Position numbers and translations under genes: made by a program
Shown here: positions 1-64,000 of the stretch, one piece after another
Layout: each line of letters starts with the position of its first letter
How positions within the stretch are numbered: the first letter of the stretch is position 1
Sequence record: MN871451.1
DNA: 64,000 nt
Direction: 5' to 3' (one strand)
Notes under the pieces: generated by a model
Seen by the model: the letters and a program-made list of their open reading frames with translations, nothing else
What the model was told of the DNA's origin: nothing
The model's database searches: none

Positions 1-1305
1 TTAGGAAATACAACATACCCATCTGGTGGTTTTGTCCATACTCGCGAAGTAAAAATCACTGGCGTAAAAGTTGCGCAATTTTATGGCGGAATCAGGATTG
101 GTTCTACTGATACGTATTTAGATGTGGTGGAGAACTGCGCTTTTTATCGAAACGGATATGGTATCGTCACCGATGCAGGCGTGAACTGCGTTAACTCCGG
201 TGAGAACATGCGCTTCGTCAACTGCCTCATTGGTGACAACTATTTGGGCGGAGTCTACCGAAACGATACTGTCCATATGTTTAAATATTTTGGTTGTAGT
301 TTCGACTATAATACAAACGATGTTGTTTTTTATTCGCCAGTGAACATAGGTCAGGATACGTTGATCGAGTGTCACGTTGAAGGCTTCCGTTATTTAGCCA
401 ATTGCCCAACTCGTACAACAGGCGCTGGCGAAAATAATTTTAAAATGATCGGCGGAAATATCTTCATGTACGCGTTTGTTAATGATCCTTACCGTGGAGT
501 CAGGACAATTGGTTTTGCGACCACTACACGCACCGCTATCGACCTTGACAACGTAAACATTTTCTGTTACGGCCCGCACGTTAATAGCGCTTATGGGAGT
601 TACAAGGCGTACGATCCCACTAACCAGATCAAAATAAGAATACGTTACCCTTTACGCGGACAAACCTATCGTTTTCTGCCATCTTACGATACCTCTGACG
701 GTTACATTTTGAATAATACAGGGCTACTGTTTAATGGTACCGCTGGCGCGGCCTTACCGACTGCCAGGGCAATTGGACAGTGGTACGTAGTTGCTAACGG
801 TTCAACTATCGTCTATGGCTCTGCAGCAGATGCAGATTCGGATGGCCTGATCCCAGTGACAATTACTGCTACAAGTACAACTAACTCGGTTAACCTTCTC
901 TGGGGTACGCCAATTAATAACAGTAACAGTCAACAGAAATTTCATGTGTCCTGTTCAGTCAAAGCCGGTGCTGCAACTACTGGCAACGTTTACGTACGTG
1001 GTGTGTGTCGTTTAGTTTCATCTCAGACTTTTACTAATAACGCCACGACTAACGTAGTGTCAATGAGCGAAAATTATAGTGGATATGCCTTGGGTCCACA
1101 GCAAGATATTTTAAACTCACTAACAAAAACTGGCATCACCCTTACCGCAGACAATTACATGGGTACCTACATGCTTTCATGCGATACCGGTACGTCTCAG
1201 TACGGTTACGCTGGACTTAACTTTACCGGTTTCGTTGGTACCATCCAAGTTAAGCTGCCTGCGGTTTGGTTTTCCGATCAACATCCGACTTTAGGGTATT
1301 TGTGA
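1..1305 (+). CDS. Tailspike / tail fibre with beta-helix (5'-truncated by the window)
   Basis: The frame is open from base 1 (LGNTTYPSGG...) through the 124..1305 ORF. Beta-helix-like repeats (ENCAFYRNGYGI, SGENMRFVNCLIGDN) are followed by a T/S/N/G-rich C-terminal beta domain. First gene of an RBP cluster. Confidence 0.8.
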   Translation, partial: LGNTTYPSGGFVHTREVKITGVKVAQFYGGIRIGSTDTYLDVVENCAFYRNGYGIVTDAGVNCVNSGENMRFVNCLIGDNYLGGVYRNDTVHMFKYFGCSFDYNTNDVVFYSPVNIGQDTLIECHVEGFRYLANCPTRTTGAGENNFKMIGGNIFMYAFVNDPYRGVRTIGFATTTRTAIDLDNVNIFCYGPHVNSAYGSYKAYDPTNQIKIRIRYPLRGQTYRFLPSYDTSDGYILNNTGLLFNGTAGAALPTARAIGQWYVVANGSTIVYGSAADADSDGLIPVTITATSTTNSVNLLWGTPINNSNSQQKFHVSCSVKAGAATTGNVYVRGVCRLVSSQTFTNNATTNVVSMSENYSGYALGPQQDILNSLTKTGITLTADNYMGTYMLSCDTGTSQYGYAGLNFTGFVGTIQVKLPAVWFSDQHPTLGYL

Positions 1306-1499
1306 TGATTTATATCTACAAAGATACTGTGCGAGAGAACGTTTATTTTCTTTCCAGAATTGATTTGGGGGAGGCTATCGTTTTCTTTGAAGAAGTAGAA
1401 AACTATCAGGAAGCCGCACTTGGGTTCTTATCGGAAAAGGGTCTGGATGGTTCTTTTCTTTTAGAAGACAGGACTAGCGAAGACGATTCCGGTAGTTGA
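1305..1499 (+). CDS. Small acidic protein, possible tail fibre assembly helper
   Basis: ATG overlaps the upstream TGA (TGATG); 64 aa; followed by a terminator. Confidence 0.55.
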   Translation: MIYIYKDTVRENVYFLSRIDLGEAIVFFEEVENYQEAALGFLSEKGLDGSFLLEDRTSEDDSGS

Positions 1500-1523
1500 A
1501 TTGTTTTATAGGTTGTTCATAGC

Positions 1524-1557
1524 GAGTAGGGCCGATCGGCCCTACTCTTGTGTTTTT
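1524..1557 (+). terminator. Intrinsic terminator
   Basis: 10-bp stem GAGTAGGGCC-gatc-GGCCCTACTC followed by TTGTGTTTTT. Confidence 0.75.
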
Positions 1558-1606
1558 ATGACGATCTAGATACCCTCTTATTTACCCAGACTATACAGGT
1601 ACCGAA

Positions 1607-4285
1607 ATGGATAAGTCTAGTTTAAAAATTACTGAATTACCGGCGTTGTCGGTAGCCTCTGAGAATGGGTTTATTCCCATTGCCCAAGTTAAAGAAGAAA
1701 ACGACACGTATAAAACAACACTCCGTGCGTTACGTGAAAGTATCATGTTTGAGAACGCCTACTCGAGTACTGCGGCGGGTGTTTCGGCAACGGTTCCTGG
1801 CGATGTGTTCTTTGTTTACACTGACGATACTAAAGAGCATGTTCAAGGCTGGGTTAACAGTGCCGGTGGCGCCACCCCGTTATTGAATGCTAATAGTGAA
1901 CAAATCACTTACGGTACTTACGCGCTGTTGAATAAAGCTCTGAAGAATAAAGGGGCGATTGTACAGTGGGTTTATAATGGCGGGTTAAGTAACGGCGGGG
2001 AGCAAACCTTCACGGTTCCTTTAGCGGGGAATGTCGCAGTACAGGAAGTGTACGTCGATGGTTTGCGTCAGTTTAAAGACGTAGGTTTTGAATTAGTTGC
2101 TGGCGATATGTTGAGCTTTAAACTCGCTACACCAGTAAAAGAAAATCAAACCGTAGTAGCGATCTGTTTTGGTAGCGATGACATTGAGAAAGTCAACGAA
2201 GCGTTGCTCAGTCTATTTAGCGGGCCGACAGGTGCTGCAAATATCGGAATGGCAGCAGGCGGCACCGTAGAGGCCGCCATAGGCGCGCGGGTAGCTACTG
2301 CTGATTTAAGTAGCGTCTATGGAGCAGGGCTGGTCGGTACAGGGAATTACGCTGATCTTCGCAACTATACGGGTTATGCAAGCACGTTGTCTCTTTACGG
2401 TTACAGCACCGCCGGTGATGGTGGGGAAGGGATTTTCGATCGACAAAGCGTAGCTGGTAGTAAAACAGATGATGACTGCGTTCATCTTGTTGATAAATTA
2501 GGCAGACTTTGGAAACGTCGAATCAATGGGAACGTAGTGAAGCTCGCCTGGGCAGGCGTTAAGAGTTACGACCAAACCACCGCACCCCAAGATACCGCAT
2601 TTAAAAATGCATTGAAAGCAGCCGGACAACTCTCCTCTAACGGTTACCCGCAATCGATTATTACCGGGTTAGATAAAGGCGTGGTCTACCTTGCTCAGCG
2701 CCATTATATTCGCTGTGGAACATTCCCTGAATCTCTGTCGTGGATTCTTCCAACTAATTCCGGCGATCGTTTCGGTATTACGGGGCGTTATGCGTTAGAT
2801 CAAGGGGCGGGTTGGTTTGTGGTGCAAGCGAACCGTCCGCTGTTCGATATTGAGATTGACAACACCTCGCTGACATTCCAAGTCAATAATTACACCACTG
2901 CACAGATTGCTGGCTTGGTGGACACTAACTACGCGTTACGACTGGAAAGTATGGTTAACGCCCCGGATATTAAGATATCGGCAGGTGCTTACGCAGGAAC
3001 CGTACTTTACTCCTTAGGGAAGTCTAATTATACCGATGTAACAGCGAAGTGGCCAGATCTTACCGTCGTCCTACCGTCCATTCAGAATCTTGGTACATTA
3101 AGGATGAATAACAAAACAGTGGGTCGCGGGTTCTATCTTCGAAACACTGGTTCAGGCTTAGGTAAAGTTGAATACCTTTGGGAGCAGAATAATTCCCAAG
3201 CTTCCGTTCTGAAAGAAATGTACGATGTAGGACTAGAACATTACGAAGACTTTGTCCCACCGCTGCTGGCGACAGGTGGATTGATTATTGATACTTGCGG
3301 AACAGTAACGATAGGAAGTCTGTTAGTAGGTTCAGGCGGCGGTCCTCACGTCAGAATTTGGGATACTCCAGCGATCACTATCAACAAGATCTTTGGTGTC
3401 CAAGGCGGCCCGACTCTTGCCCAAACCCTCCCCGGCGCGTACTGTATTGAAATCTGTAACTCCCGTGTTTCAATCGGCCTTGTTAATGCGTATTATCCTG
3501 GCGAGTTTATTCGCATGGGCTACAATGCTTACGTTGGCATTGCCGATATTACGGGCTGGTATATGTCAAGAGTGGTCTACGTCACTAACGATACGACCAA
3601 GTTACAATATACCGGACAACGCATTGGTCAACCTAATGATACTGGTATTGTCACAATTTCGAAAGGGATCTTCTACAATCTCGATTACTACGCTGGAGGT
3701 TACGCAGCGCAACCTGTGTTCTACGTAGACGCAACTGTTCTTTACGGGAAAATGACGCTCGATAATATCGAATTCTATAATACCCATTCTGGGTGGACTA
3801 ACCTCACCGAAGATCAGATGTACATCGTCCGTGTAGACAGTCCTAATCCCAATTTCTTCTTTAGTACTCGGAACTGTAAATGGGACGATAATAATTTTAA
3901 TTACGTCATTTACCTTAAGCTACAAAGTCAACTGGCGTATTTCCAGAGCGCACAAACAAGCTACTCACGTATTCGATATGGGGACGGGACACAATCATCT
4001 TTTGGAATGCGGGACGCTACCCATGTTGATTTGACGACAACCGCACTACCATTAACAGGCGTTGACTACGTCTATAATTATCGTCGCGCGGGTAAGTACC
4101 ACGGTGATTTGACTGTCCCTTCTGGTGGTACATGCGTTATCAAAGTGAACGACCAAATATTGTACAATTATACAGCCGCGGGTACTTACCCGTTGAACTT
4201 GGTGCTGTATTACCAAGAAAGGGTCAACATTACGATCACCGGCGCAGTCACGCTAACGAACTCGACGTGGCGTTATACGGTATAA
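1607..4285 (+). CDS. Tailspike / depolymerase with a T4 gp10-like (XD3-type) docking module
   Basis: 892 aa. aa ~118-190 (WVYNGGLSNGGEQTFTV...VYVDGLRQFKDVGF...LATPVKENQTVVAI) resemble the XD3 module of CBA120 TSP4 / G7C gp66. Next come a typical tailspike N-domain (YSTAGDGGEGIF...DDDCVHLVDKLGRLWKR), a QDTAFKNALKAA beta-helix cap and a beta-helix body. Confidence 0.85.
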   Translation: MDKSSLKITELPALSVASENGFIPIAQVKEENDTYKTTLRALRESIMFENAYSSTAAGVSATVPGDVFFVYTDDTKEHVQGWVNSAGGATPLLNANSEQITYGTYALLNKALKNKGAIVQWVYNGGLSNGGEQTFTVPLAGNVAVQEVYVDGLRQFKDVGFELVAGDMLSFKLATPVKENQTVVAICFGSDDIEKVNEALLSLFSGPTGAANIGMAAGGTVEAAIGARVATADLSSVYGAGLVGTGNYADLRNYTGYASTLSLYGYSTAGDGGEGIFDRQSVAGSKTDDDCVHLVDKLGRLWKRRINGNVVKLAWAGVKSYDQTTAPQDTAFKNALKAAGQLSSNGYPQSIITGLDKGVVYLAQRHYIRCGTFPESLSWILPTNSGDRFGITGRYALDQGAGWFVVQANRPLFDIEIDNTSLTFQVNNYTTAQIAGLVDTNYALRLESMVNAPDIKISAGAYAGTVLYSLGKSNYTDVTAKWPDLTVVLPSIQNLGTLRMNNKTVGRGFYLRNTGSGLGKVEYLWEQNNSQASVLKEMYDVGLEHYEDFVPPLLATGGLIIDTCGTVTIGSLLVGSGGGPHVRIWDTPAITINKIFGVQGGPTLAQTLPGAYCIEICNSRVSIGLVNAYYPGEFIRMGYNAYVGIADITGWYMSRVVYVTNDTTKLQYTGQRIGQPNDTGIVTISKGIFYNLDYYAGGYAAQPVFYVDATVLYGKMTLDNIEFYNTHSGWTNLTEDQMYIVRVDSPNPNFFFSTRNCKWDDNNFNYVIYLKLQSQLAYFQSAQTSYSRIRYGDGTQSSFGMRDATHVDLTTTALPLTGVDYVYNYRRAGKYHGDLTVPSGGTCVIKVNDQILYNYTAAGTYPLNLVLYYQERVNITITGAVTLTNSTWRYTV

Positions 4286-4290
4286 TAACA

Positions 4291-4318
4291 CCAGAGAGGA
4301 ATCCCTCTCTGGCTTTCT
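4291..4318 (+). terminator. Hairpin / weak terminator
   Basis: CCAGAGAGG-aatc-CCTCTCTGG followed by CTTTCT. Confidence 0.5.
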
Positions 4319-4331
4319 ACAAGGAATAATC

Positions 4332-6155
4332 ATGTTAAATCGTTTAGTCCAACCCAACGGAAGTACAACAAAAGAGATCATTCTTCGTAACCTTTGTACT
4401 CTACTGGGATTAGAAACAAATCAAATAGCGGTACTCGAGACAAATGTCGACCTTTCCAATGTAAACGTGCTTTTTGATTTTAATACAAACAACTGTTTCG
4501 AAACAGTTTCAGCTACGGGAACGTTGCAAAGTTTCACCAGAAACCAAGATGGAACTTTAAACTTGGTAACGACAACAGGAAGTTTTAACGTTGGCCCATG
4601 GAGAGATCTTGGGGTAATTGATCAGGCTTTGAGCGTCGTTGAAAATTTGTTAGCGGAATTTAAGGGCGAAATTGATAATAAAGGAACAACTGACGGAAAC
4701 GGGCCCTCTGCTTCTGACGATATTTCCGTTGAAGATCAAATGAGCGTAAAAGGTCAATACGACGTCAACCCGGCCCCTGAAGATATTCAAGCGGTAGCTG
4801 GCATTAACTTCGGCGGAAAGAAAAATCTGGGTACCATTCTCATTGATAACCGCGGAAGACTGAAAACCTCAGCTACCGTTGACGGACACCGAACTGCAAG
4901 AAACATTCATGTACCTTTTGCTGAAGGCACAGGCTACTGGAGAGGTCCTTATCAAGACGTCATTGCGCGATTCCCTGTAGACGGCCAAGCGGATGATGAA
5001 ACCTCCCCAGCGATCATGTGGAGTTATGATAAAACCACAAATCTCCCAAGAATCTTTACTGTTTCTCCGCTCCAAACAGGGTTAGTCCCTTTCACTGACG
5101 CTGGGCGTTATCGTTGGAGTTGGGCGAACGGCACAGCTGTCAGAGAATTAGCTCAGCTTGATTCTATTGGACGGAGTCTGGCCAATTCTTACGACACCTA
5201 CTTCACCGTAGACAGTGCTAATGCTAACTTCATTAATTTCGCAACTATTGTAAACCCATCCAATCTTATCGGCGCACGTTTCTCCTGCTTAATTAATATT
5301 GGGAACGCGACAAATAGCAATGTTTTGACATATGTTCTCGATGTCAATTTACCAGATGTCGTTACCGCGTTTACTCAATACAACATTAATAAGTACGTTC
5401 GTTTTACAGGGATTGGTTCGGGTAAGATGTTGGATAATAGCGATGTAAAAAACGCCCTCCAACCGGTTATTGGTTTGGTTCAAGATACAACAACCGGAAC
5501 GGTGAATTTCTACCTAAGAACTCCGGCGCATTCCACTTATTTGAGTTCTACTTGCGTGAACTCCGGAAATGCAAACTTGATCACATGGAATTGGAATAAA
5601 TACATGGGCGGGTCACAATTGACGTCGCTCAGTGGTTCGACCCCTGCAGGGATTATTTGGGCGAACACCGCCTATACAGGGTCAAACTATCGTCGCGTGT
5701 TACTCAATGATGGTTCGAGTTTTGACGTACCAGAGGGTTATGCTGTATTGCGTTGTCATTACAACCACCCGGCTGATTCGGTTATCAATGCCGCTCCCTT
5801 TAAGAAATTCGTTTCTTCTTTTTGTTACGCCACCAATTTTGAAAGTGGTGTTGATTCATTAACATGCACAATACCGAGTCTTAATTTCACGATCACAGGT
5901 GCTGATCTTGCGACAGATATGCCTTGGCAGATAAGGCTACCTCAGATACCAAATAATGCTAACAGTTATCGATACGTTATTGGTGCAACGGATACAACTG
6001 CACATACATTTGCGTTTAGCGTTAGGCAAGTCCTTACTACTGCCACACTGAATACAACAACTAACGCGATCACGGTAACAGAAGCGTTGAGTAGCTCCCC
6101 AGTAGATCTGGGCCCGGCAGTTTGGATAGACGTGTTGGTAAAACTCGCAAATTAA
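4332..6155 (+). CDS. Tail fibre / tailspike with a Kuttervirus TSP-like N-terminal attachment domain
   Basis: N-terminus (QPNGSTTKEIILRNLCTLLGLETNQIAVLETNVDLSNVNVLFDFNTNNCF) aligns by eye with the CBA120 TSP N-terminal domain (QPRGSTS.E...IARNFG....V.Y......LSG..VIYD..TQ). The remainder is T/N/S/G-rich beta structure. Confidence 0.7.
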   Translation: MLNRLVQPNGSTTKEIILRNLCTLLGLETNQIAVLETNVDLSNVNVLFDFNTNNCFETVSATGTLQSFTRNQDGTLNLVTTTGSFNVGPWRDLGVIDQALSVVENLLAEFKGEIDNKGTTDGNGPSASDDISVEDQMSVKGQYDVNPAPEDIQAVAGINFGGKKNLGTILIDNRGRLKTSATVDGHRTARNIHVPFAEGTGYWRGPYQDVIARFPVDGQADDETSPAIMWSYDKTTNLPRIFTVSPLQTGLVPFTDAGRYRWSWANGTAVRELAQLDSIGRSLANSYDTYFTVDSANANFINFATIVNPSNLIGARFSCLINIGNATNSNVLTYVLDVNLPDVVTAFTQYNINKYVRFTGIGSGKMLDNSDVKNALQPVIGLVQDTTTGTVNFYLRTPAHSTYLSSTCVNSGNANLITWNWNKYMGGSQLTSLSGSTPAGIIWANTAYTGSNYRRVLLNDGSSFDVPEGYAVLRCHYNHPADSVINAAPFKKFVSSFCYATNFESGVDSLTCTIPSLNFTITGADLATDMPWQIRLPQIPNNANSYRYVIGATDTTAHTFAFSVRQVLTTATLNTTTNAITVTEALSSSPVDLGPAVWIDVLVKLAN

Positions 6156-6164
6156 GAGGTTTAG

Positions 6165-7892
6165 ATGAACTATTATTACATTGATCCTACCGTATCAGTG
6201 AACGGTACGGGGACAAAAGACTCACCATTTAAAACGTTTTCTGCATTGATTGCACAAGGTTTCAGTCACCCTTGTACTATTGCACTAAAAGCAGGGACAA
6301 CTATTTATGAGAACGTTAATTTTGGCTTAACCTCTTTGTACAACACAACGGGGACCATGTCTTATATTACAAGTTATGGGACTGGACCAAAACCAAAATG
6401 GATTAACACAGACTATTTTAAAGCTGCCACTGCGCTCGATGGGTATAGCTATCGTGCAATGCATTTGACCGCACGTAAGGTACAAAGCGTTACCGTCAGC
6501 GGAATAGAGTTTTATGCCCGAAACAATCTTGTTTCGGTCGATAATAACAGTAGCTGTTTTATTTGGTTTGAATTGCCACCGGTAACTGTGGAAACTGATG
6601 TCGACGTATGGATTGATAATTGTAAATTTATTAGCGATCCGATTGGCAGAAGCGGAAATCATAAAGACTATGATTCCGCCGTCAATATACGTTTAGATGG
6701 TGCCGCCACAAATAGGGCGAATGTTTTTGGTGTCAGAAATTCTTCATTTTTCAATGTAGCGAGATCCATTAACATCGTGGGGAACCATTGGAAAGCAGAT
6801 GATATTACTGACAACTCTAAAGGGACGTATTATTCTCGCGGGGTCAAAGTAGAGAATATTGAGATGACAGGAATCTCAAAAGGAGGCTGTCAGTTTGCTG
6901 GCGTGGAGTCTTTAAACTCCGCCTACGTTGTGGACAAATATCAGTCAGTCATGCGGAATATTACGTATTCAAAATACCGATGGGATAACGCGTTAGAGAA
7001 CACTGAAACGCTATATGCCGATGCGGGGTTTTGGACATGGCGTTGTAATCGAATCATGATTGAAAACATTTTCGGCGGTGGTATGCACCCTTCGGTTACC
7101 GATAATGAAATCATTGATTTTGATTACTGTACGTGGGATTCGGTGGCAAGAAATATCATTGGCTTCAACAATGGCGCCTCGATTCTATTTATGGGCAATT
7201 CTTCTACAAGTGTACAAGGTGGAGCACGAGCGGCGTACGCCCCCTATTCCGGCACTTATACACAGGCGCAATGGTTCTATGATCGAAGGAATGGCCAAGG
7301 TAACAATGTTGTTGAGTTTTCGTTCTTTTTCAATGACGGTATTCAACGATTACCATATCCTTCTTCCGGTTACGACTATTGCACCAACATTCGTTCTGGT
7401 AACATTAATTACAACAATGTGGTCAGGAACTGCGTCTTTATTGACACCGTTTCTCGAACCAGTAAATACCTCGCTAGTAATAATAATTTCCCGTTGTTAC
7501 AGGGTGAAGTTCCTCGATTAGTTATTCAGGACTCGGTCTATTACGCCAGATATAATGACGGTTTAAATATTCTTAAACCTATAACAGACACGGTCAATTA
7601 CAGTAAAGCAGCCACTGTTTTAACTAACGTTGTTGCTTTTTCACAAGTATGGTCAGCAGCTGACATTACAGCCGCCGCTGCCGCCGTGCAATTAGCAGGA
7701 ACGTGCACCAATGTTAATATTACCGATCCTAAAATCGGTTATATTCCATCTCAACCACCAGTGTCCGTTGCAAGTGCAAGAAAGATTAAAACTATGCCAG
7801 GTACTGTTTTGAAAGGGTCGGGATCTAATACTACCACCACCGATATCGATGGGAATTTTATTAATGATATTTGGTGGATGAAAATTACTTAA
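6165..7892 (+). CDS. Right-handed beta-helix glycan depolymerase (pectate lyase-like)
   Basis: Starts YYYIDPTVSVNGTGTKDSPFKT, a typical lyase/DUF1565-like start. Beta-helix rungs follow (IDNCKF, VRNSSF, VENIEM, MIENIF, VRNCVF). No obvious anchor domain. Confidence 0.75.
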   Translation: MNYYYIDPTVSVNGTGTKDSPFKTFSALIAQGFSHPCTIALKAGTTIYENVNFGLTSLYNTTGTMSYITSYGTGPKPKWINTDYFKAATALDGYSYRAMHLTARKVQSVTVSGIEFYARNNLVSVDNNSSCFIWFELPPVTVETDVDVWIDNCKFISDPIGRSGNHKDYDSAVNIRLDGAATNRANVFGVRNSSFFNVARSINIVGNHWKADDITDNSKGTYYSRGVKVENIEMTGISKGGCQFAGVESLNSAYVVDKYQSVMRNITYSKYRWDNALENTETLYADAGFWTWRCNRIMIENIFGGGMHPSVTDNEIIDFDYCTWDSVARNIIGFNNGASILFMGNSSTSVQGGARAAYAPYSGTYTQAQWFYDRRNGQGNNVVEFSFFFNDGIQRLPYPSSGYDYCTNIRSGNINYNNVVRNCVFIDTVSRTSKYLASNNNFPLLQGEVPRLVIQDSVYYARYNDGLNILKPITDTVNYSKAATVLTNVVAFSQVWSAADITAAAAAVQLAGTCTNVNITDPKIGYIPSQPPVSVASARKIKTMPGTVLKGSGSNTTTTDIDGNFINDIWWMKIT

Positions 7893-7911
7893 TCTCGATT
7901 CTTTTTCACAT

Positions 7912-7929
7912 CTATATTACAAGTGTGAA
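7912..7929 (+). promoter_or_regulatory. Phage early promoter (CTATATTAC-N5-TGAA)
   Basis: Contains the phiKZ early consensus TATATTAC; one of eight copies of the motif; intergenic. Confidence 0.7.
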
Positions 7930-8050
7930 GAGGAAATAAGACACCCTCCGATTACTCCTATTTAACCGTTTCTCACAGTGCCGGTTAATAACGAGACATT
8001 CATTTTAATTTATAAGTTCAGGGACTTCGGTCCCTGTCTTATTTCACCTT
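7925..8050 (+). ncRNA. Candidate structured small RNA or regulatory leader
   Basis: Lies between the promoter and a UUCG hairpin/U-tract; no ATG-started ORF. Perfect 11-bp complement between 7933-7943 (GAAATAAGACA) and 8035-8045 (TGTCTTATTTC). Internal stems at 7962-7968/7982-7988 and 8021-8025/8030-8034. Confidence 0.55.
8019..8045 (+). terminator. Intrinsic terminator-like hairpin
   Basis: CAGGGAC-ttcg-GTCCCTG followed by TCTTATTT. Confidence 0.65.
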
Positions 8051-8062
8051 TAAGGGTCAACT

Positions 8063-8308
8063 ATGTTTACTCCCCGTATAGCGCTCTTAGAGAGCCTACA
8101 AGAGACAATATCATTCGTCCCTGACGAGAACCTAGCTTTATTAAACGAAGCCGCACTGTTGCTCTCAGAGCTTCTCCCGCCGTGGGACAATAAAGCCGCT
8201 TACATCACCCCCGTAGAAAACGCACTCACTGGCGCCCATCAATTCGGTAAAATCGTAGAAGATCATTTCTACCCTGCCGAAGACATCCTGAAAAACAATA
8301 TAGACTAG
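8063..8308 (+). CDS. Hypothetical protein
   Basis: 81 aa; AAGGG SD-like motif upstream; ends at a terminator. Confidence 0.65.
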   Translation: MFTPRIALLESLQETISFVPDENLALLNEAALLLSELLPPWDNKAAYITPVENALTGAHQFGKIVEDHFYPAEDILKNNID

Positions 8309-8347
8309 AAAGGAAAGGGGACTAACCCCTTTCCTTTCTGTGTTCTT
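8307..8347. terminator. Bidirectional terminator between convergent genes
   Basis: 14-bp stem AGAAAGGAAAGGGG-actaa-CCCCTTTCCTTTCT between 8063..8308(+) and 8348..8560(-). Confidence 0.75.
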
Positions 8348-8560
8348 TTAAGCGTCGATCGTGTCTACTACGTGCAGGAAACCGTCGGTGTCTTTGGCCA
8401 GAAAACGACCGATTGCTGGTTTATGTTTCTGGACAAACCAATCCAGAAATGTTTCGTTTGCCCCGTCTTCGAAAATGAGCGTGACCGCATTCGGGTCAAT
8501 TTTACTGCGGGTAATCTCAACAATCTTTTGCGCTGTGGTGGGAATGATTGAATAGTTCAT
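8348..8560 (-). CDS. Hypothetical protein
   Basis: 70 aa; fills the gap between the terminator and a divergent gene; one of only two credible minus-strand genes. Confidence 0.6.
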   Translation of the reverse strand: MNYSIIPTTAQKIVEITRSKIDPNAVTLIFEDGANETFLDWFVQKHKPAIGRFLAKDTDGFLHVVDTIDA

Positions 8561-8681
8561 CGCTACTTATGCCTTGTTCATTTTAGGTGTTAACATAGCA
8601 ATATACCGCCTGTTTTTCTTGACTACCCCAAATCTATTTTTAAGTAAACTTTCTATGATAACGACCAATAAGGAAGACAAG

Positions 8682-9011
8682 ATGCAGGTTATTACAAGAG
8701 AAACGATTCTCAATGTGTTAATGAAAGAATGGCAAGAAAAGGTGGGTCGAGTACTCTTTAAACTCCGCGACACTTACCCTGGTAACAACTGCGATTTACT
8801 GGGACGACAACTCATTGTTGCACTCAATCTGAAAACCGGCACATCCGGAATGTACAACGGTGTTCTTTACAACGTGGTTGGAAAACTCACCAACGACACA
8901 ACTCTGACGCTTTACTTTATACAACCCCATGCGGCGACTGAGCTGATCCCTGTCGATCTGACTGTCGTTGACGCACTCTTTATTAAACGCACCCAGGAGG
9001 ACTGGAAATGA
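8682..9011 (+). CDS. Hypothetical protein
   Basis: Probable start ATG 8682 after AAGGAAGA, within ORF 8574..9011. Confidence 0.7.
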   Translation: MQVITRETILNVLMKEWQEKVGRVLFKLRDTYPGNNCDLLGRQLIVALNLKTGTSGMYNGVLYNVVGKLTNDTTLTLYFIQPHAATELIPVDLTVVDALFIKRTQEDWK

Positions 9012-9415
9012 CAAATCGCACTATCCTGAAATTCAGTACCGACGAAGAGACTTTCGAAGTCATCGACAACGACGGCCGTCCGGTTGACCCACTCGACCTT
9101 TCTGAAACATTAGAAAGTGTCAACGAACAGTTAGGGTTTGAACTCTATAAAACGGATGTCAACGATAAGACCGCTGACGGCGAAGAACTCACGGTGGTTG
9201 CCGTTACTGAGAATGACTCAGGGGCGGTGACCGAAACGCTGATCGAAGAAGGGAACAACGTCTTTGCTGCTACACTGGCTGAGAAAGGCTGGTTCATGGA
9301 AGAAGCTGACAACAAGATCATCGATGAACTTGACGACAGCGAGGAAGAGGATTGGGACGACTACGACGATGACGATTACCAATCTGTACCGGAAGACTTC
9401 GAAGACGATGAATAA
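9008..9415 (+). CDS. Highly acidic protein
   Basis: 135 aa, about one third D/E; tail LDDSEEEDWDDYDDDDYQSVPEDFEDDE; ATGA overlap with the upstream gene. Confidence 0.8.
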   Translation: MTNRTILKFSTDEETFEVIDNDGRPVDPLDLSETLESVNEQLGFELYKTDVNDKTADGEELTVVAVTENDSGAVTETLIEEGNNVFAATLAEKGWFMEEADNKIIDELDDSEEEDWDDYDDDDYQSVPEDFEDDE

Positions 9416-9419
9416 TTCC

Positions 9420-9460
9420 CAGGAGAAGAGAGCGTCTGCTCTCTTCTCCTGTTGTCTCCT
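9420..9460 (+). terminator. Terminator-like hairpin
   Basis: 14-bp stem CAGGAGAAGAGAGC-gtct-GCTCTCTTCTCCTG. Confidence 0.65.
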
Positions 9461-9541
9461 TCTCGCGCTTTTCTTTTTTGTCCCAAAACCTTTCTATGAC
9501 TCGTACTTTAACCGCCCCGTATAATGAGGGATGAATTGAAA

Positions 9542-11584
9542 ATGGTTGATTTAAAACAGACCCCAAAACAGATTGCCGTTGACCTGATTAACGAAGCAAA
9601 CGGGACAATGTACACGACTTCGTCAATCTCGTTAGGTACACCCGCTGTTAACACTACCGTTGTTAACGGTTTGAATACGACGATTAACGTCACTAACGGC
9701 TCGTCCCTGCAATCGCTCGGTGTAACATTACAGTATAATCGCCTGAGCTTTAAAACGCTATTGGCCCGACCCTACTGTCAACTGGAAGACTATACCCTTT
9801 CTCGTATCGTTGATTTAATTCCGTACCTGAACGAGAAATACCAACTCGCCCTAACTACCACTGATCTCGTAGACGGCCCGTATCGCCCAGATGACATTGC
9901 CACTGGCGTCAGAAAGATCACAGTCAGCGTGGCAGATAATCACCTCGTGTACACCGGTAGCGTAACTATCTATCTCGGCAAACAAGAGGCGGTTTACCAA
10001 TATTTCAATGCGCTACAGTTTACCGTGGGAAGTGACTATAACACCCTCAGCTTTTTAGGCGGTCACTGGAAACTGGCTGGGAAAGACATCGTTGACGTCA
10101 GCCGTACTATTTCGCAACGTTCCGGGTTAACTGCGCTTTATCTTTCTCCTACTGGGAATATTATCCCGGCAATCGACTATCACCCAAACAGCAAGAACAC
10201 GTTGATAGGACGCTTCCGCAATGGTCGTCTACTGGAGACCTTAGGAGTCAACGGTGAAACGTCTTACGACGCCACGGGTAACTTGCTTCCTAAAGTGCCG
10301 ATGTTACCGTCTCAGCTTGCAGTGATCCCTGAAACGTTAGGGTTAACAGCGTCGTTGAATGCGGGGACATTGACCTACTCTCTGGGTTTCGACGTCACCA
10401 GTAAACGTGCCGGTACAGGTACAGTGGTCTTCGTTGATGTCAAAGACGGTTCCGACACCAATGACGGTTCGACCGCAGCGACTGCGTTCAAAACCTTCCG
10501 TCGTGCGATAAACCGACTGCCTGCTGCCAGAGTTATTCGCGTAAAAGGTTACGCGGATCTTTACTACGATGCCGACTCTGGCTGGACACAAACTATTCGC
10601 CAACGTACGGTCGATATTATTGGTTACGGTGACGTTAACCCTACCTTTACCTCCACCCGTCAAAGTACTGATTGGTCAGGGTACGATGCCAACACCTGGT
10701 ACAGTAAAATCAGTGACATTGCTGCCGTGGTAGACAAAACGGTATACAGCGATGCCGGGTACGGGAGAATGACTGCTAAGACCTCGATTGCTGACTGTGC
10801 GAACACTCCGCACTCGTATTACATCGACAACACCAATAATCGGGTCTACGTTCGATTAACCGATAGCCGCAAGCCAGACAGTAATGTTTACCTGATTGCA
10901 AAAACGCTCTCAGGGTCAGTCGCCGATGCGGGTAACGTGTTCATGGAGAAATGTAATTTTGATCTCTCCTACAATGGCTTTATCGCAGACATGACCACAC
11001 CGAGAACCTACGGGTATCTGTACATGAACGCCTGTCGGTTCGGGTGGACGTTCAAGGGCCCATCCTTCGGAAGCTACGGTTATAACGTTGCACACCAAGA
11101 CTGTGTTGCACAATTTGGTTTCAGTGGCGGATTCAGTTACAACAGTGACCGTGTATTACCTGCGATGAACAGTAAGTATTGGATCGTGGAGAATAGAGCA
11201 ACAGTCAGCTACTGCGGTTTTGATAGTAACCATACCTCTGCGGCCTCCGGTCTCTCTGCGTACGGGACAATCCTGCGTCTGAACTCCGTATACAGCCATT
11301 GTGACGGTTCTCACGTCAAAGACTCCGGTGAAGGAACGTTCTCGGTGAATATCGCTTGCCAGTCCAATAGCGTGACGAACACGTTGAGTAATCTGGCGCA
11401 CTTTACCACCGGTGCGAATGCGACGACCGCTGCATCGGCTCAGTACTGGAGTTGTAAAGGGGATAACTCGGCGTTCTCGTTCATTCCAAACGGAGTAGGG
11501 AAAATCGCCCTGTTCGATACCGACATTGGCACTAAACCGGCCACACAGCTTCTGACCCCGTATCAATTCATTTATACCGCTTAA
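9542..11584 (+). CDS. Virion structural / tail fibre protein (phiKZ-like N-terminal domain + beta-helix)
   Basis: N-terminal pattern DLINEANG...NT...YNRL...DLIPYLNEKYQLAL...D typical of phiKZ-related tail proteins. Internal FVDVKDGSDTNDGSTAATAFKTFRRAI lyase-like start and beta-helix rungs. Confidence 0.75.
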   Translation: MVDLKQTPKQIAVDLINEANGTMYTTSSISLGTPAVNTTVVNGLNTTINVTNGSSLQSLGVTLQYNRLSFKTLLARPYCQLEDYTLSRIVDLIPYLNEKYQLALTTTDLVDGPYRPDDIATGVRKITVSVADNHLVYTGSVTIYLGKQEAVYQYFNALQFTVGSDYNTLSFLGGHWKLAGKDIVDVSRTISQRSGLTALYLSPTGNIIPAIDYHPNSKNTLIGRFRNGRLLETLGVNGETSYDATGNLLPKVPMLPSQLAVIPETLGLTASLNAGTLTYSLGFDVTSKRAGTGTVVFVDVKDGSDTNDGSTAATAFKTFRRAINRLPAARVIRVKGYADLYYDADSGWTQTIRQRTVDIIGYGDVNPTFTSTRQSTDWSGYDANTWYSKISDIAAVVDKTVYSDAGYGRMTAKTSIADCANTPHSYYIDNTNNRVYVRLTDSRKPDSNVYLIAKTLSGSVADAGNVFMEKCNFDLSYNGFIADMTTPRTYGYLYMNACRFGWTFKGPSFGSYGYNVAHQDCVAQFGFSGGFSYNSDRVLPAMNSKYWIVENRATVSYCGFDSNHTSAASGLSAYGTILRLNSVYSHCDGSHVKDSGEGTFSVNIACQSNSVTNTLSNLAHFTTGANATTAASAQYWSCKGDNSAFSFIPNGVGKIALFDTDIGTKPATQLLTPYQFIYTA

Positions 11585-11600
11585 CTGGGGCGAATTTAAA

Positions 11601-13670
11601 ATGACAGATTTCTCGTTAAAAAGTAAAGCGCTTCTGGTTCGTCAGCTGAACACGCAGTACGGTGCCTTTTTTAAAGAAAGCGATTTGGATTTCATCAACC
11701 TCACTGCCCTGACGACCGGGAATTTTAACACGCGTATCACCGCGGTAGCGACCGATGCAGGTGACTACCGTGATTCAGCAGTCTTTGATTACAACCGGGT
11801 CAATCTCAATAGAGTCCTGACCGAGCCCGTGGTGTTCATGTCTACTGCCGGAATATTCACGGCCGAAGATATCGTTACCCGTTTGAATACGTTGTACGGC
11901 CTACAGCTGGACATGACCGATATCAAACAGGAAGTCTTCATTCCCACTGCGTTGACGACCACAATCGGTGTCTTTACACTGAAAACCGTTGCTACTTCAT
12001 TGATGTACATCGGGACACTCGAAGTTTATTTCGGTCAAGAAACCACGATTCGCGATTGGCTCCGCACCCCGTATCAACTTTATCAGTCAGACGGTAAAAC
12101 CTTTACGCTCTCTGGGAAGAGTCGAATTAACGGCGAAAACTTTGTGGTTGGGAAACAAGGGAGTTTCTTACCGACTGCCGCGAATACTGGGATTATTTTA
12201 GGGAATGACGGATCGTTGTCAATGACTCAAAGTTCGCTACAATCGGGTAATACAGTGGCGCGTTTCCGCGCTGGGCAATTACTGGAACTGACCGGTCCTT
12301 CTTACGAGACCAGTTACGACAGTGCAAATAACTGTTTGCCGGTAGTTCCTAAACTCCCTGCGGTTTTTGATCCACTCGCTGCGGTCTTCCCTTACGAGGG
12401 AGCGTTGGCCCAGGGACTGATGCGATTCTCAACCGACTTTGATCTGAGCGAATGGTACTTCCCCTACGGGATGGTCTACTACGTTGACTCTGATCTCGGT
12501 GCAGACGGGAATGATGGAAGTGAAGCTAACCCACTGAAAACTCTTAACGCTGCAATTGATAAATCGCCTATTGCCACCAGTATCGTCGTGAAGGGCTCTA
12601 AACCGTTCTTCGTTCAACGTACAGTGAATGACCGTAAGATCGGTATCTATGGCACCGGTGGCACCGTACCGACCTTTACGGGCGATCTGGGGATCACTAA
12701 CTGGTCACTTTACTCCGACTCTAACGTTGTCTATCAATATTTAGCAACGGGTCTAAGTATCGCCGGTGTCTTTGATTACGGTACGCTAGACAGTAACGGA
12801 TTACCTAAACGCTTAGTGGAAGTAGACGGCCCTGCTGCGGTAGTGGCCACAGTAGGAAGCTACTGCGTGACGTCCACTGCGATTATTGTTCAGACGTCGA
12901 ATAGCCGTAAACCTGACAGTAACGTTAAAGTCGTTGTGAAGAACACGGGGCTGAATTTCACTGGGAACAGCACAATTTACGTCTCCAATGTGAAAGTCTC
13001 TGACACCGACAATGGTTTAGGTGCTGAGTCTGTGGCGATCAATGCGAAACCGTCTTTATGGTTGAAGGGCGTGGAGGTTACCGGAACCTGTTCAACGGCG
13101 TGCCTTAACAACTACGGGGCTGAGGTCTTCTCTCAAGATTGCCATTTCAGTAACGGCGGGACTTACGGTACCTATCACGGCAGTGACCGTCAGACAATTC
13201 CGTTGGGGGTACAAGGCACGTTCCTCGAAGTCAGTTGCGTATCCGAGAATCACTTCGGTTCGGGTAATGGACAAAAACGTGGGTCGTTAGTAGGGCCGGG
13301 TGTAACAGGGATTCGATTCAAATCGACTTACCGAAATGTAGACGGTTACCCTATCGAAGAGTACGGACTGAATACCTTCGTGGCTCACCTCGAAACGATC
13401 GCCAGCGGCAACCAAAGCACAGACAGTATCAAAGGTGCATTATATGTCGTCGGGAAAGATACGGTAGGTTCTAACGTTTACGGTAGAGGGGCGTCTTACT
13501 TCTACAGCTGCAGTTACGACAACGGCGTGAAGTCCAGCTTCCAAACGTACGGAAGCGGCGAGATTCATCTCTACAATACGCCGATCGGTGCGGTAGCACA
13601 GTACAGCAAACCTAACCCTTACCGGTTCATTTACACCAGTCGTCAGATTACTGATTACGAAACCGCTTAA
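11601..13670 (+). CDS. Virion structural / tail fibre protein, paralog of 9542..11584
   Basis: Same architecture: YNRVNL...DIVTRLNTLYGLQL, RFRAGQLLEL.G...TSYD, YYVDSDLGADGNDGSEANPLKTLNAAI, and the C-terminal PYRFIY motif. Confidence 0.75.
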   Translation: MTDFSLKSKALLVRQLNTQYGAFFKESDLDFINLTALTTGNFNTRITAVATDAGDYRDSAVFDYNRVNLNRVLTEPVVFMSTAGIFTAEDIVTRLNTLYGLQLDMTDIKQEVFIPTALTTTIGVFTLKTVATSLMYIGTLEVYFGQETTIRDWLRTPYQLYQSDGKTFTLSGKSRINGENFVVGKQGSFLPTAANTGIILGNDGSLSMTQSSLQSGNTVARFRAGQLLELTGPSYETSYDSANNCLPVVPKLPAVFDPLAAVFPYEGALAQGLMRFSTDFDLSEWYFPYGMVYYVDSDLGADGNDGSEANPLKTLNAAIDKSPIATSIVVKGSKPFFVQRTVNDRKIGIYGTGGTVPTFTGDLGITNWSLYSDSNVVYQYLATGLSIAGVFDYGTLDSNGLPKRLVEVDGPAAVVATVGSYCVTSTAIIVQTSNSRKPDSNVKVVVKNTGLNFTGNSTIYVSNVKVSDTDNGLGAESVAINAKPSLWLKGVEVTGTCSTACLNNYGAEVFSQDCHFSNGGTYGTYHGSDRQTIPLGVQGTFLEVSCVSENHFGSGNGQKRGSLVGPGVTGIRFKSTYRNVDGYPIEEYGLNTFVAHLETIASGNQSTDSIKGALYVVGKDTVGSNVYGRGASYFYSCSYDNGVKSSFQTYGSGEIHLYNTPIGAVAQYSKPNPYRFIYTSRQITDYETA

Positions 13671-13677
13671 TAGTTTA

Positions 13678-13713
13678 GGGAGAGGGCTACGGCTCTCTCC
13701 CGGCTATATTTTT
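13678..13713 (+). terminator. Terminator-like hairpin
   Basis: GGGAGAGGGC-tacg-GCTCTCTCCC after the structural cluster. Confidence 0.6.
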
Positions 13714-13769
13714 CAACGGCACGCCGACTTAGTTTGAATAACCACCGTAACAACCTAAGAGAGTTAAAA

Positions 13770-14357
13770 ATGTCTGAGCCAAAAGAAATCCTGAATTATT
13801 TTAAGACCGAAACAGGGGCTATTGTACACCACTCCCAACTGGGATCTACCGTTGATACTGTTCAGCGTTTTCATATCGCGGACCCGGATCCGCGTCAGTT
13901 CATCCCGGCAGAAATTATCTACCATGAATCGCGCTACGAGACCGAATGGGGTAAACTGGACTACGCGACCCCGGGTTCTGCTGCGGTTGATCTGCGAGCG
14001 GCAATCGATGAGCCTCTTGTACTGAATCCGGGAGAATGCAAGATGATTTCCTCCGGTGTTGCTATTCACCTGAATAACCCGAACTTCATGTTGAATACCC
14101 ATCCGCGCTCCGGGTTAGGGTACAAGAACGGAATTGTTTTGGGTAACCTGACAGGCATTATCGACAGCGACTACCAAAATATCATCGGTATCCCCGCCTG
14201 GAACCGTTCTGACGTTCCGTTCACTATCAACCCCGGTGACCGTATCGCGCAACTGATCGTAGTACCGATCTGGCACCTGGACTTGAAAGAGGTGACCGCG
14301 TTCAGCGCATCGTCAGAACGCGGAACTAACGGCTTTGGTTCCTCAGGCGTTAAATAA
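13770..14357 (+). CDS. dut: Trimeric dUTPase with N-terminal extension
   Basis: All five motifs present: GSAAVDL, PRSGLG, GIIDSDY, GDRIAQL, RGTNGFGSSG. Probable start 13770. Confidence 0.95.
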   Translation: MSEPKEILNYFKTETGAIVHHSQLGSTVDTVQRFHIADPDPRQFIPAEIIYHESRYETEWGKLDYATPGSAAVDLRAAIDEPLVLNPGECKMISSGVAIHLNNPNFMLNTHPRSGLGYKNGIVLGNLTGIIDSDYQNIIGIPAWNRSDVPFTINPGDRIAQLIVVPIWHLDLKEVTAFSASSERGTNGFGSSGVK

Positions 14358-14378
14358 GTTCTAAAGAGGACATTCCTT

Positions 14379-14807
14379 TTGGAAAAAAATAAAAGAGGGC
14401 CTTCGGGCCCTCAATTTTATTACATCGAAAGAAAATTCTTTCGAGCGATTGAACACCCTGACGCAAAGGGGAGTTGGGTTGTCGTGAATATCAACGGCGC
14501 AGTCATTTCTTCTAATGAACTTCCGTTGTGTTACCCAGGGCCGAACGGAAACCTAGCCGATGCATTAGGTTGTCAGGAATTATTCGCTTATCGTTTTAAA
14601 GAAGGTGCAGAAAAAGAAGCAGGGCGTTTAAATGATCGTGTCATCGCAGGATTTGAAATAGACTTCTATAATACCCGATGGAACCGGTTTAAAGCCGTTT
14701 TCAATCAAAGTCCATTATTACAAATGGCGGCGGGAATGTTATTAGCAGGATTTCTTTTTTCTGTCGGTTTTCTCATTCATCAGGGGATAACGGTATGGTG
14801 GAAATAA
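14379..14807 (+). CDS. Membrane-anchored protein (C-terminal TM helix)
   Basis: TTG start after AAGAGGA; hydrophobic C-terminus; paralog of the next gene. Confidence 0.65.
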   Translation: MEKNKRGPSGPQFYYIERKFFRAIEHPDAKGSWVVVNINGAVISSNELPLCYPGPNGNLADALGCQELFAYRFKEGAEKEAGRLNDRVIAGFEIDFYNTRWNRFKAVFNQSPLLQMAAGMLLAGFLFSVGFLIHQGITVWWK

Positions 14808-15199
14808 TAGGCGGTGATATAAAGATAGAAGAGAGTAAGGAACCTAAGTTTTTTGTTCTCGAAGCAAAACGAAGTCCCGATATTAAACTCTTTCCGCGTA
14901 CTAGTTCTTCCATTGAACCGAAATGGGCAGTGATAAAAAACAGTGACGGTTATATTCTATCACGTAATCTCCTGCCATTAAGATATAAAATGGATGGTTC
15001 ACTTTACGATGAGAAGGGTATTTCTGACCGATATGAAAATTACTATTACGAAGTAGAGACGATCGTAAGGCGACTCAATGATGGTAAGCCACCCTTTTCA
15101 GCGGGAAAAACAAAAGGAAAATTTCTACACGATAAATGGGTATTAACCTTCATTATTACTGCGTTGGTGATATTGGGGCCCATCCTTTACTGGTGCTAG
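14795..15199 (+). CDS. Membrane-anchored protein (C-terminal TM helix)
   Basis: Shares W.V....G..IS.N.LPL.Y...G.L.D..G and RLND with the previous gene. Confidence 0.7.
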   Translation: MVEIIGGDIKIEESKEPKFFVLEAKRSPDIKLFPRTSSSIEPKWAVIKNSDGYILSRNLLPLRYKMDGSLYDEKGISDRYENYYYEVETIVRRLNDGKPPFSAGKTKGKFLHDKWVLTFIITALVILGPILYWC

Positions 15200-15209
15200 G
15201 GAGAAGAAA

Positions 15210-15437
15210 ATGAACCTTTATCCAACCACTGTTGTCGGGGAGTGGATTTTACTTTTTGTCGCGATAATCTTCGCTCTTATGGTAATGTTCTCTATCGTTG
15301 ATTTATTTCGACCATTAACCCTAAAGAAGAAAATGATCAATTTAGTATCCGTAGCAGTAACAGGTCTACTCTTGTGGCCGACATTTTTTCGTATCTACGA
15401 AGAAGTTTGGTTTTGGATAACTACACCGGGGTTCTAA
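15210..15437 (+). CDS. Small membrane protein (2 TM)
   Basis: GGAGAAG SD; two hydrophobic segments. Confidence 0.7.
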   Translation: MNLYPTTVVGEWILLFVAIIFALMVMFSIVDLFRPLTLKKKMINLVSVAVTGLLLWPTFFRIYEEVWFWITTPGF

Positions 15438-15438
15438 A

Positions 15439-15717
15439 ATGGCGATAGATAACAGCGATTTGAATAACTTGTTGAATCAAGTTCTGATTAAAGTCATATG
15501 GACAAATAAAAGAAAAATCGTTAAAGCCCGTAAATTGATGACCCCTGTGTTATTATTCCTCGATACAGCGGAAAGACGGTTCAGCTATACGATTAAACAA
15601 CTTCATTTAATCTATCGTATCAAAAATAATTATTGGGGCCCGATGAAAAAACATATTCTCCGAAAAACTTACGCGTACAGGAAGGTAGCACCTGATGACT
15701 TTGAACCCAAACAATGA
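15439..15717 (+). CDS. Hypothetical basic protein
   Basis: Fits the packed + strand run. Confidence 0.55.
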   Translation: MAIDNSDLNNLLNQVLIKVIWTNKRKIVKARKLMTPVLLFLDTAERRFSYTIKQLHLIYRIKNNYWGPMKKHILRKTYAYRKVAPDDFEPKQ

Positions 15718-16189
15718 CGGTATTGACCACATCAACATTTACTCTAAGTCCAAGAACCGTCTCGGGTTCTTTCTCTCTCACTTTCCAAAGACACCTTTCA
15801 TTCACCCTGAGTACGGAAACTTTGAAAGTATGGAAGGGTTTTGGTATTACGCAAAAACCGGTTTTAAACACCAATACCTCAGAGGCTTGTACGGTAACGA
15901 GGCGAAAGCATTTGGGAAGAAACTGGAAGTGGTTCATCATCCCGATTTCCTCTCGATTATCAAAGCTGCTAATCTGGCGAAATTGAATACTTACAAACAC
16001 CAATACCAAGCGCTGGTCAATTCAACCCTACCTTTTACCCATTACTACGTTTTCGGTAATTGGCGAATGGAGAAAGGGGCGCGTGTCTGGGAAGACGACG
16101 TTAAAGTTGTTACGCCTAAAAGCGGAGAATGGTTAGTGGAGTTTTGGGAAGAAACTCGACGGCTTTTAAAATCTATATCACCTGAGTGA
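15695..16189 (+). CDS. NADAR-like protein (T4 gp30.3 / YbiA-like)
   Basis: LSHFPKTPFIHPEYGNFESMEGFWYYAK matches the NADAR pattern SNF...PF......F.S.E.F.Q..K; followed by LYGNEAKAFGK; AGGAAGG SD. Confidence 0.6.
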   Translation: MTLNPNNDGIDHINIYSKSKNRLGFFLSHFPKTPFIHPEYGNFESMEGFWYYAKTGFKHQYLRGLYGNEAKAFGKKLEVVHHPDFLSIIKAANLAKLNTYKHQYQALVNSTLPFTHYYVFGNWRMEKGARVWEDDVKVVTPKSGEWLVEFWEETRRLLKSISPE

Positions 16190-16190
16190 A
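16173..16190 (+). promoter_or_regulatory. Phage early promoter (CTATATCAC-N5-TGAA)
   Basis: Motif copy embedded in the last codons of the NADAR-like gene, upstream of the sspB-like gene. Confidence 0.7.
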
Positions 16191-16219
16191 GGTAATTAAA
16201 TAACAATCGGGAGTAACAC

Positions 16220-16648
16220 ATGTCTTCTTTAAATAAAGCGTTGTTTGATGCAGGTTATAGCTGGCTTATCGATAATGGCAGCCGTATTTACATCACTGTC
16301 TTTGGTACCGAAATCACCGTGAATCCCATTCTTCGTCAATATGTCAAACCGGTCCCTAACATGCAGGGCTATCACGTATTGACACTGAATGTTTCTCCGC
16401 ATTCCTGTCAGCTTTCTTCACTTGACGAAGGGTTGTTCTTCGAAGGGCGTTTCGGGGGTAAACTCGCCTCAGACACTTTCCCGTGGGGGTCCGTCATTCA
16501 GATGTTTAACCCTGATAACCCGGAACAGATGATTCAACTCCCGCAAAAACTCATCACTGCTGACGGGCGTTCTGACGAACCCACTGAACCGGTAAAAGAA
16601 ACTAAGAAACCAAATCCATTTTCGGTTATCTCCGGAGGGAAGGAATAA
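16220..16648 (+). CDS. sspB: SspB-like ClpXP adaptor homologue
   Basis: ALFDAGYSWLIDNG, LTLNVSPHS, LFFEGRFGG and FPWGSVIQMF parallel E. coli SspB (LRAFYEWLLDN, IVLNIAPRA, VRFNARFGG, VPLAAVLAIY). The C-terminal KKPNPFSVISGG resembles the XB ClpX-binding tail. Confidence 0.8.
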   Translation: MSSLNKALFDAGYSWLIDNGSRIYITVFGTEITVNPILRQYVKPVPNMQGYHVLTLNVSPHSCQLSSLDEGLFFEGRFGGKLASDTFPWGSVIQMFNPDNPEQMIQLPQKLITADGRSDEPTEPVKETKKPNPFSVISGGKE

Positions 16649-16938
16649 TGTCGGCAAAGAAAGTCAAGCAGTCTCCAACTGTCGCCTATGACCGCAATCC
16701 AAATTATCCTTACATCGGCGACATCGTAAGTGAAGCTGATTTACATCTGCTCGCGCGCGATGAAGATCTGTTCTCCGCCAGCATCGGGTTGATTGAGAAA
16801 CATCCCGATGAATTCACTGCGGTGGTCGGAACACCGACAGGAACCATTATCGCCAATGCGTGTGGGTCAATCGAACTTCCGATCCGCACCCTCAAACTGG
16901 GTCAGAAACTTTCCTTGAGGAAGAATCTTAATGGCTAA
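16648..16938 (+). CDS. Hypothetical protein
   Basis: TAATG overlap; packed run. Confidence 0.65.
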   Translation: MSAKKVKQSPTVAYDRNPNYPYIGDIVSEADLHLLARDEDLFSASIGLIEKHPDEFTAVVGTPTGTIIANACGSIELPIRTLKLGQKLSLRKNLNG

Positions 16939-17557
16939 AATGATTCATGAAGGTGACTACAGTCGAGTAGATATCCGCGATTACGACATTCGCGATGATA
17001 AGGTTATTCTGTTAAAGAGCGGGCAGTACGAGTTTGATATCGACTCTGCCCGCAAATTGGCCATGGATATCCTCGCGTCGTGTCAATTAGCCGAATCTCA
17101 TTTCCGTAAAGAGGAAGGCTACGCTGATGACGAAGTACTCACTGAAGAACAAAGAGCGACCCTCCCGGCTATTTGCGTACACGAGCCGTCACCAGGTATC
17201 TTTGTTCAGGTTCGTATCGTTTCAGCGGCGAATATCTGGGGGACAGTGAAACCGAATGAAAGACTCGGAGAAGCGCTGGGGCTAAAAGAGGAAGAACCCT
17301 TGGTCATTCCTTCTTCGCGCCATGGTTCGCTTCTTCAGCATATCCTCGGTGATGAGATCAAACGCCTCCGGGCAAAGGCAGGTGAAGAACCTGTTAGTTT
17401 CCCGCACGGTAGCGGACAAGGGTTTATCGATCAATGGGATCGTTATTGGAATCGAGAAGACGCGTTTGTCATTGCGAAACACGCCGGACAAATTAACGCC
17501 ACACGTCCCAACGTTATCATTATTAACAACGAACTTTATTCCGAAAACTTATATTGA
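16931..17557 (+). CDS. Hypothetical protein with a conserved phage C-terminal domain
   Basis: IVSAA...RH...QGFIDQWDRYWNREDAFVIAKHAGQI...LYSENLY is a recurrent phage domain of unknown function. Confidence 0.75.
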   Translation: MAKMIHEGDYSRVDIRDYDIRDDKVILLKSGQYEFDIDSARKLAMDILASCQLAESHFRKEEGYADDEVLTEEQRATLPAICVHEPSPGIFVQVRIVSAANIWGTVKPNERLGEALGLKEEEPLVIPSSRHGSLLQHILGDEIKRLRAKAGEEPVSFPHGSGQGFIDQWDRYWNREDAFVIAKHAGQINATRPNVIIINNELYSENLY

Positions 17558-17560
17558 CCG

Positions 17561-17600
17561 ACTGAGAGAGGGCGTTACCCCTCTCTCAGTTATTATTTCT
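17561..17600 (+). terminator. Intrinsic terminator
   Basis: 12-bp stem ACTGAGAGAGGG/CCCTCTCTCAGT followed by TATTATTTCT. Confidence 0.7.
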
Positions 17601-17619
17601 TAAATACCGGAGGTGTACT

Positions 17620-17745
17620 ATGCCAGTAGAATGGAAAATCGTTATCTTCGTAATCTTCTGTTACGGTGGTGCTTGGTACATCTCCGGTGCGATACTTAAG
17701 ATACTGTTTGCTATTGGTAAGAAGCTCTATGATTCACTAGAATAA
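17620..17745 (+). CDS. Small membrane protein, 41 aa (not in the ORF track)
   Basis: Strong SD GGAGGT; MPVEWKIVIFVIFCYGGAWYISGAILKILFAIGKKLYDSLE; stop abuts the SD of the next gene. Confidence 0.7.
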   Translation: MPVEWKIVIFVIFCYGGAWYISGAILKILFAIGKKLYDSLE

Positions 17746-17754
17746 GGAGACGCT

Positions 17755-18015
17755 ATGGCCTTGAAAAAATGTTTGAAAATACAGAGAGGGAAACTGAAAA
17801 GAAGTTCCGTCACCGCCAACCATATTTTCCTCATTAAAGTATCCAAACCCTATTTTGATGATTTAGACAGTAATCTCACAATTTCAGCGCCACGCCGGAT
17901 GGGGAAAACGTTACTTGCGACCAGGCTGAAAAAATGTGCTGAGATGGGTCATCTATTGAAAAACCGCGTTCACTATCGACACGGGTTAAAAATGTTCTCA
18001 ACCGAGGGGCTCTAA
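17755..18015 (+). CDS. Hypothetical protein with a Walker A-like motif
   Basis: AAGGAGA SD; ISAPRRMGKT. Confidence 0.6.
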   Translation: MALKKCLKIQRGKLKRSSVTANHIFLIKVSKPYFDDLDSNLTISAPRRMGKTLLATRLKKCAEMGHLLKNRVHYRHGLKMFSTEGL

Positions 18016-18509
18016 TGCTTATTAAATTTTTTGGTAAAGTCTTTGCGACGGGTGTGGATAAGGTAACGATGGAAAATCAGAAACAATTTAGCGGCATTGG
18101 TAACGGAACAGCGCTGAGTAATCTTGCTCCTGAAAACGCGACCTATGAAGAGTCGGACCCTTTCGTTCTCTGGTTAAATTCGCTTCACCCGTTAACCAGG
18201 GCTATCAACTGGCCCTCAGCGGGTAATGACCCGTTTAAAGAAGTCGGTCTAAGAAAACTAATCATGGACTTTGACACCTACGCAAAGCAAGGTTGGTTTT
18301 CTCTTTGCCCTGTTACAAACACCTGTGATCTCCTCGGCATTACGCGTTCACTTAAAGGTGATCTCGCTTATGAAAAACTCCGGGCTATCCACTGTGCCGA
18401 TTTCAAGATTATGGATATCCTAGTTATCAGACAAATACCAAAGCTCTGTAACGACATTCTCGACGGGGTTAAACACGGCAACGAATTCTTTCGATCCTTT
18501 AATAACTAA
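18015..18509 (+). CDS. Hypothetical protein (conserved FSLCP...LRAIHC.DF family)
   Basis: Motif seen in phage/ICE hypotheticals; TAATG overlap. Confidence 0.65.
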   Translation: MLIKFFGKVFATGVDKVTMENQKQFSGIGNGTALSNLAPENATYEESDPFVLWLNSLHPLTRAINWPSAGNDPFKEVGLRKLIMDFDTYAKQGWFSLCPVTNTCDLLGITRSLKGDLAYEKLRAIHCADFKIMDILVIRQIPKLCNDILDGVKHGNEFFRSFNN

Positions 18510-18526
18510 CGATAAAGAGGTGAATC

Positions 18527-18841
18527 ATGTTAACGCACGTGATTGAACTGAAATATGTGGAACTCCCTATTGTTCCGACTGAGTACAACGGGTTCTTACG
18601 TATCCTGGCAGGCGACCCCGCCGCCGATATCCTGAATGAACCACCCGTCACGCCACGGTTTCCTGAACAAGACGCGTTAGATTACGCGACCTTGAATTTC
18701 GTGTACGACGGAAATCACACCGCAGTTCTTTATCCTGGTGATTTGATTCTGATTCACGACAACAGTCGGTTCAGTGTTGTACTCAACCCGGATGCGGATT
18801 ACCTGCGAACCCTCCTTTTAACGGTAGGTGTGAAGTCATGA
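18527..18841 (+). CDS. Hypothetical protein
   Basis: GAGGT SD; packed run. Confidence 0.7.
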   Translation: MLTHVIELKYVELPIVPTEYNGFLRILAGDPAADILNEPPVTPRFPEQDALDYATLNFVYDGNHTAVLYPGDLILIHDNSRFSVVLNPDADYLRTLLLTVGVKS

Positions 18842-19080
18842 GTACAGCGGGAATGTTGATATCTGCCGGCGGGGCGCTCTGGGCGGTTGTGTTTCTGATG
18901 ATTGTTTGGAAACCAATTGTTAACCCCAAGTATCGCCGCGTCGTCCTCCGTATGGAGATCTGGAAGGTTTTGACAATTGGTATTGCATGGCCTTTTATCT
19001 GCATCGGAATATTCGTCGGGTTGGTTTGGTACTTGAACATCTATAACCCGTTCAAGAAAGACAACAACGATATACGATAG
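18838..19080 (+). CDS. Small membrane protein (2 TM)
   Basis: Two hydrophobic segments; overlaps the upstream stop. Confidence 0.7.
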   Translation: MSTAGMLISAGGALWAVVFLMIVWKPIVNPKYRRVVLRMEIWKVLTIGIAWPFICIGIFVGLVWYLNIYNPFKKDNNDIR

Positions 19081-19093
19081 GAGAAGAAAATTA

Positions 19094-19486
19094 ATGGCGT
19101 TAATGAAAACACTATCAGCAATATTGTTTTCTGGGGCAGGGATCAGTTTGAGCTATTACCTCCCATGGGCGGAGAAGCGTTTGTTTCTGATGAAGTTAAA
19201 CGCTAATCGGAAAAGTCTCCGTCACGCCAGTTACCACGACCAGGTGTTCGCTAAACGCGCAGTGAAACTGCTCTATCGGAATCTCCGTTCCGCTGAAAAG
19301 AAAAGTCTGCCGTTCTCGGCGTTTGTTTCTTTAGCGGAGGTGTACCAGTACGAACCCGCACACCTGGTTGTTTTTCTCACCCCAACGGCAACGAGTTTAA
19401 CTGTAGAGGTCTATATCCGTAGCCGTCGTTTTGATAATCGTAAATACAAAGTTCGTACATGGACTTTCCGTCCCTGGACCGAATAA
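19094..19486 (+). CDS. Hypothetical protein with an N-terminal hydrophobic segment
   Basis: AGGAGA SD; packed run. Confidence 0.7.
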   Translation: MALMKTLSAILFSGAGISLSYYLPWAEKRLFLMKLNANRKSLRHASYHDQVFAKRAVKLLYRNLRSAEKKSLPFSAFVSLAEVYQYEPAHLVVFLTPTATSLTVEVYIRSRRFDNRKYKVRTWTFRPWTE

Positions 19487-19499
19487 AGGAAACTAAAAC

Positions 19500-19814
19500 A
19501 TGTTGAATCAGATTATTGAGATTTGTGGTCTAGATGCCGATGAAGAAGTAGATATGGCGTACGCTGCCGAGTTAGAGAAAACCGTGACGATGTTACTCGA
19601 GCGGAATGACGTTGGCCATGTTATCGGCACGATGAACCAGCTGATTGTAGATGGTCCGGTCTACGATGGCGATATTCATTCTAAGTCAGGGCGGGATTTC
19701 CTTCTGATGGAAGACTACGCCGTCAAGGTGGTAGTCAAGAATGAGCAGGGATTCAATGCGATGAATCATAAGGGCTGGGACTTGCATCGTCTTTATCACC
19801 ATTTCGTAGGCTAA
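19500..19814 (+). CDS. Hypothetical protein (GPVYDGDIHSKSGRD family)
   Basis: Motif recurrent in enterobacterial phage hypotheticals; AAGGA SD. Confidence 0.7.
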   Translation: MLNQIIEICGLDADEEVDMAYAAELEKTVTMLLERNDVGHVIGTMNQLIVDGPVYDGDIHSKSGRDFLLMEDYAVKVVVKNEQGFNAMNHKGWDLHRLYHHFVG

Positions 19815-19832
19815 TAAGGAAGGGTATATCAG

Positions 19833-21044
19833 ATGTTTGACTTAGGCGTAGTAATCGGTAAATTCGCACCCCTTACGTTGGGGCACATCAACTTAATCAC
19901 AGAGGCTGCTGTGCAGTCTAAGCATGTCCTCGTCATTCTTTCCCACGACCAACGTTGGCTGGATAAACAATCGCCACGAGACCAAAAGGTACTCAATTTC
20001 AAGAATCGTCTGCGCTGGCTGCAACAGACTTACGCGGATACAGAGCACGTCACGATCGATTTCATTGATGAGGCTTCTGTACCGGAATACCCGAACGGCT
20101 GGAAAGAATACGCTGCTCTGCTCGGCGCTAAGATTTTCAACGAGGCAGGTAGACTGGCAGCTAATCACAGTCAGGCGCAGAGCATTGCTATTTTCAGTAG
20201 CGAGCTGGATTACGATGAAAAATACAAAACGCACCTCGGTTTTGTAGAACACGTTATCGTTGACAGTAACCGTACCCGCGTCCCCATCTCCGCCACGATG
20301 ATCCGTGAAAACCTTTACGACCATTGGGAATATCTCCCGAGCATTGTCCGTAAAGATTATTGTTTGCGGGTGGTCGTATTAGGCGTTGAGAGTTCTGGGA
20401 AAAGTTCCCTCGTCAAGAACCTCGCCAAACTCTACAATACCAGCTGGGTTGAAGAGTACGGCCGTACGTACTGTGAAACGGTCTTAGCGGGTTCGGAAGC
20501 GACTCTCCGTAGTTCTGACTACCCGTTGATTGCGTATCGTCACAAAGAGCTGGAGGAGGAAGCATTACGTACTTCTAATCGACTCTGTTTCATCGATACG
20601 AACGCCTTCATTACGGAATATTACCATCGGCTGTACGAGGGTAAACCTAACCCTATTGTTTCTGCTATCGCGGCTGAAGAGCATTACGATCTCGTGTTGA
20701 TTCTTTCGCCGGAAGTACCATGGGTCGATGATGGTCTGCGGCTGAATCCTGACCGCGAGAAAACAGAGAGTCTCTTCCAACAAATGCTTTGGGAATTTAA
20801 AAACCAAACACCATGGGGGCGCACTGTATTCATTAAAGGGGACTCTTACAAAGGTCGTTTAGATCAATCACGTGAAGCGGTTGATAACTTGTTATCCGGT
20901 AACGGCACTGCCGGCCAGAGCGCTCCAGAAATTCCAAATAAGTTCCCTCCTGCTGCCAGCGGTGGTAACTTTGATAAAGATTGGAGTATGGTAGAAAGCA
21001 TCGAGGCTGGTTCTCATCAGAACCCCGCTGATTGGGGTGGATGA
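19833..21044 (+). CDS. nadR: NadR-type bifunctional NMN adenylyltransferase / ribosylnicotinamide kinase (no HTH repressor domain)
   Basis: IGKFAPLTLGH ((H/T)xGH motif), ISATMIRENLYDHWEYLP, Walker A GVESSGKSS, EEYGRTY, FIDTN, WVDDGLR. Confidence 0.95.
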   Translation: MFDLGVVIGKFAPLTLGHINLITEAAVQSKHVLVILSHDQRWLDKQSPRDQKVLNFKNRLRWLQQTYADTEHVTIDFIDEASVPEYPNGWKEYAALLGAKIFNEAGRLAANHSQAQSIAIFSSELDYDEKYKTHLGFVEHVIVDSNRTRVPISATMIRENLYDHWEYLPSIVRKDYCLRVVVLGVESSGKSSLVKNLAKLYNTSWVEEYGRTYCETVLAGSEATLRSSDYPLIAYRHKELEEEALRTSNRLCFIDTNAFITEYYHRLYEGKPNPIVSAIAAEEHYDLVLILSPEVPWVDDGLRLNPDREKTESLFQQMLWEFKNQTPWGRTVFIKGDSYKGRLDQSREAVDNLLSGNGTAGQSAPEIPNKFPPAASGGNFDKDWSMVESIEAGSHQNPADWGG

Positions 21045-21048
21045 TTTC

Positions 21049-21192
21049 ATGACTCAACAACGGCGTACGCAACGCAAAATAAAGCGGATGTTAGGCGATA
21101 ACTATCGCTTTTACCACGCTGTATTTGGCGACAAACTTAATCTGAGATCCGCAAGTTACATCTCAACTTTTCTCGAAGGATTTAATAGATGA
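21049..21192 (+). CDS. Small basic protein, 47 aa (not in the ORF track)
   Basis: MTQQRRTQRKIKRMLGDNYRF...; fills the nadR-pnuC gap exactly; its stop overlaps the pnuC ATG (ATGA). Confidence 0.55.
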   Translation: MTQQRRTQRKIKRMLGDNYRFYHAVFGDKLNLRSASYISTFLEGFNR

Positions 21193-21878
21193 ACTCATTG
21201 GTAATGAAAACTTTCACTGACTTTGCGCACTGGAAGAAAGTCGAATACTTTTGGCTGATCGTAGCGTTAATCGTCGTCGGATTAGGGAGCTGGCAAGCCA
21301 GTCCGTTAGAATTCACGGCAGCGCTGACTAACGTCGTCTGCGTGATTCTGGTGGCGAAGGGTCGCGTCTCTAATTATTACTGGGGGACGATTGGCGTAAT
21401 TACCTACGGTATTGTTTCGTACAATACCGGCCTTTATGCCAATGCGGCGTTGAACGCTATTTACCTTCCCATGCAGTTTATCGGTATTTATTACTGGACG
21501 AAAGACCTGGGCAAAACTCCAGCCAAAGCTGACGTAGCGGTTAAAACGATCACTTTACGTGACGTGATAACTTATCTGGTTGTTGGGGTTATCTTCTGGT
21601 ATGGCCTGACCGAATACCTGAAAACTACGCAGGATCCGTTTCCTGCATTAGACGCGTTCTGCTTAGTCGCATCGCTCATCGCCATGTGGATGATGATCAA
21701 GCAGCAGCCAGAGCAATGGATTCTCTGGATCATTATCAACTGCGTCACGATTTATCTGTGGGTGATCCCGGCGCTTAATCAACCGGGTTCATGGGCGCAG
21801 GTGGCACAGTGGGCAGTATTCTTGATGAATGCTTTCTACGGCCTTTGGAAGTGGTATATCACCAAAACCAACAAATAA
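21189..21878 (+). CDS. pnuC: PnuC nicotinamide riboside transporter
   Basis: Multi-TM protein; NVVCVILVAKGRVSNYYWG, MQFIGIYYW, DPFPALDAF, EQWILWIIIN; adjacent to nadR. Confidence 0.93.
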   Translation: MNSLVMKTFTDFAHWKKVEYFWLIVALIVVGLGSWQASPLEFTAALTNVVCVILVAKGRVSNYYWGTIGVITYGIVSYNTGLYANAALNAIYLPMQFIGIYYWTKDLGKTPAKADVAVKTITLRDVITYLVVGVIFWYGLTEYLKTTQDPFPALDAFCLVASLIAMWMMIKQQPEQWILWIIINCVTIYLWVIPALNQPGSWAQVAQWAVFLMNAFYGLWKWYITKTNK

Positions 21879-21908
21879 GTTTACTGGTTTAAAAAATAGG
21901 AAATAGAA

Positions 21909-22349
21909 ATGAATCGTTACGCTGATAATGATTTCGACGTAAAGTCGTTATTAAAGAAGGTGGGTAAATGGGCGGCCATCGGCATTGTTGCGTTTATAGT
22001 GCTGCTGATGGCGGGGTGCCCGTACTACAATGTTTGGCAGCAGGGGATGGCGGGGAAAGCCGCTCTGATGAAAGCCACGCAGGATCGTCAGATCGCCGTA
22101 CAGGAAGCAGAGGCTAAGAAAGAGTCCGCTAAAAGTTTGGCGGAGGCAGAGGTTATTCGTGCAGGCGGTGTCGCCAAGGCGAACAAGATCATTGGTGACA
22201 GCTTGAAGAACAACGAAGCGTATCTCCGTTACCTTTGGGTAGATAGCTTACAGCAAACTAAGAACCAAGTGATCTACGTCCCGACAGAAGCGAATCTCCC
22301 GGTGATGGAAGCGAACCGTTTTAATAACGGCCTACCGCCTGAAAAATAG
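21909..22349 (+). CDS. Membrane-anchored SPFH/band-7-like coiled-coil protein
   Basis: TM helix, then QEAEAKKESAK...AEAEVIRAGGVAKANKII.DSL...YLRYLW...VIYVPTEANLP. Confidence 0.7.
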   Translation: MNRYADNDFDVKSLLKKVGKWAAIGIVAFIVLLMAGCPYYNVWQQGMAGKAALMKATQDRQIAVQEAEAKKESAKSLAEAEVIRAGGVAKANKIIGDSLKNNEAYLRYLWVDSLQQTKNQVIYVPTEANLPVMEANRFNNGLPPEK

Positions 22350-22361
22350 CCAGAGGTGTAA

Positions 22362-22649
22362 ATGAGCGATTCTGATTCCGTAGAAAAAATAGGAATTCTT
22401 GAAAGTTATGAACATTCCGGGAAGTGGATCGAAATGGTCATAGACGGTAAAGAAAGTTCCATGAAGTACGGTTACTTGCGTGTTTTGGCTTTTACTTTGC
22501 CTGATCGTCTTTGGTATCATGAAGTTGAAGAGATTACAAAAGTAATTCCCAGATGGCCAGAAGGGGCGCGCGTTAAACATGTTCATGGGGAAATTGTTGC
22601 TATCTGGATTCCAACTAAGAATCTTTGGATACGGCAAAAAAGACATTAA
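22362..22649 (+). CDS. Hypothetical protein
   Basis: GAGGT SD; followed by a terminator. Confidence 0.7.
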   Translation: MSDSDSVEKIGILESYEHSGKWIEMVIDGKESSMKYGYLRVLAFTLPDRLWYHEVEEITKVIPRWPEGARVKHVHGEIVAIWIPTKNLWIRQKRH

Positions 22650-22654
22650 ATGAG

Positions 22655-22685
22655 AGGAGAGGCTTTTGCCTCTCCTTTTTTATTT
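22655..22685 (+). terminator. Intrinsic terminator
   Basis: AGGAGAGGC-tttt-GCCTCTCCT followed by a T-run. Confidence 0.8.
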
Positions 22686-22723
22686 TCTCGTCAATTGCTC
22701 TGAATGAAAGGAGGGTTTAATTT

Positions 22724-23080
22724 ATGCGCGAAGCAATTATGGTGTTAAAATCCAACGTTGGCGATGTCAACTTTTACCCCGTGGAAGGCGGTCCGTCCGG
22801 AATGGAAATAGGGAAAGTTTACCTGTTATCCCGTTTAAAGGACCCTCTTTCGATAGGAGTTTACATCAATCCGATGTTTTGTGACGAAGACCTTGAAATG
22901 CCCTTTATGGCGCGAGTGTTAAAATATATCAACGAGTCTGATTCGGAATATATTTTCACATGGGTTCGGGTCACGGATAAAGACGAAACAACGGTGACGC
23001 TAGACGCCTTATTCAATAATGACCCACCTATCAAGATGCGGTATAGGTTGACCGAAGAAGATAAAAGAAAACTGCACTGA
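22724..23080 (+). CDS. Hypothetical protein
   Basis: AAGGAGG SD. Confidence 0.7.
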   Translation: MREAIMVLKSNVGDVNFYPVEGGPSGMEIGKVYLLSRLKDPLSIGVYINPMFCDEDLEMPFMARVLKYINESDSEYIFTWVRVTDKDETTVTLDALFNNDPPIKMRYRLTEEDKRKLH

Positions 23081-23090
23081 GGAAAAAAAG

Positions 23091-24008
23091 ATGGAAAGTA
23101 TTGAAATTAAATATGGCAATATCCGTGGCAAAAATCCAATTATTCCATTGCTGGAAACGCCAACTTTCGAACTAAAAGAGGATTGGGGAGATAATTCCCC
23201 CATTATTCTTAACGGAGTGGAAACAGTTTTAGACGATGCTAAGCAGTACTTCCTTTACGACGTTCTCGGTTTTTGCGGCTGCGGTATGCCTTTCGAGGCA
23301 CAGGTATTTTGGTTAGCTCAGATTAATGCTGTTGTGTCAGGGACAAAAATGGATTACATGGGGTACCCTGGTGGCGTGGAGTTTTTCACGGAAACAGCGA
23401 TTCGTCAGGGTATTATTACCCCCGAAGGGAACTTAACAAATTTGGGTAAACTCACGATACTTTTTGTCGAAAAATATATTGAGATCTGTCCGGACGGCGA
23501 CGACGAAGTCCCCGGGGATTTCACCCCGACTCTCAGTATCCCAGACGCCGCTAAACGTAATAGTAAGTGGTTCTTATTCAAATTCATGACTCATCTCGCC
23601 TTGCGTAAACGTGCTGTCTCCCCTACTAAAACGGATACAACAGACCTTTATGAAAAACGAGGGGAGATCTGGGCGAGATTACCTCAGCCGGTTTATTTTT
23701 GGGTGGCTTATCAGCTCGGTAATTTAGATTGGGAGGAACATGGCGGGTCAGCGGGCGGGTGGTTATCTGTAAAAGGCTATGAAGTATTCTGGGCTTTGGT
23801 TGATGAATTCGGCGTAGGTGAAATAGAAGTGTTTGATCTCTTAGAGAAGGGATACCTTTTTAAAGATGACGACCTTTTAAAAGTAGAGCTACAGAAACGC
23901 CGTAGTGCATTTATTGCAGTACGACCCGATTTAGATTGGGATGTAATCATTCCTCCCCCAACCATCGATATTCGTACTGCCATACAACAATCTTTTGGAG
24001 GAGAATAA
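23091..24008 (+). CDS. Hypothetical protein (FCGCG.P / EHGGS.GGWL family)
   Basis: Conserved phage motifs GFCGCGMP and AYQLGNLDWEEHGGSAGGWLSVKG. Confidence 0.75.
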   Translation: MESIEIKYGNIRGKNPIIPLLETPTFELKEDWGDNSPIILNGVETVLDDAKQYFLYDVLGFCGCGMPFEAQVFWLAQINAVVSGTKMDYMGYPGGVEFFTETAIRQGIITPEGNLTNLGKLTILFVEKYIEICPDGDDEVPGDFTPTLSIPDAAKRNSKWFLFKFMTHLALRKRAVSPTKTDTTDLYEKRGEIWARLPQPVYFWVAYQLGNLDWEEHGGSAGGWLSVKGYEVFWALVDEFGVGEIEVFDLLEKGYLFKDDDLLKVELQKRRSAFIAVRPDLDWDVIIPPPTIDIRTAIQQSFGGE

Positions 24009-24009
24009 A

Positions 24010-24414
24010 ATGGAATTGAATCCTAACGAAGTCCCTCTCAATGACAAAGGCGAGCAAGCCAATCTCGTCTTAAAATTTGGTAATGAACTCATCCCCTTCT
24101 GGATCGCCAGTGATCGCTTCACTCATTTAGTTCCCGGTGAACGTTATCTGGCCGTTTTCATGGACAATGAAGAGGCTGTAGGCGATAACGTTTGGTTCTT
24201 GTCGTCTAATCGTGAATTGGATACCGTTGAATGGGAAAGTATTGATTTAACGATCCAAAGTCAGAACGAGAAAAGTGGCGTTGTAGATATCACCCAAAAT
24301 GACGCAACAACGACAGTTCTGCACTACGCTTTCCGCGAAGATCTGGGAAACATTTCTTTGGCGCACGACACAGACCCCGAGAAAGCCTCGGTGGTAGTAA
24401 AAGACAAGCACTAA
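24010..24414 (+). CDS. Hypothetical protein
   Basis: GGAGGAG SD before ATG 24010. Confidence 0.7.
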   Translation: MELNPNEVPLNDKGEQANLVLKFGNELIPFWIASDRFTHLVPGERYLAVFMDNEEAVGDNVWFLSSNRELDTVEWESIDLTIQSQNEKSGVVDITQNDATTTVLHYAFREDLGNISLAHDTDPEKASVVVKDKH

Positions 24415-24431
24415 TTCCGGAGGGGACGAAA

Positions 24432-24920
24432 GTGGACTTTATTGGAATAACAATGGTAGTATTACTAGCAATTATTGTTATCTCAAAAGGATTGCTTATT
24501 TATCGAAAACGTACATCCTCTACAAAACGCAATATATCCGAAGAATATATTACCACGTTAACTAATGCAATTGTCGAAGAAGCTTCTAATCAAACATTTT
24601 CCATTTTAATCGCGATAAAAGCGGTCAAAACCGGAGCAGTTAATAACGTCACAATGAGGAAGAATAATACTCGTATTGAGAAAGATCCTTATGGGAAAGT
24701 AAGGGTAAAGATAGAACGCAAAAGATTGATCTTAACTTCCCAAGACGTAAAGGATCAAGTCGTAAAACAACTCAGGGGTGGCTTACCCAGAGTTAATTTG
24801 GAATTTATAAACTTAGTAGTGATAAAAGCCTTAGGTAATGATGTATCAATGGCAGCAGGGCATTTACTGGTTCTTCTGTCATCAACATTGGATGAAAACA
24901 CAATCATAGAGGAAATTTAA
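24432..24920 (+). CDS. Membrane-anchored hypothetical protein
   Basis: GGAGGGG SD, GTG start, N-terminal TM. Confidence 0.65.
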   Translation: MDFIGITMVVLLAIIVISKGLLIYRKRTSSTKRNISEEYITTLTNAIVEEASNQTFSILIAIKAVKTGAVNNVTMRKNNTRIEKDPYGKVRVKIERKRLILTSQDVKDQVVKQLRGGLPRVNLEFINLVVIKALGNDVSMAAGHLLVLLSSTLDENTIIEEI

Positions 24921-24921
24921 C

Positions 24922-25113
24922 ATGTCTAAAGTCTATCTGCCCGATAATGATCCTGCTGATGTTTTTCATCAGCGTCAGTTATTAGCCGAGGCATTATACG
25001 ATGTCCTCGTCGCAGCCGGTATGTTAAATACCGATACTCAACCGAACGGTGCTGAGCTGATTCAGTTCGCAGGTGAATTCGTTGAATTCTCAAAGGGTAA
25101 AGTAAATGGCTGA
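24922..25113 (+). CDS. Hypothetical protein
   Basis: 63 aa; packed run. Confidence 0.65.
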   Translation: MSKVYLPDNDPADVFHQRQLLAEALYDVLVAAGMLNTDTQPNGAELIQFAGEFVEFSKGKVNG

Positions 25114-26311
25114 AATTCTTTTTGCGTTAGGGCTCTTGGCATTAATTGGTGCCGGCGTGACTTCGATCTATTTTGTTTTAGTAAAAAATAAAGGAAAGTC
25201 TTCTCTTTCTTACTCGGTGATTGATGACAATTTGGTCAAGGAGAAAGTAAACGAAATCCAAGAAGAAATGGCAAAACAACTTTATCCCGGCGAAGAGTCT
25301 TTAACTTTGTTACGTAAGTTGTTATCGAGTAATCAAAATATGCTTGTTCAAACGACGGAGGAAGGAATCTTACTGAGAAATAAAGCGGACTCAATATTCC
25401 CAGAAAACAGTGTAAAGTTTTCATTGACGCGGGATTTCATGGGTCTGTGGCGTATTACGGTAGAAATCCCTACGTTTGGATGGGAATGGGAAGATGCGAT
25501 TAGGTTTCAACTTACTCAGTCTTTCCCGGGTCTGAATGGTTCGGATATCCGAACCATTATTCGATCGTCTATTAACGATCAGAATAGCTCTGTCATTGAA
25601 TGGCATTGGAAAAAGTGGATAATGGATACGTTATCTAATGATCTTGGGTATGTTACCCTTAATTCCCCCTGGGACATTTTTTCCAGCAGAGACGAAAAGT
25701 CCGAGGAAATCGTCTTTTGTTTACCTGATGCTGACGTAAATAAATTCTCGGTAAAAGGAAAACCGGTAGAGGTTTATCATCAGCTTTTGTCATTCACCAA
25801 CGAAATGAAGAGGAAGTTGGAAAAAGAGTACATCGATAGCATCGGCTTTTTCTCACGGAAAATCTCGGACTACATTTCCGAGACAACGTTACAGAACATT
25901 TCCGTTATGGAGTTAAAAGGTCAATCGATTATCGATTTAACAATGGATCAATCTTTTGTACTAGAAGCTTCTTTAACGCTGGACAAAAATGACTTTGTTC
26001 TTAACCTTAGATTAACGATACCAGAAGTTGAACTAGACATAACTCGTTTGATCGAGCGTCTCGAAGTCAATCTCCGTGGTTTCTTTTCTGACTACGGTAA
26101 AGACGTAGAAATCTTTGACGAAAGCTTTTTGTCTATGGGTTTGATTCCTAACGTGACTGACTCTTTCGACCGTGATCATCTCCGGAGATTTGGCAGAAAG
26201 ATCAGTTATTGCTACTCGTTTATCATGAGGATAAAGGAAAAAGATGGGAACGTTCATTTTGGGGATTCCGGAGAGACTCTCGATGGGTTTGCGGAAGATC
26301 AAGGATCCTGA
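25106..26311 (+). CDS. Membrane-anchored hypothetical protein
   Basis: 401 aa; N-terminal TM helix. Confidence 0.75.
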   Translation: MAEILFALGLLALIGAGVTSIYFVLVKNKGKSSLSYSVIDDNLVKEKVNEIQEEMAKQLYPGEESLTLLRKLLSSNQNMLVQTTEEGILLRNKADSIFPENSVKFSLTRDFMGLWRITVEIPTFGWEWEDAIRFQLTQSFPGLNGSDIRTIIRSSINDQNSSVIEWHWKKWIMDTLSNDLGYVTLNSPWDIFSSRDEKSEEIVFCLPDADVNKFSVKGKPVEVYHQLLSFTNEMKRKLEKEYIDSIGFFSRKISDYISETTLQNISVMELKGQSIIDLTMDQSFVLEASLTLDKNDFVLNLRLTIPEVELDITRLIERLEVNLRGFFSDYGKDVEIFDESFLSMGLIPNVTDSFDRDHLRRFGRKISYCYSFIMRIKEKDGNVHFGDSGETLDGFAEDQGS

Positions 26312-26672
26312 TGACCGCATTTACGTCATGACAGCCCTTTTCTGGGCGGTCATTCTTACCGCTGAAAACGCAGATTCAAAGTATGCTGGGAAAATTTTAC
26401 ATCAGGCGTTTTCAGAGCAAGCCTACCACCAATTTATCGAGCCCTGTTACCCAGACAGCGCTGAGGATCCCCCGCCTACTGACAACCCAGATAGGTTATA
26501 CGAGGTCTTTGAGAAGTTCTCTCAGCATATCGATGTTTATTGCGGGTGGCCAACGATCTATCGATTTTTCTTTGAGAAAATTGATCTTGGGAGTTACATC
26601 TCAGATGACGATGTTCAGTTTGAACTAGAAGTCAATCCACATCAAAACTTTTTGCAAATAGAGGTATTTTAA
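26244..26672 (+). CDS. Hypothetical protein
   Basis: AAGGA SD; overlaps the 3' end of the previous gene; start uncertain. Confidence 0.6.
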   Translation: MGTFILGIPERLSMGLRKIKDPDDRIYVMTALFWAVILTAENADSKYAGKILHQAFSEQAYHQFIEPCYPDSAEDPPPTDNPDRLYEVFEKFSQHIDVYCGWPTIYRFFFEKIDLGSYISDDDVQFELEVNPHQNFLQIEVF

Positions 26673-27224
26673 ATGGAAAACACAGAAACTTCTTTAATTG
26701 AGAATTACCGTGCAGGGTTAAAACTTCTCGAATCCGAGTTGGCATCAGTGATGTATGACGAGAAAAGTGGAGAGTTTCTTTTTGTTCAACGGGATAACGA
26801 TCCAGCGTGGGAAATTCTGGGAGATCTTCACGGTGTTGGTTCGCCCTCTTCTGAAGTTCCGGTTAAAGAGCTGATAGAAAAAATTAACAAAGGCGGCGAG
26901 TTCTCTGTTATTCATATCGATCTGTTACGGGAATACCTTCGGTTTTTCTGGCTACTCTCCGCGAACGTTATTGATTTTTGTTTTGCTGAACCTGGCGAAC
27001 AAGAAGACGTTACTGATTATTCAATCTACACCGATTTTGATGGGCAAAGAATTTATCTTCTTTTCCGGAACGATTGCTCCGCAGAAAGTCCCATCGGCAA
27101 ACGTACTTATAGCAAACGCGGACTTAAAGATGTTTATATCGGCGGTGGTCTGAGTGAACTCGTCAGTAACGAATGCGCTTTTAAAGGCATCCCCGAACCC
27201 GCCTTCAATATCGAAATCATTTAA
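26673..27224 (+). CDS. Hypothetical acidic protein
   Basis: GAGGT SD; abuts the previous stop. Confidence 0.7.
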   Translation: MENTETSLIENYRAGLKLLESELASVMYDEKSGEFLFVQRDNDPAWEILGDLHGVGSPSSEVPVKELIEKINKGGEFSVIHIDLLREYLRFFWLLSANVIDFCFAEPGEQEDVTDYSIYTDFDGQRIYLLFRNDCSAESPIGKRTYSKRGLKDVYIGGGLSELVSNECAFKGIPEPAFNIEII

Positions 27225-27227
27225 CAT

Positions 27228-27245
27228 CTATATCACTTGATTGCA
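27228..27245 (+). promoter_or_regulatory. Phage early promoter (CTATATCAC-N5-TGCA)
   Basis: Motif copy; intergenic. Confidence 0.7.
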
Positions 27246-27308
27246 TATACGACAGATAAGTCACTTTAAAATCATTTAACAACAACCTTTAACTAAGCGA
27301 GTAATAAA

Positions 27309-27713
27309 ATGTCCCAGAACACTATTGAAACAGAAATCCAATACCAAAACGCGAACGGTTACACTTTCTTCAAGAAAGGCACTAAGCCTCAGCTGATGAC
27401 GCCGTTCTTCATGCTTTTCATCATTTTCTCACAGCCGATCTTCACTGCGATTCAGGTCGCCTTACCAACCATCGGCTGGCTGATCTCACTGATACTGTTT
27501 ACGGGTTGGTTCATCACCGACCGTGAAATGCTGAAGAAAGAAGGGGCCTTTGTCCCATCGGGTTGGTGGTGGCTGCTCTCTCCGGTTTATGTCTATAAGC
27601 GCCAGAATCGCAACGGTAACTCCCGCCTGTGGTTTGTCTGGTACATTCTCTCCGGCATTGTTTCGATCTTCGTTGCAGTGATTGTAGCGGCGGCCATGGG
27701 TCAGCAACTATAG
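27309..27713 (+). CDS. Integral membrane protein, monocistronic
   Basis: 3-4 TM segments; WWLLSPVYVYKR motif; has its own promoter and terminator. Confidence 0.8.
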   Translation: MSQNTIETEIQYQNANGYTFFKKGTKPQLMTPFFMLFIIFSQPIFTAIQVALPTIGWLISLILFTGWFITDREMLKKEGAFVPSGWWWLLSPVYVYKRQNRNGNSRLWFVWYILSGIVSIFVAVIVAAAMGQQL

Positions 27714-27720
27714 TTTGACG

Positions 27721-27770
27721 CTTCCTCTCTCCTTCGGGAGAGAGGAAGGTTCTATGTTCTCTTTTTCTTT
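27721..27770 (+). terminator. Terminator hairpin
   Basis: 12-bp stem CTTCCTCTCTCC-ttcg-GGAGAGAGGAAG. Confidence 0.75.
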
Positions 27771-27787
27771 TGGATTTGTTTTCAAGT

Positions 27788-27805
27788 CTATATCACTTAG
27801 ATGTA
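27788..27805 (+). promoter_or_regulatory. Phage early promoter (CTATATCAC-N5-TGTA)
   Basis: Motif copy directly after a terminator. Confidence 0.7.
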
Positions 27806-27829
27806 GAGGAAAAATAAAAGGAGAAATAA

Positions 27830-28279
27830 ATGTCCATCGAAAAAATTAAAGAAATCTTGAAAAGGGATATTTCTGATAAAGTAAAAGTTTTCGAGATCAA
27901 TAGACTGTTGAATGAAGAAATAACCCTTAACCTATTCGGACCTAAACTCGACTACGCTGATCTCATCGTTGATAAAGACAAGATTTACAAGCTTAGAGAC
28001 CAACTTCCTGTCGACAGAAAAATAACCCGTCTAGAGATTCTATCAATTTGCTATCGTGGGGTAGACTGTCAATTGCCGGAGAATTGTTTGTTTGTTAATC
28101 CCGATAACGATCTCATTTCGAATAATGTCTGTCGCACTACGTATTGTGAAGAGCAGGCTATAGATTTCAAATTGATTTTCGGCTTTAATATCAAAGCTAT
28201 TCGCATCCTTTTACTCAATGAAGACGAGATCACTGATTATCCCGTCTTTAAAATTCGTTTTCACCTCGAGGATAAATAA
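27830..28279 (+). CDS. Hypothetical protein
   Basis: AAGGAG SD; first gene after the promoter. Confidence 0.75.
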   Translation: MSIEKIKEILKRDISDKVKVFEINRLLNEEITLNLFGPKLDYADLIVDKDKIYKLRDQLPVDRKITRLEILSICYRGVDCQLPENCLFVNPDNDLISNNVCRTTYCEEQAIDFKLIFGFNIKAIRILLLNEDEITDYPVFKIRFHLEDK

Positions 28280-28995
28280 TGGATTTCATCGAACGTTTTC
28301 TGAATCATAAACCAGAGTTCACTTTCTTCATCCAACGTCTTAAACGGGACGAATTTTATCTCCGTAAATTTTGGTCTGATGAAGATTGGGCTCCTCCGGG
28401 TACCTTTAAGCCCTACGGCTGGGTGGCAGGGATCGCTACCAGTGAATTCGTTTCTTACCTCGTTAATCACGGCGTAGACCCCCGTTTCTTCTGTCTGCTG
28501 AATAAATGGTTTCCGATGATCATGGTCCGGTCAGATGAAGCCGATACCGCGGTACTGATTGATAAACTCACCGACAAACTCTCGGCAGTACCTGAAGCGT
28601 TGATTGCGACGTATTGCGATCGGGTAGAAGAGTATTGTCAGGATGCCGTTAAACTGTATCGCGGCCCGACGGATTCCTCTAACGGCGAAATGAATATTCT
28701 CCCGTTTAAAGGGACAGTTGAGTCCTTCTTAAACAACCCATTAATCAACCCAGACAAACTAAAGGCAGTCGGAGAGAAAGCAGGGTGTCGGGTCTATTAC
28801 AATATCGCCATTAATCGGCTCTCTGCGGAAGTGAACGCTGACCATACATTCTTTATCGTCTTCGCTCCTGGCGAGAACGAATATTACATCAACATGCACC
28901 CCAGCTGGCCGCTTACTCTCCCAGACAATGAGGCGGTGAGCAAAACGTTGGTGGCAGTAAACAACGCGTATAACGAGGTTAAAAATGCACAGTGA
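28279..28995 (+). CDS. Hypothetical protein
   Basis: TAATG overlap; 238 aa. Confidence 0.75.
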   Translation: MDFIERFLNHKPEFTFFIQRLKRDEFYLRKFWSDEDWAPPGTFKPYGWVAGIATSEFVSYLVNHGVDPRFFCLLNKWFPMIMVRSDEADTAVLIDKLTDKLSAVPEALIATYCDRVEEYCQDAVKLYRGPTDSSNGEMNILPFKGTVESFLNNPLINPDKLKAVGEKAGCRVYYNIAINRLSAEVNADHTFFIVFAPGENEYYINMHPSWPLTLPDNEAVSKTLVAVNNAYNEVKNAQ

Positions 28996-29713
28996 GTTCT
29001 CAGTCTTCTGGGATAATTACGGACTGAAGGAAATGAACCCGATCTGGGGACGTTGTTTCTTCAATGACTACAATGGGATCATTCGCTGGGTAGAAGAACA
29101 CAACGCAGGGCGACCGTACCACTCCACACGCCATTTAATTGGCGTAGGTGTACTGACAGGTTATCTTCTTTCCAATCTTGAGCCATCAAATTACGGGCTC
29201 TCTGAGAAGGATTTTGAATCAGCCGTCATCGCAGGACTAGTTCACGATTTCTGTCACTTAGGAGAGAAAGATGACTGGAAGAATATTGAGTACACTTTAC
29301 AGCAACTTGAGCAATTAGGTTTCTGGCGTGAGTTTCCTACGGCTAACAAAGCGATGATCACTTTATTAGTCGGATTCACGCATTATAACTTCGACGACCC
29401 TTTTCCGCAGTATCCCGGCGGTACCGGTATGCGTTATTTATTCGGCATTATCCGGGACGCCGATCAACTCTACGCGATGTCTTATCTCGATGAAGACATC
29501 TTCAACGGACTTTACCAAGAGATCGGTATTCGCTTCGGTCAGTCACGAGAAGAGTTTACGAAAAGAAACATTGACTACATCAGCAATCTCAAGTTTTACA
29601 CTGCGTTAGGCGCGGCACACGCGAAAAAATACCGAGTTGTTGCGCAAGGTAGTTGTCATTATTTTGGCCTAACTGCACAGGGGAATAACAATGAAACTGT
29701 TTCTGGCGAGTGA
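28985..29713 (+). CDS. HD-domain metal-dependent phosphohydrolase / phosphodiesterase
   Basis: PYHSTRH ... AGLVHDFCHLG ... IRDADQL (H-x3-H / HD-x2-H-x-G / D metal ligands). Confidence 0.8.
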   Translation: MHSEFSVFWDNYGLKEMNPIWGRCFFNDYNGIIRWVEEHNAGRPYHSTRHLIGVGVLTGYLLSNLEPSNYGLSEKDFESAVIAGLVHDFCHLGEKDDWKNIEYTLQQLEQLGFWREFPTANKAMITLLVGFTHYNFDDPFPQYPGGTGMRYLFGIIRDADQLYAMSYLDEDIFNGLYQEIGIRFGQSREEFTKRNIDYISNLKFYTALGAAHAKKYRVVAQGSCHYFGLTAQGNNNETVSGE

Positions 29714-30218
29714 GAAGTTTTACGATCTCCCTGAATCTAAAGAAGCGACAGTGTTATTAATCGCCGCTGAAAATAAAGAAGCTGCGTTCCGCAATGCAAC
29801 GTTCAGTGTTTGTCCGGACGAACCCCGCTCTGTTCTGACACCCATGTTCGATATTTGGGAATTAGGGGATTTTATCCCCCTACCCGCTATTTGGGATGGA
29901 CTCCAGCGCTACCCGGAGAATTCAACGGGTGGTGTGACGATTCTTTCTGGGTATGAGCCAGTGGAATATACTGAAATCGAAGCGCAATACCGTAAATGGC
30001 TTTATGCGAAATATAAAGCAGAAGCGACCGACCACAAAATGTTTGCCTATTACGATAACCTTAAAAAGAGCAGAGATAACTTCTTCTCTTTCACCGAGAA
30101 GAAAGGCTGGTTATACCGTGAAGAAGAACATCTTGGGTTCAAAGTACCCGTTTGGGTAGATCCTATTTGGGATCAATTGATCGAAGTTTACGGCGCAGGT
30201 TATACGCTCCAAGGGTAA
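29691..30218 (+). CDS. Hypothetical protein
   Basis: Packed run; 175 aa. Confidence 0.7.
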   Translation: MKLFLASEKFYDLPESKEATVLLIAAENKEAAFRNATFSVCPDEPRSVLTPMFDIWELGDFIPLPAIWDGLQRYPENSTGGVTILSGYEPVEYTEIEAQYRKWLYAKYKAEATDHKMFAYYDNLKKSRDNFFSFTEKKGWLYREEEHLGFKVPVWVDPIWDQLIEVYGAGYTLQG

Positions 30219-30222
30219 TAAT

Positions 30223-30786
30223 TTGAACGATCCAATTAAGTTATCAAAAACACTGTGTTTCATTTTACGCCATCGGCCTCAGGCTTTGAAATTAACGCCT
30301 GATGAACTTGGCTATGTCAGACTCGACGACCTGATTGCAGCATTCTCTGAACAGAATAAGGTAGTTACGTTACAGGAAATCATGCACGTTGTAGAGACGG
30401 ACGATAAGAAACGATTTGGGTTATCCGATGATTTTTCTTCCATCCGTGCTGTACAAGGACATTCATTCCCAGTAAATGAAATGGCCTTCAATGAAGAGGT
30501 ACCGCCTGAGGTACTTTACCACGGCACTGCATCGGGGAATTTAGAGAGCATTTTTCAGGAAGGGTTAACGCCGGGGTCACGTCAGTTCGTTCATTTAACT
30601 GACCACATTGAGACAGCGCGTTTAGTGGGGTTACGGTACGCTAAGAAAGGGTCGCTCGTAGTCTTGAGTATTGACACCCAGAAACTTTTGGAACGCGGCT
30701 ACGTGTTCTACAAAGCGATTAACGGCGTGTGGTTAGTGAAACACGTCCCGGTAGGTTGTTTCAAAATAGAGGAAAAGAAAGAATGA
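30223..30786 (+). CDS. kptA: RNA 2'-phosphotransferase Tpt1/KptA
   Basis: LSKTLCFILRH, DDKKRF, IRAVQGHS, LYHGT, EGLTPGSRQFVHL, NGVWLVKHVP; the catalytic Arg-His-Arg-Arg tetrad appears present. Confidence 0.95.
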   Translation: MNDPIKLSKTLCFILRHRPQALKLTPDELGYVRLDDLIAAFSEQNKVVTLQEIMHVVETDDKKRFGLSDDFSSIRAVQGHSFPVNEMAFNEEVPPEVLYHGTASGNLESIFQEGLTPGSRQFVHLTDHIETARLVGLRYAKKGSLVVLSIDTQKLLERGYVFYKAINGVWLVKHVPVGCFKIEEKKE

Positions 30787-31328
30787 AATTTAAGTTTGAA
30801 CGGGGCGCTTACGCGGCTGACGTCTATGGTTTAGTGGAAGGAGAGAAGGTCGCTCTCGGTAAAAATGCCGCAGGGGAAACTGTTCTCATACCGGCCCTTG
30901 CAGAAATGATTCATGAAGCCATAGCAGGGAAAGAATTGGAGATCCTTGATCACGGCTCTATGTACCAACCGGGGTATCTCAAATGGGAGCAATATCAAAA
31001 TCCTTATCGTTTTCGAGGGGAGGCGATAGTAGCCGCAGACGGAATTGTCTGGCAGTGGCCGCTGCGTGGTCACGACAGGGAAACGTATAAAGATTATCTC
31101 GAACGGTTAGCGGATAAACCGCGCAAACTGGTCAGTCATTTCAGATGCCAAAAAGCAATTACCTTCGAAATTCCGCTTGGCGCCGTGGCTTATACCCTCA
31201 AGCGATTATTATCTACCGGGTTAGTTGTCAATTTACTCGATATGAAAGATATCGAAGGGATCGACGATCTCCCCTCGGGAATCCATGCTATTTCATTTTA
31301 CGACGTTTATTGGGTTTTTACAAAATGA
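30783..31328 (+). CDS. Hypothetical protein
   Basis: ATGA overlap with kptA. Confidence 0.7.
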   Translation: MKFKFERGAYAADVYGLVEGEKVALGKNAAGETVLIPALAEMIHEAIAGKELEILDHGSMYQPGYLKWEQYQNPYRFRGEAIVAADGIVWQWPLRGHDRETYKDYLERLADKPRKLVSHFRCQKAITFEIPLGAVAYTLKRLLSTGLVVNLLDMKDIEGIDDLPSGIHAISFYDVYWVFTK

Positions 31329-31687
31329 AACGAATCCAGTCCATTAAAGTGTTAGGAACCTTCAACGAATCCGCGATGTTGCATTATTCCGCTTTCATTG
31401 CGAATAACCTGATGAAGGGTAAGACCGTAAAGGTATACGGTGACCCGCGAACTCGCGCGAAATTCAAAGAGGTCATTGCTGACTACCTCGGACCGAAATT
31501 GATCGCTTCGATCAAGGTCACTCCGTTACCGAACACCTTAGCAATGGCGCAGCGGATAAATCGTGGTCAAGTAGACTGCGCGTGTTTATTCATCAGTTCG
31601 GAAGGTAAATTCTTCCCTACGTTAAAAGAGTCGCTTACGCCAGTCCGTTCGATGTCGGCGTTGTTTGTAGACGCGGTCATTTGTTAA
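31325..31687 (+). CDS. Hypothetical protein
   Basis: ATGA overlap; followed by a terminator. Confidence 0.7.
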   Translation: MKRIQSIKVLGTFNESAMLHYSAFIANNLMKGKTVKVYGDPRTRAKFKEVIADYLGPKLIASIKVTPLPNTLAMAQRINRGQVDCACLFISSEGKFFPTLKESLTPVRSMSALFVDAVIC

Positions 31688-31693
31688 TTTATC

Positions 31694-31726
31694 AGGCGGG
31701 GGTTATTCCTCCGTCTTTTTATTTTT
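31694..31726 (+). terminator. Intrinsic terminator
   Basis: AGGCGGGGG-ttatt-CCTCCGTCT followed by a T-run. Confidence 0.7.
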
Positions 31727-31739
31727 CAAGGAGTAGTGA

Positions 31740-32153
31740 ATGTCCTTTATCAAAGTCCCTTATTCACAAGTGAAAGATATTCACCGGGAACGCAGTTATC
31801 ACGTAGAGTACGTACGCCTCTCTCGGGATTCCGATTGTTCTTTATCGAAAACATTTTTGAATCAATTTGACATTGGCGACGATACGATTGATTTTGAATA
31901 CAATACTGAAACAGGTCATTTTCGTTTTCAGGTTGGCCCTTATTTCGATCGTCCGCTGTCAGGGAGTGGTACGTTTCTTCTCCCGACAACGGTATTACGT
32001 ACAATCTGGAATAAACAACTCTTGACAGACGGCCAACACGCAAAAGGTTTCGCCAGACGATCGGCGTACTTTAAACCCGTGTTAAAAGAAGACGGATGGT
32101 GGTACGGCGAATTCAAAAGTTTTATTCGCCCGATTGACACTTGGGTTAAATAA
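31740..32153 (+). CDS. Hypothetical protein, paralog family A (copy 1)
   Basis: AAGGAG SD; FEY....HFRFQVG and DGWWYGEF shared with 33343..33735. Confidence 0.75.
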   Translation: MSFIKVPYSQVKDIHRERSYHVEYVRLSRDSDCSLSKTFLNQFDIGDDTIDFEYNTETGHFRFQVGPYFDRPLSGSGTFLLPTTVLRTIWNKQLLTDGQHAKGFARRSAYFKPVLKEDGWWYGEFKSFIRPIDTWVK

Positions 32154-32172
32154 GTAACTAGGGGGAAAATAT

Positions 32173-32652
32173 ATGGCATCCAGTGACCCGCTCGCTAAAT
32201 TATTTCAGGCACTTGAAGAACCGAAACAAGAAGAAAAGGTTTTTTCGGAAGGGGAATTGATTTTAGTAATCTCAAAAGTAATCGATGAGGTTACTGAGTA
32301 TTTACGAAGCAACGCAGAAAGTACCACTTTCCAAGAAAAACTGAAGAAGGGTATCGGAGAGAAAGGGGAAGTTAAGGTTACTACGCCACTACTTTCTATC
32401 AACTTCCAACTGGCCATTCGAACTAATTCCGAAGGAGAAATCCGAGTAAGGTTGGAAAGCGACTACGTGATTAACGAGAAGTCCGAAAAAGTTCTTGGCC
32501 TTTACCGGAAAAGGAAGATAACGAATACGCATTACATTTCTGACGTGCTTCTTCTCACCTCAAAAGCAGGGGTTAAGTTAACGATTGAAATCGTCTATCG
32601 CAACTACAAGAAAAAGTCAATGCTTCCATTCCCTAATTTCTTCTTTTATTAA
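32173..32652 (+). CDS. Hypothetical protein
   Basis: GGGGG SD; packed run. Confidence 0.7.
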   Translation: MASSDPLAKLFQALEEPKQEEKVFSEGELILVISKVIDEVTEYLRSNAESTTFQEKLKKGIGEKGEVKVTTPLLSINFQLAIRTNSEGEIRVRLESDYVINEKSEKVLGLYRKRKITNTHYISDVLLLTSKAGVKLTIEIVYRNYKKKSMLPFPNFFFY

Positions 32653-32667
32653 AGAGGTAACCAAAAA

Positions 32668-33264
32668 ATGTTTAATCTGAAGATAGTTGATTTATCTGGC
32701 TTTGATAGCTGGCCAAATTTTGAAAAGCGGGATTTCAGAACGATGGTCCCGGGTAAGGATTACGACTGCATTATTACACCCGGCAATTCGTTTGGTATTA
32801 TGGACGGTGGTTTTGACAAAGTAGTAAGGGACAAGTTTCCTCGCTCCCAAGAAACTGTCCAAACGGCCATCAAACAATTCTGGGGTAAAGAAATGCCAGT
32901 GGGGCAGGCTATCACCGTTTCACTGAGTGAAGTAGTTCAATTGTGCTATGCACCGACGATGCGATTCCCTGGCCCGACAAAAAGTAAAGACACTGCATAT
33001 CACGCGGCGCTGGCTGCTTTTTGCCAGATAAAATATTTCAACCGTATTTCTCCAGGCCGGGCGATAAAAAACGTCGTTATGCCGTTATTCTGTACAGCGA
33101 CAGGTGGGATGCCTGTAGAGGTTTCTTACGAGCAAATTATGTATGCCTACCAGAGAGCTACATCTGGTGATAACTCTCCCGAGAAAAATTGGGGTGATTT
33201 ATTGGTTCATCGAGATAATTTGAAACGATTGTCTTCTTGGACAAATAAGCGTACAGGTAGATAA
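32668..33264 (+). CDS. Macrodomain protein (Appr-1''-p processing / ADP-ribosylhydrolase)
   Basis: IITPGNSFGIMDGGFD, LCYAPTMRFP, VVMPLFCTATGG. Confidence 0.9.
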   Translation: MFNLKIVDLSGFDSWPNFEKRDFRTMVPGKDYDCIITPGNSFGIMDGGFDKVVRDKFPRSQETVQTAIKQFWGKEMPVGQAITVSLSEVVQLCYAPTMRFPGPTKSKDTAYHAALAAFCQIKYFNRISPGRAIKNVVMPLFCTATGGMPVEVSYEQIMYAYQRATSGDNSPEKNWGDLLVHRDNLKRLSSWTNKRTGR

Positions 33265-33266
33265 AT

Positions 33267-33300
33267 AAAGAGAGAGGGTACTCCCCTCTCTCTTTTTATT
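33267..33300 (+). terminator. Intrinsic terminator
   Basis: AAAGAGAGAGGG-tactc-CCCTCTCTCTTT followed by T-rich sequence. Confidence 0.8.
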
Positions 33301-33342
33301 CCGTCTTGATTTTATTTGATTAAATTAATAAGAGAGAACAAA

Positions 33343-33735
33343 ATGGCCTTTGAAAAGTTTGTTCCGAAGACCAATAAACTTCCTAACCTAAAACCGGTCT
33401 ATCTCCGTATTGCACCAGGCGGGAGTTGTTACCTCTCCGCAGGGTTCAGGGACTTACAGCCTGAACCTTATTCGTCGCTCGAATTCGAATACGACCCTAT
33501 CACGTTAGAGTTTCGTTTTCGGGTAGGGAAAGATTACCTGTATAAAGTGCTCTCTGGTGCGTTTTCGCTTCCGGCCGAATTAACCCGGCTGATTACTTCC
33601 CGGAGCGGAACGAGGTATAACCGGATGTTCTATTACCGTATCATTGAGCAATCGGAAGGTTGGTTTACCGGGGAATTCGTAAGTGTGAATAAAGCCCCTA
33701 AACACTATAAAATCGCTAAAGAGGAAAAAGAATAG
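33343..33735 (+). CDS. Hypothetical protein, paralog family A (copy 2)
   Basis: Probable start MAFEKFVP; FEYDPITLEFRFRVG, EGWFTGEF. Confidence 0.75.
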   Translation: MAFEKFVPKTNKLPNLKPVYLRIAPGGSCYLSAGFRDLQPEPYSSLEFEYDPITLEFRFRVGKDYLYKVLSGAFSLPAELTRLITSRSGTRYNRMFYYRIIEQSEGWFTGEFVSVNKAPKHYKIAKEEKE

Positions 33736-35114
33736 TGAAACAGTATCTCGATCTACTACGTGAAATTATCGAAACCGGTCGTCAGCGAGGAGACAGGACG
33801 GGAACGGGGACGATTTCTATTTTTGATGCGAAACTGAAGTACGACCTTTCGACCGGGGAATTCCCTCTGCTCACCACGAAGTTCGTTCCGCGTAAATCTG
33901 CGTGGTTTGAGTACAAGGCAATGTTAAACGGGGAACTCCACCTCGATACCATGGTGGAGAATAATGTCAAGTTCTGGGACCCGTGGCGTTTAGAAGCTGA
34001 CGTGGTGAAAGAAGTTCCTCTGGAAAACTACGAGCGCCTGAAGTGGCTTGAAGAGAACAACAAAGAAGCTCACATCGAGTTTTACAGCAAAGGGATCTCC
34101 ATTCAGCCTGTTGAAGACGGCCATCGTTGGCTAGATGAAAAAGGTGTACCGCGTACTCGCCAGGTCACCGTGAACAAAGCGGGTGACCTTAATGCCCCTT
34201 ACGGGTCAGCATGGCGAAACTTCTCCGAGAATCCATTAGAGAAGAAGGGCGTTGACCAAATCGCGTATGCGCTCGATCTCCTACGGAACAATCCGGAATC
34301 GCGTCGTATCCTGATCTCGGCGTGGAACCCGCTTTGGATGCCGGAAGAAACGAAAGAAGTTACTCTCAGTAGTGACGAGATGTGGGAACATTTAAAAACT
34401 CACAGTCCGGACCTTTATGCTATTTTCTGGCCGCGCCTGGAATATCATGGCAAGACCGATAACTGCGAAGAGTTCTTAGCAAGTCATGGTGTACCACGCA
34501 CTAAGACCGTTAAGGTTACGCCGCAGGAAAATATTGTGGAGGGTAAACCATGCCTTACCCCGTGTCATTTCCTGGTAGAGTTCTACGTAGAAGAGATGAC
34601 ATTGAGCGAGCGGTTAAAATGGTGCAGGAACAATGCTAACCCGTACTTCCAGGATCTTTGGGAAGACCATATGTCGGACTGCTACAGCGAAGAACATTGT
34701 GACCAGCCGAAAATGTCCCCTGAGCGTAAAGCGGAATGGTTGACGGAGAACCACGTACCGACGCAGTGGCTGAGTTTGAAATACAGTATGCGGAGCTGTG
34801 ACACAATGACCGGTGAGCCCTTTAACCAGGCTTTCTACGCCTTCATGTTGCTGTCATTTGCTCATGAGCTCGGTATGGCGCCCAATAAGCTGGTTGGTAA
34901 TCTGACTAACGTCCATATCTACAATAATCAGTTAGAGGAAGCTAAGTTACAGTTAACTCGCGAGCCTTACAAACCGGTTGAGTGTTACGTTCGCTCTGAG
35001 CACTACTATAACTCAGAGATGCCGAAGAAAGGGTTGTTTGAACTCACCTATGAAGATTTCGTCTTCACTGAGTACAAGCATCACCCAGCCATTAAATTAC
35101 AGGTGTCGGTATGA
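33735..35114 (+). CDS. thyA: Thymidylate synthase ThyA with three insertions
   Basis: RGDRTGTGT, FPLLTTK, DQI, SRRILISAWNP, catalytic LTPCH, RSCD, GEPFN (dUMP-type Asn), HIYNNQ; 459 aa versus about 264 aa for E. coli ThyA. Confidence 0.95.
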   Translation: MKQYLDLLREIIETGRQRGDRTGTGTISIFDAKLKYDLSTGEFPLLTTKFVPRKSAWFEYKAMLNGELHLDTMVENNVKFWDPWRLEADVVKEVPLENYERLKWLEENNKEAHIEFYSKGISIQPVEDGHRWLDEKGVPRTRQVTVNKAGDLNAPYGSAWRNFSENPLEKKGVDQIAYALDLLRNNPESRRILISAWNPLWMPEETKEVTLSSDEMWEHLKTHSPDLYAIFWPRLEYHGKTDNCEEFLASHGVPRTKTVKVTPQENIVEGKPCLTPCHFLVEFYVEEMTLSERLKWCRNNANPYFQDLWEDHMSDCYSEEHCDQPKMSPERKAEWLTENHVPTQWLSLKYSMRSCDTMTGEPFNQAFYAFMLLSFAHELGMAPNKLVGNLTNVHIYNNQLEEAKLQLTREPYKPVECYVRSEHYYNSEMPKKGLFELTYEDFVFTEYKHHPAIKLQVSV

Positions 35115-35425
35115 CAACGTGCGTTTTAGAAACGTGTCTGGTAGTTGGTCACGCTCGTCACTCCGGTGTTACTTCGACGGAGTTTAATGATTCCGTAGAA
35201 TTGTTACAGGGACTACCTAAACATCGTTCGGAATCGCTTTCTCCGTCATTTGCTTTTACGAATGAAGAAACAGCGATTATTGAGAAGCTCTTCGTTATTT
35301 TCGAAAGGGAGATTTATTTCTACGCGTACGGCGGAGAAATAGGAATCTGGCGGAGTCTCTCATTTGATGAAACTGGCGGTGACGATTTATCGATTAAACT
35401 CGAACTCCGTATCAGGCAAAAATAA
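35111..35425 (+). CDS. Hypothetical protein
   Basis: ATGA overlap with thyA. Confidence 0.65.
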   Translation: MTTCVLETCLVVGHARHSGVTSTEFNDSVELLQGLPKHRSESLSPSFAFTNEETAIIEKLFVIFEREIYFYAYGGEIGIWRSLSFDETGGDDLSIKLELRIRQK

Positions 35426-35431
35426 GGTAAA

Positions 35432-35466
35432 AAGGTGAGGGGTCTTTCCTCTCACCTTGTGTTTAA
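35432..35466 (+). terminator. Terminator-like hairpin
   Basis: AAGGTGAGGGG-tcttt-CCTCTCACCTT followed by GTGTTT. Confidence 0.6.
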
Positions 35467-35479
35467 TAAGGGGATACTA

Positions 35480-35803
35480 ATGAAAATTTATTTAGCAGTT
35501 ATTTACACTCGAATGGACTTACTGGACAGAAAAGTCGCGGCGGTTACAGTAACACCAGAAGATCGGGAAGTTACAACTATTAACTATAGGCTATCTATCG
35601 GTGTCGCCAATCTGATGTCTCAACTTAAAGAGTGGATGAATGAGACCGACAACGACACTCTCTTCAGTCTTCTCAAACGTCTACAAGGAGTCACTGCCTC
35701 AGAAGAAGGGCTCCCTGTAAACGATAATTGCTGGCACAGTCTCTCTTTGATACATCCTTTCGAATACGGTCTTACTCTTTACTACAAGGTAGAGGAAAAA
35801 TAG
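35480..35803 (+). CDS. Hypothetical protein
   Basis: AAGGGG SD before ATG 35480. Confidence 0.7.
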   Translation: MKIYLAVIYTRMDLLDRKVAAVTVTPEDREVTTINYRLSIGVANLMSQLKEWMNETDNDTLFSLLKRLQGVTASEEGLPVNDNCWHSLSLIHPFEYGLTLYYKVEEK

Positions 35804-35804
35804 A

Positions 35805-36209
35805 ATGGGCGCTTACATTTACGGGCGGTTTGAAAAGAAAAATAAAAATGGGAAGTGGGAAAGAATCTCTGGCGGTGTAGATTGGTTTGATTTCCAATCT
35901 TATTTCATTTACGGTTGGTTTGCTGATGTCCGGAACCACGCCGGAGTCCCTCCGTTACCTTACAAGTGGGAAAAGGCAGGGGAGCCAATTAATTACGACT
36001 GCGACTATAATTACACGCTGGAAACAAAATATCTGTTCGAGTTTGATTACGATCAGTTAGTGGAGGATCGCCGAGACGGTCACGATACTCTACCTGAGGG
36101 ACAAGGGACAACAGCGACTTGGCGAGAACATCTTGGAGAAGAGTGGTTTGAGAAATTAAATATTCTTAAATCAAAAGGCGTTGAGCGTTTAGTGTTTAAT
36201 TTCAATTAG
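35805..36209 (+). CDS. Hypothetical protein (MG..I...E....W / F..VRN phage family)
   Basis: GAGGA SD; recurrent phage motif. Confidence 0.75.
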   Translation: MGAYIYGRFEKKNKNGKWERISGGVDWFDFQSYFIYGWFADVRNHAGVPPLPYKWEKAGEPINYDCDYNYTLETKYLFEFDYDQLVEDRRDGHDTLPEGQGTTATWREHLGEEWFEKLNILKSKGVERLVFNFN

Positions 36210-36219
36210 GGGATAGGTT

Positions 36220-36825
36220 ATGTCAAGAACAAAACTCGGTTTTCTTAAAGAGCCGTTAAATCAGGAAGAAAGGGACTTAATCACTAATGATTATTACCCG
36301 GTTTTTATTCGTTCAAATCAAACATTTTTATTCAAGTCATTAACAGATAAAATCGAAAATTTCAACCGAGAGCACTATGGTGACGAGATTATTTCCGAGG
36401 AGGTATTAACATTCGCTTTACAAAATGGGCCTTTAGCCAATTGGAAAAAGGAAGTCATCGAACGATGTGGCGATCACCCTGTTATTAATACATTTTCGAT
36501 TTCCGTCCAATTTAGCTATAGGGATGACTACCCAGGTCGCAGTATTGATGTTTTGTTTTCAGAGAGCCTCAAGTTACTCGCAAAGGGAGAATTACAAAAC
36601 TTCAACACGCCGGAAAGATTTTCTCCAGAGTATTATATTCGTCATTGGAATAATGACTACGCCGAATCAAAAGAATTTCTCTCCAGCCCAGCTGGTAAAA
36701 TCAACGCCTTAATCTCTAAATATGTCGATGATCAAATAAGACGTTCAGAGATCGGTAGCGATAAATTAGAGGATCATTCCGAATTCGTTACTGAAATAGC
36801 CAAACTACTACAGGAGTCAAATTAA
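36220..36825 (+). CDS. Hypothetical protein
   Basis: Packed run. Confidence 0.7.
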   Translation: MSRTKLGFLKEPLNQEERDLITNDYYPVFIRSNQTFLFKSLTDKIENFNREHYGDEIISEEVLTFALQNGPLANWKKEVIERCGDHPVINTFSISVQFSYRDDYPGRSIDVLFSESLKLLAKGELQNFNTPERFSPEYYIRHWNNDYAESKEFLSSPAGKINALISKYVDDQIRRSEIGSDKLEDHSEFVTEIAKLLQESN

Positions 36826-37439
36826 TGCATACGTCTTCAAGTCCCATTTTTATTATCACTAACAAGTTCGGTACCGCCGTGCACCTGACTTTAGTCCAAG
36901 CGGTACAGCTCGCACAGTTCATTGGTTTCAGACGCGGGCAGCCTCTGGAGCCAGGTGCCTATCGTTACGACTCTGAGACGGCGCAAACTTATCGCAACCG
37001 CACTGTCGCCGAGAATGGACTGTACGGTTATTATTCTCGTTTTATCATCGACTGGCATCGTAATCTGGACGGTCATGACGTCAAGATTATTTTCCGTTTT
37101 GGCGATGAAGAAGAACGACTGACAGTGAGCGAACTGGGTAAAATTTATACCGCTCTGATTCGTTTTATCGCTGCGCACGTTAAAGGGTTGAAATTCCCAG
37201 GCTGGCGAAATCTCTCTTTTCATTCTCATGTAAAGTTGAAATTCTCAGGGTTTGGCTTTTCCCAAGAACACCCAGGTAAACTCGTCGAATACAACAAAGG
37301 GAAAATAGTTAACAAGTCATTAGTTTCCCATAATGCCCACATGGACAACGTTAATCTTCCTCGTCCTGACTACGTTAAGAAACTTTGTTTTGGCGGGCGA
37401 GAATACCGTCTCGAAGATTGTAAGTTTATCATCAATTAA
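36825..37439 (+). CDS. Hypothetical protein
   Basis: TAATG overlap; AGGAG SD. Confidence 0.7.
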   Translation: MHTSSSPIFIITNKFGTAVHLTLVQAVQLAQFIGFRRGQPLEPGAYRYDSETAQTYRNRTVAENGLYGYYSRFIIDWHRNLDGHDVKIIFRFGDEEERLTVSELGKIYTALIRFIAAHVKGLKFPGWRNLSFHSHVKLKFSGFGFSQEHPGKLVEYNKGKIVNKSLVSHNAHMDNVNLPRPDYVKKLCFGGREYRLEDCKFIIN

Positions 37440-37457
37440 ATACGGAGAGTTTGGGCA

Positions 37458-37931
37458 ATGACCTATACCGAAATTAAAGGGGATTTGATTGAGGCTTTCT
37501 TTAATAAGGAAGTCGACGTCATTGCCCACCAAGTAAATTGTTTTGGGATTGCAAAGAGCGGTATCGCCGTTAAGATCTTCGAAGCTTTTCCCTGGATAGC
37601 TGAGCCTTACTTTGCTGACAAACGCCCTGTCAAAAACAGATTGGGGAAATTAACGGCCGCCAAAAAGGATGAGCAGTGGGGTTTCAATCTTTGTGGCCAA
37701 TTTCACCACGACCATTCAGATCCGGGATATAAAACGCATTATAGCGCACAGTATCTGGCAATGAAGATAATGTCCTCAATTCTCAAAAAGGAAGAGAAAC
37801 CATTAAGAGTTGGTTTTCCTTTAATCGGTTGCGGGTTGGCCGGTGGTGATTGGGAAATGGTCCGCCAAAATATTGAGCGGGCTTTTAAGGATACCAATCT
37901 TGAAATCATTGTTTATCGGTTCGAGGGTTAA
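37458..37931 (+). CDS. Macrodomain protein (Poa1p / T4 tk.4-like)
   Basis: IKGDL, VIAHQVNCFG...GIAVKI..AFP, FNLCGQ, VGFPLIGCGLAGGDW..V...I. Confidence 0.9.
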   Translation: MTYTEIKGDLIEAFFNKEVDVIAHQVNCFGIAKSGIAVKIFEAFPWIAEPYFADKRPVKNRLGKLTAAKKDEQWGFNLCGQFHHDHSDPGYKTHYSAQYLAMKIMSSILKKEEKPLRVGFPLIGCGLAGGDWEMVRQNIERAFKDTNLEIIVYRFEG

Positions 37932-37934
37932 ACT

Positions 37935-38300
37935 ATGTTTGTTGAACTGAGGGAATTTCAGCGTGACTGTGTGATACCCGAAAAGATAGACAACTACGAA
38001 ACAGAAGCAGGGAAAACACGGCAATACTTAACCTACGGACATAACCTTGGTCCGGTGTTAACGGTGCGTGGAATCAGCGGAAAAAGCGCGGAGTCTTTCC
38101 ATAAACTGGTACAGGCCAAGTATAATTTCCCTCGACCCGGAATTCATTTTGTTTTAACGGGTGATGAGATCAGGGAACTGTTGGATACTTGGATAGTAGA
38201 GGGTTCTTCCGACATTATTGATTCTTGGATTGAGTTAGATACCTTCTGGTGCATCGCTGACTTCGATTCAATCTTAACTTATTTTTGGGGAGGGGAATAG
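37935..38300 (+). CDS. Hypothetical protein
   Basis: GAGGG SD; packed run. Confidence 0.7.
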   Translation: MFVELREFQRDCVIPEKIDNYETEAGKTRQYLTYGHNLGPVLTVRGISGKSAESFHKLVQAKYNFPRPGIHFVLTGDEIRELLDTWIVEGSSDIIDSWIELDTFWCIADFDSILTYFWGGE

Positions 38301-38684
38301 ATGGGATTTTTTCTCACGTTTTATTCGGTCGATAAAGACACGGTATTGGAACCGGTTACAGGTGAAGGTGGTGTAGGGAAAACATTTGAATACGATGAAG
38401 TTTTTAACAATGATGCTGTCTCACCAAAGAGAATAGCATCTTGGAAGAATCAACATACATTAGCCGAAATTTTGGCTGCCGCGAACCTCTGCTCTAACGA
38501 TGACTTGGGACCGTGGGTTATTACTAAGGATGATATCCCATTAATCATCTCTGAGATTACTGCGCGTAACAACGAGCAAAACGACGACCGATGGAACGAT
38601 TACGAAGGATTAAAACTCTTTTTAATTCTTAAAAATAAATCATTTGATTTTGATAAAGACTGGTTTATTTTTACTGCGGGATAA
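38301..38684 (+). CDS. Hypothetical protein
   Basis: GGAGGGG SD; C-terminal FDFDKDWFIF typical of a phage family. Confidence 0.7.
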   Translation: MGFFLTFYSVDKDTVLEPVTGEGGVGKTFEYDEVFNNDAVSPKRIASWKNQHTLAEILAAANLCSNDDLGPWVITKDDIPLIISEITARNNEQNDDRWNDYEGLKLFLILKNKSFDFDKDWFIFTAG

Positions 38685-38705
38685 AAATGCATTATTTTCA
38701 AGTCC

Positions 38706-38735
38706 GTCCTCGATTACCTAATTTAACTCGAGGAC
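38706..38735 (+). promoter_or_regulatory. RBS-occluding hairpin
   Basis: GTCCTCGA (38706-13) pairs with TCGAGGAC (38728-35), which contains the GAGGA SD of ORF 38743. Confidence 0.5.
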
Positions 38736-38742
38736 TCAAATC

Positions 38743-38907
38743 ATGGCAAGAACCAAACGCGGTTCTAAGGCTCAAAGTCAAGAATTCTGGAGCGCCCGGC
38801 CAGGTAATCCAACAATCCCCGGTCCATACTCTAAACTCTTGACTCACCGCGCTGAACGTCGTATCAGTAAAAAGATCGTACGTCAGGAACTCAACGATTT
38901 AGACTAA
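38743..38907 (+). CDS. Small basic protein, 54 aa (not in the ORF track)
   Basis: GAGGA SD; MARTKRGSKAQSQEFWSARPG...LTHRAERRISKKIVRQEL; followed by a strong terminator. Confidence 0.75.
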   Translation: MARTKRGSKAQSQEFWSARPGNPTIPGPYSKLLTHRAERRISKKIVRQELNDLD

Positions 38908-38910
38908 GCT

Positions 38911-38945
38911 AAAAGAGGAGGGGTTTCCCTCCTCTTTTTTTTTGC
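38911..38945 (+). terminator. Intrinsic terminator
   Basis: AAAAGAGGAGGG-gttt-CCCTCCTCTTTT followed by a long T-run. Confidence 0.85.
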
Positions 38946-39004
38946 TTTTTACGGCAGAGAGTAAGAATATGGTGCGACTATAATTACCATAACGGGGAAT
39001 AATA

Positions 39005-40384
39005 ATGCTCGAACAACTAATGTCATTTTACGACCATATTCTTTCTAACTTTAAAGACTACCCTATGGCACAGAATGCAATTGTCGCCGCGAGTTCCATT
39101 GCGGTGTCAGGGGCGATTGGTTGGGGGTTAATCAAAACGCCCAAGGCGGTAGCACAATGGGTCAAACGTCAGTTTGTTACTAGTTTGGTTTTTAACACCT
39201 CTGGAACCAACTGGAGTAATTATAACTCCGAACAATATGGGGCATTCCTGAAATGGTTTGCTAAGAATAGTTGGTTCCATTGGAGTAGGACGATAACTAT
39301 TGATGGCGACGTGAATGGAGAGTCCGCCGCAGTGGGGCCTGGTGTGGGGTCACATTTCTTTCTTCATAAGGGCACTGTGTTTGTTTTCTCTATCACGGAA
39401 ATTGATGCTAACGCTGCGAGTAATTCGAAATACCGTCTTAGCATTAGTAAATTCGGTCGCAGCCATAAACCTATCTTAAACCTGATGGATGAGTTTATGC
39501 TGAAAGACACGGGTAAAGACAACATACGGACATTTGTCAATACTACCGACAGTTGGAATTATTTGTGCCGACTGAAGAAAAGAGACCTTAAAACCATAGT
39601 CGTTACGGATAAAGTCCAGCGCGAGTTAATCGACCCTATCTTCGATTTTAATAAGAGTAAAGACTGGTACGAATCACGAGGACTGGCTTATAAGTTCACA
39701 GTGTTGTTATACGGTTTACCAGGCACCGGAAAGAGCAGTTTGATTTCGGCATTAGCGGCCGCGTTAGGGCGCGATATTCATATCCTCAAACCCGCCGGTG
39801 GATTACAATACCAAGCGCTTTTCCAACGAGCAGCTGGCGGGGTTGTGATTATCGAGGATATTGATACGTATTCGTTCACGAAAGCGCGGAGTAAAGAAAA
39901 GGTTATCATTGACTTAAAAGAGGGAAACAAACCGGAAAACCCAGAAGAACTCAAAAATACCCCTTTCGTCGTTGAAGAACAAAGTTCTGACGATAAAGCA
40001 ATGGACGAGTACCTAAACGGTAGCTTGTCAGATTTCCTCAACGCGTTAGACGGCGTCTTGCGGTTGAATGATGTTATCGTTTTCCTGACGACTAACCGCC
40101 CTGAGAAACTTGACGATGCGCTGCTGCGGGACGGGAGAATAGACGTCAGGGCTGAAGTAGAAGTATTAGGCGATAAAGAAATTCGTCAGTTCTTCAAAAT
40201 GGCATTCCCTGATACGGAACCTAGTAATAACCTTCCTTTCTCTCCTTTACCCGGTGCATCTGTTCAAGCGCTTTTCATGCTGAACAAACATGACCCGGTA
40301 GCCTATGAAAACGCGCTACGGACGTACGACGTCACTAAACCTGTCGAAGCAGTAAGTTATAACGTCTTAAAAGCTGTAAGTTAA
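39005..40384 (+). CDS. BCS1-like membrane-anchored AAA+ ATPase
   Basis: N-terminal TM plus BCS1_N-like region (WVKRQFVTSL, FLKWF, LSISKFGRS), DWYESRGLAYK, Walker A GLPGTGKS, Walker B VIIEDID, FLNALDGV, SRH TTNRPEKLDDALLRDGRID. Confidence 0.85.
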   Translation: MLEQLMSFYDHILSNFKDYPMAQNAIVAASSIAVSGAIGWGLIKTPKAVAQWVKRQFVTSLVFNTSGTNWSNYNSEQYGAFLKWFAKNSWFHWSRTITIDGDVNGESAAVGPGVGSHFFLHKGTVFVFSITEIDANAASNSKYRLSISKFGRSHKPILNLMDEFMLKDTGKDNIRTFVNTTDSWNYLCRLKKRDLKTIVVTDKVQRELIDPIFDFNKSKDWYESRGLAYKFTVLLYGLPGTGKSSLISALAAALGRDIHILKPAGGLQYQALFQRAAGGVVIIEDIDTYSFTKARSKEKVIIDLKEGNKPENPEELKNTPFVVEEQSSDDKAMDEYLNGSLSDFLNALDGVLRLNDVIVFLTTNRPEKLDDALLRDGRIDVRAEVEVLGDKEIRQFFKMAFPDTEPSNNLPFSPLPGASVQALFMLNKHDPVAYENALRTYDVTKPVEAVSYNVLKAVS

Positions 40385-40395
40385 ACGTACTATGG

Positions 40396-40421
40396 GAACA
40401 GGGTCAACTCGACCCTGTTTC
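40396..40421 (+). terminator. Terminator-like hairpin
   Basis: AACAGGGTC-aactc-GACCCTGTT. Confidence 0.55.
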
Positions 40422-40425
40422 ACAC

Positions 40426-40443
40426 CTATATCACCCTAGTGAA
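40426..40443 (+). promoter_or_regulatory. Phage early promoter (CTATATCAC-N5-TGAA)
   Basis: Motif copy directly after a hairpin. Confidence 0.7.
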
Positions 40444-40480
40444 AGAACGTAAACAAAATCGTTTATAAGGAGTTCCTACC

Positions 40481-40726
40481 GTGACCGACGAAGAAATTAA
40501 AAGTGTTATTATCAACGATCATGTCATTGACTTTGGCGAATTGGTACATGTTACTCCGCCTATTTCAAAACTCAATACAAACTGGGGCGGCGCTAAACCT
40601 TCAATTGGGCTGCTCTATACGTCTAACCCAAGCAAGATGGGTTGGTTGGTATTTCATGACCAAGAAACGGCCATTGAGAAATACGAAGAAATTATCGTGC
40701 AATGGAACCTGAGGAAAATGAAATAA
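40481..40726 (+). CDS. Hypothetical protein
   Basis: TAAGGAG SD; GTG start. Confidence 0.7.
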   Translation: MTDEEIKSVIINDHVIDFGELVHVTPPISKLNTNWGGAKPSIGLLYTSNPSKMGWLVFHDQETAIEKYEEIIVQWNLRKMK

Positions 40727-41238
40727 TGATTCTGGCCTCTTTCGTCTCTAGCGAACACGGTAAAATGTTAATTGTTGGTAATCGAACACTTTACCGTCGC
40801 GGAATTTCTCCAGCGGCCTCATTCGCTTCTGAAAACGGTAAAGTCTTACTGATCGAAACCACAGGGATTTATTTTGCCTGGGGAAGTAAATGCCGCTGGG
40901 AAATAAACTTCAAAGAGAAATGGATAGGGAGCATTACTGAAGAATATTCCCCTATTGGGGGACCTGAAGAGATCACCACCGGAAGAGGCCGATTTGTTGT
41001 TCAAGAGGTTCAACTTCACGAAGGAAAACGTTTCGGGAAGAAAAAGAAATCGGAAGCGAGGTGGTGGGAGATATTAGACGTCCCTGAAACGGATGCTGAG
41101 TGGTTTGACCGTCACCGAGAAACCGTGTCTCGATTACGGGCAGATAACCCGCTAGAAGCGATTGAGGGCCTTTATACGCTAAAGCCTTTGTTGGATGAAA
41201 TCGAAGCGATTGGAAGGAAATTGCGAAATGAAAAATAA
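40726..41238 (+). CDS. Hypothetical protein
   Basis: TAATG overlap; GAGGA SD. Confidence 0.7.
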   Translation: MILASFVSSEHGKMLIVGNRTLYRRGISPAASFASENGKVLLIETTGIYFAWGSKCRWEINFKEKWIGSITEEYSPIGGPEEITTGRGRFVVQEVQLHEGKRFGKKKKSEARWWEILDVPETDAEWFDRHRETVSRLRADNPLEAIEGLYTLKPLLDEIEAIGRKLRNEK

Positions 41239-41497
41239 TTTGTTCTCGGGAGATAAATTGTTCTTCTTAGTTGCTACTCACGGACTGCCCTTAGATATTG
41301 CAGTAGGTAAGATATTTAACGCAGGATTCACTATTGATTGGACGGGGTTCATTGATGCCGCGTTAACAGGAGGGTGGCAGCCAAGAAGAATTCTTACGGC
41401 TATCGAATGTTCTGCTTTAGAAGCGATCTCCGATGAAGAATATTGCCAGGAAGTCATCGTCCGAGTGAAATTGTACTTGATTAATAAGGTGCTCTGA
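41228..41497 (+). CDS. Stand-alone alanyl-tRNA synthetase-like fragment
   Basis: FSGDKLFFLVATHGLPLDIAVGKIFNAGFTIDWTGFIDAA aligns with AlaRS [40 protein letters not shown]. Confidence 0.6.
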   Translation: MKNNLFSGDKLFFLVATHGLPLDIAVGKIFNAGFTIDWTGFIDAALTGGWQPRRILTAIECSALEAISDEEYCQEVIVRVKLYLINKVL

Positions 41498-41499
41498 AA

Positions 41500-42066
41500 A
41501 TGTCTAACGATAAAGTGGTTGTACTCACCCGTGAAGTAGTAGATGAGATTCTAAGTGAACTGTGTGAGCATACCGAGCGTTATGATCTCACCGGCAAGAT
41601 TCGTGAGCAAATGAACCGGAAAGACGAATCACTTTTCAATTCCCCAACCTTTGCCGAAGAGCCGCTGACACTCGCAACGCTCAAGAAAGTCGTAAGTCAA
41701 TATATTAGCTCACGTCAATTTACCTTCGTAGACTTCGCGTTTATGGCGGATAACGGATACGACGAATCTGGTCCGTGGGTGAAGACTTTCTGGGATACAG
41801 GAGCGTATTTTGAGGGCAGCGAAAACGCTTATCGGTATCCCTCTAGTTCCGGGACTTTCTGGGACCAAGAATCACAGACGGGAATCTTCTATTTGCAACT
41901 GACTCAACATGAGATTGTTTTTAATCTCGATCTTTCCGTTATCAAAGTGCGTAAAGATTGTTCTTTGTTAAACGAGGTTCAGCCTTGGACAGAATGGACG
42001 GATGAAACGAACTGGTTGAGCAGTAGCGTAGGCGACCTGGAAAGGGTTATTGAAGATTGGTTTTAA
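41500..42066 (+). CDS. Hypothetical protein
   Basis: Packed run. Confidence 0.75.
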   Translation: MSNDKVVVLTREVVDEILSELCEHTERYDLTGKIREQMNRKDESLFNSPTFAEEPLTLATLKKVVSQYISSRQFTFVDFAFMADNGYDESGPWVKTFWDTGAYFEGSENAYRYPSSSGTFWDQESQTGIFYLQLTQHEIVFNLDLSVIKVRKDCSLLNEVQPWTEWTDETNWLSSSVGDLERVIEDWF

Positions 42067-42085
42067 CTAATTAAAGGGGTAGTAA

Positions 42086-43414
42086 ATGCCAGGTGATACT
42101 CTGGATAAAATGCACATTGCATTAGTGGGTGAGTTTAGTCGGTTCAGTCGTGAACAGTACGCTAACCGTATTGAAGCACTAGGCGGGGTTATTTGCGAAC
42201 CGTGTAACGGTATCGATTATATCTTTTACGGTAAATTACCGAAAGAAGAAATTGAAGAGTATAAATACGGAATAGACACCGTATTTGGCACTTACAACGA
42301 AATCGCTTTATTGGACAAACTGACCGAGGTTGAAATGGACAAGCAAGATCAACTCCCCCTGAGCCGTATCGAATATTATCAAACTCTTCCTACTCAACCT
42401 GACGGCTGTACGGTATTCATGTACGAAGTACGGCGTATGGCTCAGGAATTGGCTGAACTTCGTCGTCAATCGGTTATTGAACCCAATAAACCTAGGCGGG
42501 AGATTCACGAGATAATCGAATGGGATTTTGGGCTTCAGGAACCAGGGATGACTAAACCCTATCCGAAAGCGCAGTTTAGCAAAGACGTTGAAACAGAAAT
42601 CCGGGCGCTGTATGAAACCCTAAGCGGTTCTGATTATAACGGCCCTATCAATAATGTCCGCGTCCAGAACGACAACAATACCGTGTTGATCACTTTCCGT
42701 AATGGCCGGAACAACCTGCTCGGTTTTAACCTGAAACCAGTCCCTGACGTCAACGATCGTTTCGCTATCCCCGTCACTGAAACGTCTGATGAACTTCAGG
42801 CTTTTATCCGCGCCGAATTAGCGAAAAAGGTAAACATTGAGTTACCCGCATCCGGGACATCAGTTACACTAAAAACCCCGAGTACCGATGAAATTAAAAA
42901 CCTCGGTTTTAAAGAGACCTTCACCAATGGCGCTAATACCATCGATGAGCACAACGAGTTAGTACGCGACGCGTTACGTTGGCGTGGCCTGATGGCCTCT
43001 CCGGCTATTCGTTTATTCGGCTCTGCTGGGCTTAAAGACGGGGACGTTAAGAAGAGCGGCTATGCGCATTTTGGCGGGGAATTCTGGACCATCCACAGCG
43101 GGCGTGTATCGAGTTCTGAGGAGACAGTGCGTAATCGTAAACTGATTACTCAATACGCGGATATCATGGCGGAGAATGAAGTACGTAAAGCAGATCAATG
43201 GATTATGCTCAACGTCGAAGAGAATCTCAGTGCGGATGCTATTACAGAGGTCTACTTCGAAGGGGAAGAGCTGCGTATGACTATTCCTGCTAATGAAGTC
43301 GTTCCTAAAAACGGCGACCTTTCTGATCAAGTAGTGATTTTACAAAATGCGCAGATTGCCGCACGCGAACGTGGTATCTGGCAACCCTGCACATTAGTAA
43401 TGAAAGGTAAGTGA
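42086..43414 (+). CDS. Multidomain protein with an N-terminal BRCT-like domain
   Basis: ALVGEFSRFSREQYANRIEALGG...IDYIFYG resembles ligase-type BRCT (TG.L....R.E....IE..GG); remainder unrecognised. Confidence 0.6.
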   Translation: MPGDTLDKMHIALVGEFSRFSREQYANRIEALGGVICEPCNGIDYIFYGKLPKEEIEEYKYGIDTVFGTYNEIALLDKLTEVEMDKQDQLPLSRIEYYQTLPTQPDGCTVFMYEVRRMAQELAELRRQSVIEPNKPRREIHEIIEWDFGLQEPGMTKPYPKAQFSKDVETEIRALYETLSGSDYNGPINNVRVQNDNNTVLITFRNGRNNLLGFNLKPVPDVNDRFAIPVTETSDELQAFIRAELAKKVNIELPASGTSVTLKTPSTDEIKNLGFKETFTNGANTIDEHNELVRDALRWRGLMASPAIRLFGSAGLKDGDVKKSGYAHFGGEFWTIHSGRVSSSEETVRNRKLITQYADIMAENEVRKADQWIMLNVEENLSADAITEVYFEGEELRMTIPANEVVPKNGDLSDQVVILQNAQIAARERGIWQPCTLVMKGK

Positions 43415-43716
43415 TGAAACAACTTCCGTATTATCACGCGATAGAAGGACTGCCTGAATGGGCAGTCTCTATTAATTCCTTGTTCGGTGTTCTCCCGCTT
43501 AAAGGTTATTTCACGTTAGACGGGAAACCGACAGGAGCGCCGTTCTTGATTAATACTGCAATCGAGTCTATCAAGAAACGTATCGATTATCTGAACAAGT
43601 TCGATTACCACTTACCAGAGAAACTGGTGCTTGAAGTCGCCTGTTCAGGAAAAGCAAGAGCAAAATTGAAGCACTTGAAAATACCTGTGCGTTTTGAAAT
43701 CAGACTCATCTTTTAA
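43411..43716 (+). CDS. Hypothetical protein
   Basis: Overlaps the previous stop. Confidence 0.65.
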   Translation: MMKQLPYYHAIEGLPEWAVSINSLFGVLPLKGYFTLDGKPTGAPFLINTAIESIKKRIDYLNKFDYHLPEKLVLEVACSGKARAKLKHLKIPVRFEIRLIF

Positions 43717-44183
43717 TGGTAAAAGAAAACGCAATGGAATTTAAACTCAACACTCCGCTTAGTCGGTCTTTAAAAGACATCTACGATTTAGATCTTCCTT
43801 GGCTAAGGACTGATCTTTACTTGCAGGCGCTAGAGCGCACCGCGTATTCTCTTTTCGACGTTAACGATATTACCAAAGCCAATTACGTCGATCCGTGGAG
43901 TTCGGCTAAAGTCTACCGTATTCCCGATTCCAATAACCAAGGGATTATGCGAAAGAATAATTTCAGTATTCATATCCCGCTGAAGTTACCCAAAGTACCC
44001 CCTAGCCGGTTGGTCGGTTTACGACTAGTTATTAAAGTAGAAGGTTATTCTAGTTATGTTGACTGTCGTAGCATTGAAATGCAGTTTTTTAAAGACGGCC
44101 CATGGGAGGAATTAAAAGGAAAATATAACCTTAAACAGCTCAAGGCTCTAATCTCAACCTACAGTACGGATATGCTACAATGA
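43716..44183 (+). CDS. Hypothetical protein
   Basis: TAATG overlap. Confidence 0.65.
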   Translation: MVKENAMEFKLNTPLSRSLKDIYDLDLPWLRTDLYLQALERTAYSLFDVNDITKANYVDPWSSAKVYRIPDSNNQGIMRKNNFSIHIPLKLPKVPPSRLVGLRLVIKVEGYSSYVDCRSIEMQFFKDGPWEELKGKYNLKQLKALISTYSTDMLQ

Positions 44184-44533
44184 AAATAGCGTGGTGGTTA
44201 ATCGGTTATCTACTTACCTTCGGCTATTACTCGATTTGCTTTTCCCAGTCAGAAAATCATTCGTTCCCGTTTGATAACCTTTGGGTAATCAGTTTCCTTT
44301 ATATCGTCTGGTTGTTCTTCTCGATCTTCCTGGATAAATTCCAATTAAGTACCGGGAAAAATGATCAATCGCCCAGTTACTGGTGGCTAATATTCTATCC
44401 GGGTTACCTTTTTAAGCGTTATCAATTTAAGAAGGAACCGGAGGTATTAGTAGCGGCGGTGTTATTGACCTTTTATTTTATCGTTTGGTGCTCTGTTCAT
44501 CTCGGACTGATCAGCTACGACTGGTTTCATTAA
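44180..44533 (+). CDS. Integral membrane protein
   Basis: 3-4 TM segments; WWLIFYPGYLFKR echoes the motif in 27309..27713. Confidence 0.7.
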   Translation: MKIAWWLIGYLLTFGYYSICFSQSENHSFPFDNLWVISFLYIVWLFFSIFLDKFQLSTGKNDQSPSYWWLIFYPGYLFKRYQFKKEPEVLVAAVLLTFYFIVWCSVHLGLISYDWFH

Positions 44534-44535
44534 TC

Positions 44536-44570
44536 GAGAGGAGGCAAACGCCTCCTCTCTCCTGTTTTCT
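44536..44570 (+). terminator. Terminator hairpin
   Basis: GAGAGGAGGC-aaac-GCCTCCTCTC. Confidence 0.7.
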
Positions 44571-44584
44571 AAAAGTTTTAAGAT

Positions 44585-44602
44585 CTATATCACGTCATTG
44601 AA
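44585..44602 (+). promoter_or_regulatory. Phage early promoter (CTATATCAC-N5-TGAA)
   Basis: Motif copy after a terminator. Confidence 0.7.
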
Positions 44603-44642
44603 ATAAACTCACCCTGATACAAACAACGTTAAGGAACTTTAA

Positions 44643-45959
44643 ATGGACAAGCACGCTTTTTTCTCTGGATCTCTCTCTGATAACGCACCTATTAAATCAT
44701 TGAATGATATCTTCGAATCGTTCGGCGAAGCTTACGGGAGCTACGCACGTTTCGTAGGCAATAACGAGGAAGAAATTCGCGTCAATAAAATGGTACGTCA
44801 TTTCCTGACTGCAAATCGACTCCCTATCTTCAACATCGATACCGATCGAATGTTCGATCAGAATAAATACTACTTCGAATCCACGCAGTGGTTAACTGCG
44901 TTCCTGGAAAAACATCGCTTCTTCCAGCACGACGATGACCAGTTCATTGGACTGGATAAATACAATCGTCCGATCGCCTGTATTCGTATTCAAAGCGACA
45001 TCAGGTCTAACCTCTCTATCGAAGGTATGATGGCGAAAGATATCTACGACGATCTGTTGATTCAGATCCAAGAAAATATCAAAATCGATCACCGTACTGA
45101 CGAAACGAAAGAGGAATTTTATTATTCTGAAGTCGTTATTCGGAAAACGCCAATGGGTGAAATGACTCACCTTGAACCCAGAGTCATGCGTCATAGCGGC
45201 GAAACGAAGAAGGAATTCTATCCGTTCCTGAACGGCGGTGTGGAAGCGCTCATCGAAGACTTTATTCAGTCTGATGAATCGGTTCTGATTCTCATGGGTG
45301 AACCCGGTACCGGGAAATCGACCGCCATTTCCGCTGCCTGCGTGGCGCTGAACCTTTTCCCGATCTACGCGAAGAAAACTGAGGTCCTCGAAAACCCAGA
45401 ATTCATCTCTAAGATCTTCGCGTTCAGCGACGACAAAATGGAAAGGGTTGAAATCTCCAGTGGTGAAAATGCGCGTTATGAACTTTTCAAAGACCGTTCG
45501 CATTTTGAAAATACCCGTAATATGCTGACGCTGCCAAACAGCCACGATGCGAAAACCCGTAAAGAGCCTACCTTCCCAATCGTGATTGTGGAAGATGGGG
45601 ATATCCTCTTACGTCCGCGTGCTGACGGTAACACGATGATGTCAGAATTGCTGAACGAAACCGACGGCGTAGGGAGCGCCACTACGCGTAAAATCATTAT
45701 CACGACTAACCTGACCGACAAATCGAAAATCGAACCGGCACTGATGCGCGATGGCCGTCACTATCTTGGCGAGCCGTTACACTTCCGTATGCTGACCCCG
45801 ATGGAGGCCGTTGAAGCTCGCGCGGCGGCGGGTTTACCGAAGTTTGATGTCGTTCCTAAGAGCGATATCCCGCTGGCAACGGCGCTGCGTAAGCCGCGCA
45901 AGAAAATCTACCTGAAAGAAGGCGAAGTCGTCGTTCAAACAGGGCGTTCTCTGAACTAA
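44643..45959 (+). CDS. AAA+ ATPase, monocistronic
   Basis: Walker A GEPGTGKS, Walker B IVIVEDGD, ELLNETDGV, IIITTN, ALMRDGR; strongly biased codons; own promoter and terminator. Confidence 0.88.
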   Translation: MDKHAFFSGSLSDNAPIKSLNDIFESFGEAYGSYARFVGNNEEEIRVNKMVRHFLTANRLPIFNIDTDRMFDQNKYYFESTQWLTAFLEKHRFFQHDDDQFIGLDKYNRPIACIRIQSDIRSNLSIEGMMAKDIYDDLLIQIQENIKIDHRTDETKEEFYYSEVVIRKTPMGEMTHLEPRVMRHSGETKKEFYPFLNGGVEALIEDFIQSDESVLILMGEPGTGKSTAISAACVALNLFPIYAKKTEVLENPEFISKIFAFSDDKMERVEISSGENARYELFKDRSHFENTRNMLTLPNSHDAKTRKEPTFPIVIVEDGDILLRPRADGNTMMSELLNETDGVGSATTRKIIITTNLTDKSKIEPALMRDGRHYLGEPLHFRMLTPMEAVEARAAAGLPKFDVVPKSDIPLATALRKPRKKIYLKEGEVVVQTGRSLN

Positions 45960-45966
45960 GGCTAAT

Positions 45967-46003
45967 AAAAGAAAGAGGGGTCATTCCCTCTTTCTTTTTT
46001 TTT
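45967..46003 (+). terminator. Intrinsic terminator
   Basis: AAAAGAAAGAGGG/CCCTCTTTCTTTT followed by a T-run. Confidence 0.85.
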
Positions 46004-46023
46004 GTTTCGATTCGTTTTAAAGC

Positions 46024-46041
46024 CTATATCACTTGAGTGAA
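46024..46041 (+). promoter_or_regulatory. Phage early promoter (CTATATCAC-N5-TGAA)
   Basis: Motif copy after a terminator; nearly identical to the 16173 copy (CTATATCAC[T/C]TGAGTGAAGGTAA). Confidence 0.75.
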
Positions 46042-46096
46042 GGTAACAAAAATTACTTGGTCTTTAAATAGTTTGTACTTAACACGGAGATAAAAA

Positions 46097-46597
46097 ATGT
46101 CCACTGAATTTCGTTCTGCTGCGGTTTTAAAAACCTTTGTTTCTTCTGAAGTCGCTTTCAATGCGATTATGTCCCATGTTAAAGGACAAAAAGAAGCCGT
46201 AGAGAAAATGAAAAACAACGTTGTTCATTTAGTCAAAGAACACGTCAATCTTGTCCTTTCGCTTCTTGAGAAATGTAACAAGACGGGGGAGATCCCTGAG
46301 GAGTTCCATATTCATAATTCAGGCAATAATAACTACCGCTTCCAGTTGGACTATGAAAGAGACAACGTCAGCGTCATGGCGTGTGTCGATGCTGACTGTG
46401 ACCTTGTCATGAAGCTCACACTTGACTCGACCGCCACTAAAGAAATCACTGGCGGTATTTGTCCTTGTGTGAGGGGAGACATCGATATTGAGAAAGTGAT
46501 GGCAGATGCCTTAGACGAATTGTACCCTGCGGAAAGCAAAGTGATGGTCTCCATCGAGGGTTCTTTCTTCCGCTTTGAGAACAGCTATGGCAGTTAA
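46097..46597 (+). CDS. Hypothetical protein
   Basis: GGAGA SD; first gene after the promoter. Confidence 0.75.
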   Translation: MSTEFRSAAVLKTFVSSEVAFNAIMSHVKGQKEAVEKMKNNVVHLVKEHVNLVLSLLEKCNKTGEIPEEFHIHNSGNNNYRFQLDYERDNVSVMACVDADCDLVMKLTLDSTATKEITGGICPCVRGDIDIEKVMADALDELYPAESKVMVSIEGSFFRFENSYGS

Positions 46598-46928
46598 AGA
46601 ATATCGTATCCCCACGTTAGAGGAATCTGCTCCTCTTAGCAATTGGTTAGAAGCGGTCATTGAGGGGCGGTCTCTGGCCGCCCCTAACACCCATCCTGTT
46701 CAAATTTGTATCGAGAGTTTGGTCGGGAAAAACGCCGTTGCTATTCTGGGATGGAGTCGAATAACCAAAAGAGACTTTGTTACTTTACTTTCTACCCTCT
46801 CTCACCTGCGTTTCGTCGGAGAGACTGGGATTCGAGTACGCACCTTTGGGGTTTCTGCTCAGCGCTATAAAATCAACAACGTTAAATCGATTAATGTTCC
46901 CTTAGTTAAGGTAAGAAAACATGCCTAA
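46587..46928 (+). CDS. Hypothetical protein
   Basis: Packed run. Confidence 0.65.
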   Translation: MAVKEYRIPTLEESAPLSNWLEAVIEGRSLAAPNTHPVQICIESLVGKNAVAILGWSRITKRDFVTLLSTLSHLRFVGETGIRVRTFGVSAQRYKINNVKSINVPLVKVRKHA

Positions 46929-47181
46929 GTTTAGTATCGTAGGTAATAAAGTCATTGTTGATGATAATGATAAGAATTATATCTTCTTTCTTCGTGATGT
47001 CAGAAATGTTCGCAAGGAAGAAGAGTGCCGTAAATTAAAAGGGATACTTGGCGATGTCCCTTTTATCAAGTTAACGATTGAGTTCTACGGAACGCAGAAA
47101 CCGATTGTTATCAGCCGAGGAAAAATCATCGCCGACCAGGTCGGTTTACTTTACATGGCACTCAGAGAGAAACTCGCATGA
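46921..47181 (+). CDS. Hypothetical protein
   Basis: Packed run. Confidence 0.65.
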   Translation: MPKFSIVGNKVIVDDNDKNYIFFLRDVRNVRKEEECRKLKGILGDVPFIKLTIEFYGTQKPIVISRGKIIADQVGLLYMALREKLA

Positions 47182-47444
47182 AAAAATTGATATATGTTCT
47201 TCTTGGTCTGGTTATTCTAATGTTGTTGGCAACGCCTTATTTTCTTTCTAAAAAGAAAGAATACGATTTAGAGCAGTGTAAACTAACGAAACGGCTTTAT
47301 TCACAAGTGGAAGTCATTTATAGCGATGGCTGCTACATCAATTTCGGTAACGGCGTTTTTATCTCATCTACGGGTTTTGATAACCAACTCTACACCCGTG
47401 AACAGATCCTCAAGAAAAGCGACAACGCCATCATTATCCAATAA
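47178..47444 (+). CDS. Membrane-anchored small protein
   Basis: N-terminal TM; ATGA overlap. Confidence 0.7.
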   Translation: MKKLIYVLLGLVILMLLATPYFLSKKKEYDLEQCKLTKRLYSQVEVIYSDGCYINFGNGVFISSTGFDNQLYTREQILKKSDNAIIIQ

Positions 47445-47458
47445 CAGAGAACCAAACA

Positions 47459-47647
47459 ATGAAAGAATCACTACGTAAGAAAATCGATAACCTGGTCACC
47501 TACGATCTGTCTACCTGCATGACCACGGTAAAAAGCGCAAAGCGTCGAGTCGCAAGAAAGTACCGTATTCCTGCACGACAGGCAGCGAAAGTTGTCAAAG
47601 AGCTGGACGGCCTGGCTACTTGGTGGAATCCCACTTTAGATATTTAA
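47459..47647 (+). CDS. Small basic protein
   Basis: 62 aa; K/R-rich middle. Confidence 0.6.
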   Translation: MKESLRKKIDNLVTYDLSTCMTTVKSAKRRVARKYRIPARQAAKVVKELDGLATWWNPTLDI

Positions 47648-47680
47648 TTATTTTTTCTTAAAACGCAAAAGGTAAACAAA

Positions 47681-48055
47681 ATGAACACGCTGAAAAACGT
47701 CGATGAAAAATTATTCTCTGCTTTTAAACAATCAGATTACGTTATTGGGTTTCTTGTTGGGAATATCTCGGCGACGCTGCAGAACCCAAAAGCATCTCCG
47801 AAATTACATAGTGCTCTTACAGTTGCTGCTGTGCGCGATTTATCTAAAATCGAAGCTTTCGCTTACGTTTACAAGGAAGAGATTTTGGCGCGAGCCAAAG
47901 CTTATTCAACTTCATTAACGAAAATAGAGTATGAAACGCTCGACGAACTTTACCACGCGCTTGAAAAAGAGTTGAAAGGGGAAGATTTTAGTAATTCAAT
48001 CTCAAAAATGTTCTCTGGCTTAGAGAAAGTCAGTCTGAAAAACTTAGTTAATTAA
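47681..48055 (+). CDS. Hypothetical protein
   Basis: AAGGT SD. Confidence 0.7.
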   Translation: MNTLKNVDEKLFSAFKQSDYVIGFLVGNISATLQNPKASPKLHSALTVAAVRDLSKIEAFAYVYKEEILARAKAYSTSLTKIEYETLDELYHALEKELKGEDFSNSISKMFSGLEKVSLKNLVN

Positions 48056-48058
48056 CCG

Positions 48059-48664
48059 GTGAGCGAAATGGAAAACAGCATCGCAGAAAAGGTCATCGCG
48101 TTAGAGATCGAATACGGCAAATGGGCAAGAGAAAATCTTTTACGTCAAGATAATTCGATTATTGCCTTTGTCTATTCGGTTAAGATGGGCCGTAAAATCT
48201 ACGAATATGACCACAGTGAAAATATGAACGGGGTTCAGGTCGACTTCCGCCCGACCACGCAGGAAGAGATGTACAACTGCATCCGCGACTGGACGCATCT
48301 TAACCCGAAAGATGCATATTGGTTCATCCCTGTGAACATGTGGTGGACGGTTGTTAGCCCCCGTACTAAAGAGCACCCGCTACTCGTACCGACTGACAAA
48401 CTTTTGGTTGGTCACGGTGCGATGGGGTTGGTCTTTACCGAGGGACGGAAGGTCTGTAAATCCTACGGTCATGACGTCAAGACGCTTAAATTGACAAAAC
48501 AAACGTTCACTGCACGTTTAGCAAACAAAGCGGTTTACGACGTTCACGTGCAGGCCAATAACCCCTTCCGGCCGCAATCGCTACGAGAGGCGCTTTTCTC
48601 TGTCTTTTGCAGTAACGTTGAGAAAGGGATGGAATTGTTTTATAAGGGGATTACGGGTGAATGA
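48059..48664 (+). CDS. Hypothetical protein
   Basis: Packed run; start 48059 (GTG) or 48068 (ATG). Confidence 0.7.
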   Translation: MSEMENSIAEKVIALEIEYGKWARENLLRQDNSIIAFVYSVKMGRKIYEYDHSENMNGVQVDFRPTTQEEMYNCIRDWTHLNPKDAYWFIPVNMWWTVVSPRTKEHPLLVPTDKLLVGHGAMGLVFTEGRKVCKSYGHDVKTLKLTKQTFTARLANKAVYDVHVQANNPFRPQSLREALFSVFCSNVEKGMELFYKGITGE

Positions 48665-48920
48665 AGACCTAGAGAAACTCAAGGCGAATATTCCGCGTGT
48701 CATTGAGATCTTGACGAATAAGAACATTACGCCGATTGATCAAAGTACCCTGATCATTTTCATGACGCTAGAGGCGCTGGGTAAGAACCACTTACTCAAA
48801 CCCTATAACGAGGCCGTCTCTGAGCATTTAGAGGAGCTGAACAGTAAAGGTACGTTAGACTATCAAATCGTCTTTAACGGAAACGGGAACCTGGGAACAC
48901 GCGAGTCTGAGGAGAGCTAA
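48657..48920 (+). CDS. Hypothetical protein
   Basis: GTG after AAGGGG; overlaps the previous stop. Confidence 0.6.
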   Translation: MNEDLEKLKANIPRVIEILTNKNITPIDQSTLIIFMTLEALGKNHLLKPYNEAVSEHLEELNSKGTLDYQIVFNGNGNLGTRESEES

Positions 48921-49895
48921 ATGAAAATACTGGAGACAGTGGAGAAAACGCTCTTACCCCGTTTACGGGCATGGGACGCGAAGGATTTCTTCAATCGTAT
49001 CCTCACGGAAAAGAAAGGGGAGGTTCCACCGTATTTCTACCCTATCGAAATATGGGGAGAGAATCGTAACTGGAACAATAAGATCGATTTAACTAACCCG
49101 TATTATCGTGAAATCTTTTGGCATATGAGCATGGCGTATTGCTGGCAAATTACTAAACCTGAATATCAGATCCCTACTGAATTATTACCCGATGTATTGG
49201 ACTCTGAATTCAACGGTAAATTGCCGCTCAGTGTTTTGAAAACTATCCCTCATTGGACCGGGTACGTCGACCTTTCAGCGTGCCCTATCAAACACCCTCT
49301 CCCGGAGGAACCGACTATCGAAGGGATTTTCCTTTCTACGGTTACACACTGGAGCGGGAAAGAGGGTCTAACGATCGTTTACCCGTATAATGATAACGGC
49401 TTCCCGCAAACGTTATTCTTCCCGTTTGATGAAGGTTTGACACTGGAGGAGGTCATTGCTTCTGACCCTACTATTGTACGGGCTGCAAAAGAATACAATA
49501 TCGATACGGTTAAAGCTGTCGATATTCTAATGCGTGACGGGTACCGTGAAACGTACACTAAGCTACTCAACGTGGCATTGTTTGTTGCGCAGGAATACGA
49601 GTTGCAAGACCGCGCTGACTTCCGTAATACCTTTCGACTTACCCAGATGAAACGGTCGGGTAAACACTATAGCCTACGGTTCCTGAACGCACACCGTAAG
49701 TTTCCGGTAGGGGTCGATTACCTCGAAGAAATCGAGAAGCGAAAGAAAGGACAGAAGACGACCGGGCGAGCAGCGCATATCAGACGGGCACACTGGCACG
49801 GCTATTGGACCGGTGCTCGTAATAGCCCTAATCGCCAACTGAAAATAAAGTGGATTCGTACTAGCGTAGTTTCCGGGAGCAGTAAGGAAGACTGA
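48921..49895 (+). CDS. Hypothetical protein with a C-terminal H.RR.HWH..W.G motif
   Basis: GAGGAG SD; RAAHIRRAHWHGYWTG...LKIKWI is a recurrent phage motif of unknown function. Confidence 0.8.
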   Translation: MKILETVEKTLLPRLRAWDAKDFFNRILTEKKGEVPPYFYPIEIWGENRNWNNKIDLTNPYYREIFWHMSMAYCWQITKPEYQIPTELLPDVLDSEFNGKLPLSVLKTIPHWTGYVDLSACPIKHPLPEEPTIEGIFLSTVTHWSGKEGLTIVYPYNDNGFPQTLFFPFDEGLTLEEVIASDPTIVRAAKEYNIDTVKAVDILMRDGYRETYTKLLNVALFVAQEYELQDRADFRNTFRLTQMKRSGKHYSLRFLNAHRKFPVGVDYLEEIEKRKKGQKTTGRAAHIRRAHWHGYWTGARNSPNRQLKIKWIRTSVVSGSSKED

Positions 49896-49923
49896 TGTAT
49901 AAAATTCAGAAAGAGGTGAAAAT

Positions 49924-50223
49924 ATGACAAAAGAAAAACAGGAAGAAATGGAAATCCATCAACTTTGGATGAAAGGATACGATCAACTTTTTACCGCGAG
50001 ACACCACGGGACTGACTTACCTCATTACTTTATTCAGTTCCGAGAAAACGGTTTAGACGACGAGACCATTGCCGCCGCTTTTTCTGTTCCGGTAGATGAT
50101 GTCGATCATGATATTAAAATTTATACCGAGGCCACCGAGATTATGAAAAAATCTGATAAGTTAGCGGAGGCTTGGATCTCTAAAAACGGACATAGCCCGC
50201 TATTAGAAGGGTACGATGAGTAG
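49924..50223 (+). CDS. Small HTH-like protein (paralog pair B, copy 1)
   Basis: GAGGT SD; ENGLDDETIAAAFSVPVDDVDHDI. Confidence 0.65.
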   Translation: MTKEKQEEMEIHQLWMKGYDQLFTARHHGTDLPHYFIQFRENGLDDETIAAAFSVPVDDVDHDIKIYTEATEIMKKSDKLAEAWISKNGHSPLLEGYDE

Positions 50224-50255
50224 TTTGACCCGCCACAGTAAAAAGGTACCTAAGG

Positions 50256-50489
50256 ATGCAACGTGACAAATATCTGGCTTACCTGGCCGAGTTTGACGAA
50301 CTGATGTCACAACTCGAAAATCCGCAGATCGCCCGAACGATGGAGAACGCTGCCAATCATGGTATGCGAGTAGAAGAGATCGCTTTCTTTTACAACATCC
50401 CGGTGGCCTCGGTCGAAAAAGACATTGCGACCCTGAATAAAGTCAGGAATCTAACCACGATGATTACTGGAGATTTAAACGAATGCTAA
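50256..50489 (+). CDS. Small HTH-like protein (paralog pair B, copy 2)
   Basis: NHGMRVEEIAFFYNIPVASVEKDI. Confidence 0.65.
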   Translation: MQRDKYLAYLAEFDELMSQLENPQIARTMENAANHGMRVEEIAFFYNIPVASVEKDIATLNKVRNLTTMITGDLNEC

Positions 50490-50809
50490 AGAAAATCAAA
50501 GACATTTTGTTTGGTGAGTTACGTTACAGCGAACAGTTTGTACGTTTAGTGGTGGTTCAGAGTAACAAAGGCCCTTTGCATCTCTATCTGAAACAACCCG
50601 TCACGTCTCGAAAACGCTTCTCTAAGAAGCGGAAAAACGGTAACCGTTTCTGGGAGCTACAAAATACCATCGCTAATCCCTTTTTCGGGAGAAGTCAACA
50701 AGAAACTCCTGCAAGTGCTCTGAACGAGATCTTAAAAGAAATAGGGTTACCCTTCCTGGTTAACTGGCATCGCAACGAAGGAACTTTTTCGATTACCTTT
50801 ACCGATTGA
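50483..50809 (+). CDS. Hypothetical basic protein
   Basis: GGAGA SD; packed run. Confidence 0.65.
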   Translation: MLKKIKDILFGELRYSEQFVRLVVVQSNKGPLHLYLKQPVTSRKRFSKKRKNGNRFWELQNTIANPFFGRSQQETPASALNEILKEIGLPFLVNWHRNEGTFSITFTD

Positions 50810-50820
50810 CAGGTATTAAC

Positions 50821-51156
50821 ATGAAACTTGATTTGGATAATTTGCGTTTTCTTTCTGTCCCTAAAAATGTAGGTAATTCCAGACAAACCAGTCGGGCAGG
50901 GTGTCTTTACAAAAGCGGCTATTTTCGCTTTACGTCCGCAGTAGACGAATTAGAAGATGGTCATTTCCTGGACATCGCGTTTGACCCGGGGAAGCATCGG
51001 TTCTCTTTCCGTTTGAACGGGGACGATGTTGAAATTATCCGGCGTGGGTTTTGGGTCGGTACTAAGGTCTACCAAGAGTTCGCTAAACGCAATAAAACTG
51101 TCGCGTTTAAATTCCCCGAGAAACCAGACGAAAACGGATGGTTCCATTCTTTGTAA
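50821..51156 (+). CDS. Hypothetical protein, paralog family A (distant copy 3)
   Basis: FLSVPK..., LDIAFDPGKHRFSFR, ENGWF. Confidence 0.65.
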   Translation: MKLDLDNLRFLSVPKNVGNSRQTSRAGCLYKSGYFRFTSAVDELEDGHFLDIAFDPGKHRFSFRLNGDDVEIIRRGFWVGTKVYQEFAKRNKTVAFKFPEKPDENGWFHSL

Positions 51157-51186
51157 ACGTTAAAACGTTAAAAGGTTAAAGACGTC

Positions 51187-51660
51187 ATGGCTAAGAAAGT
51201 TGATTTCGAATTGATAGCGCAGACACTAGAGAAAACGTTGATTTCTGAGACCTCGGAAATGGCGAAACGAATTGATTGGCGACGTGGTACCATTCTCCGC
51301 GAATGTCGGACAATCGGGTTTAAAATACCGCGTCAAACCGGTAAGACGAAATGGGTACTCGATCGAGTGAAGAAAAACCCTAAGTACTCGATGGTCTTTC
51401 TCCCGACAGAAACGCTTCTGGATGACTTTGAGGCGCGTCTCTACGGTGACGCTAATCCACCGACGGAAAAGGTCAGGGCTATTGCTGGGAAACCGTATGA
51501 GCGCGGTTACACTCAGTTTTACCGCGAAGCGCCGATTACGCACGTCTACATTGACGAAGCGTATTTCTACTTTACGCGCGTTCGCAAAGAAAAGTTCTAC
51601 GACGCGTTACTGACCAACTTTACATTGTCAGAAGATGTGATCATCTATTTCGTTAATTGA
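51187..51660 (+). CDS. Small P-loop NTPase-like protein
   Basis: IGFKIPRQTGKT (terminase/SF2-type Walker A) and HVYIDEA (Walker B) in 157 aa. Confidence 0.7.
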   Translation: MAKKVDFELIAQTLEKTLISETSEMAKRIDWRRGTILRECRTIGFKIPRQTGKTKWVLDRVKKNPKYSMVFLPTETLLDDFEARLYGDANPPTEKVRAIAGKPYERGYTQFYREAPITHVYIDEAYFYFTRVRKEKFYDALLTNFTLSEDVIIYFVN

Positions 51661-51669
51661 CATTGAAGA

Positions 51670-51700
51670 GAGAGGGGTTCGTCCCCTCTCATTATTTTTT
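51670..51700 (+). terminator. Intrinsic terminator
   Basis: GAGAGGGG-ttcgt-CCCCTCTC followed by ATTATTTTTT. Confidence 0.7.
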
Positions 51701-51755
51701 AGGCGCGTGACGTATCTGTGAACAGAATCCTCTAACGCCTCTGGAGAACGCCACC

Positions 51756-52088
51756 GTGAAAGAACGGGTAAAGAATACACTCTCTGCGCGCGTTCAGGGA
51801 CATGCTCTTCATCACACCATGTTCCGTGATGCCGTAGATCCAAAGACATCCACTATCAATTTCGATATCCTTGCAGACATTTTTAAGAAACACTTTCCGT
51901 TATTAAAAGTAAAAGCAAAGAATATCGAAATCACTGTACTTAATCGTATTCTGGATGAGAATGGGAAAACGATTGATCATGAGATCGAACGACTGGAAGC
52001 AATCCGTGTTTCTAAACACGCTAAAGGTCGGATGGTGACAAAGAAGAAAGTGCGCAGTAAACCGATTAAAATTAAACGCCGTCGTTAA
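51756..52088 (+). CDS. Hypothetical protein with a basic C-terminal tail
   Basis: Ends KKKVRSKPIKIKRRR; start uncertain. Confidence 0.6.
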   Translation: MKERVKNTLSARVQGHALHHTMFRDAVDPKTSTINFDILADIFKKHFPLLKVKAKNIEITVLNRILDENGKTIDHEIERLEAIRVSKHAKGRMVTKKKVRSKPIKIKRRR

Positions 52089-52115
52089 TCATTTTTATAA
52101 AAGAAGGAAAGTAAA

Positions 52116-52736
52116 ATGGAAAGTAAAAAAATTGAAGGTGTAGAAAGTGCTATCACTGCTGAAACTCACGCGGAGAGCCGTGAAGTTCTCGGTCGCGGTC
52201 AGACGCGATTCACTACTCCGGTAGATGATCCTGCCTTTATTCCCGAAGAAAAAATGCAGTTAATAACAGCAGAAACCCCGATAGAAAAAAGTCGTCTTAT
52301 TTACTTAGACGAGCCAGCTTTTATCCCCGATGTGCGTAAAGCTCAAAATCATTCGCAGTCTGGAGACACTATCGAAATAGACAGTATGTCTCAGCTCAGT
52401 GATGAGAAACCGGCGATCGAACATCCCGTTGTCAGCGTCGTTGTTAACCAAGAAGAAAAGAGTGTTACTGCGAGCTACGGCGGGAAAACGCTGATCGAAC
52501 GTAACCCCGGTGACTGGTTTGTTCCGGGTAGTTTCCAGGTGATTCAGTCAGCGTTGCGGTTGGCGTGGAAAACCAAATTCAAAGAAGCGTTACCGGCTGA
52601 ATTCCAAACCAGTTTCTCTTTCAACGGGGGTTTCAGTATGGGCGGAAAACGCAATCTCTTTACTGCGCCACCGGCACGTCCGAAACGGGTCTCTAAACAC
52701 GCTTCTGGGCAATCCAAAAAGAAAAAGCGTAAATAG
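52116..52736 (+). CDS. Hypothetical protein with a basic C-terminal tail
   Basis: GAAGGA SD; ends QSKKKKRK. Confidence 0.75.
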   Translation: MESKKIEGVESAITAETHAESREVLGRGQTRFTTPVDDPAFIPEEKMQLITAETPIEKSRLIYLDEPAFIPDVRKAQNHSQSGDTIEIDSMSQLSDEKPAIEHPVVSVVVNQEEKSVTASYGGKTLIERNPGDWFVPGSFQVIQSALRLAWKTKFKEALPAEFQTSFSFNGGFSMGGKRNLFTAPPARPKRVSKHASGQSKKKKRK

Positions 52737-52741
52737 TATTG

Positions 52742-52767
52742 TCTCCTGAGGCGAAAGCCTCAGGAGA
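52742..52767 (+). terminator. Hairpin (GNRA loop), terminator-like
   Basis: TCTCCTGAGGC-gaaa-GCCTCAGGAGA; no immediate U-tract. Confidence 0.5.
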
Positions 52768-52799
52768 GCTTCTATGTACTTTTAATAAGGAGATATGGT

Positions 52800-53105
52800 A
52801 TGCAGTTAGAACATCGTTTTGAGCTATTTGAAATCAAGTCGTTTGGTTTCTTCCCAGAAAACAGCCAGATGACCGTGAAGGATTATCTGCGTGCTGTATT
52901 CGGCGCAGGTGAGTATAACACCTCTGCGTGGTTTAATGACTTCTACGCAGCTGATCGAAAAGGACTGATCCTGCACGTCAAACATCGCCATGAAAACGGA
53001 ATGCTTTACGATTATTATTTCATCGGGGATTCGGTTGGAACCTGTATGGAAATGTTAGCGAACCGTTTTCCGTTTACTAACGAAGTTATCGATTACGAGG
53101 ATTAA
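52800..53105 (+). CDS. Hypothetical protein
   Basis: TAAGGAG SD. Confidence 0.7.
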   Translation: MQLEHRFELFEIKSFGFFPENSQMTVKDYLRAVFGAGEYNTSAWFNDFYAADRKGLILHVKHRHENGMLYDYYFIGDSVGTCMEMLANRFPFTNEVIDYED

Positions 53106-53107
53106 AA

Positions 53108-53476
53108 ATGGCCAGAACAATGATCTTAGAAGAAATGGATTTTGTGGATTTTCAGCCTATGCGCGATGCCGACGCCACTTTCTATATTCGTGACGGTAAA
53201 CGTTTTTATTACGTAGGTGACACGAAGATCGTCGTTACCAGTGAAACCGAAGCAGAATGTAAAAAATCAACCGGCGATTCGGTGTTTGATTTTGATACGG
53301 TTTTCACTGCCGTTGTGTGGGAAGGGAAAGACATCAAAGCAGAAGGGAAAATTGTTCAGCTGATGCAAGAAGAACGTTATTTTTGTATTGTTTTTGTACC
53401 GTACGATAGAGAGAATCACGCTGTCACGGTACTGAAAGTGGGTGACCTGACACCGGAGCTGCCGCATGAAAACTGA
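53108..53476 (+). CDS. Hypothetical protein
   Basis: GAGGA SD. Confidence 0.7.
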   Translation: MARTMILEEMDFVDFQPMRDADATFYIRDGKRFYYVGDTKIVVTSETEAECKKSTGDSVFDFDTVFTAVVWEGKDIKAEGKIVQLMQEERYFCIVFVPYDRENHAVTVLKVGDLTPELPHEN

Positions 53477-53978
53477 GTTTAAAAGTGATACTCCCAACGA
53501 GACGGGTTCTGTTGAGGGTCTCCTTCCGCTCCCGTTTGACAAAATGCTGAAAACATTTAGTGCCCGCTATTGGGTGATTGTTGATAACGGCCAAGGACTG
53601 GAAATCTTAGGGGACAGCGCGACGTTTGTTATTCCGTCCAGGTGTTTAAACCTGGTTACCGACGAAATCAATGAAGCGGGTGAGGGTTACACGATCCAAT
53701 TACAAGGCGTCGATAACAACAGTGTCAGAAACTATAGGGTTTATTACGACAGTAAAGGACGAGCAGTAGAAGCACAAGAAAGTTTCCGTGACTTTATTCG
53801 CAATAAAAACGTTTATCTCGGCAATGAGTACCTGACCCGGTCAATGACCGAAAAACGGTTTAAGAATGTAGGGGCCACAGAAGAAAGTACTGAAGCGGTT
53901 GAGGTAGAGAAAAACATTATTCCAGAAGAGAAGAAACCGAGTCTTTTTAAACGTTTCTTCTCGCTGTTCCGAAAATAA
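53466..53978 (+). CDS. Hypothetical protein
   Basis: GGAG SD; packed run. Confidence 0.7.
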   Translation: MKTEFKSDTPNETGSVEGLLPLPFDKMLKTFSARYWVIVDNGQGLEILGDSATFVIPSRCLNLVTDEINEAGEGYTIQLQGVDNNSVRNYRVYYDSKGRAVEAQESFRDFIRNKNVYLGNEYLTRSMTEKRFKNVGATEESTEAVEVEKNIIPEEKKPSLFKRFFSLFRK

Positions 53979-54030
53979 ACCTCTTCTCATTTGTTTGAAT
54001 AGAACCTATTTCACTGTAAAGGATAAAAGA

Positions 54031-55722
54031 ATGACTGATCAAATTGTTGCTGTTAATACCGTCACCGAAGCTTCTGATCGTTTCTACGAAACCTTAGTAG
54101 ACGTTATTGAACACAATCTTTCTCTGCACGATATCAACGATGACATTTATCGTGTCGATGTTGAACACAGCACGGGGAAAAGTTTATATCAGCACTACCT
54201 GGAACTTTTCCCGGAAGAAGAACGTCAGCAGTATCGCTGCAAAACCTGTGAGCGTTGGTTGAACAAATACGGTCAATACGTAACGATTGTCGACGGGTTA
54301 GTGAAGTCGATGGCGTTCAACGTTGACGTGGAAGCAGAAGGCGAACCGACGAACAACGTCTACGCATTCGTGGCTGCGTTAAACAAAGTGATCTCAAAAT
54401 GCCCGGTGGCAAACATCGTGGTTGAAAACGTCGCTGACTATTCTTTCCCGCATTCCGGTAAATTCCGCCATTTCAACGGTACCCTGAACTGCGCGTCGAA
54501 AGAATTGATCTTCGTTTATCAGAACGACGAAGAGCGTCTGGGTAAAGAAGCAGAGGCGCGTGAGTTGGTGCGTATTCTTCAAAGCGGTCTGTTGCGCTGG
54601 GAATCGAATACCGTTCGCGCCGCTTATGAACTGTTTGAATACGGTGAACTGAAGCACCTCACCAAGTTCAAAAACCAATTCATGAAGTGGCACAAACTCT
54701 ACACCGCCTTCCATGAAACGAAAAACAACAATATCAAAACCAACCTGGTTTGGGAAGCGATGGACTTTGATAACAAAGATATCATCCATTTCCACACTAC
54801 GGCGGTTGGGGTGTTGCTCGACGATATTAAAGACGGTAATCTGCGTTACGGGATTAACCAATTCCGCATCCGTACCGAAGGCGTCAACTACATGCGGGCA
54901 ACCGAAGCCCCGACTGAAGAACAGCTGGAAAAAGCGAAAAAGCTCGTCGCTGAATTAGGGATTGAGTCGGCGTTCCGTCGCCGTTTCGCTACGCTGGCTG
55001 ATATTCAGGAATGGTTCTGGCAACCGAAAGAAACAGAAGCGGCTACTGAAGCTAAGGGAAGTATTTTCGATGGCCTGAAAACCAAAGAGAATAAAACAGA
55101 GCCTCAGCGCTCGGTAGTAAGTGGCGGGGATATTTCACTGATGCAATTTATCGCGGAGGTGTTACCGAAGGCGAAAGCGCTGTTCGTTGAGTTAAGAGGC
55201 GGGCACTACGGCCGTTATAACTTTGCGCAATTCACCGCGCAGGCCGACCCGGATGCAAAACCGATCTATCGTTGGGACAGCGAAGAGAAACGTAACAGCG
55301 TAGCGAGCTACAGCTATCAGAACGGAAGCCCGATCGGTCAGTGGTCGGAGACAGCGGGTCAACGTGTCAAGGTAGTGGGTATTTCGCTCACGCCAGCAGT
55401 ATGGGGCGGGAAAGAAACCTTCAGCTATCAGACACCAGATCGCGGGATGCTCCTGGTACTTGAGGGCTGGAAAGATAACGTAGCGAAACAATCCGCATTG
55501 TTTGCTGAAGACCTCAATCACGAACTTCGTGACGTTCGTCGGGTTGTCGAAGCATTCTCTCAGGCGAATCCACTGGAGCAGGTCGAAGGGCAGGTTGTAG
55601 CCGGTCTGCAGATTCCGGGAAACACCGGTGTGGAGATCTACCGCAGTACGGGTGAATTCCAACTGCTGGCGGAAAATGAAGACGGGGTAATGGTTCGCTA
55701 TTCCCTGACGCGCCACTTCTAA
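54031..55722 (+). CDS. Large conserved phage protein of unknown function (possible Zn-binding CxxC...H..F.H)
   Basis: YRCKTCERWLNKYG, HSGKFRHF, YMRATEAPT, FRRRFATLADI; strongly biased codons; ATG 54031 after AAGGA. Confidence 0.8.
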   Translation: MTDQIVAVNTVTEASDRFYETLVDVIEHNLSLHDINDDIYRVDVEHSTGKSLYQHYLELFPEEERQQYRCKTCERWLNKYGQYVTIVDGLVKSMAFNVDVEAEGEPTNNVYAFVAALNKVISKCPVANIVVENVADYSFPHSGKFRHFNGTLNCASKELIFVYQNDEERLGKEAEARELVRILQSGLLRWESNTVRAAYELFEYGELKHLTKFKNQFMKWHKLYTAFHETKNNNIKTNLVWEAMDFDNKDIIHFHTTAVGVLLDDIKDGNLRYGINQFRIRTEGVNYMRATEAPTEEQLEKAKKLVAELGIESAFRRRFATLADIQEWFWQPKETEAATEAKGSIFDGLKTKENKTEPQRSVVSGGDISLMQFIAEVLPKAKALFVELRGGHYGRYNFAQFTAQADPDAKPIYRWDSEEKRNSVASYSYQNGSPIGQWSETAGQRVKVVGISLTPAVWGGKETFSYQTPDRGMLLVLEGWKDNVAKQSALFAEDLNHELRDVRRVVEAFSQANPLEQVEGQVVAGLQIPGNTGVEIYRSTGEFQLLAENEDGVMVRYSLTRHF

Positions 55723-55741
55723 GTTTGGGAACATAAGGCCG

Positions 55742-55770
55742 GTATAGGGGAGAAATCCCCTATACTTTTT
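55742..55770 (+). terminator. Intrinsic terminator
   Basis: GTATAGGGGA-gaaa-TCCCCTATAC followed by TTTTT. Confidence 0.8.
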
Positions 55771-55792
55771 ATTTTGATTATAGGAGTACAAA

Positions 55793-56173
55793 ATGGAATT
55801 CAAATTCAAAGAAGCGGAACTCACTGAACGTTGGTTGAAACATTGCCAAAAAGAATTAGGAGAGGGAGAGAAAGTAGCAGCAGCTTTCCACTTTCAAAGG
55901 GGGAGTGTTTATAACGGAAAGAATCCCTTCGACGGGATGATCCTTGCCACTGGACCGGAATTGTCATTTCATGCGTTCCTCGATCGAGGGCAGACAAAGA
56001 TATACCTCGGTAAACTAGAGCTCTCTACTGTCGGTCTGAAGCCTCCTCATATAGGGCTCGAAAGGCTGCGACAGACTGATGACCAATTATCCCTATTACA
56101 GTTGGTTTCTGACTTTGGTCCATTAGCTGAGGGAATACGTGAATATTTCCTTGTGCAGGGGAAAGATAAATGA
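55793..56173 (+). CDS. Hypothetical protein
   Basis: AGGAG SD. Confidence 0.7.
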   Translation: MEFKFKEAELTERWLKHCQKELGEGEKVAAAFHFQRGSVYNGKNPFDGMILATGPELSFHAFLDRGQTKIYLGKLELSTVGLKPPHIGLERLRQTDDQLSLLQLVSDFGPLAEGIREYFLVQGKDK

Positions 56174-56601
56174 AACCTTTAGAACCCGGTTGTCGGGCAA
56201 TAGTCATCCGAGACTCTAAAAATCCAGAAAATGTCGGGAAAGAAGTCATTCTTGGCGTTAGTATTTCGCCAGGAAATATGCTTCAAGTCACCGTTAACGA
56301 AAATGGATTAGAGAATGTTGCAGAAGTTATCTCGGGACGGGAAGTTTGGATGGTTAATGGTAAAGTTCGGTCCTATGTGGAATTTCATTGGGGGTTAGTT
56401 GGTGGATGCTTTAAGGGATTAGCAGAATCTTTCTTAGATTCAGGGGGTACTTATTTTAATGCTGCCTTTCGACCTCATCAACTCATGCGCATCGACGGTT
56501 TTTCCGACGAAGACAAACAAAAAGACCGCGAGCAGGAAATCGGTCGAGGACTATTAACGCCCGTAGTATGGGTGGGTGATCAATACAGCAACATCGAATA
56601 G
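56170..56601 (+). CDS. Hypothetical protein (MKPLEPGC...LMRIDG phage family)
   Basis: ATGA overlap; recurrent phage motif. Confidence 0.7.
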   Translation: MKPLEPGCRAIVIRDSKNPENVGKEVILGVSISPGNMLQVTVNENGLENVAEVISGREVWMVNGKVRSYVEFHWGLVGGCFKGLAESFLDSGGTYFNAAFRPHQLMRIDGFSDEDKQKDREQEIGRGLLTPVVWVGDQYSNIE

Positions 56602-56609
56602 GATATTAA

Positions 56610-57161
56610 GTGGACAAAGCTATGTTTACCGATATTAAGAAAATGCAGTTTAAGATCATCAAAGAAAACCAAGAGTATTTTGTTACCGGAATTCCTGAGG
56701 CAGAAGGACAAGTGTTCTTTAAAGCAAACTCTGACGTCGGGTTTAATTTGGTTGGTTTGGCGGCTGCTAGCGGGGAGTTAACATTCACCGATATGCAAAT
56801 ACGTACACTGTCAAATTTTGCGGTGGACAAAGTGCTCATCCGTTACACTAAATTTAACGAAGATGGTGAACTCGAAAGTTCAGGTCACGTCGTTGTTCAG
56901 TACCCGCGTTTTCGCCCCACTCAGAATACGACGTATAACTTCCGAGTATTCGATTTAGTCAACGGGACTGAAATCGATATACCGGGGCTGATCGATGATG
57001 CATTTATCTGCGTCGACGGGGAAGTTAACATTGAGACTTGTAATGCACGTTTCAAGATTACAGCCGAAGGTAATGAGCGGGTTAATCTGGAGGTCGTGGG
57101 TTTTACACTAGATGTAGAAACGGGTATTTACGTAAAGGATACCGAAACCCAATCTGGTTAA
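56610..57161 (+). CDS. Hypothetical protein
   Basis: Packed run; start uncertain. Confidence 0.7.
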   Translation: MDKAMFTDIKKMQFKIIKENQEYFVTGIPEAEGQVFFKANSDVGFNLVGLAAASGELTFTDMQIRTLSNFAVDKVLIRYTKFNEDGELESSGHVVVQYPRFRPTQNTTYNFRVFDLVNGTEIDIPGLIDDAFICVDGEVNIETCNARFKITAEGNERVNLEVVGFTLDVETGIYVKDTETQSG

Positions 57162-57164
57162 CGT

Positions 57165-57182
57165 CTATATCACTCTAGTGTA
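57165..57182 (+). promoter_or_regulatory. Phage early promoter (CTATATCAC-N5-TGTA)
   Basis: Motif copy, intergenic, followed by a three-hairpin leader. Confidence 0.7.
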
Positions 57183-57276
57183 GAGACAACATCTCTACAC
57201 TTTATATCTGAGAATCTAAAATTCTCTTATCTAACGTAACGGGCCACTAACTGGTCACGAAGAAGGAAACTGTACG

Positions 57277-58083
57277 ATGATTATTTTACCAAATGAAGTC
57301 CAAAACACCAATGATACTGCTCTGGTGCACCCTTATACCCCAGAGTTCCGTATTAGGCTCGGCGAAGAACGTCCTGGGCTTAAAAATTATATTATGCCGG
57401 AACGAGATAATGAGAATTATAAAATTATCCCGGTGATTACCCATGACAAAACAACCGATATGCGTTGGTTATCGATTGCGGAACGCGTGGATGACAATAA
57501 CTTAATTATTCGTTTTATCAATCAGAAGCCCTATAGGCTTTACTCAAATATTGAAGGTCAAGAAGAGAAGTTCGTCTCTCAACTTGGGCGGGTTATGAAT
57601 TGGTTCGGCGAATATATTTATTATTTTCTTGTAAACCGTCATGGCATTGGTTTCAAGAATGATAAGGTTATCGACGTTTATAATCAGTTACCGGTTAAGG
57701 TTGTTACTTTAAACCCATTCTTCGACGTAATTGCAGAATTCTGTCACGAACGTAAAATAAATGTTCCTATTTTTGATGGAAGAAGATTCGAAGATGGGGT
57801 AGTCCTGAAACCAAAAATCTCTGTCGTCTTCTACGCGCTTTTTGCCGGAATTAAAACGAGGGTAATGTTAAAGGCGGGTGTTAGTTTTAACTCAGAAAAC
57901 GGGCCTTCGTTTGGTTTTAATTCAAACCGAGTTTATACGATTTCCCCTGCCGTAGGAGTGGATAATCTCGACCAGAATTATCGGTTACACATTGTTGAAC
58001 CGGGGTTTGGTAGCAATGAACTTTCTTTACTGAATCAGGACATCGTTAAAGCCTGGTTAAAAGCTGTGGTAGAGAGAATTTAA
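57277..58083 (+). CDS. Hypothetical protein
   Basis: GAAGGA SD; 268 aa. Confidence 0.75.
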   Translation: MIILPNEVQNTNDTALVHPYTPEFRIRLGEERPGLKNYIMPERDNENYKIIPVITHDKTTDMRWLSIAERVDDNNLIIRFINQKPYRLYSNIEGQEEKFVSQLGRVMNWFGEYIYYFLVNRHGIGFKNDKVIDVYNQLPVKVVTLNPFFDVIAEFCHERKINVPIFDGRRFEDGVVLKPKISVVFYALFAGIKTRVMLKAGVSFNSENGPSFGFNSNRVYTISPAVGVDNLDQNYRLHIVEPGFGSNELSLLNQDIVKAWLKAVVERI

Positions 58084-58146
58084 TTTCTCTTAGATGGGAA
58101 GCAATAACAACCCAAGAGAAAAATAAAAACGTTTAATGGCCTCATC

Positions 58147-58173
58147 GTCCTGGGAGAGACTATCTCCCAGGAC
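58147..58173 (+). other. 11-bp intergenic hairpin
   Basis: GTCCTGGGAGA-gacta-TCTCCCAGGAC; no U-tract. Confidence 0.5.
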
Positions 58174-58196
58174 CTACGCTATAAAGGATAAAATAA

Positions 58197-58562
58197 ATGG
58201 CGATCTTATTCCAATTCGGCGAACTCAAAGAAGACAGCGAGGACGGTAATAAACCTTTCGCACAGGTTCCCAGTACTTGTCCTCTGGATAACTCGTTATT
58301 CATTACCCACTCCAATTATCATTCGGTGGTCAATTTCACTAACAATTATCTCAATATTGTTTTCAGTGGACAAGAAAAAGAGGGGATTCTCTACGGTAAA
58401 ATAGATGAATTTTTCCTGGAGAAACTTCAATTACTGACCCGCTGGCCAATGACAGAAACACAACGCAATAACATTGGTTTTTCTGACTTTGAAGAATTTC
58501 TAAAAGTTGCGCGCTGGTGTGCCGATAATCTCGACAATCCTTATTGGGTTGCGATGCCATAA
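58197..58562 (+). CDS. Hypothetical protein
   Basis: AAGGA SD. Confidence 0.7.
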   Translation: MAILFQFGELKEDSEDGNKPFAQVPSTCPLDNSLFITHSNYHSVVNFTNNYLNIVFSGQEKEGILYGKIDEFFLEKLQLLTRWPMTETQRNNIGFSDFEEFLKVARWCADNLDNPYWVAMP

Positions 58563-58577
58563 GACGAGGGAATAAAA

Positions 58578-59303
58578 ATGATTCATTACGTTAACAATGA
58601 CATTACAGACGAAGAGCTCAACCGATTCATTCTCGATAAAGAGGGTAATTTGAAAACGGTAGTTTCATTACCGTATCGGATCTTAGTCCATAAGTTAAAA
58701 TTCCCTCTTCAGATGGCGATGGTACAGGAGAAGAAGATCAGCTTTACAGAAGCTGAAGCACTGCTCTTCCGCGATCTGAATAACCCGCCAGATTATCACG
58801 TTAATTTGCTCATTGATCTTCTGCAGAAAAATAAAAATCAGGTCTCCCTTTTCCGTAATACACCAGACGGCGTAAAGCAGTCGATTTTCACTGTTGGCTC
58901 GATTCTGTTCCTCGGTAATCTTTCACGTCAAGAAGTAGTATTATGCAATAACAGTAATGGTACACAACCTCCTGAAAAACCAAAGGAAAAACCGAAAATG
59001 GCAAAAGCACGCAAACCTTCTACGCCGGGCGAAATTCTTTTGAAAGAATACCTGGAACCGAAAGAAATTTCTCCGACTGATTTCGCTGCGCATATCGGTC
59101 TGGCGACGGCAACGCTGTCTCGTCTGATCAACGGCAAAACCAAACTGACGATCCGCACCGCGCACCGCCTGGCAAAGGCTACCAAAACCACCGTCGAATT
59201 CTGGGTTAATCTCCAGCAGGCGGTTGACCTCGCTGAAGCCAAAGCTGATAAAGAGCTGGCCGCCGAAGTGAAAGCGATCAAACTGCACCCGGCGTTTAAA
59301 TAA
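58578..59303 (+). CDS. Hypothetical N-terminal region fused in frame to a HigA-like HTH domain
   Basis: GAGGGA SD; no stop before the HigA-like part. Confidence 0.55.
   Translation: MIHYVNNDITDEELNRFILDKEGNLKTVVSLPYRILVHKLKFPLQMAMVQEKKISFTEAEALLFRDLNNPPDYHVNLLIDLLQKNKNQVSLFRNTPDGVKQSIFTVGSILFLGNLSRQEVVLCNNSNGTQPPEKPKEKPKMAKARKPSTPGEILLKEYLEPKEISPTDFAAHIGLATATLSRLINGKTKLTIRTAHRLAKATKTTVEFWVNLQQAVDLAEAKADKELAAEVKAIKLHPAFK
58998..59303 (+). CDS. higA: Orphan HigA-family (Xre HTH) antitoxin-like protein
   Basis: STPGEILLKEYLEP...FAAHIG....LSRLINGK..LT...A.RLA....TTVEFWVNLQ...DL; own AAGGA SD; abrupt shift to highly biased codons. Confidence 0.8.
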   Translation: MAKARKPSTPGEILLKEYLEPKEISPTDFAAHIGLATATLSRLINGKTKLTIRTAHRLAKATKTTVEFWVNLQQAVDLAEAKADKELAAEVKAIKLHPAFK

Positions 59304-59328
59304 TTCCGCTTTTTTGGCGCAAATGTAG

Positions 59329-59380
59329 CCTAGGAGAACCCGAAGGTTCTCCTAGGTCTATGTTTACTTTGTTTTTTTTT
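59329..59380. terminator. Terminator between convergent genes
   Basis: 12-bp stem CCTAGGAGAACC-cgaa-GGTTCTCCTAGG followed by a T-rich tract. Confidence 0.7.
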
Positions 59381-59382
59381 CT

Positions 59383-61689
59383 TTAAGCTATCTCATAATA
59401 CCCCGCTACATCGTAGTAAATATAAGGCGCATTTCCAGCACTAGTGTTCAGGTTTGCCGCGTTAAACGTGGTTGCCGAGACTCCGCTTAAAATTTTTAAG
59501 GTCGTATTTGTAATACTTGCCTTTAAATTCATTGCATCAGTCGCGCCGATAATGTTTTTAACCTCGATACTTGAAATCGAATTACCGCCACTTGCAACAC
59601 TTACAGGTAAGTTACCTATAGTTATTGGACCAGAAGGGTAAGCCAACGCGCCGTTTTTAAATAGTTTTAGGGAGAAGAAGAAAATTTTACCTACAATCTT
59701 ACCTGTACCTACAGCAGTTTCTAAATTAGTATATTCAACCCCATTTACAAAAAGCGTTGGGATAAAACTTATTTTTCCAGCATAGACAAAATCCTCGTAA
59801 GAACCCAACGAACCATGAGGCAGTATCGCACGACTTTCATTAATACTACCTATTATCCGATAACCGTTTTCATCAAAAATTGAAACTAAAAACGGATCTC
59901 TGGTTTGTTTTGCTCCTTTACTAGGATATGTAATAGAAACCGAAAGCGGGTTATTCGTCCCTATCCCATTGGCAGAATATGCAGCTAGTTGACAGTTTGA
60001 CGAGAGTACCACCTTGTCAGAATTGAACCCGTGTGCAACTAAATAACCGATACCATAACCTTCGGGTCTATAAACATCTCGATTATCAACACCAAAGAAA
60101 TTTCCAGTCGCAGAAGAACCCAAAGAACGTTGAATTAAACCAACGCCCTCTAGATAAATATTATTGATAGAACAAAGATACGTCACTATCCCATTCTCGT
60201 TATTAAAGAAAAACGGTGCTCTATGAGGGCCTAAAACTTTGACTGATTTAATTTCGTAAGAAGCAGCTGCGCGACCGTAGCGAGAATAAACAGTAAGGAC
60301 TCTCCCTACTACCCCACGATAAGGGCTCATTTTTGAAGCTGTCCCGCCGGTATTATTAGATAATCTCCCGCCTGCCGAAGTTTTTGCACTATTGGCGTTT
60401 TTGTAGAAATAAGTATCAAAATAAGTATCAACACTCTTATGTCGATCACCGAAAGCTTGATCAACTTGCCCATAAACAACAAAATCAACTTTATAAAAAT
60501 CGGTCCAACCTAATGACCATACGTCTGTCGCTGGATACGGCGGTAAATACGGGTTATTGTTACTATCATTTCTTTGCGTCCACCAACCACCGTGAATATC
60601 TCCTGTGTAGTTACCTGAGAAATGTAAGGTTCCGGCAGAACAACGTTCAATGCCCTGAAATATACCGGCTATGGCGCAATTAGAAACTTTAATTTGTTCA
60701 AAGGATTGTTCTGCCGTTCCTTCTACTACTCTACCTATAAAGAAATTAGAAATATTGATATTAATTAAATTATATATTACAGTCCCTTGATATTTACTCC
60801 CAGCAGTAAAAAGAATACCAATCGGCTGATCGGTATCTATAGGAGACGAATTTATTGACCAATTCCCTACAAATCCGTCTTTATTTACATCTGATCCGCG
60901 AATAGTTACTCTACCAGTTAATTTAAGGCACACTGGTTGCGTGTAAATAGTCTCCGGTGAGAGATTACTGTCCCCGTTATTTACCCATCCCGGATAAACA
61001 GTACCGTCATCTCCAGGAAGCGTTAAAGTAGTAGTTGTGCTGAAAATATTATAAAAGCCAGAAACAGTAATTTCACTCGCCGAGGCTTTTGATGCGTAAT
61101 CAAATGCTTTTTGGACATAATTTGTCGAATCAAAAGTAGGTGATATTGAATTCGGGATTGCACCAAACATTGTTAAATCTAGTGATAATCTCTCTACGCG
61201 CTGCCAATAAAATCCGTTTCCTGCCGCGATTACACCACCGTCATCTGTAGCTGATCCGGTGAAACCCACAAATTCCCCTCCACCTAAAGCTTGACCTTCA
61301 TGCCAACTGCGCAAATAAATTTTTTGCCCTGTTCTGAAAACCGGCAGCGCGCGGAGAGCGGCAAAACTCCCTATTTCTTCAACAAAATTTACAGGTATAT
61401 TCTGTTGAATTTTCCCGTAGGCGTCTAAAATCGTCACGCTGTAATGCGTTTCTACCGAAAGAGTAACTGTGTTACCTAAATTATCAACAGGTATCCCATT
61501 GCTGTTTAGAGCAATGGGTTGTGAAATAGTAGATACCGTACCGTCTGTTTTCATTGCGGTTACTGTCAATTGATTACTTAGCACCGTGGGGTCAGTATTA
61601 ATCTTGCCGATATACAAAGAGCCTGAGTTGGCGGCTCTCCCGCTATCGATCAATCTAAACTGATTGGATGGCATCGAAATAATATTCAT
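59383..61689 (-). CDS. Tailspike with a P22/Sf6/HK620-type head-binding domain
   Basis: IISMPSNQF...LYIGKINTDP...NQL.V....DG....ISQPIALNSNG.PV...HYSVTILDAYG matches the P22-like N-terminal domain. Followed by FAALRAL...LRSWHEG..LGGGEF...DDGGVI...WQR and LTMFGA...VQKAFDYA, then a beta-helix. Confidence 0.88.
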   Translation of the reverse strand: MNIISMPSNQFRLIDSGRAANSGSLYIGKINTDPTVLSNQLTVTAMKTDGTVSTISQPIALNSNGIPVDNLGNTVTLSVETHYSVTILDAYGKIQQNIPVNFVEEIGSFAALRALPVFRTGQKIYLRSWHEGQALGGGEFVGFTGSATDDGGVIAAGNGFYWQRVERLSLDLTMFGAIPNSISPTFDSTNYVQKAFDYASKASASEITVSGFYNIFSTTTTLTLPGDDGTVYPGWVNNGDSNLSPETIYTQPVCLKLTGRVTIRGSDVNKDGFVGNWSINSSPIDTDQPIGILFTAGSKYQGTVIYNLININISNFFIGRVVEGTAEQSFEQIKVSNCAIAGIFQGIERCSAGTLHFSGNYTGDIHGGWWTQRNDSNNNPYLPPYPATDVWSLGWTDFYKVDFVVYGQVDQAFGDRHKSVDTYFDTYFYKNANSAKTSAGGRLSNNTGGTASKMSPYRGVVGRVLTVYSRYGRAAASYEIKSVKVLGPHRAPFFFNNENGIVTYLCSINNIYLEGVGLIQRSLGSSATGNFFGVDNRDVYRPEGYGIGYLVAHGFNSDKVVLSSNCQLAAYSANGIGTNNPLSVSITYPSKGAKQTRDPFLVSIFDENGYRIIGSINESRAILPHGSLGSYEDFVYAGKISFIPTLFVNGVEYTNLETAVGTGKIVGKIFFFSLKLFKNGALAYPSGPITIGNLPVSVASGGNSISSIEVKNIIGATDAMNLKASITNTTLKILSGVSATTFNAANLNTSAGNAPYIYYDVAGYYEIA

Positions 61690-61817
61690 GTAGTTGGCAC
61701 TCCAAACCGTGTGGATATAGCTTGTTTCTTGTCACAAGAAACGGGTTAATGCGAAGTCATCACCTCTATTATCACGCCAATCTAAATTATTTTGAACCCG
61801 CTATTAAGGAAATCAAC

Positions 61818-62357
61818 ATGTTATTTTCAATGATTGTCGCGCACGATCTCGATTACATTATCGGACAAGATGATAAACTTGCTTGGAAATCAAAAGAAGA
61901 CCTTTCATGGTTTGTAAGAAAAACCAAAAATAAAGCCATCGTCATGGGGTCTACTACGGCTAAGGGTATTGGCCGGGCTTTACCCGGACGAGCCCATTAT
62001 GTTCTGACCTCTGATCCCAGTCAGTTTGAAAACACCCCCGAACTCCTCGCGTATAGCTCATTTGAAGATATCGCTGTAGACGCCTCTAGAAAAGGCTACA
62101 ACGAGATTGTTATCTGCGGAGGGGTAAGTATCTACAAACAACTATTAGATCGGGTACAGAAGCTTTACGTGACGGAAATCCCTATTCGCTCCAAAGGGAA
62201 TGTTCCGCTCGACATTGATCTTATCCAAGAACTCAGTAAACTATTCTCTTATACTACCGTTCACCGTGGTTGGACCCTTGAGTCGCATGAATTCGGGGAA
62301 GACGAGGGATGTCGTTTCTCTACGTTCGTGAAAATACAGAATCCAATAACACGCTGA
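61818..62357 (+). CDS. folA: Dihydrofolate reductase
   Basis: MIVAHD...IIGQDDKLAW..KEDLSWF...T...IVMGSTT..IGRALPGR.HYVLT, ICGGVSIY; ATG 61818 after AAGGA. Confidence 0.92.
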   Translation: MLFSMIVAHDLDYIIGQDDKLAWKSKEDLSWFVRKTKNKAIVMGSTTAKGIGRALPGRAHYVLTSDPSQFENTPELLAYSSFEDIAVDASRKGYNEIVICGGVSIYKQLLDRVQKLYVTEIPIRSKGNVPLDIDLIQELSKLFSYTTVHRGWTLESHEFGEDEGCRFSTFVKIQNPITR

Positions 62358-62405
62358 TAATATTTATTTTGAAGATTAAGATTTAACACTTTCAAAGGGG
62401 TTACA

Positions 62406-63269
62406 ATGTTTAAAGTTACGTTTGATGACCAACCGGTCCTTTATGAAAATTTAACTTTCCCGGGTGGCGAGGAACATATCGCCATTAGTCGTCATGGTCT
62501 ACCGCCTCATGATATCGGTGTTGTTAAAATAGAAGGAAGTATCAAATCCTCCACCGAGGCAGTGCGTCTACTGTTACTGGTCGATGCCATTCGTCGTATT
62601 GGGAAATACACGGCGAAAACAGAACTCCATTTAGTTGTGCCTTATTTCCCGTACGCGCGACAAGACCGTGTCTGTAATGCAGGCGAATCGTTTTCACTCG
62701 GCGTTTTTGCTGAACTGTTCAACAGCCTGAAAGCAGACCGAGTGTTGATACACGATCCTCACTCTAACGTTACCCCGGCGCTGATAAAAAACCTCGTCGT
62801 CCTGGAACAGTCCAAAATTGTCTACAATTTATTGGCTAATTGGATTCGGGAAAATAACGTCGTGTTAGTTTCACCGGACGGCGGCGCGGCGAAGAAAACT
62901 GAAGAGTTGGCAAAACTACTCGGCGGGGTGCCTATCGTTTACGCAAACAAAAAGCGCGATACTAAAACCGGCAACATTCTCGACATTACGTTATTGGACA
63001 ATGACAATATCGAAGGTCGTAATTTGTTGGTTGTCGACGACATCTGCGATGGTGGGTGGACTTTCACTGAGCTGGCGAAAAAACTCAATACCCAAAACCC
63101 GAAATCGCTCAGTCTCTTCGTGACCCATGGAATTTTTTCCAAGGGCCTGGGTGAACTCTCTATCGCTTTTGATCAGATTTTCTCAACCAACGTTTGGTGG
63201 GAAAATATCACTGACGACGGGTTACCAACCCAATCTTATTTAACTGCTAAAGATGGACGTGTGAAATGA
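62406..63269 (+). CDS. Prs-like pyrophosphokinase; candidate ADPR-PP synthetase (Adps)
   Basis: FPGGE, PYFPYARQDR, DPHS, VSPDGGA, KKRD..TG, VVDDICDGGWTF, THGIFSKG; translationally coupled to the Nampt-like gene. Confidence 0.88.
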   Translation: MFKVTFDDQPVLYENLTFPGGEEHIAISRHGLPPHDIGVVKIEGSIKSSTEAVRLLLLVDAIRRIGKYTAKTELHLVVPYFPYARQDRVCNAGESFSLGVFAELFNSLKADRVLIHDPHSNVTPALIKNLVVLEQSKIVYNLLANWIRENNVVLVSPDGGAAKKTEELAKLLGGVPIVYANKKRDTKTGNILDITLLDNDNIEGRNLLVVDDICDGGWTFTELAKKLNTQNPKSLSLFVTHGIFSKGLGELSIAFDQIFSTNVWWENITDDGLPTQSYLTAKDGRVK

Positions 63270-64000
63270 CCAACCCTTTACTGAAAGACCCAAAGTTCTA
63301 TACTGAAGATCCGCTGGTTTTCCTGCTGTGCGACGCCTACAAAACGGGGCACATCAATCAACAACCTCTGGGCACTGACAGCTTCTTTGAAAACCTGACG
63401 GCGCGTAGTCATACGTACTTCAATACGCCTCTGGACTTCGACGGTTCGGTGTTCATGGGAATGCAGCGCCTGGTTCTGCGTTGGTTGGTGGGAAGTTTCG
63501 ATAACTTCTTTAAAGCGCCGTTCAACGAATCGGAGGCAGAATACCTTCAGTATATGGATGGTGTTCTGGGTAAAGGTGTGGTGAAATCCGCTCACCTGAA
63601 AGCACTTCACGAGCTGGGTTATCTCCCACTGGAAATCCGTGCGGTACCGGAAGGCTCACTCGTCCCTATTCGTGTTCCATTCCTGACGATTGAAAACACA
63701 GTGGATGGCTTCGGGTGGCTGACGGGTTATTTCGAAGACCTCTGGAGTAACGAACTCTGGAAGCCATGTGTGCTGGCAACGAAAGCGTTGCACTTCCGTC
63801 GAGTGTTAGAGCAGTACGCTAACGAAACGGGTGCGGCAAAAGCCTTTATCGACTACCAATCTCATAACTTCGCACTGCGCGGTATGTCGGGTATGTTCGA
63901 TGATGCCAACAGCTCAGTCGGTCAGCTGATCTACTTCAAAGGGAGCGATAGCTTCCCTTCGGTCTGGACAGCGAATCGCTTCTATAACCCAGAAGGCGAT
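63266..64000 (+). CDS. Nampt-like phosphoribosyltransferase; candidate Namat (3'-truncated by the window; not in the ORF track)
   Basis: ATG overlaps the prs-like TGA; open to the window end. CDAYKTGH, LHELGYLPLEIRAVPEGS.VP...P.LTIENT, HNFALRGMSG, FKGSDS. Confidence 0.9.
   Translation, partial: MTNPLLKDPKFYTEDPLVFLLCDAYKTGHINQQPLGTDSFFENLTARSHTYFNTPLDFDGSVFMGMQRLVLRWLVGSFDNFFKAPFNESEAEYLQYMDGVLGKGVVKSAHLKALHELGYLPLEIRAVPEGSLVPIRVPFLTIENTVDGFGWLTGYFEDLWSNELWKPCVLATKALHFRRVLEQYANETGAAKAFIDYQSHNFALRGMSGMFDDANSSVGQLIYFKGSDSFPSVWTANRFYNPEGD

Follow-up and report, generated by a model that had tools for sequence, protein, structure and literature searches.

Does an asparagine in place of a conserved motif aspartate change the base from which a phage pathway rebuilds NAD+? 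The question is raised by the end of the 64,000-nucleotide stretch of record MN871451.1 that we analyzed (the window), where a Prs-like gene, whose product contains FPGGE and DDICDGG, is coupled through an ATGA overlap to a Nampt-like gene. Residues 198-206 of the latter frame read QSHNFALRG, with an asparagine (Asn201) where Nampt has the aspartate of HDF. A preliminary description of this DNA had read both genes and their coupling directly in the sequence, and we read them in the same way. It had also proposed that the pair is NARP1-like and that, through loss of the residue which it took to be human D219, its base specificity may be altered. We find good support for the former proposal and trace the latter to a residue that had been counted wrongly.

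Organization of the locus

The source record is the 302 kb genome of phage KpYy_2_45, isolated on Klebsiella pneumoniae. Positions 61700-64000 of the window are 100% identical to MN871451.1 and 83-99% identical to twelve further records, each about 300 kb long and derived from Siatvirus-type Klebsiella phages. The features discussed here are collected in Table 1, in which the two members of the pair are named, as in the following, after the NARP1 proteins that they resemble. The Namat-like gene was missing from the list of open reading frames because its frame, open from the overlap onward, runs past the end of the window, as the preliminary description had noticed. The complete gene is intact in MN871451.1 (L001 7567-9348) and encodes 593 residues; the truncation is therefore due to the window edge only, and the gene is not broken. 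The arrangement of an Adps-like gene immediately upstream of a Namat-like gene on the same strand is also found in the relatives L002, L006, L008 and L009. The dihydrofolate reductase (DHFR) gene directly upstream lies on the same strand, separated from the Adps-like gene by a 48-base gap, and is a neighbor outside the NARP1 module. In a scan for promoters and terminators against shuffled sequences, none exceeded the shuffles save a hairpin with a 13-bp stem just 3' of the Namat stop, outside the window.

Table 1. Positions of the features considered here (numbering of the window)
Feature	Position	Strand	Basis or remark
NadR-like NMN adenylyltransferase/ribosylnicotinamide kinase gene	19833-21044		about 41 kb upstream of the NARP1 pair
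PnuC-like transporter gene	21189-21878		next to the NadR-like gene
KptA/Tpt1 RNA 2'-phosphotransferase gene	30223-30786		
Dihydrofolate reductase gene	61818..62357	+	Pfam DHFR_1, 5e-30; annotated DHFR in relative NC_061418.1
Adps-like gene, PRPP-synthetase fold, 287 aa, ATG start	62406..63269	+	open reading frame; first gene of the pair
ATGA stop/start overlap of Adps-like and Namat-like genes	63266..63269	+	sequence reading
Namat-like gene, 5' 735 bases (245 of 593 codons)	63266..64000	+	frame translation, open and stop-free
Selectivity-clamp loop (SCL), residues 45-57	63398..63436	+	BLASTP to Bas63 Namat, MAFFT
H200-N201-F202 motif; Asn201 = AAC, 63866-63868	63863..63871	+	alignments
Asp228 (GAT), equivalent of SpβL1 Asp215 and mammalian Asp219, intact	63947..63949	+	alignments

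The upstream protein is closer to Adps than to PRPP synthetase

NARP1 is defined by an operon of Escherichia phage Bas63, whose genes 79-80 encode Adps and Namat (Osterman et al., bioRxiv 10.1101/2024.02.11.579819). By homology, Adps would pyrophosphorylate ADP-ribose with ATP to give ADPR-PP, and Namat would join ADPR-PP and nicotinamide into NAD+; in this way NAD+ would be regenerated from both products of host NADase defense systems. The Adps-like protein contains the Pfam domains Pribosyltran and Pribosyltran_N and matches PHROG 619 (6.5e-88). For comparison, the sequences of ICP1 and Bas63 Adps were taken from phage records. Identity is 38% to the Adps of Vibrio phage ICP1, which has been verified biochemically (153 bits, E 7e-40), and 34% to Bas63 Adps. 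A search of PDB sequences returned canonical PRPS enzymes only and no Adps structure, and the best of these solved PRPS enzymes scored 77 bits.

The residues named for ICP1 Adps are Phe18, Arg87, His121, Asp161, the catalytic Lys185, Asp212/213, and Cys215-Asp216 at the start of the PP loop (PMC13586617). All of these site residues are kept in the Klebsiella phage protein, as F18, R85, H119, D158, K182 (the equivalent of the catalytic lysine), D211, D212, C214 and D215, and all are invariant in six Adps-type proteins, among them that of Bas63. The D-D-I-C-D-G loop is invariant across the same six, ours included, where E. coli PRPP synthetase has D-D-M-I-D-T-G-G. There are also differences from ICP1 Adps: ICP1 Phe92 is Cys90 in the Klebsiella phage (Bas63 likewise has no Phe here), and the second half of the PP loop reads G-A-A-S in ICP1 and G-G-W-T in our protein. 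At 287 residues the protein is about as short as ICP1 Adps, compared with 316 for the E. coli enzyme (4S2U chain). Adps proteins have been described as being without the PRPS C-terminal region, and the Adps-like protein, judged by length alone, would likewise be without the PRPS C-terminal helices.

Database annotations name the two genes Prs and Nampt, and taken at face value these names describe ordinary salvage, in which a true PRPP synthetase and a Nampt would make NMN from PRPP and nicotinamide, and the NadR-like NMN adenylyltransferase that is also encoded in the window would carry NMN on to NAD+ by a NARP2-like route. Such a route would suit the observation that SpβL1 Namat keeps about half of the PRPP activity of human Nampt in vitro (PMC12774641). 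However, the upstream protein scores about twice as high against ICP1 Adps as against any solved PRPS, carries the Adps form of the loop rather than the canonical one, and falls far short of all NCBIfam equivalog cut-offs set for true PRPP synthetase (at best 106 bits against 296, and 96 against 438), although it passes that of the broad TIGR01251 subfamily (129 against 113). Moreover, SpβL1 Adps yielded no product when assayed for PRPP-synthetase activity, the NadR-like gene adjoins a PnuC gene 41 kb away as part of a NARP3-type pair of its own, and the downstream protein carries the Namat clamp signature described below. We therefore regard ordinary salvage as unlikely, and favor an Adps for the first gene of the pair.

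The downstream protein is closest to Namat

In HMMER searches the Namat-like protein matched SpβL1 Namat (9W5X) at 2.5e-117, ahead of HdNadV (2.2e-87) and mammalian Nampt (about 1e-38). An AF2 model with a mean pLDDT of 93.7, made for a 99%-identical protein (P0001), gave the same picture in a fold search, with 9W5X as the best match (TM 0.94) and the solved structures ranked as in HMMER. The fold search also identified 9KE8/9KEO as Haemophilus ducreyi NadV; a literature search for papers naming these two entries found none. We mapped the SpβL1 residues by hand on the HMMER alignments and checked the 9W5X index against G360/D361/A362 and G390...D400 of the structural paper (PMC12774641). The catalytic core is identical: SpβL1 D13, Y15, F189, R192, D215, A242, H245, R306, D308, G360 and D361 are all present, as D23, Y25, F202, R205, D228, A257, H260 (the catalytic histidine), R344, D346, G457 and D458, and these columns are invariant or nearly so in the alignment of 266 sequences introduced below. 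The remaining listed NAM/NAD+ contacts that have a fixed equivalent (A459, G487, S488, T495, R496 and D497) are kept as well. The exceptions among the contacts are SpβL1 Ser190, which is Ala203 here (Ala in 69 of the 266 sequences), and Arg40 of the SCL, a variable position.

The published Namat clamp signature GSXΦXΦXΦTRD, whose third and seventh positions are aromatic (PMC12774641), is present too. It fits residues 487-497 (G-S-F-E-F-Q-Y-V-T-R-D), which lie beyond the window; F489 and Y493 supply the aromatics, and Φ1, usually Thr or Ser, is Glu. The two aromatic positions are occupied by Q/R in HdNadV and A/K in Xanthomonas Nampt. The Namat SCL has been described as supplying an extra adenine-stacking residue (PMC12774641). 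In our protein it has a length like that of Bas63; its candidate stacking residue, assigned by alignment only, is Tyr51, which stands opposite the Bas63 Trp.

Three sets of known enzymes can be compared with the pair. SpβL1 Namat (crystal structures 9W5X/9W5W) is the top match in both sequence and fold and shares the aromatic SCH signature, but at 491 residues it is about 100 residues shorter than the Klebsiella protein, which has two insertions (about 267-295 and 358-424), an SCL that is four residues longer and without Arg at the Arg40 spot, and Asn201, Ala203 and Ser232 in place of Asp188, Ser190 and Ala219. Bas63 (JohannRWettstein) carries its genes in the same order and on the same strand, and its Namat (P0032) is 45% identical, with 593 residues in both; both insertions are matched in place and size and the SCL loops are alike. 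The differences are that Bas63 Namat has Asp in the HDF motif, that 45 bases separate its genes where the Klebsiella phage has the ATGA overlap, and that its phage genome measures 87 kb rather than about 300 kb. Nampt and NadV enzymes (mammalian Nampt, HdNadV 9KE8, and the NARP2 NadV of phage KVP40) share the fold and the core Asp, Tyr, Phe, Arg, Asp, His, Arg and Asp; however, they are only 23-32% identical in fold alignments, have no aromatic clamp residues and are unpaired with an Adps-type gene. In addition, relatives of 800-900 residues carry inserts of about 300 residues, in which a Pfam scan found no domain.

Sequence and fold thus support the assignment of the pair as a NARP1-type Adps and Namat module, whose enzymatic activities are presumably those of its characterized relatives. 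The preliminary description is supported on this point: the second protein is nearest to the SpβL1 and Bas63 Namats and carries the clamp signature, and the first matches characterized Adps.

Asn201 does not occupy the position of the nicotinamide-binding aspartate

Asn201 stands opposite the HDF aspartate in all of the solved homologues shown by HMMER, namely 9W5X/9W5W, HdNadV 9KE8, mouse and rat Nampt and Xanthomonas Nampt, and the preliminary description had noted the exchange correctly. Which residue this aspartate is can be counted directly. In rat Nampt (2G95_A, native numbering) the motif runs H191-D192-F193-G194-Y195-R196, and D219 belongs to a separate G217-T218-D219 motif, 26 residues past Phe193. 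[quoted passage not shown] SpβL1 Namat has H187-D188-F189, and its Asp215, again in a G-T-D motif, hydrogen-bonds nicotinamide; exchange of Asp215 for Ala costs about 8-fold in activity (PMC12774641). The nicotinamide-binding aspartate, Asp219 or Asp215, is thus 26-27 residues downstream of the HDF aspartate. By alignment, Asn201 is the equivalent of mammalian D192 and SpβL1 D188 and not the nicotinamide selector. The aspartate that had been called human D219 is D192, and the true D219 equivalent, Asp228, is present in the Klebsiella phage protein. As the change in base specificity had been deduced from the mis-assigned residue, it is unsupported.

An altered base preference might still arise by a less direct way. 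The loss of charge at residue 201, together with a change at residue 232 (see below), could reshape the electrostatics of the nicotinamide pocket so that nicotinate or another pyridine is also accepted; ADPR-PP would then yield deamido-NAD, to be completed by host NAD synthetase. Residue 201 does adjoin the stacking Phe, and human Nampt can bind nicotinate (entries 6TA0 and 6TA2), so the base selectivity of the fold is not absolute. Against this, the selector aspartate is intact and invariant, and residue 188 lies outside the ligand contacts in both the Namat-NAM and Namat-NAD+ structures; Asp188 is absent from the NAM and NAD+ contact lists of the SpβL1 Namat paper and from its text (PMC12774641). 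A literature search on Nampt Asp192/D192 found nothing relevant and hence no role for this residue. Furthermore, E. coli is a related enterobacterial host, and the characterized Bas63 enzyme works there with Asp; host chemistry therefore demands no change. An altered base preference seems improbable to us on this evidence.

The substitution is old, recurrent and maintained

We aligned the Namat-like protein with 265 relatives, found partly by a word-indexed search and partly by running HMMER exhaustively over 1.84 billion representatives. At E up to 1e-10 the family numbers roughly 2,300 members. The column of the nicotinamide-binding Asp228 contains Asp in 266 of 266 sequences. The HDF column, by comparison, contains Asp in 237, Asn in 21, Cys in seven and Gly in one. 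Parsimony on a neighbor-joining tree with Asp at the root requires at least nine changes, in which Asn arose six times, Cys twice and Gly once; the Namat-like protein of ICP1 has Asp. Asn201 of the Klebsiella phage falls in a monophyletic clade of 14 sequences (74-99% identity), each of them from a large phage contig. Asparagine is fixed in all 13 of the close relatives in that range of identity, and its codon is AAC in L001, L002 and L006. Against a 73%-identical relative the Namat-like gene has a dN/dS of 0.08, with dS saturated; the gene is under purifying selection. An Adps-type gene lies directly upstream in each of the three variant lineages examined; two of these carry Asn, one being represented by a distant relative within the Asn clade and the other being independent, and the third carries Cys. 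Taken together, the fixation, the low dN/dS, the repeated loss and the upstream Adps indicate that the substitution is old and has recurred, and that it is maintained in NARP1 pairs which are normal in other respects.

The preliminary description had reasoned that its proposal would be refuted if Asn were common here among characterized Namats with unchanged specificity. In part this is so, as Asn has proved fairly common (21 of 266) and to have arisen repeatedly, but no Asn-bearing enzyme has been characterized.

The same data bear on whether Asn is a sign of decay in a Namat that has lost its function. Changes in the core can be harmful, given that mutations of the D215A type cut activity several-fold (PMC12774641). 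However, 13 phage genomes carry the Namat-like gene intact and at full length, the catalytic and ligand-contact residues are conserved, and the modeled fold is confident. In view of the dN/dS value and the retention of every catalytic residue we reject decay or a pseudogene, a reading to which we give hardly any weight. The Asn201 substitution leaves the base selector unchanged; it is fixed in its lineage, and is probably tolerated and neutral in function.

A covarying residue points to a probable second-shell role

We scanned the 593 columns of the alignment for any in which the Asp bearers are at least 80% conserved and the independent non-Asp lineages depart. There was one strong partner, column 232, which is Ser in the Klebsiella phage and Ala219 in SpβL1. 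This column is non-Ala in eight of the nine independent non-Asp lineages, compared with 19% of Asp bearers (binomial P 1e-5, or about 0.006 when corrected for 593 columns). In the AF2 model, residue 201 ends a short strand (199-201), and residue 232 is in the first turn of a helix (230-240) that starts two residues past Asp228. Asn201 sits at the end of the strand bearing the ring-stacking Phe202. Because its neighbors His200 and Phe202 alternate on the strand, its side chain would face away from the ligand, an orientation that we infer from strand periodicity and covariation alone; it would then make contact, by packing or a hydrogen bond, with the initial turn of the helix beyond Asp228.

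The recurrence and the covariation can also be turned in favor of an altered base preference, as there are at least nine independent losses of Asp and the coupled position is only four residues past the nicotinamide-binding Asp. A repeated loss of charge beside the stacking Phe with a coupled change near Asp228 could mean that these substitutions are not neutral and tune the pocket. In its full form, the recurrent loss of the HDF aspartate (six times to Asn, twice to Cys and once to Gly) would be a second-shell switch for tuning the base pocket of Namats, a suggestion that we make with little confidence. Our preferred reading, to which we assign a probability of about 0.75, is that the pair is a working NARP1 module, that Asn201 is a tolerated and compensated second-shell substitution, and that nicotinamide is recognized as in the characterized Namats.

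A probable second NAD module in the same phage

The PnuC-like and NadR-like genes of the window (Table 1) together match in content the NARP3 pathway, which was described recently (PMC13464706). By this match the phage appears to carry two separate NAD+-restoring modules, a NARP1 module and a NARP3-type PnuC/NadR pair.

Significance

NARP1 is a recently described counter-defense of phages, to which a jumbo-phage clade of Klebsiella phages is now added. The main value of the analysis is corrective, in that the proposed change in nicotinamide specificity rested on a mis-numbered residue while the real selector Asp is invariant. For enzymologists of the Nampt fold, the recurrent and covarying substitution of the HDF aspartate is a small point of interest. 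If the loss of this aspartate did act as a switch, it could tune such properties of the pocket as its charge, the way it responds to pH, or how far it accepts nicotinate or further pyridines, and the range of bases from which certain NARP1 modules rebuild NAD+ or deamido-NAD would be wider.

Insertions and possible partner exchange in the Namat family

Namat is the second enzyme of the NARP1 pair. In several family relatives of 800-900 aa (P0008, P0160, P0162, P0174, P0198 and others), the catalytic domain holds an insert some 300 aa long, which in P0008 is placed after residue 264, directly past the catalytic histidine. A Pfam scan returned no Pfam match for these inserts, and they may represent intein-like or other mobile insertions. 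The full Namat of the window phage contains two smaller insertions (Table), which are present at equal position and length in the Namat of Bas63 and are both missing from that of SpβL1 (491 aa). The AlphaFold2 model, computed on a 99% identical relative, assigns helices and strands to both with confidence; the exception is residues 371-390, within which the mean pLDDT falls below 50 around residues 378-380.

L006, a jumbo-phage contig of 246 kb from a metagenome, encodes a Namat with 73% identity to that of the window, and yet the adjoining Adps shares only 39% identity with the window Adps, which is as distant from it as the Adps of ICP1. The L006 partner would either have been swapped or have evolved far faster than Namat. 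A NADAR-domain gene also lies downstream of this pair. In the window phage, a perfect 13-bp stem follows the Namat stop codon and is succeeded by a moderately T-rich tail; this hairpin is likely the terminator closing the DHFR-Adps-Namat block.

Table. Positions of the features discussed.
Feature	Coordinates	Strand	Match or location
NadR-like NMN adenylyltransferase/ribosylnicotinamide kinase	window 19833-21044	+	TIGR01526 (3e-80); AAA_28
PnuC-like nicotinamide riboside transporter	window 21189-21878	+	PF04973 (3e-43); adjoins NadR-like gene
KptA/Tpt1-family RNA 2'-phosphotransferase	window 30223-30786	+	PF01885 (1.2e-42)
241-aa ORF	window 58578-59303	+	C-terminal helix-turn-helix region
Adps	window 62406-63269		
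Namat insertion, residues about 267-295	full record (L001) 8365-8451		outside window
Namat insertion, residues about 358-424	L001 8638-8838		outside window
Hairpin	L001 9364-9393		16 bases past Namat stop; outside window
Adps of L006	L006 3126-4001		
NADAR-domain gene	L006 8685-9200		PF08719; ~3 kb downstream of L006 NARP1 pair

Other NAD-related genes of the phage

Enzymes of the KptA/Tpt1 family, one of which is encoded in the window, use NAD+ as phosphate acceptor. In a relative (NC_061418.1), a gene with a phosphohydrolase annotation is located near the KptA/Tpt1-family gene. Separately, the relative's counterpart of the 241-aa ORF is annotated as 'plasmid antitoxin with HTH domain'.

The NadR-like and PnuC-like genes have the same gene content as NARP3, a pathway described in 2026 (PMC13464706). 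Therefore, going by gene content, NARP1 and a NARP3-type pair seem to occur together in a single phage.
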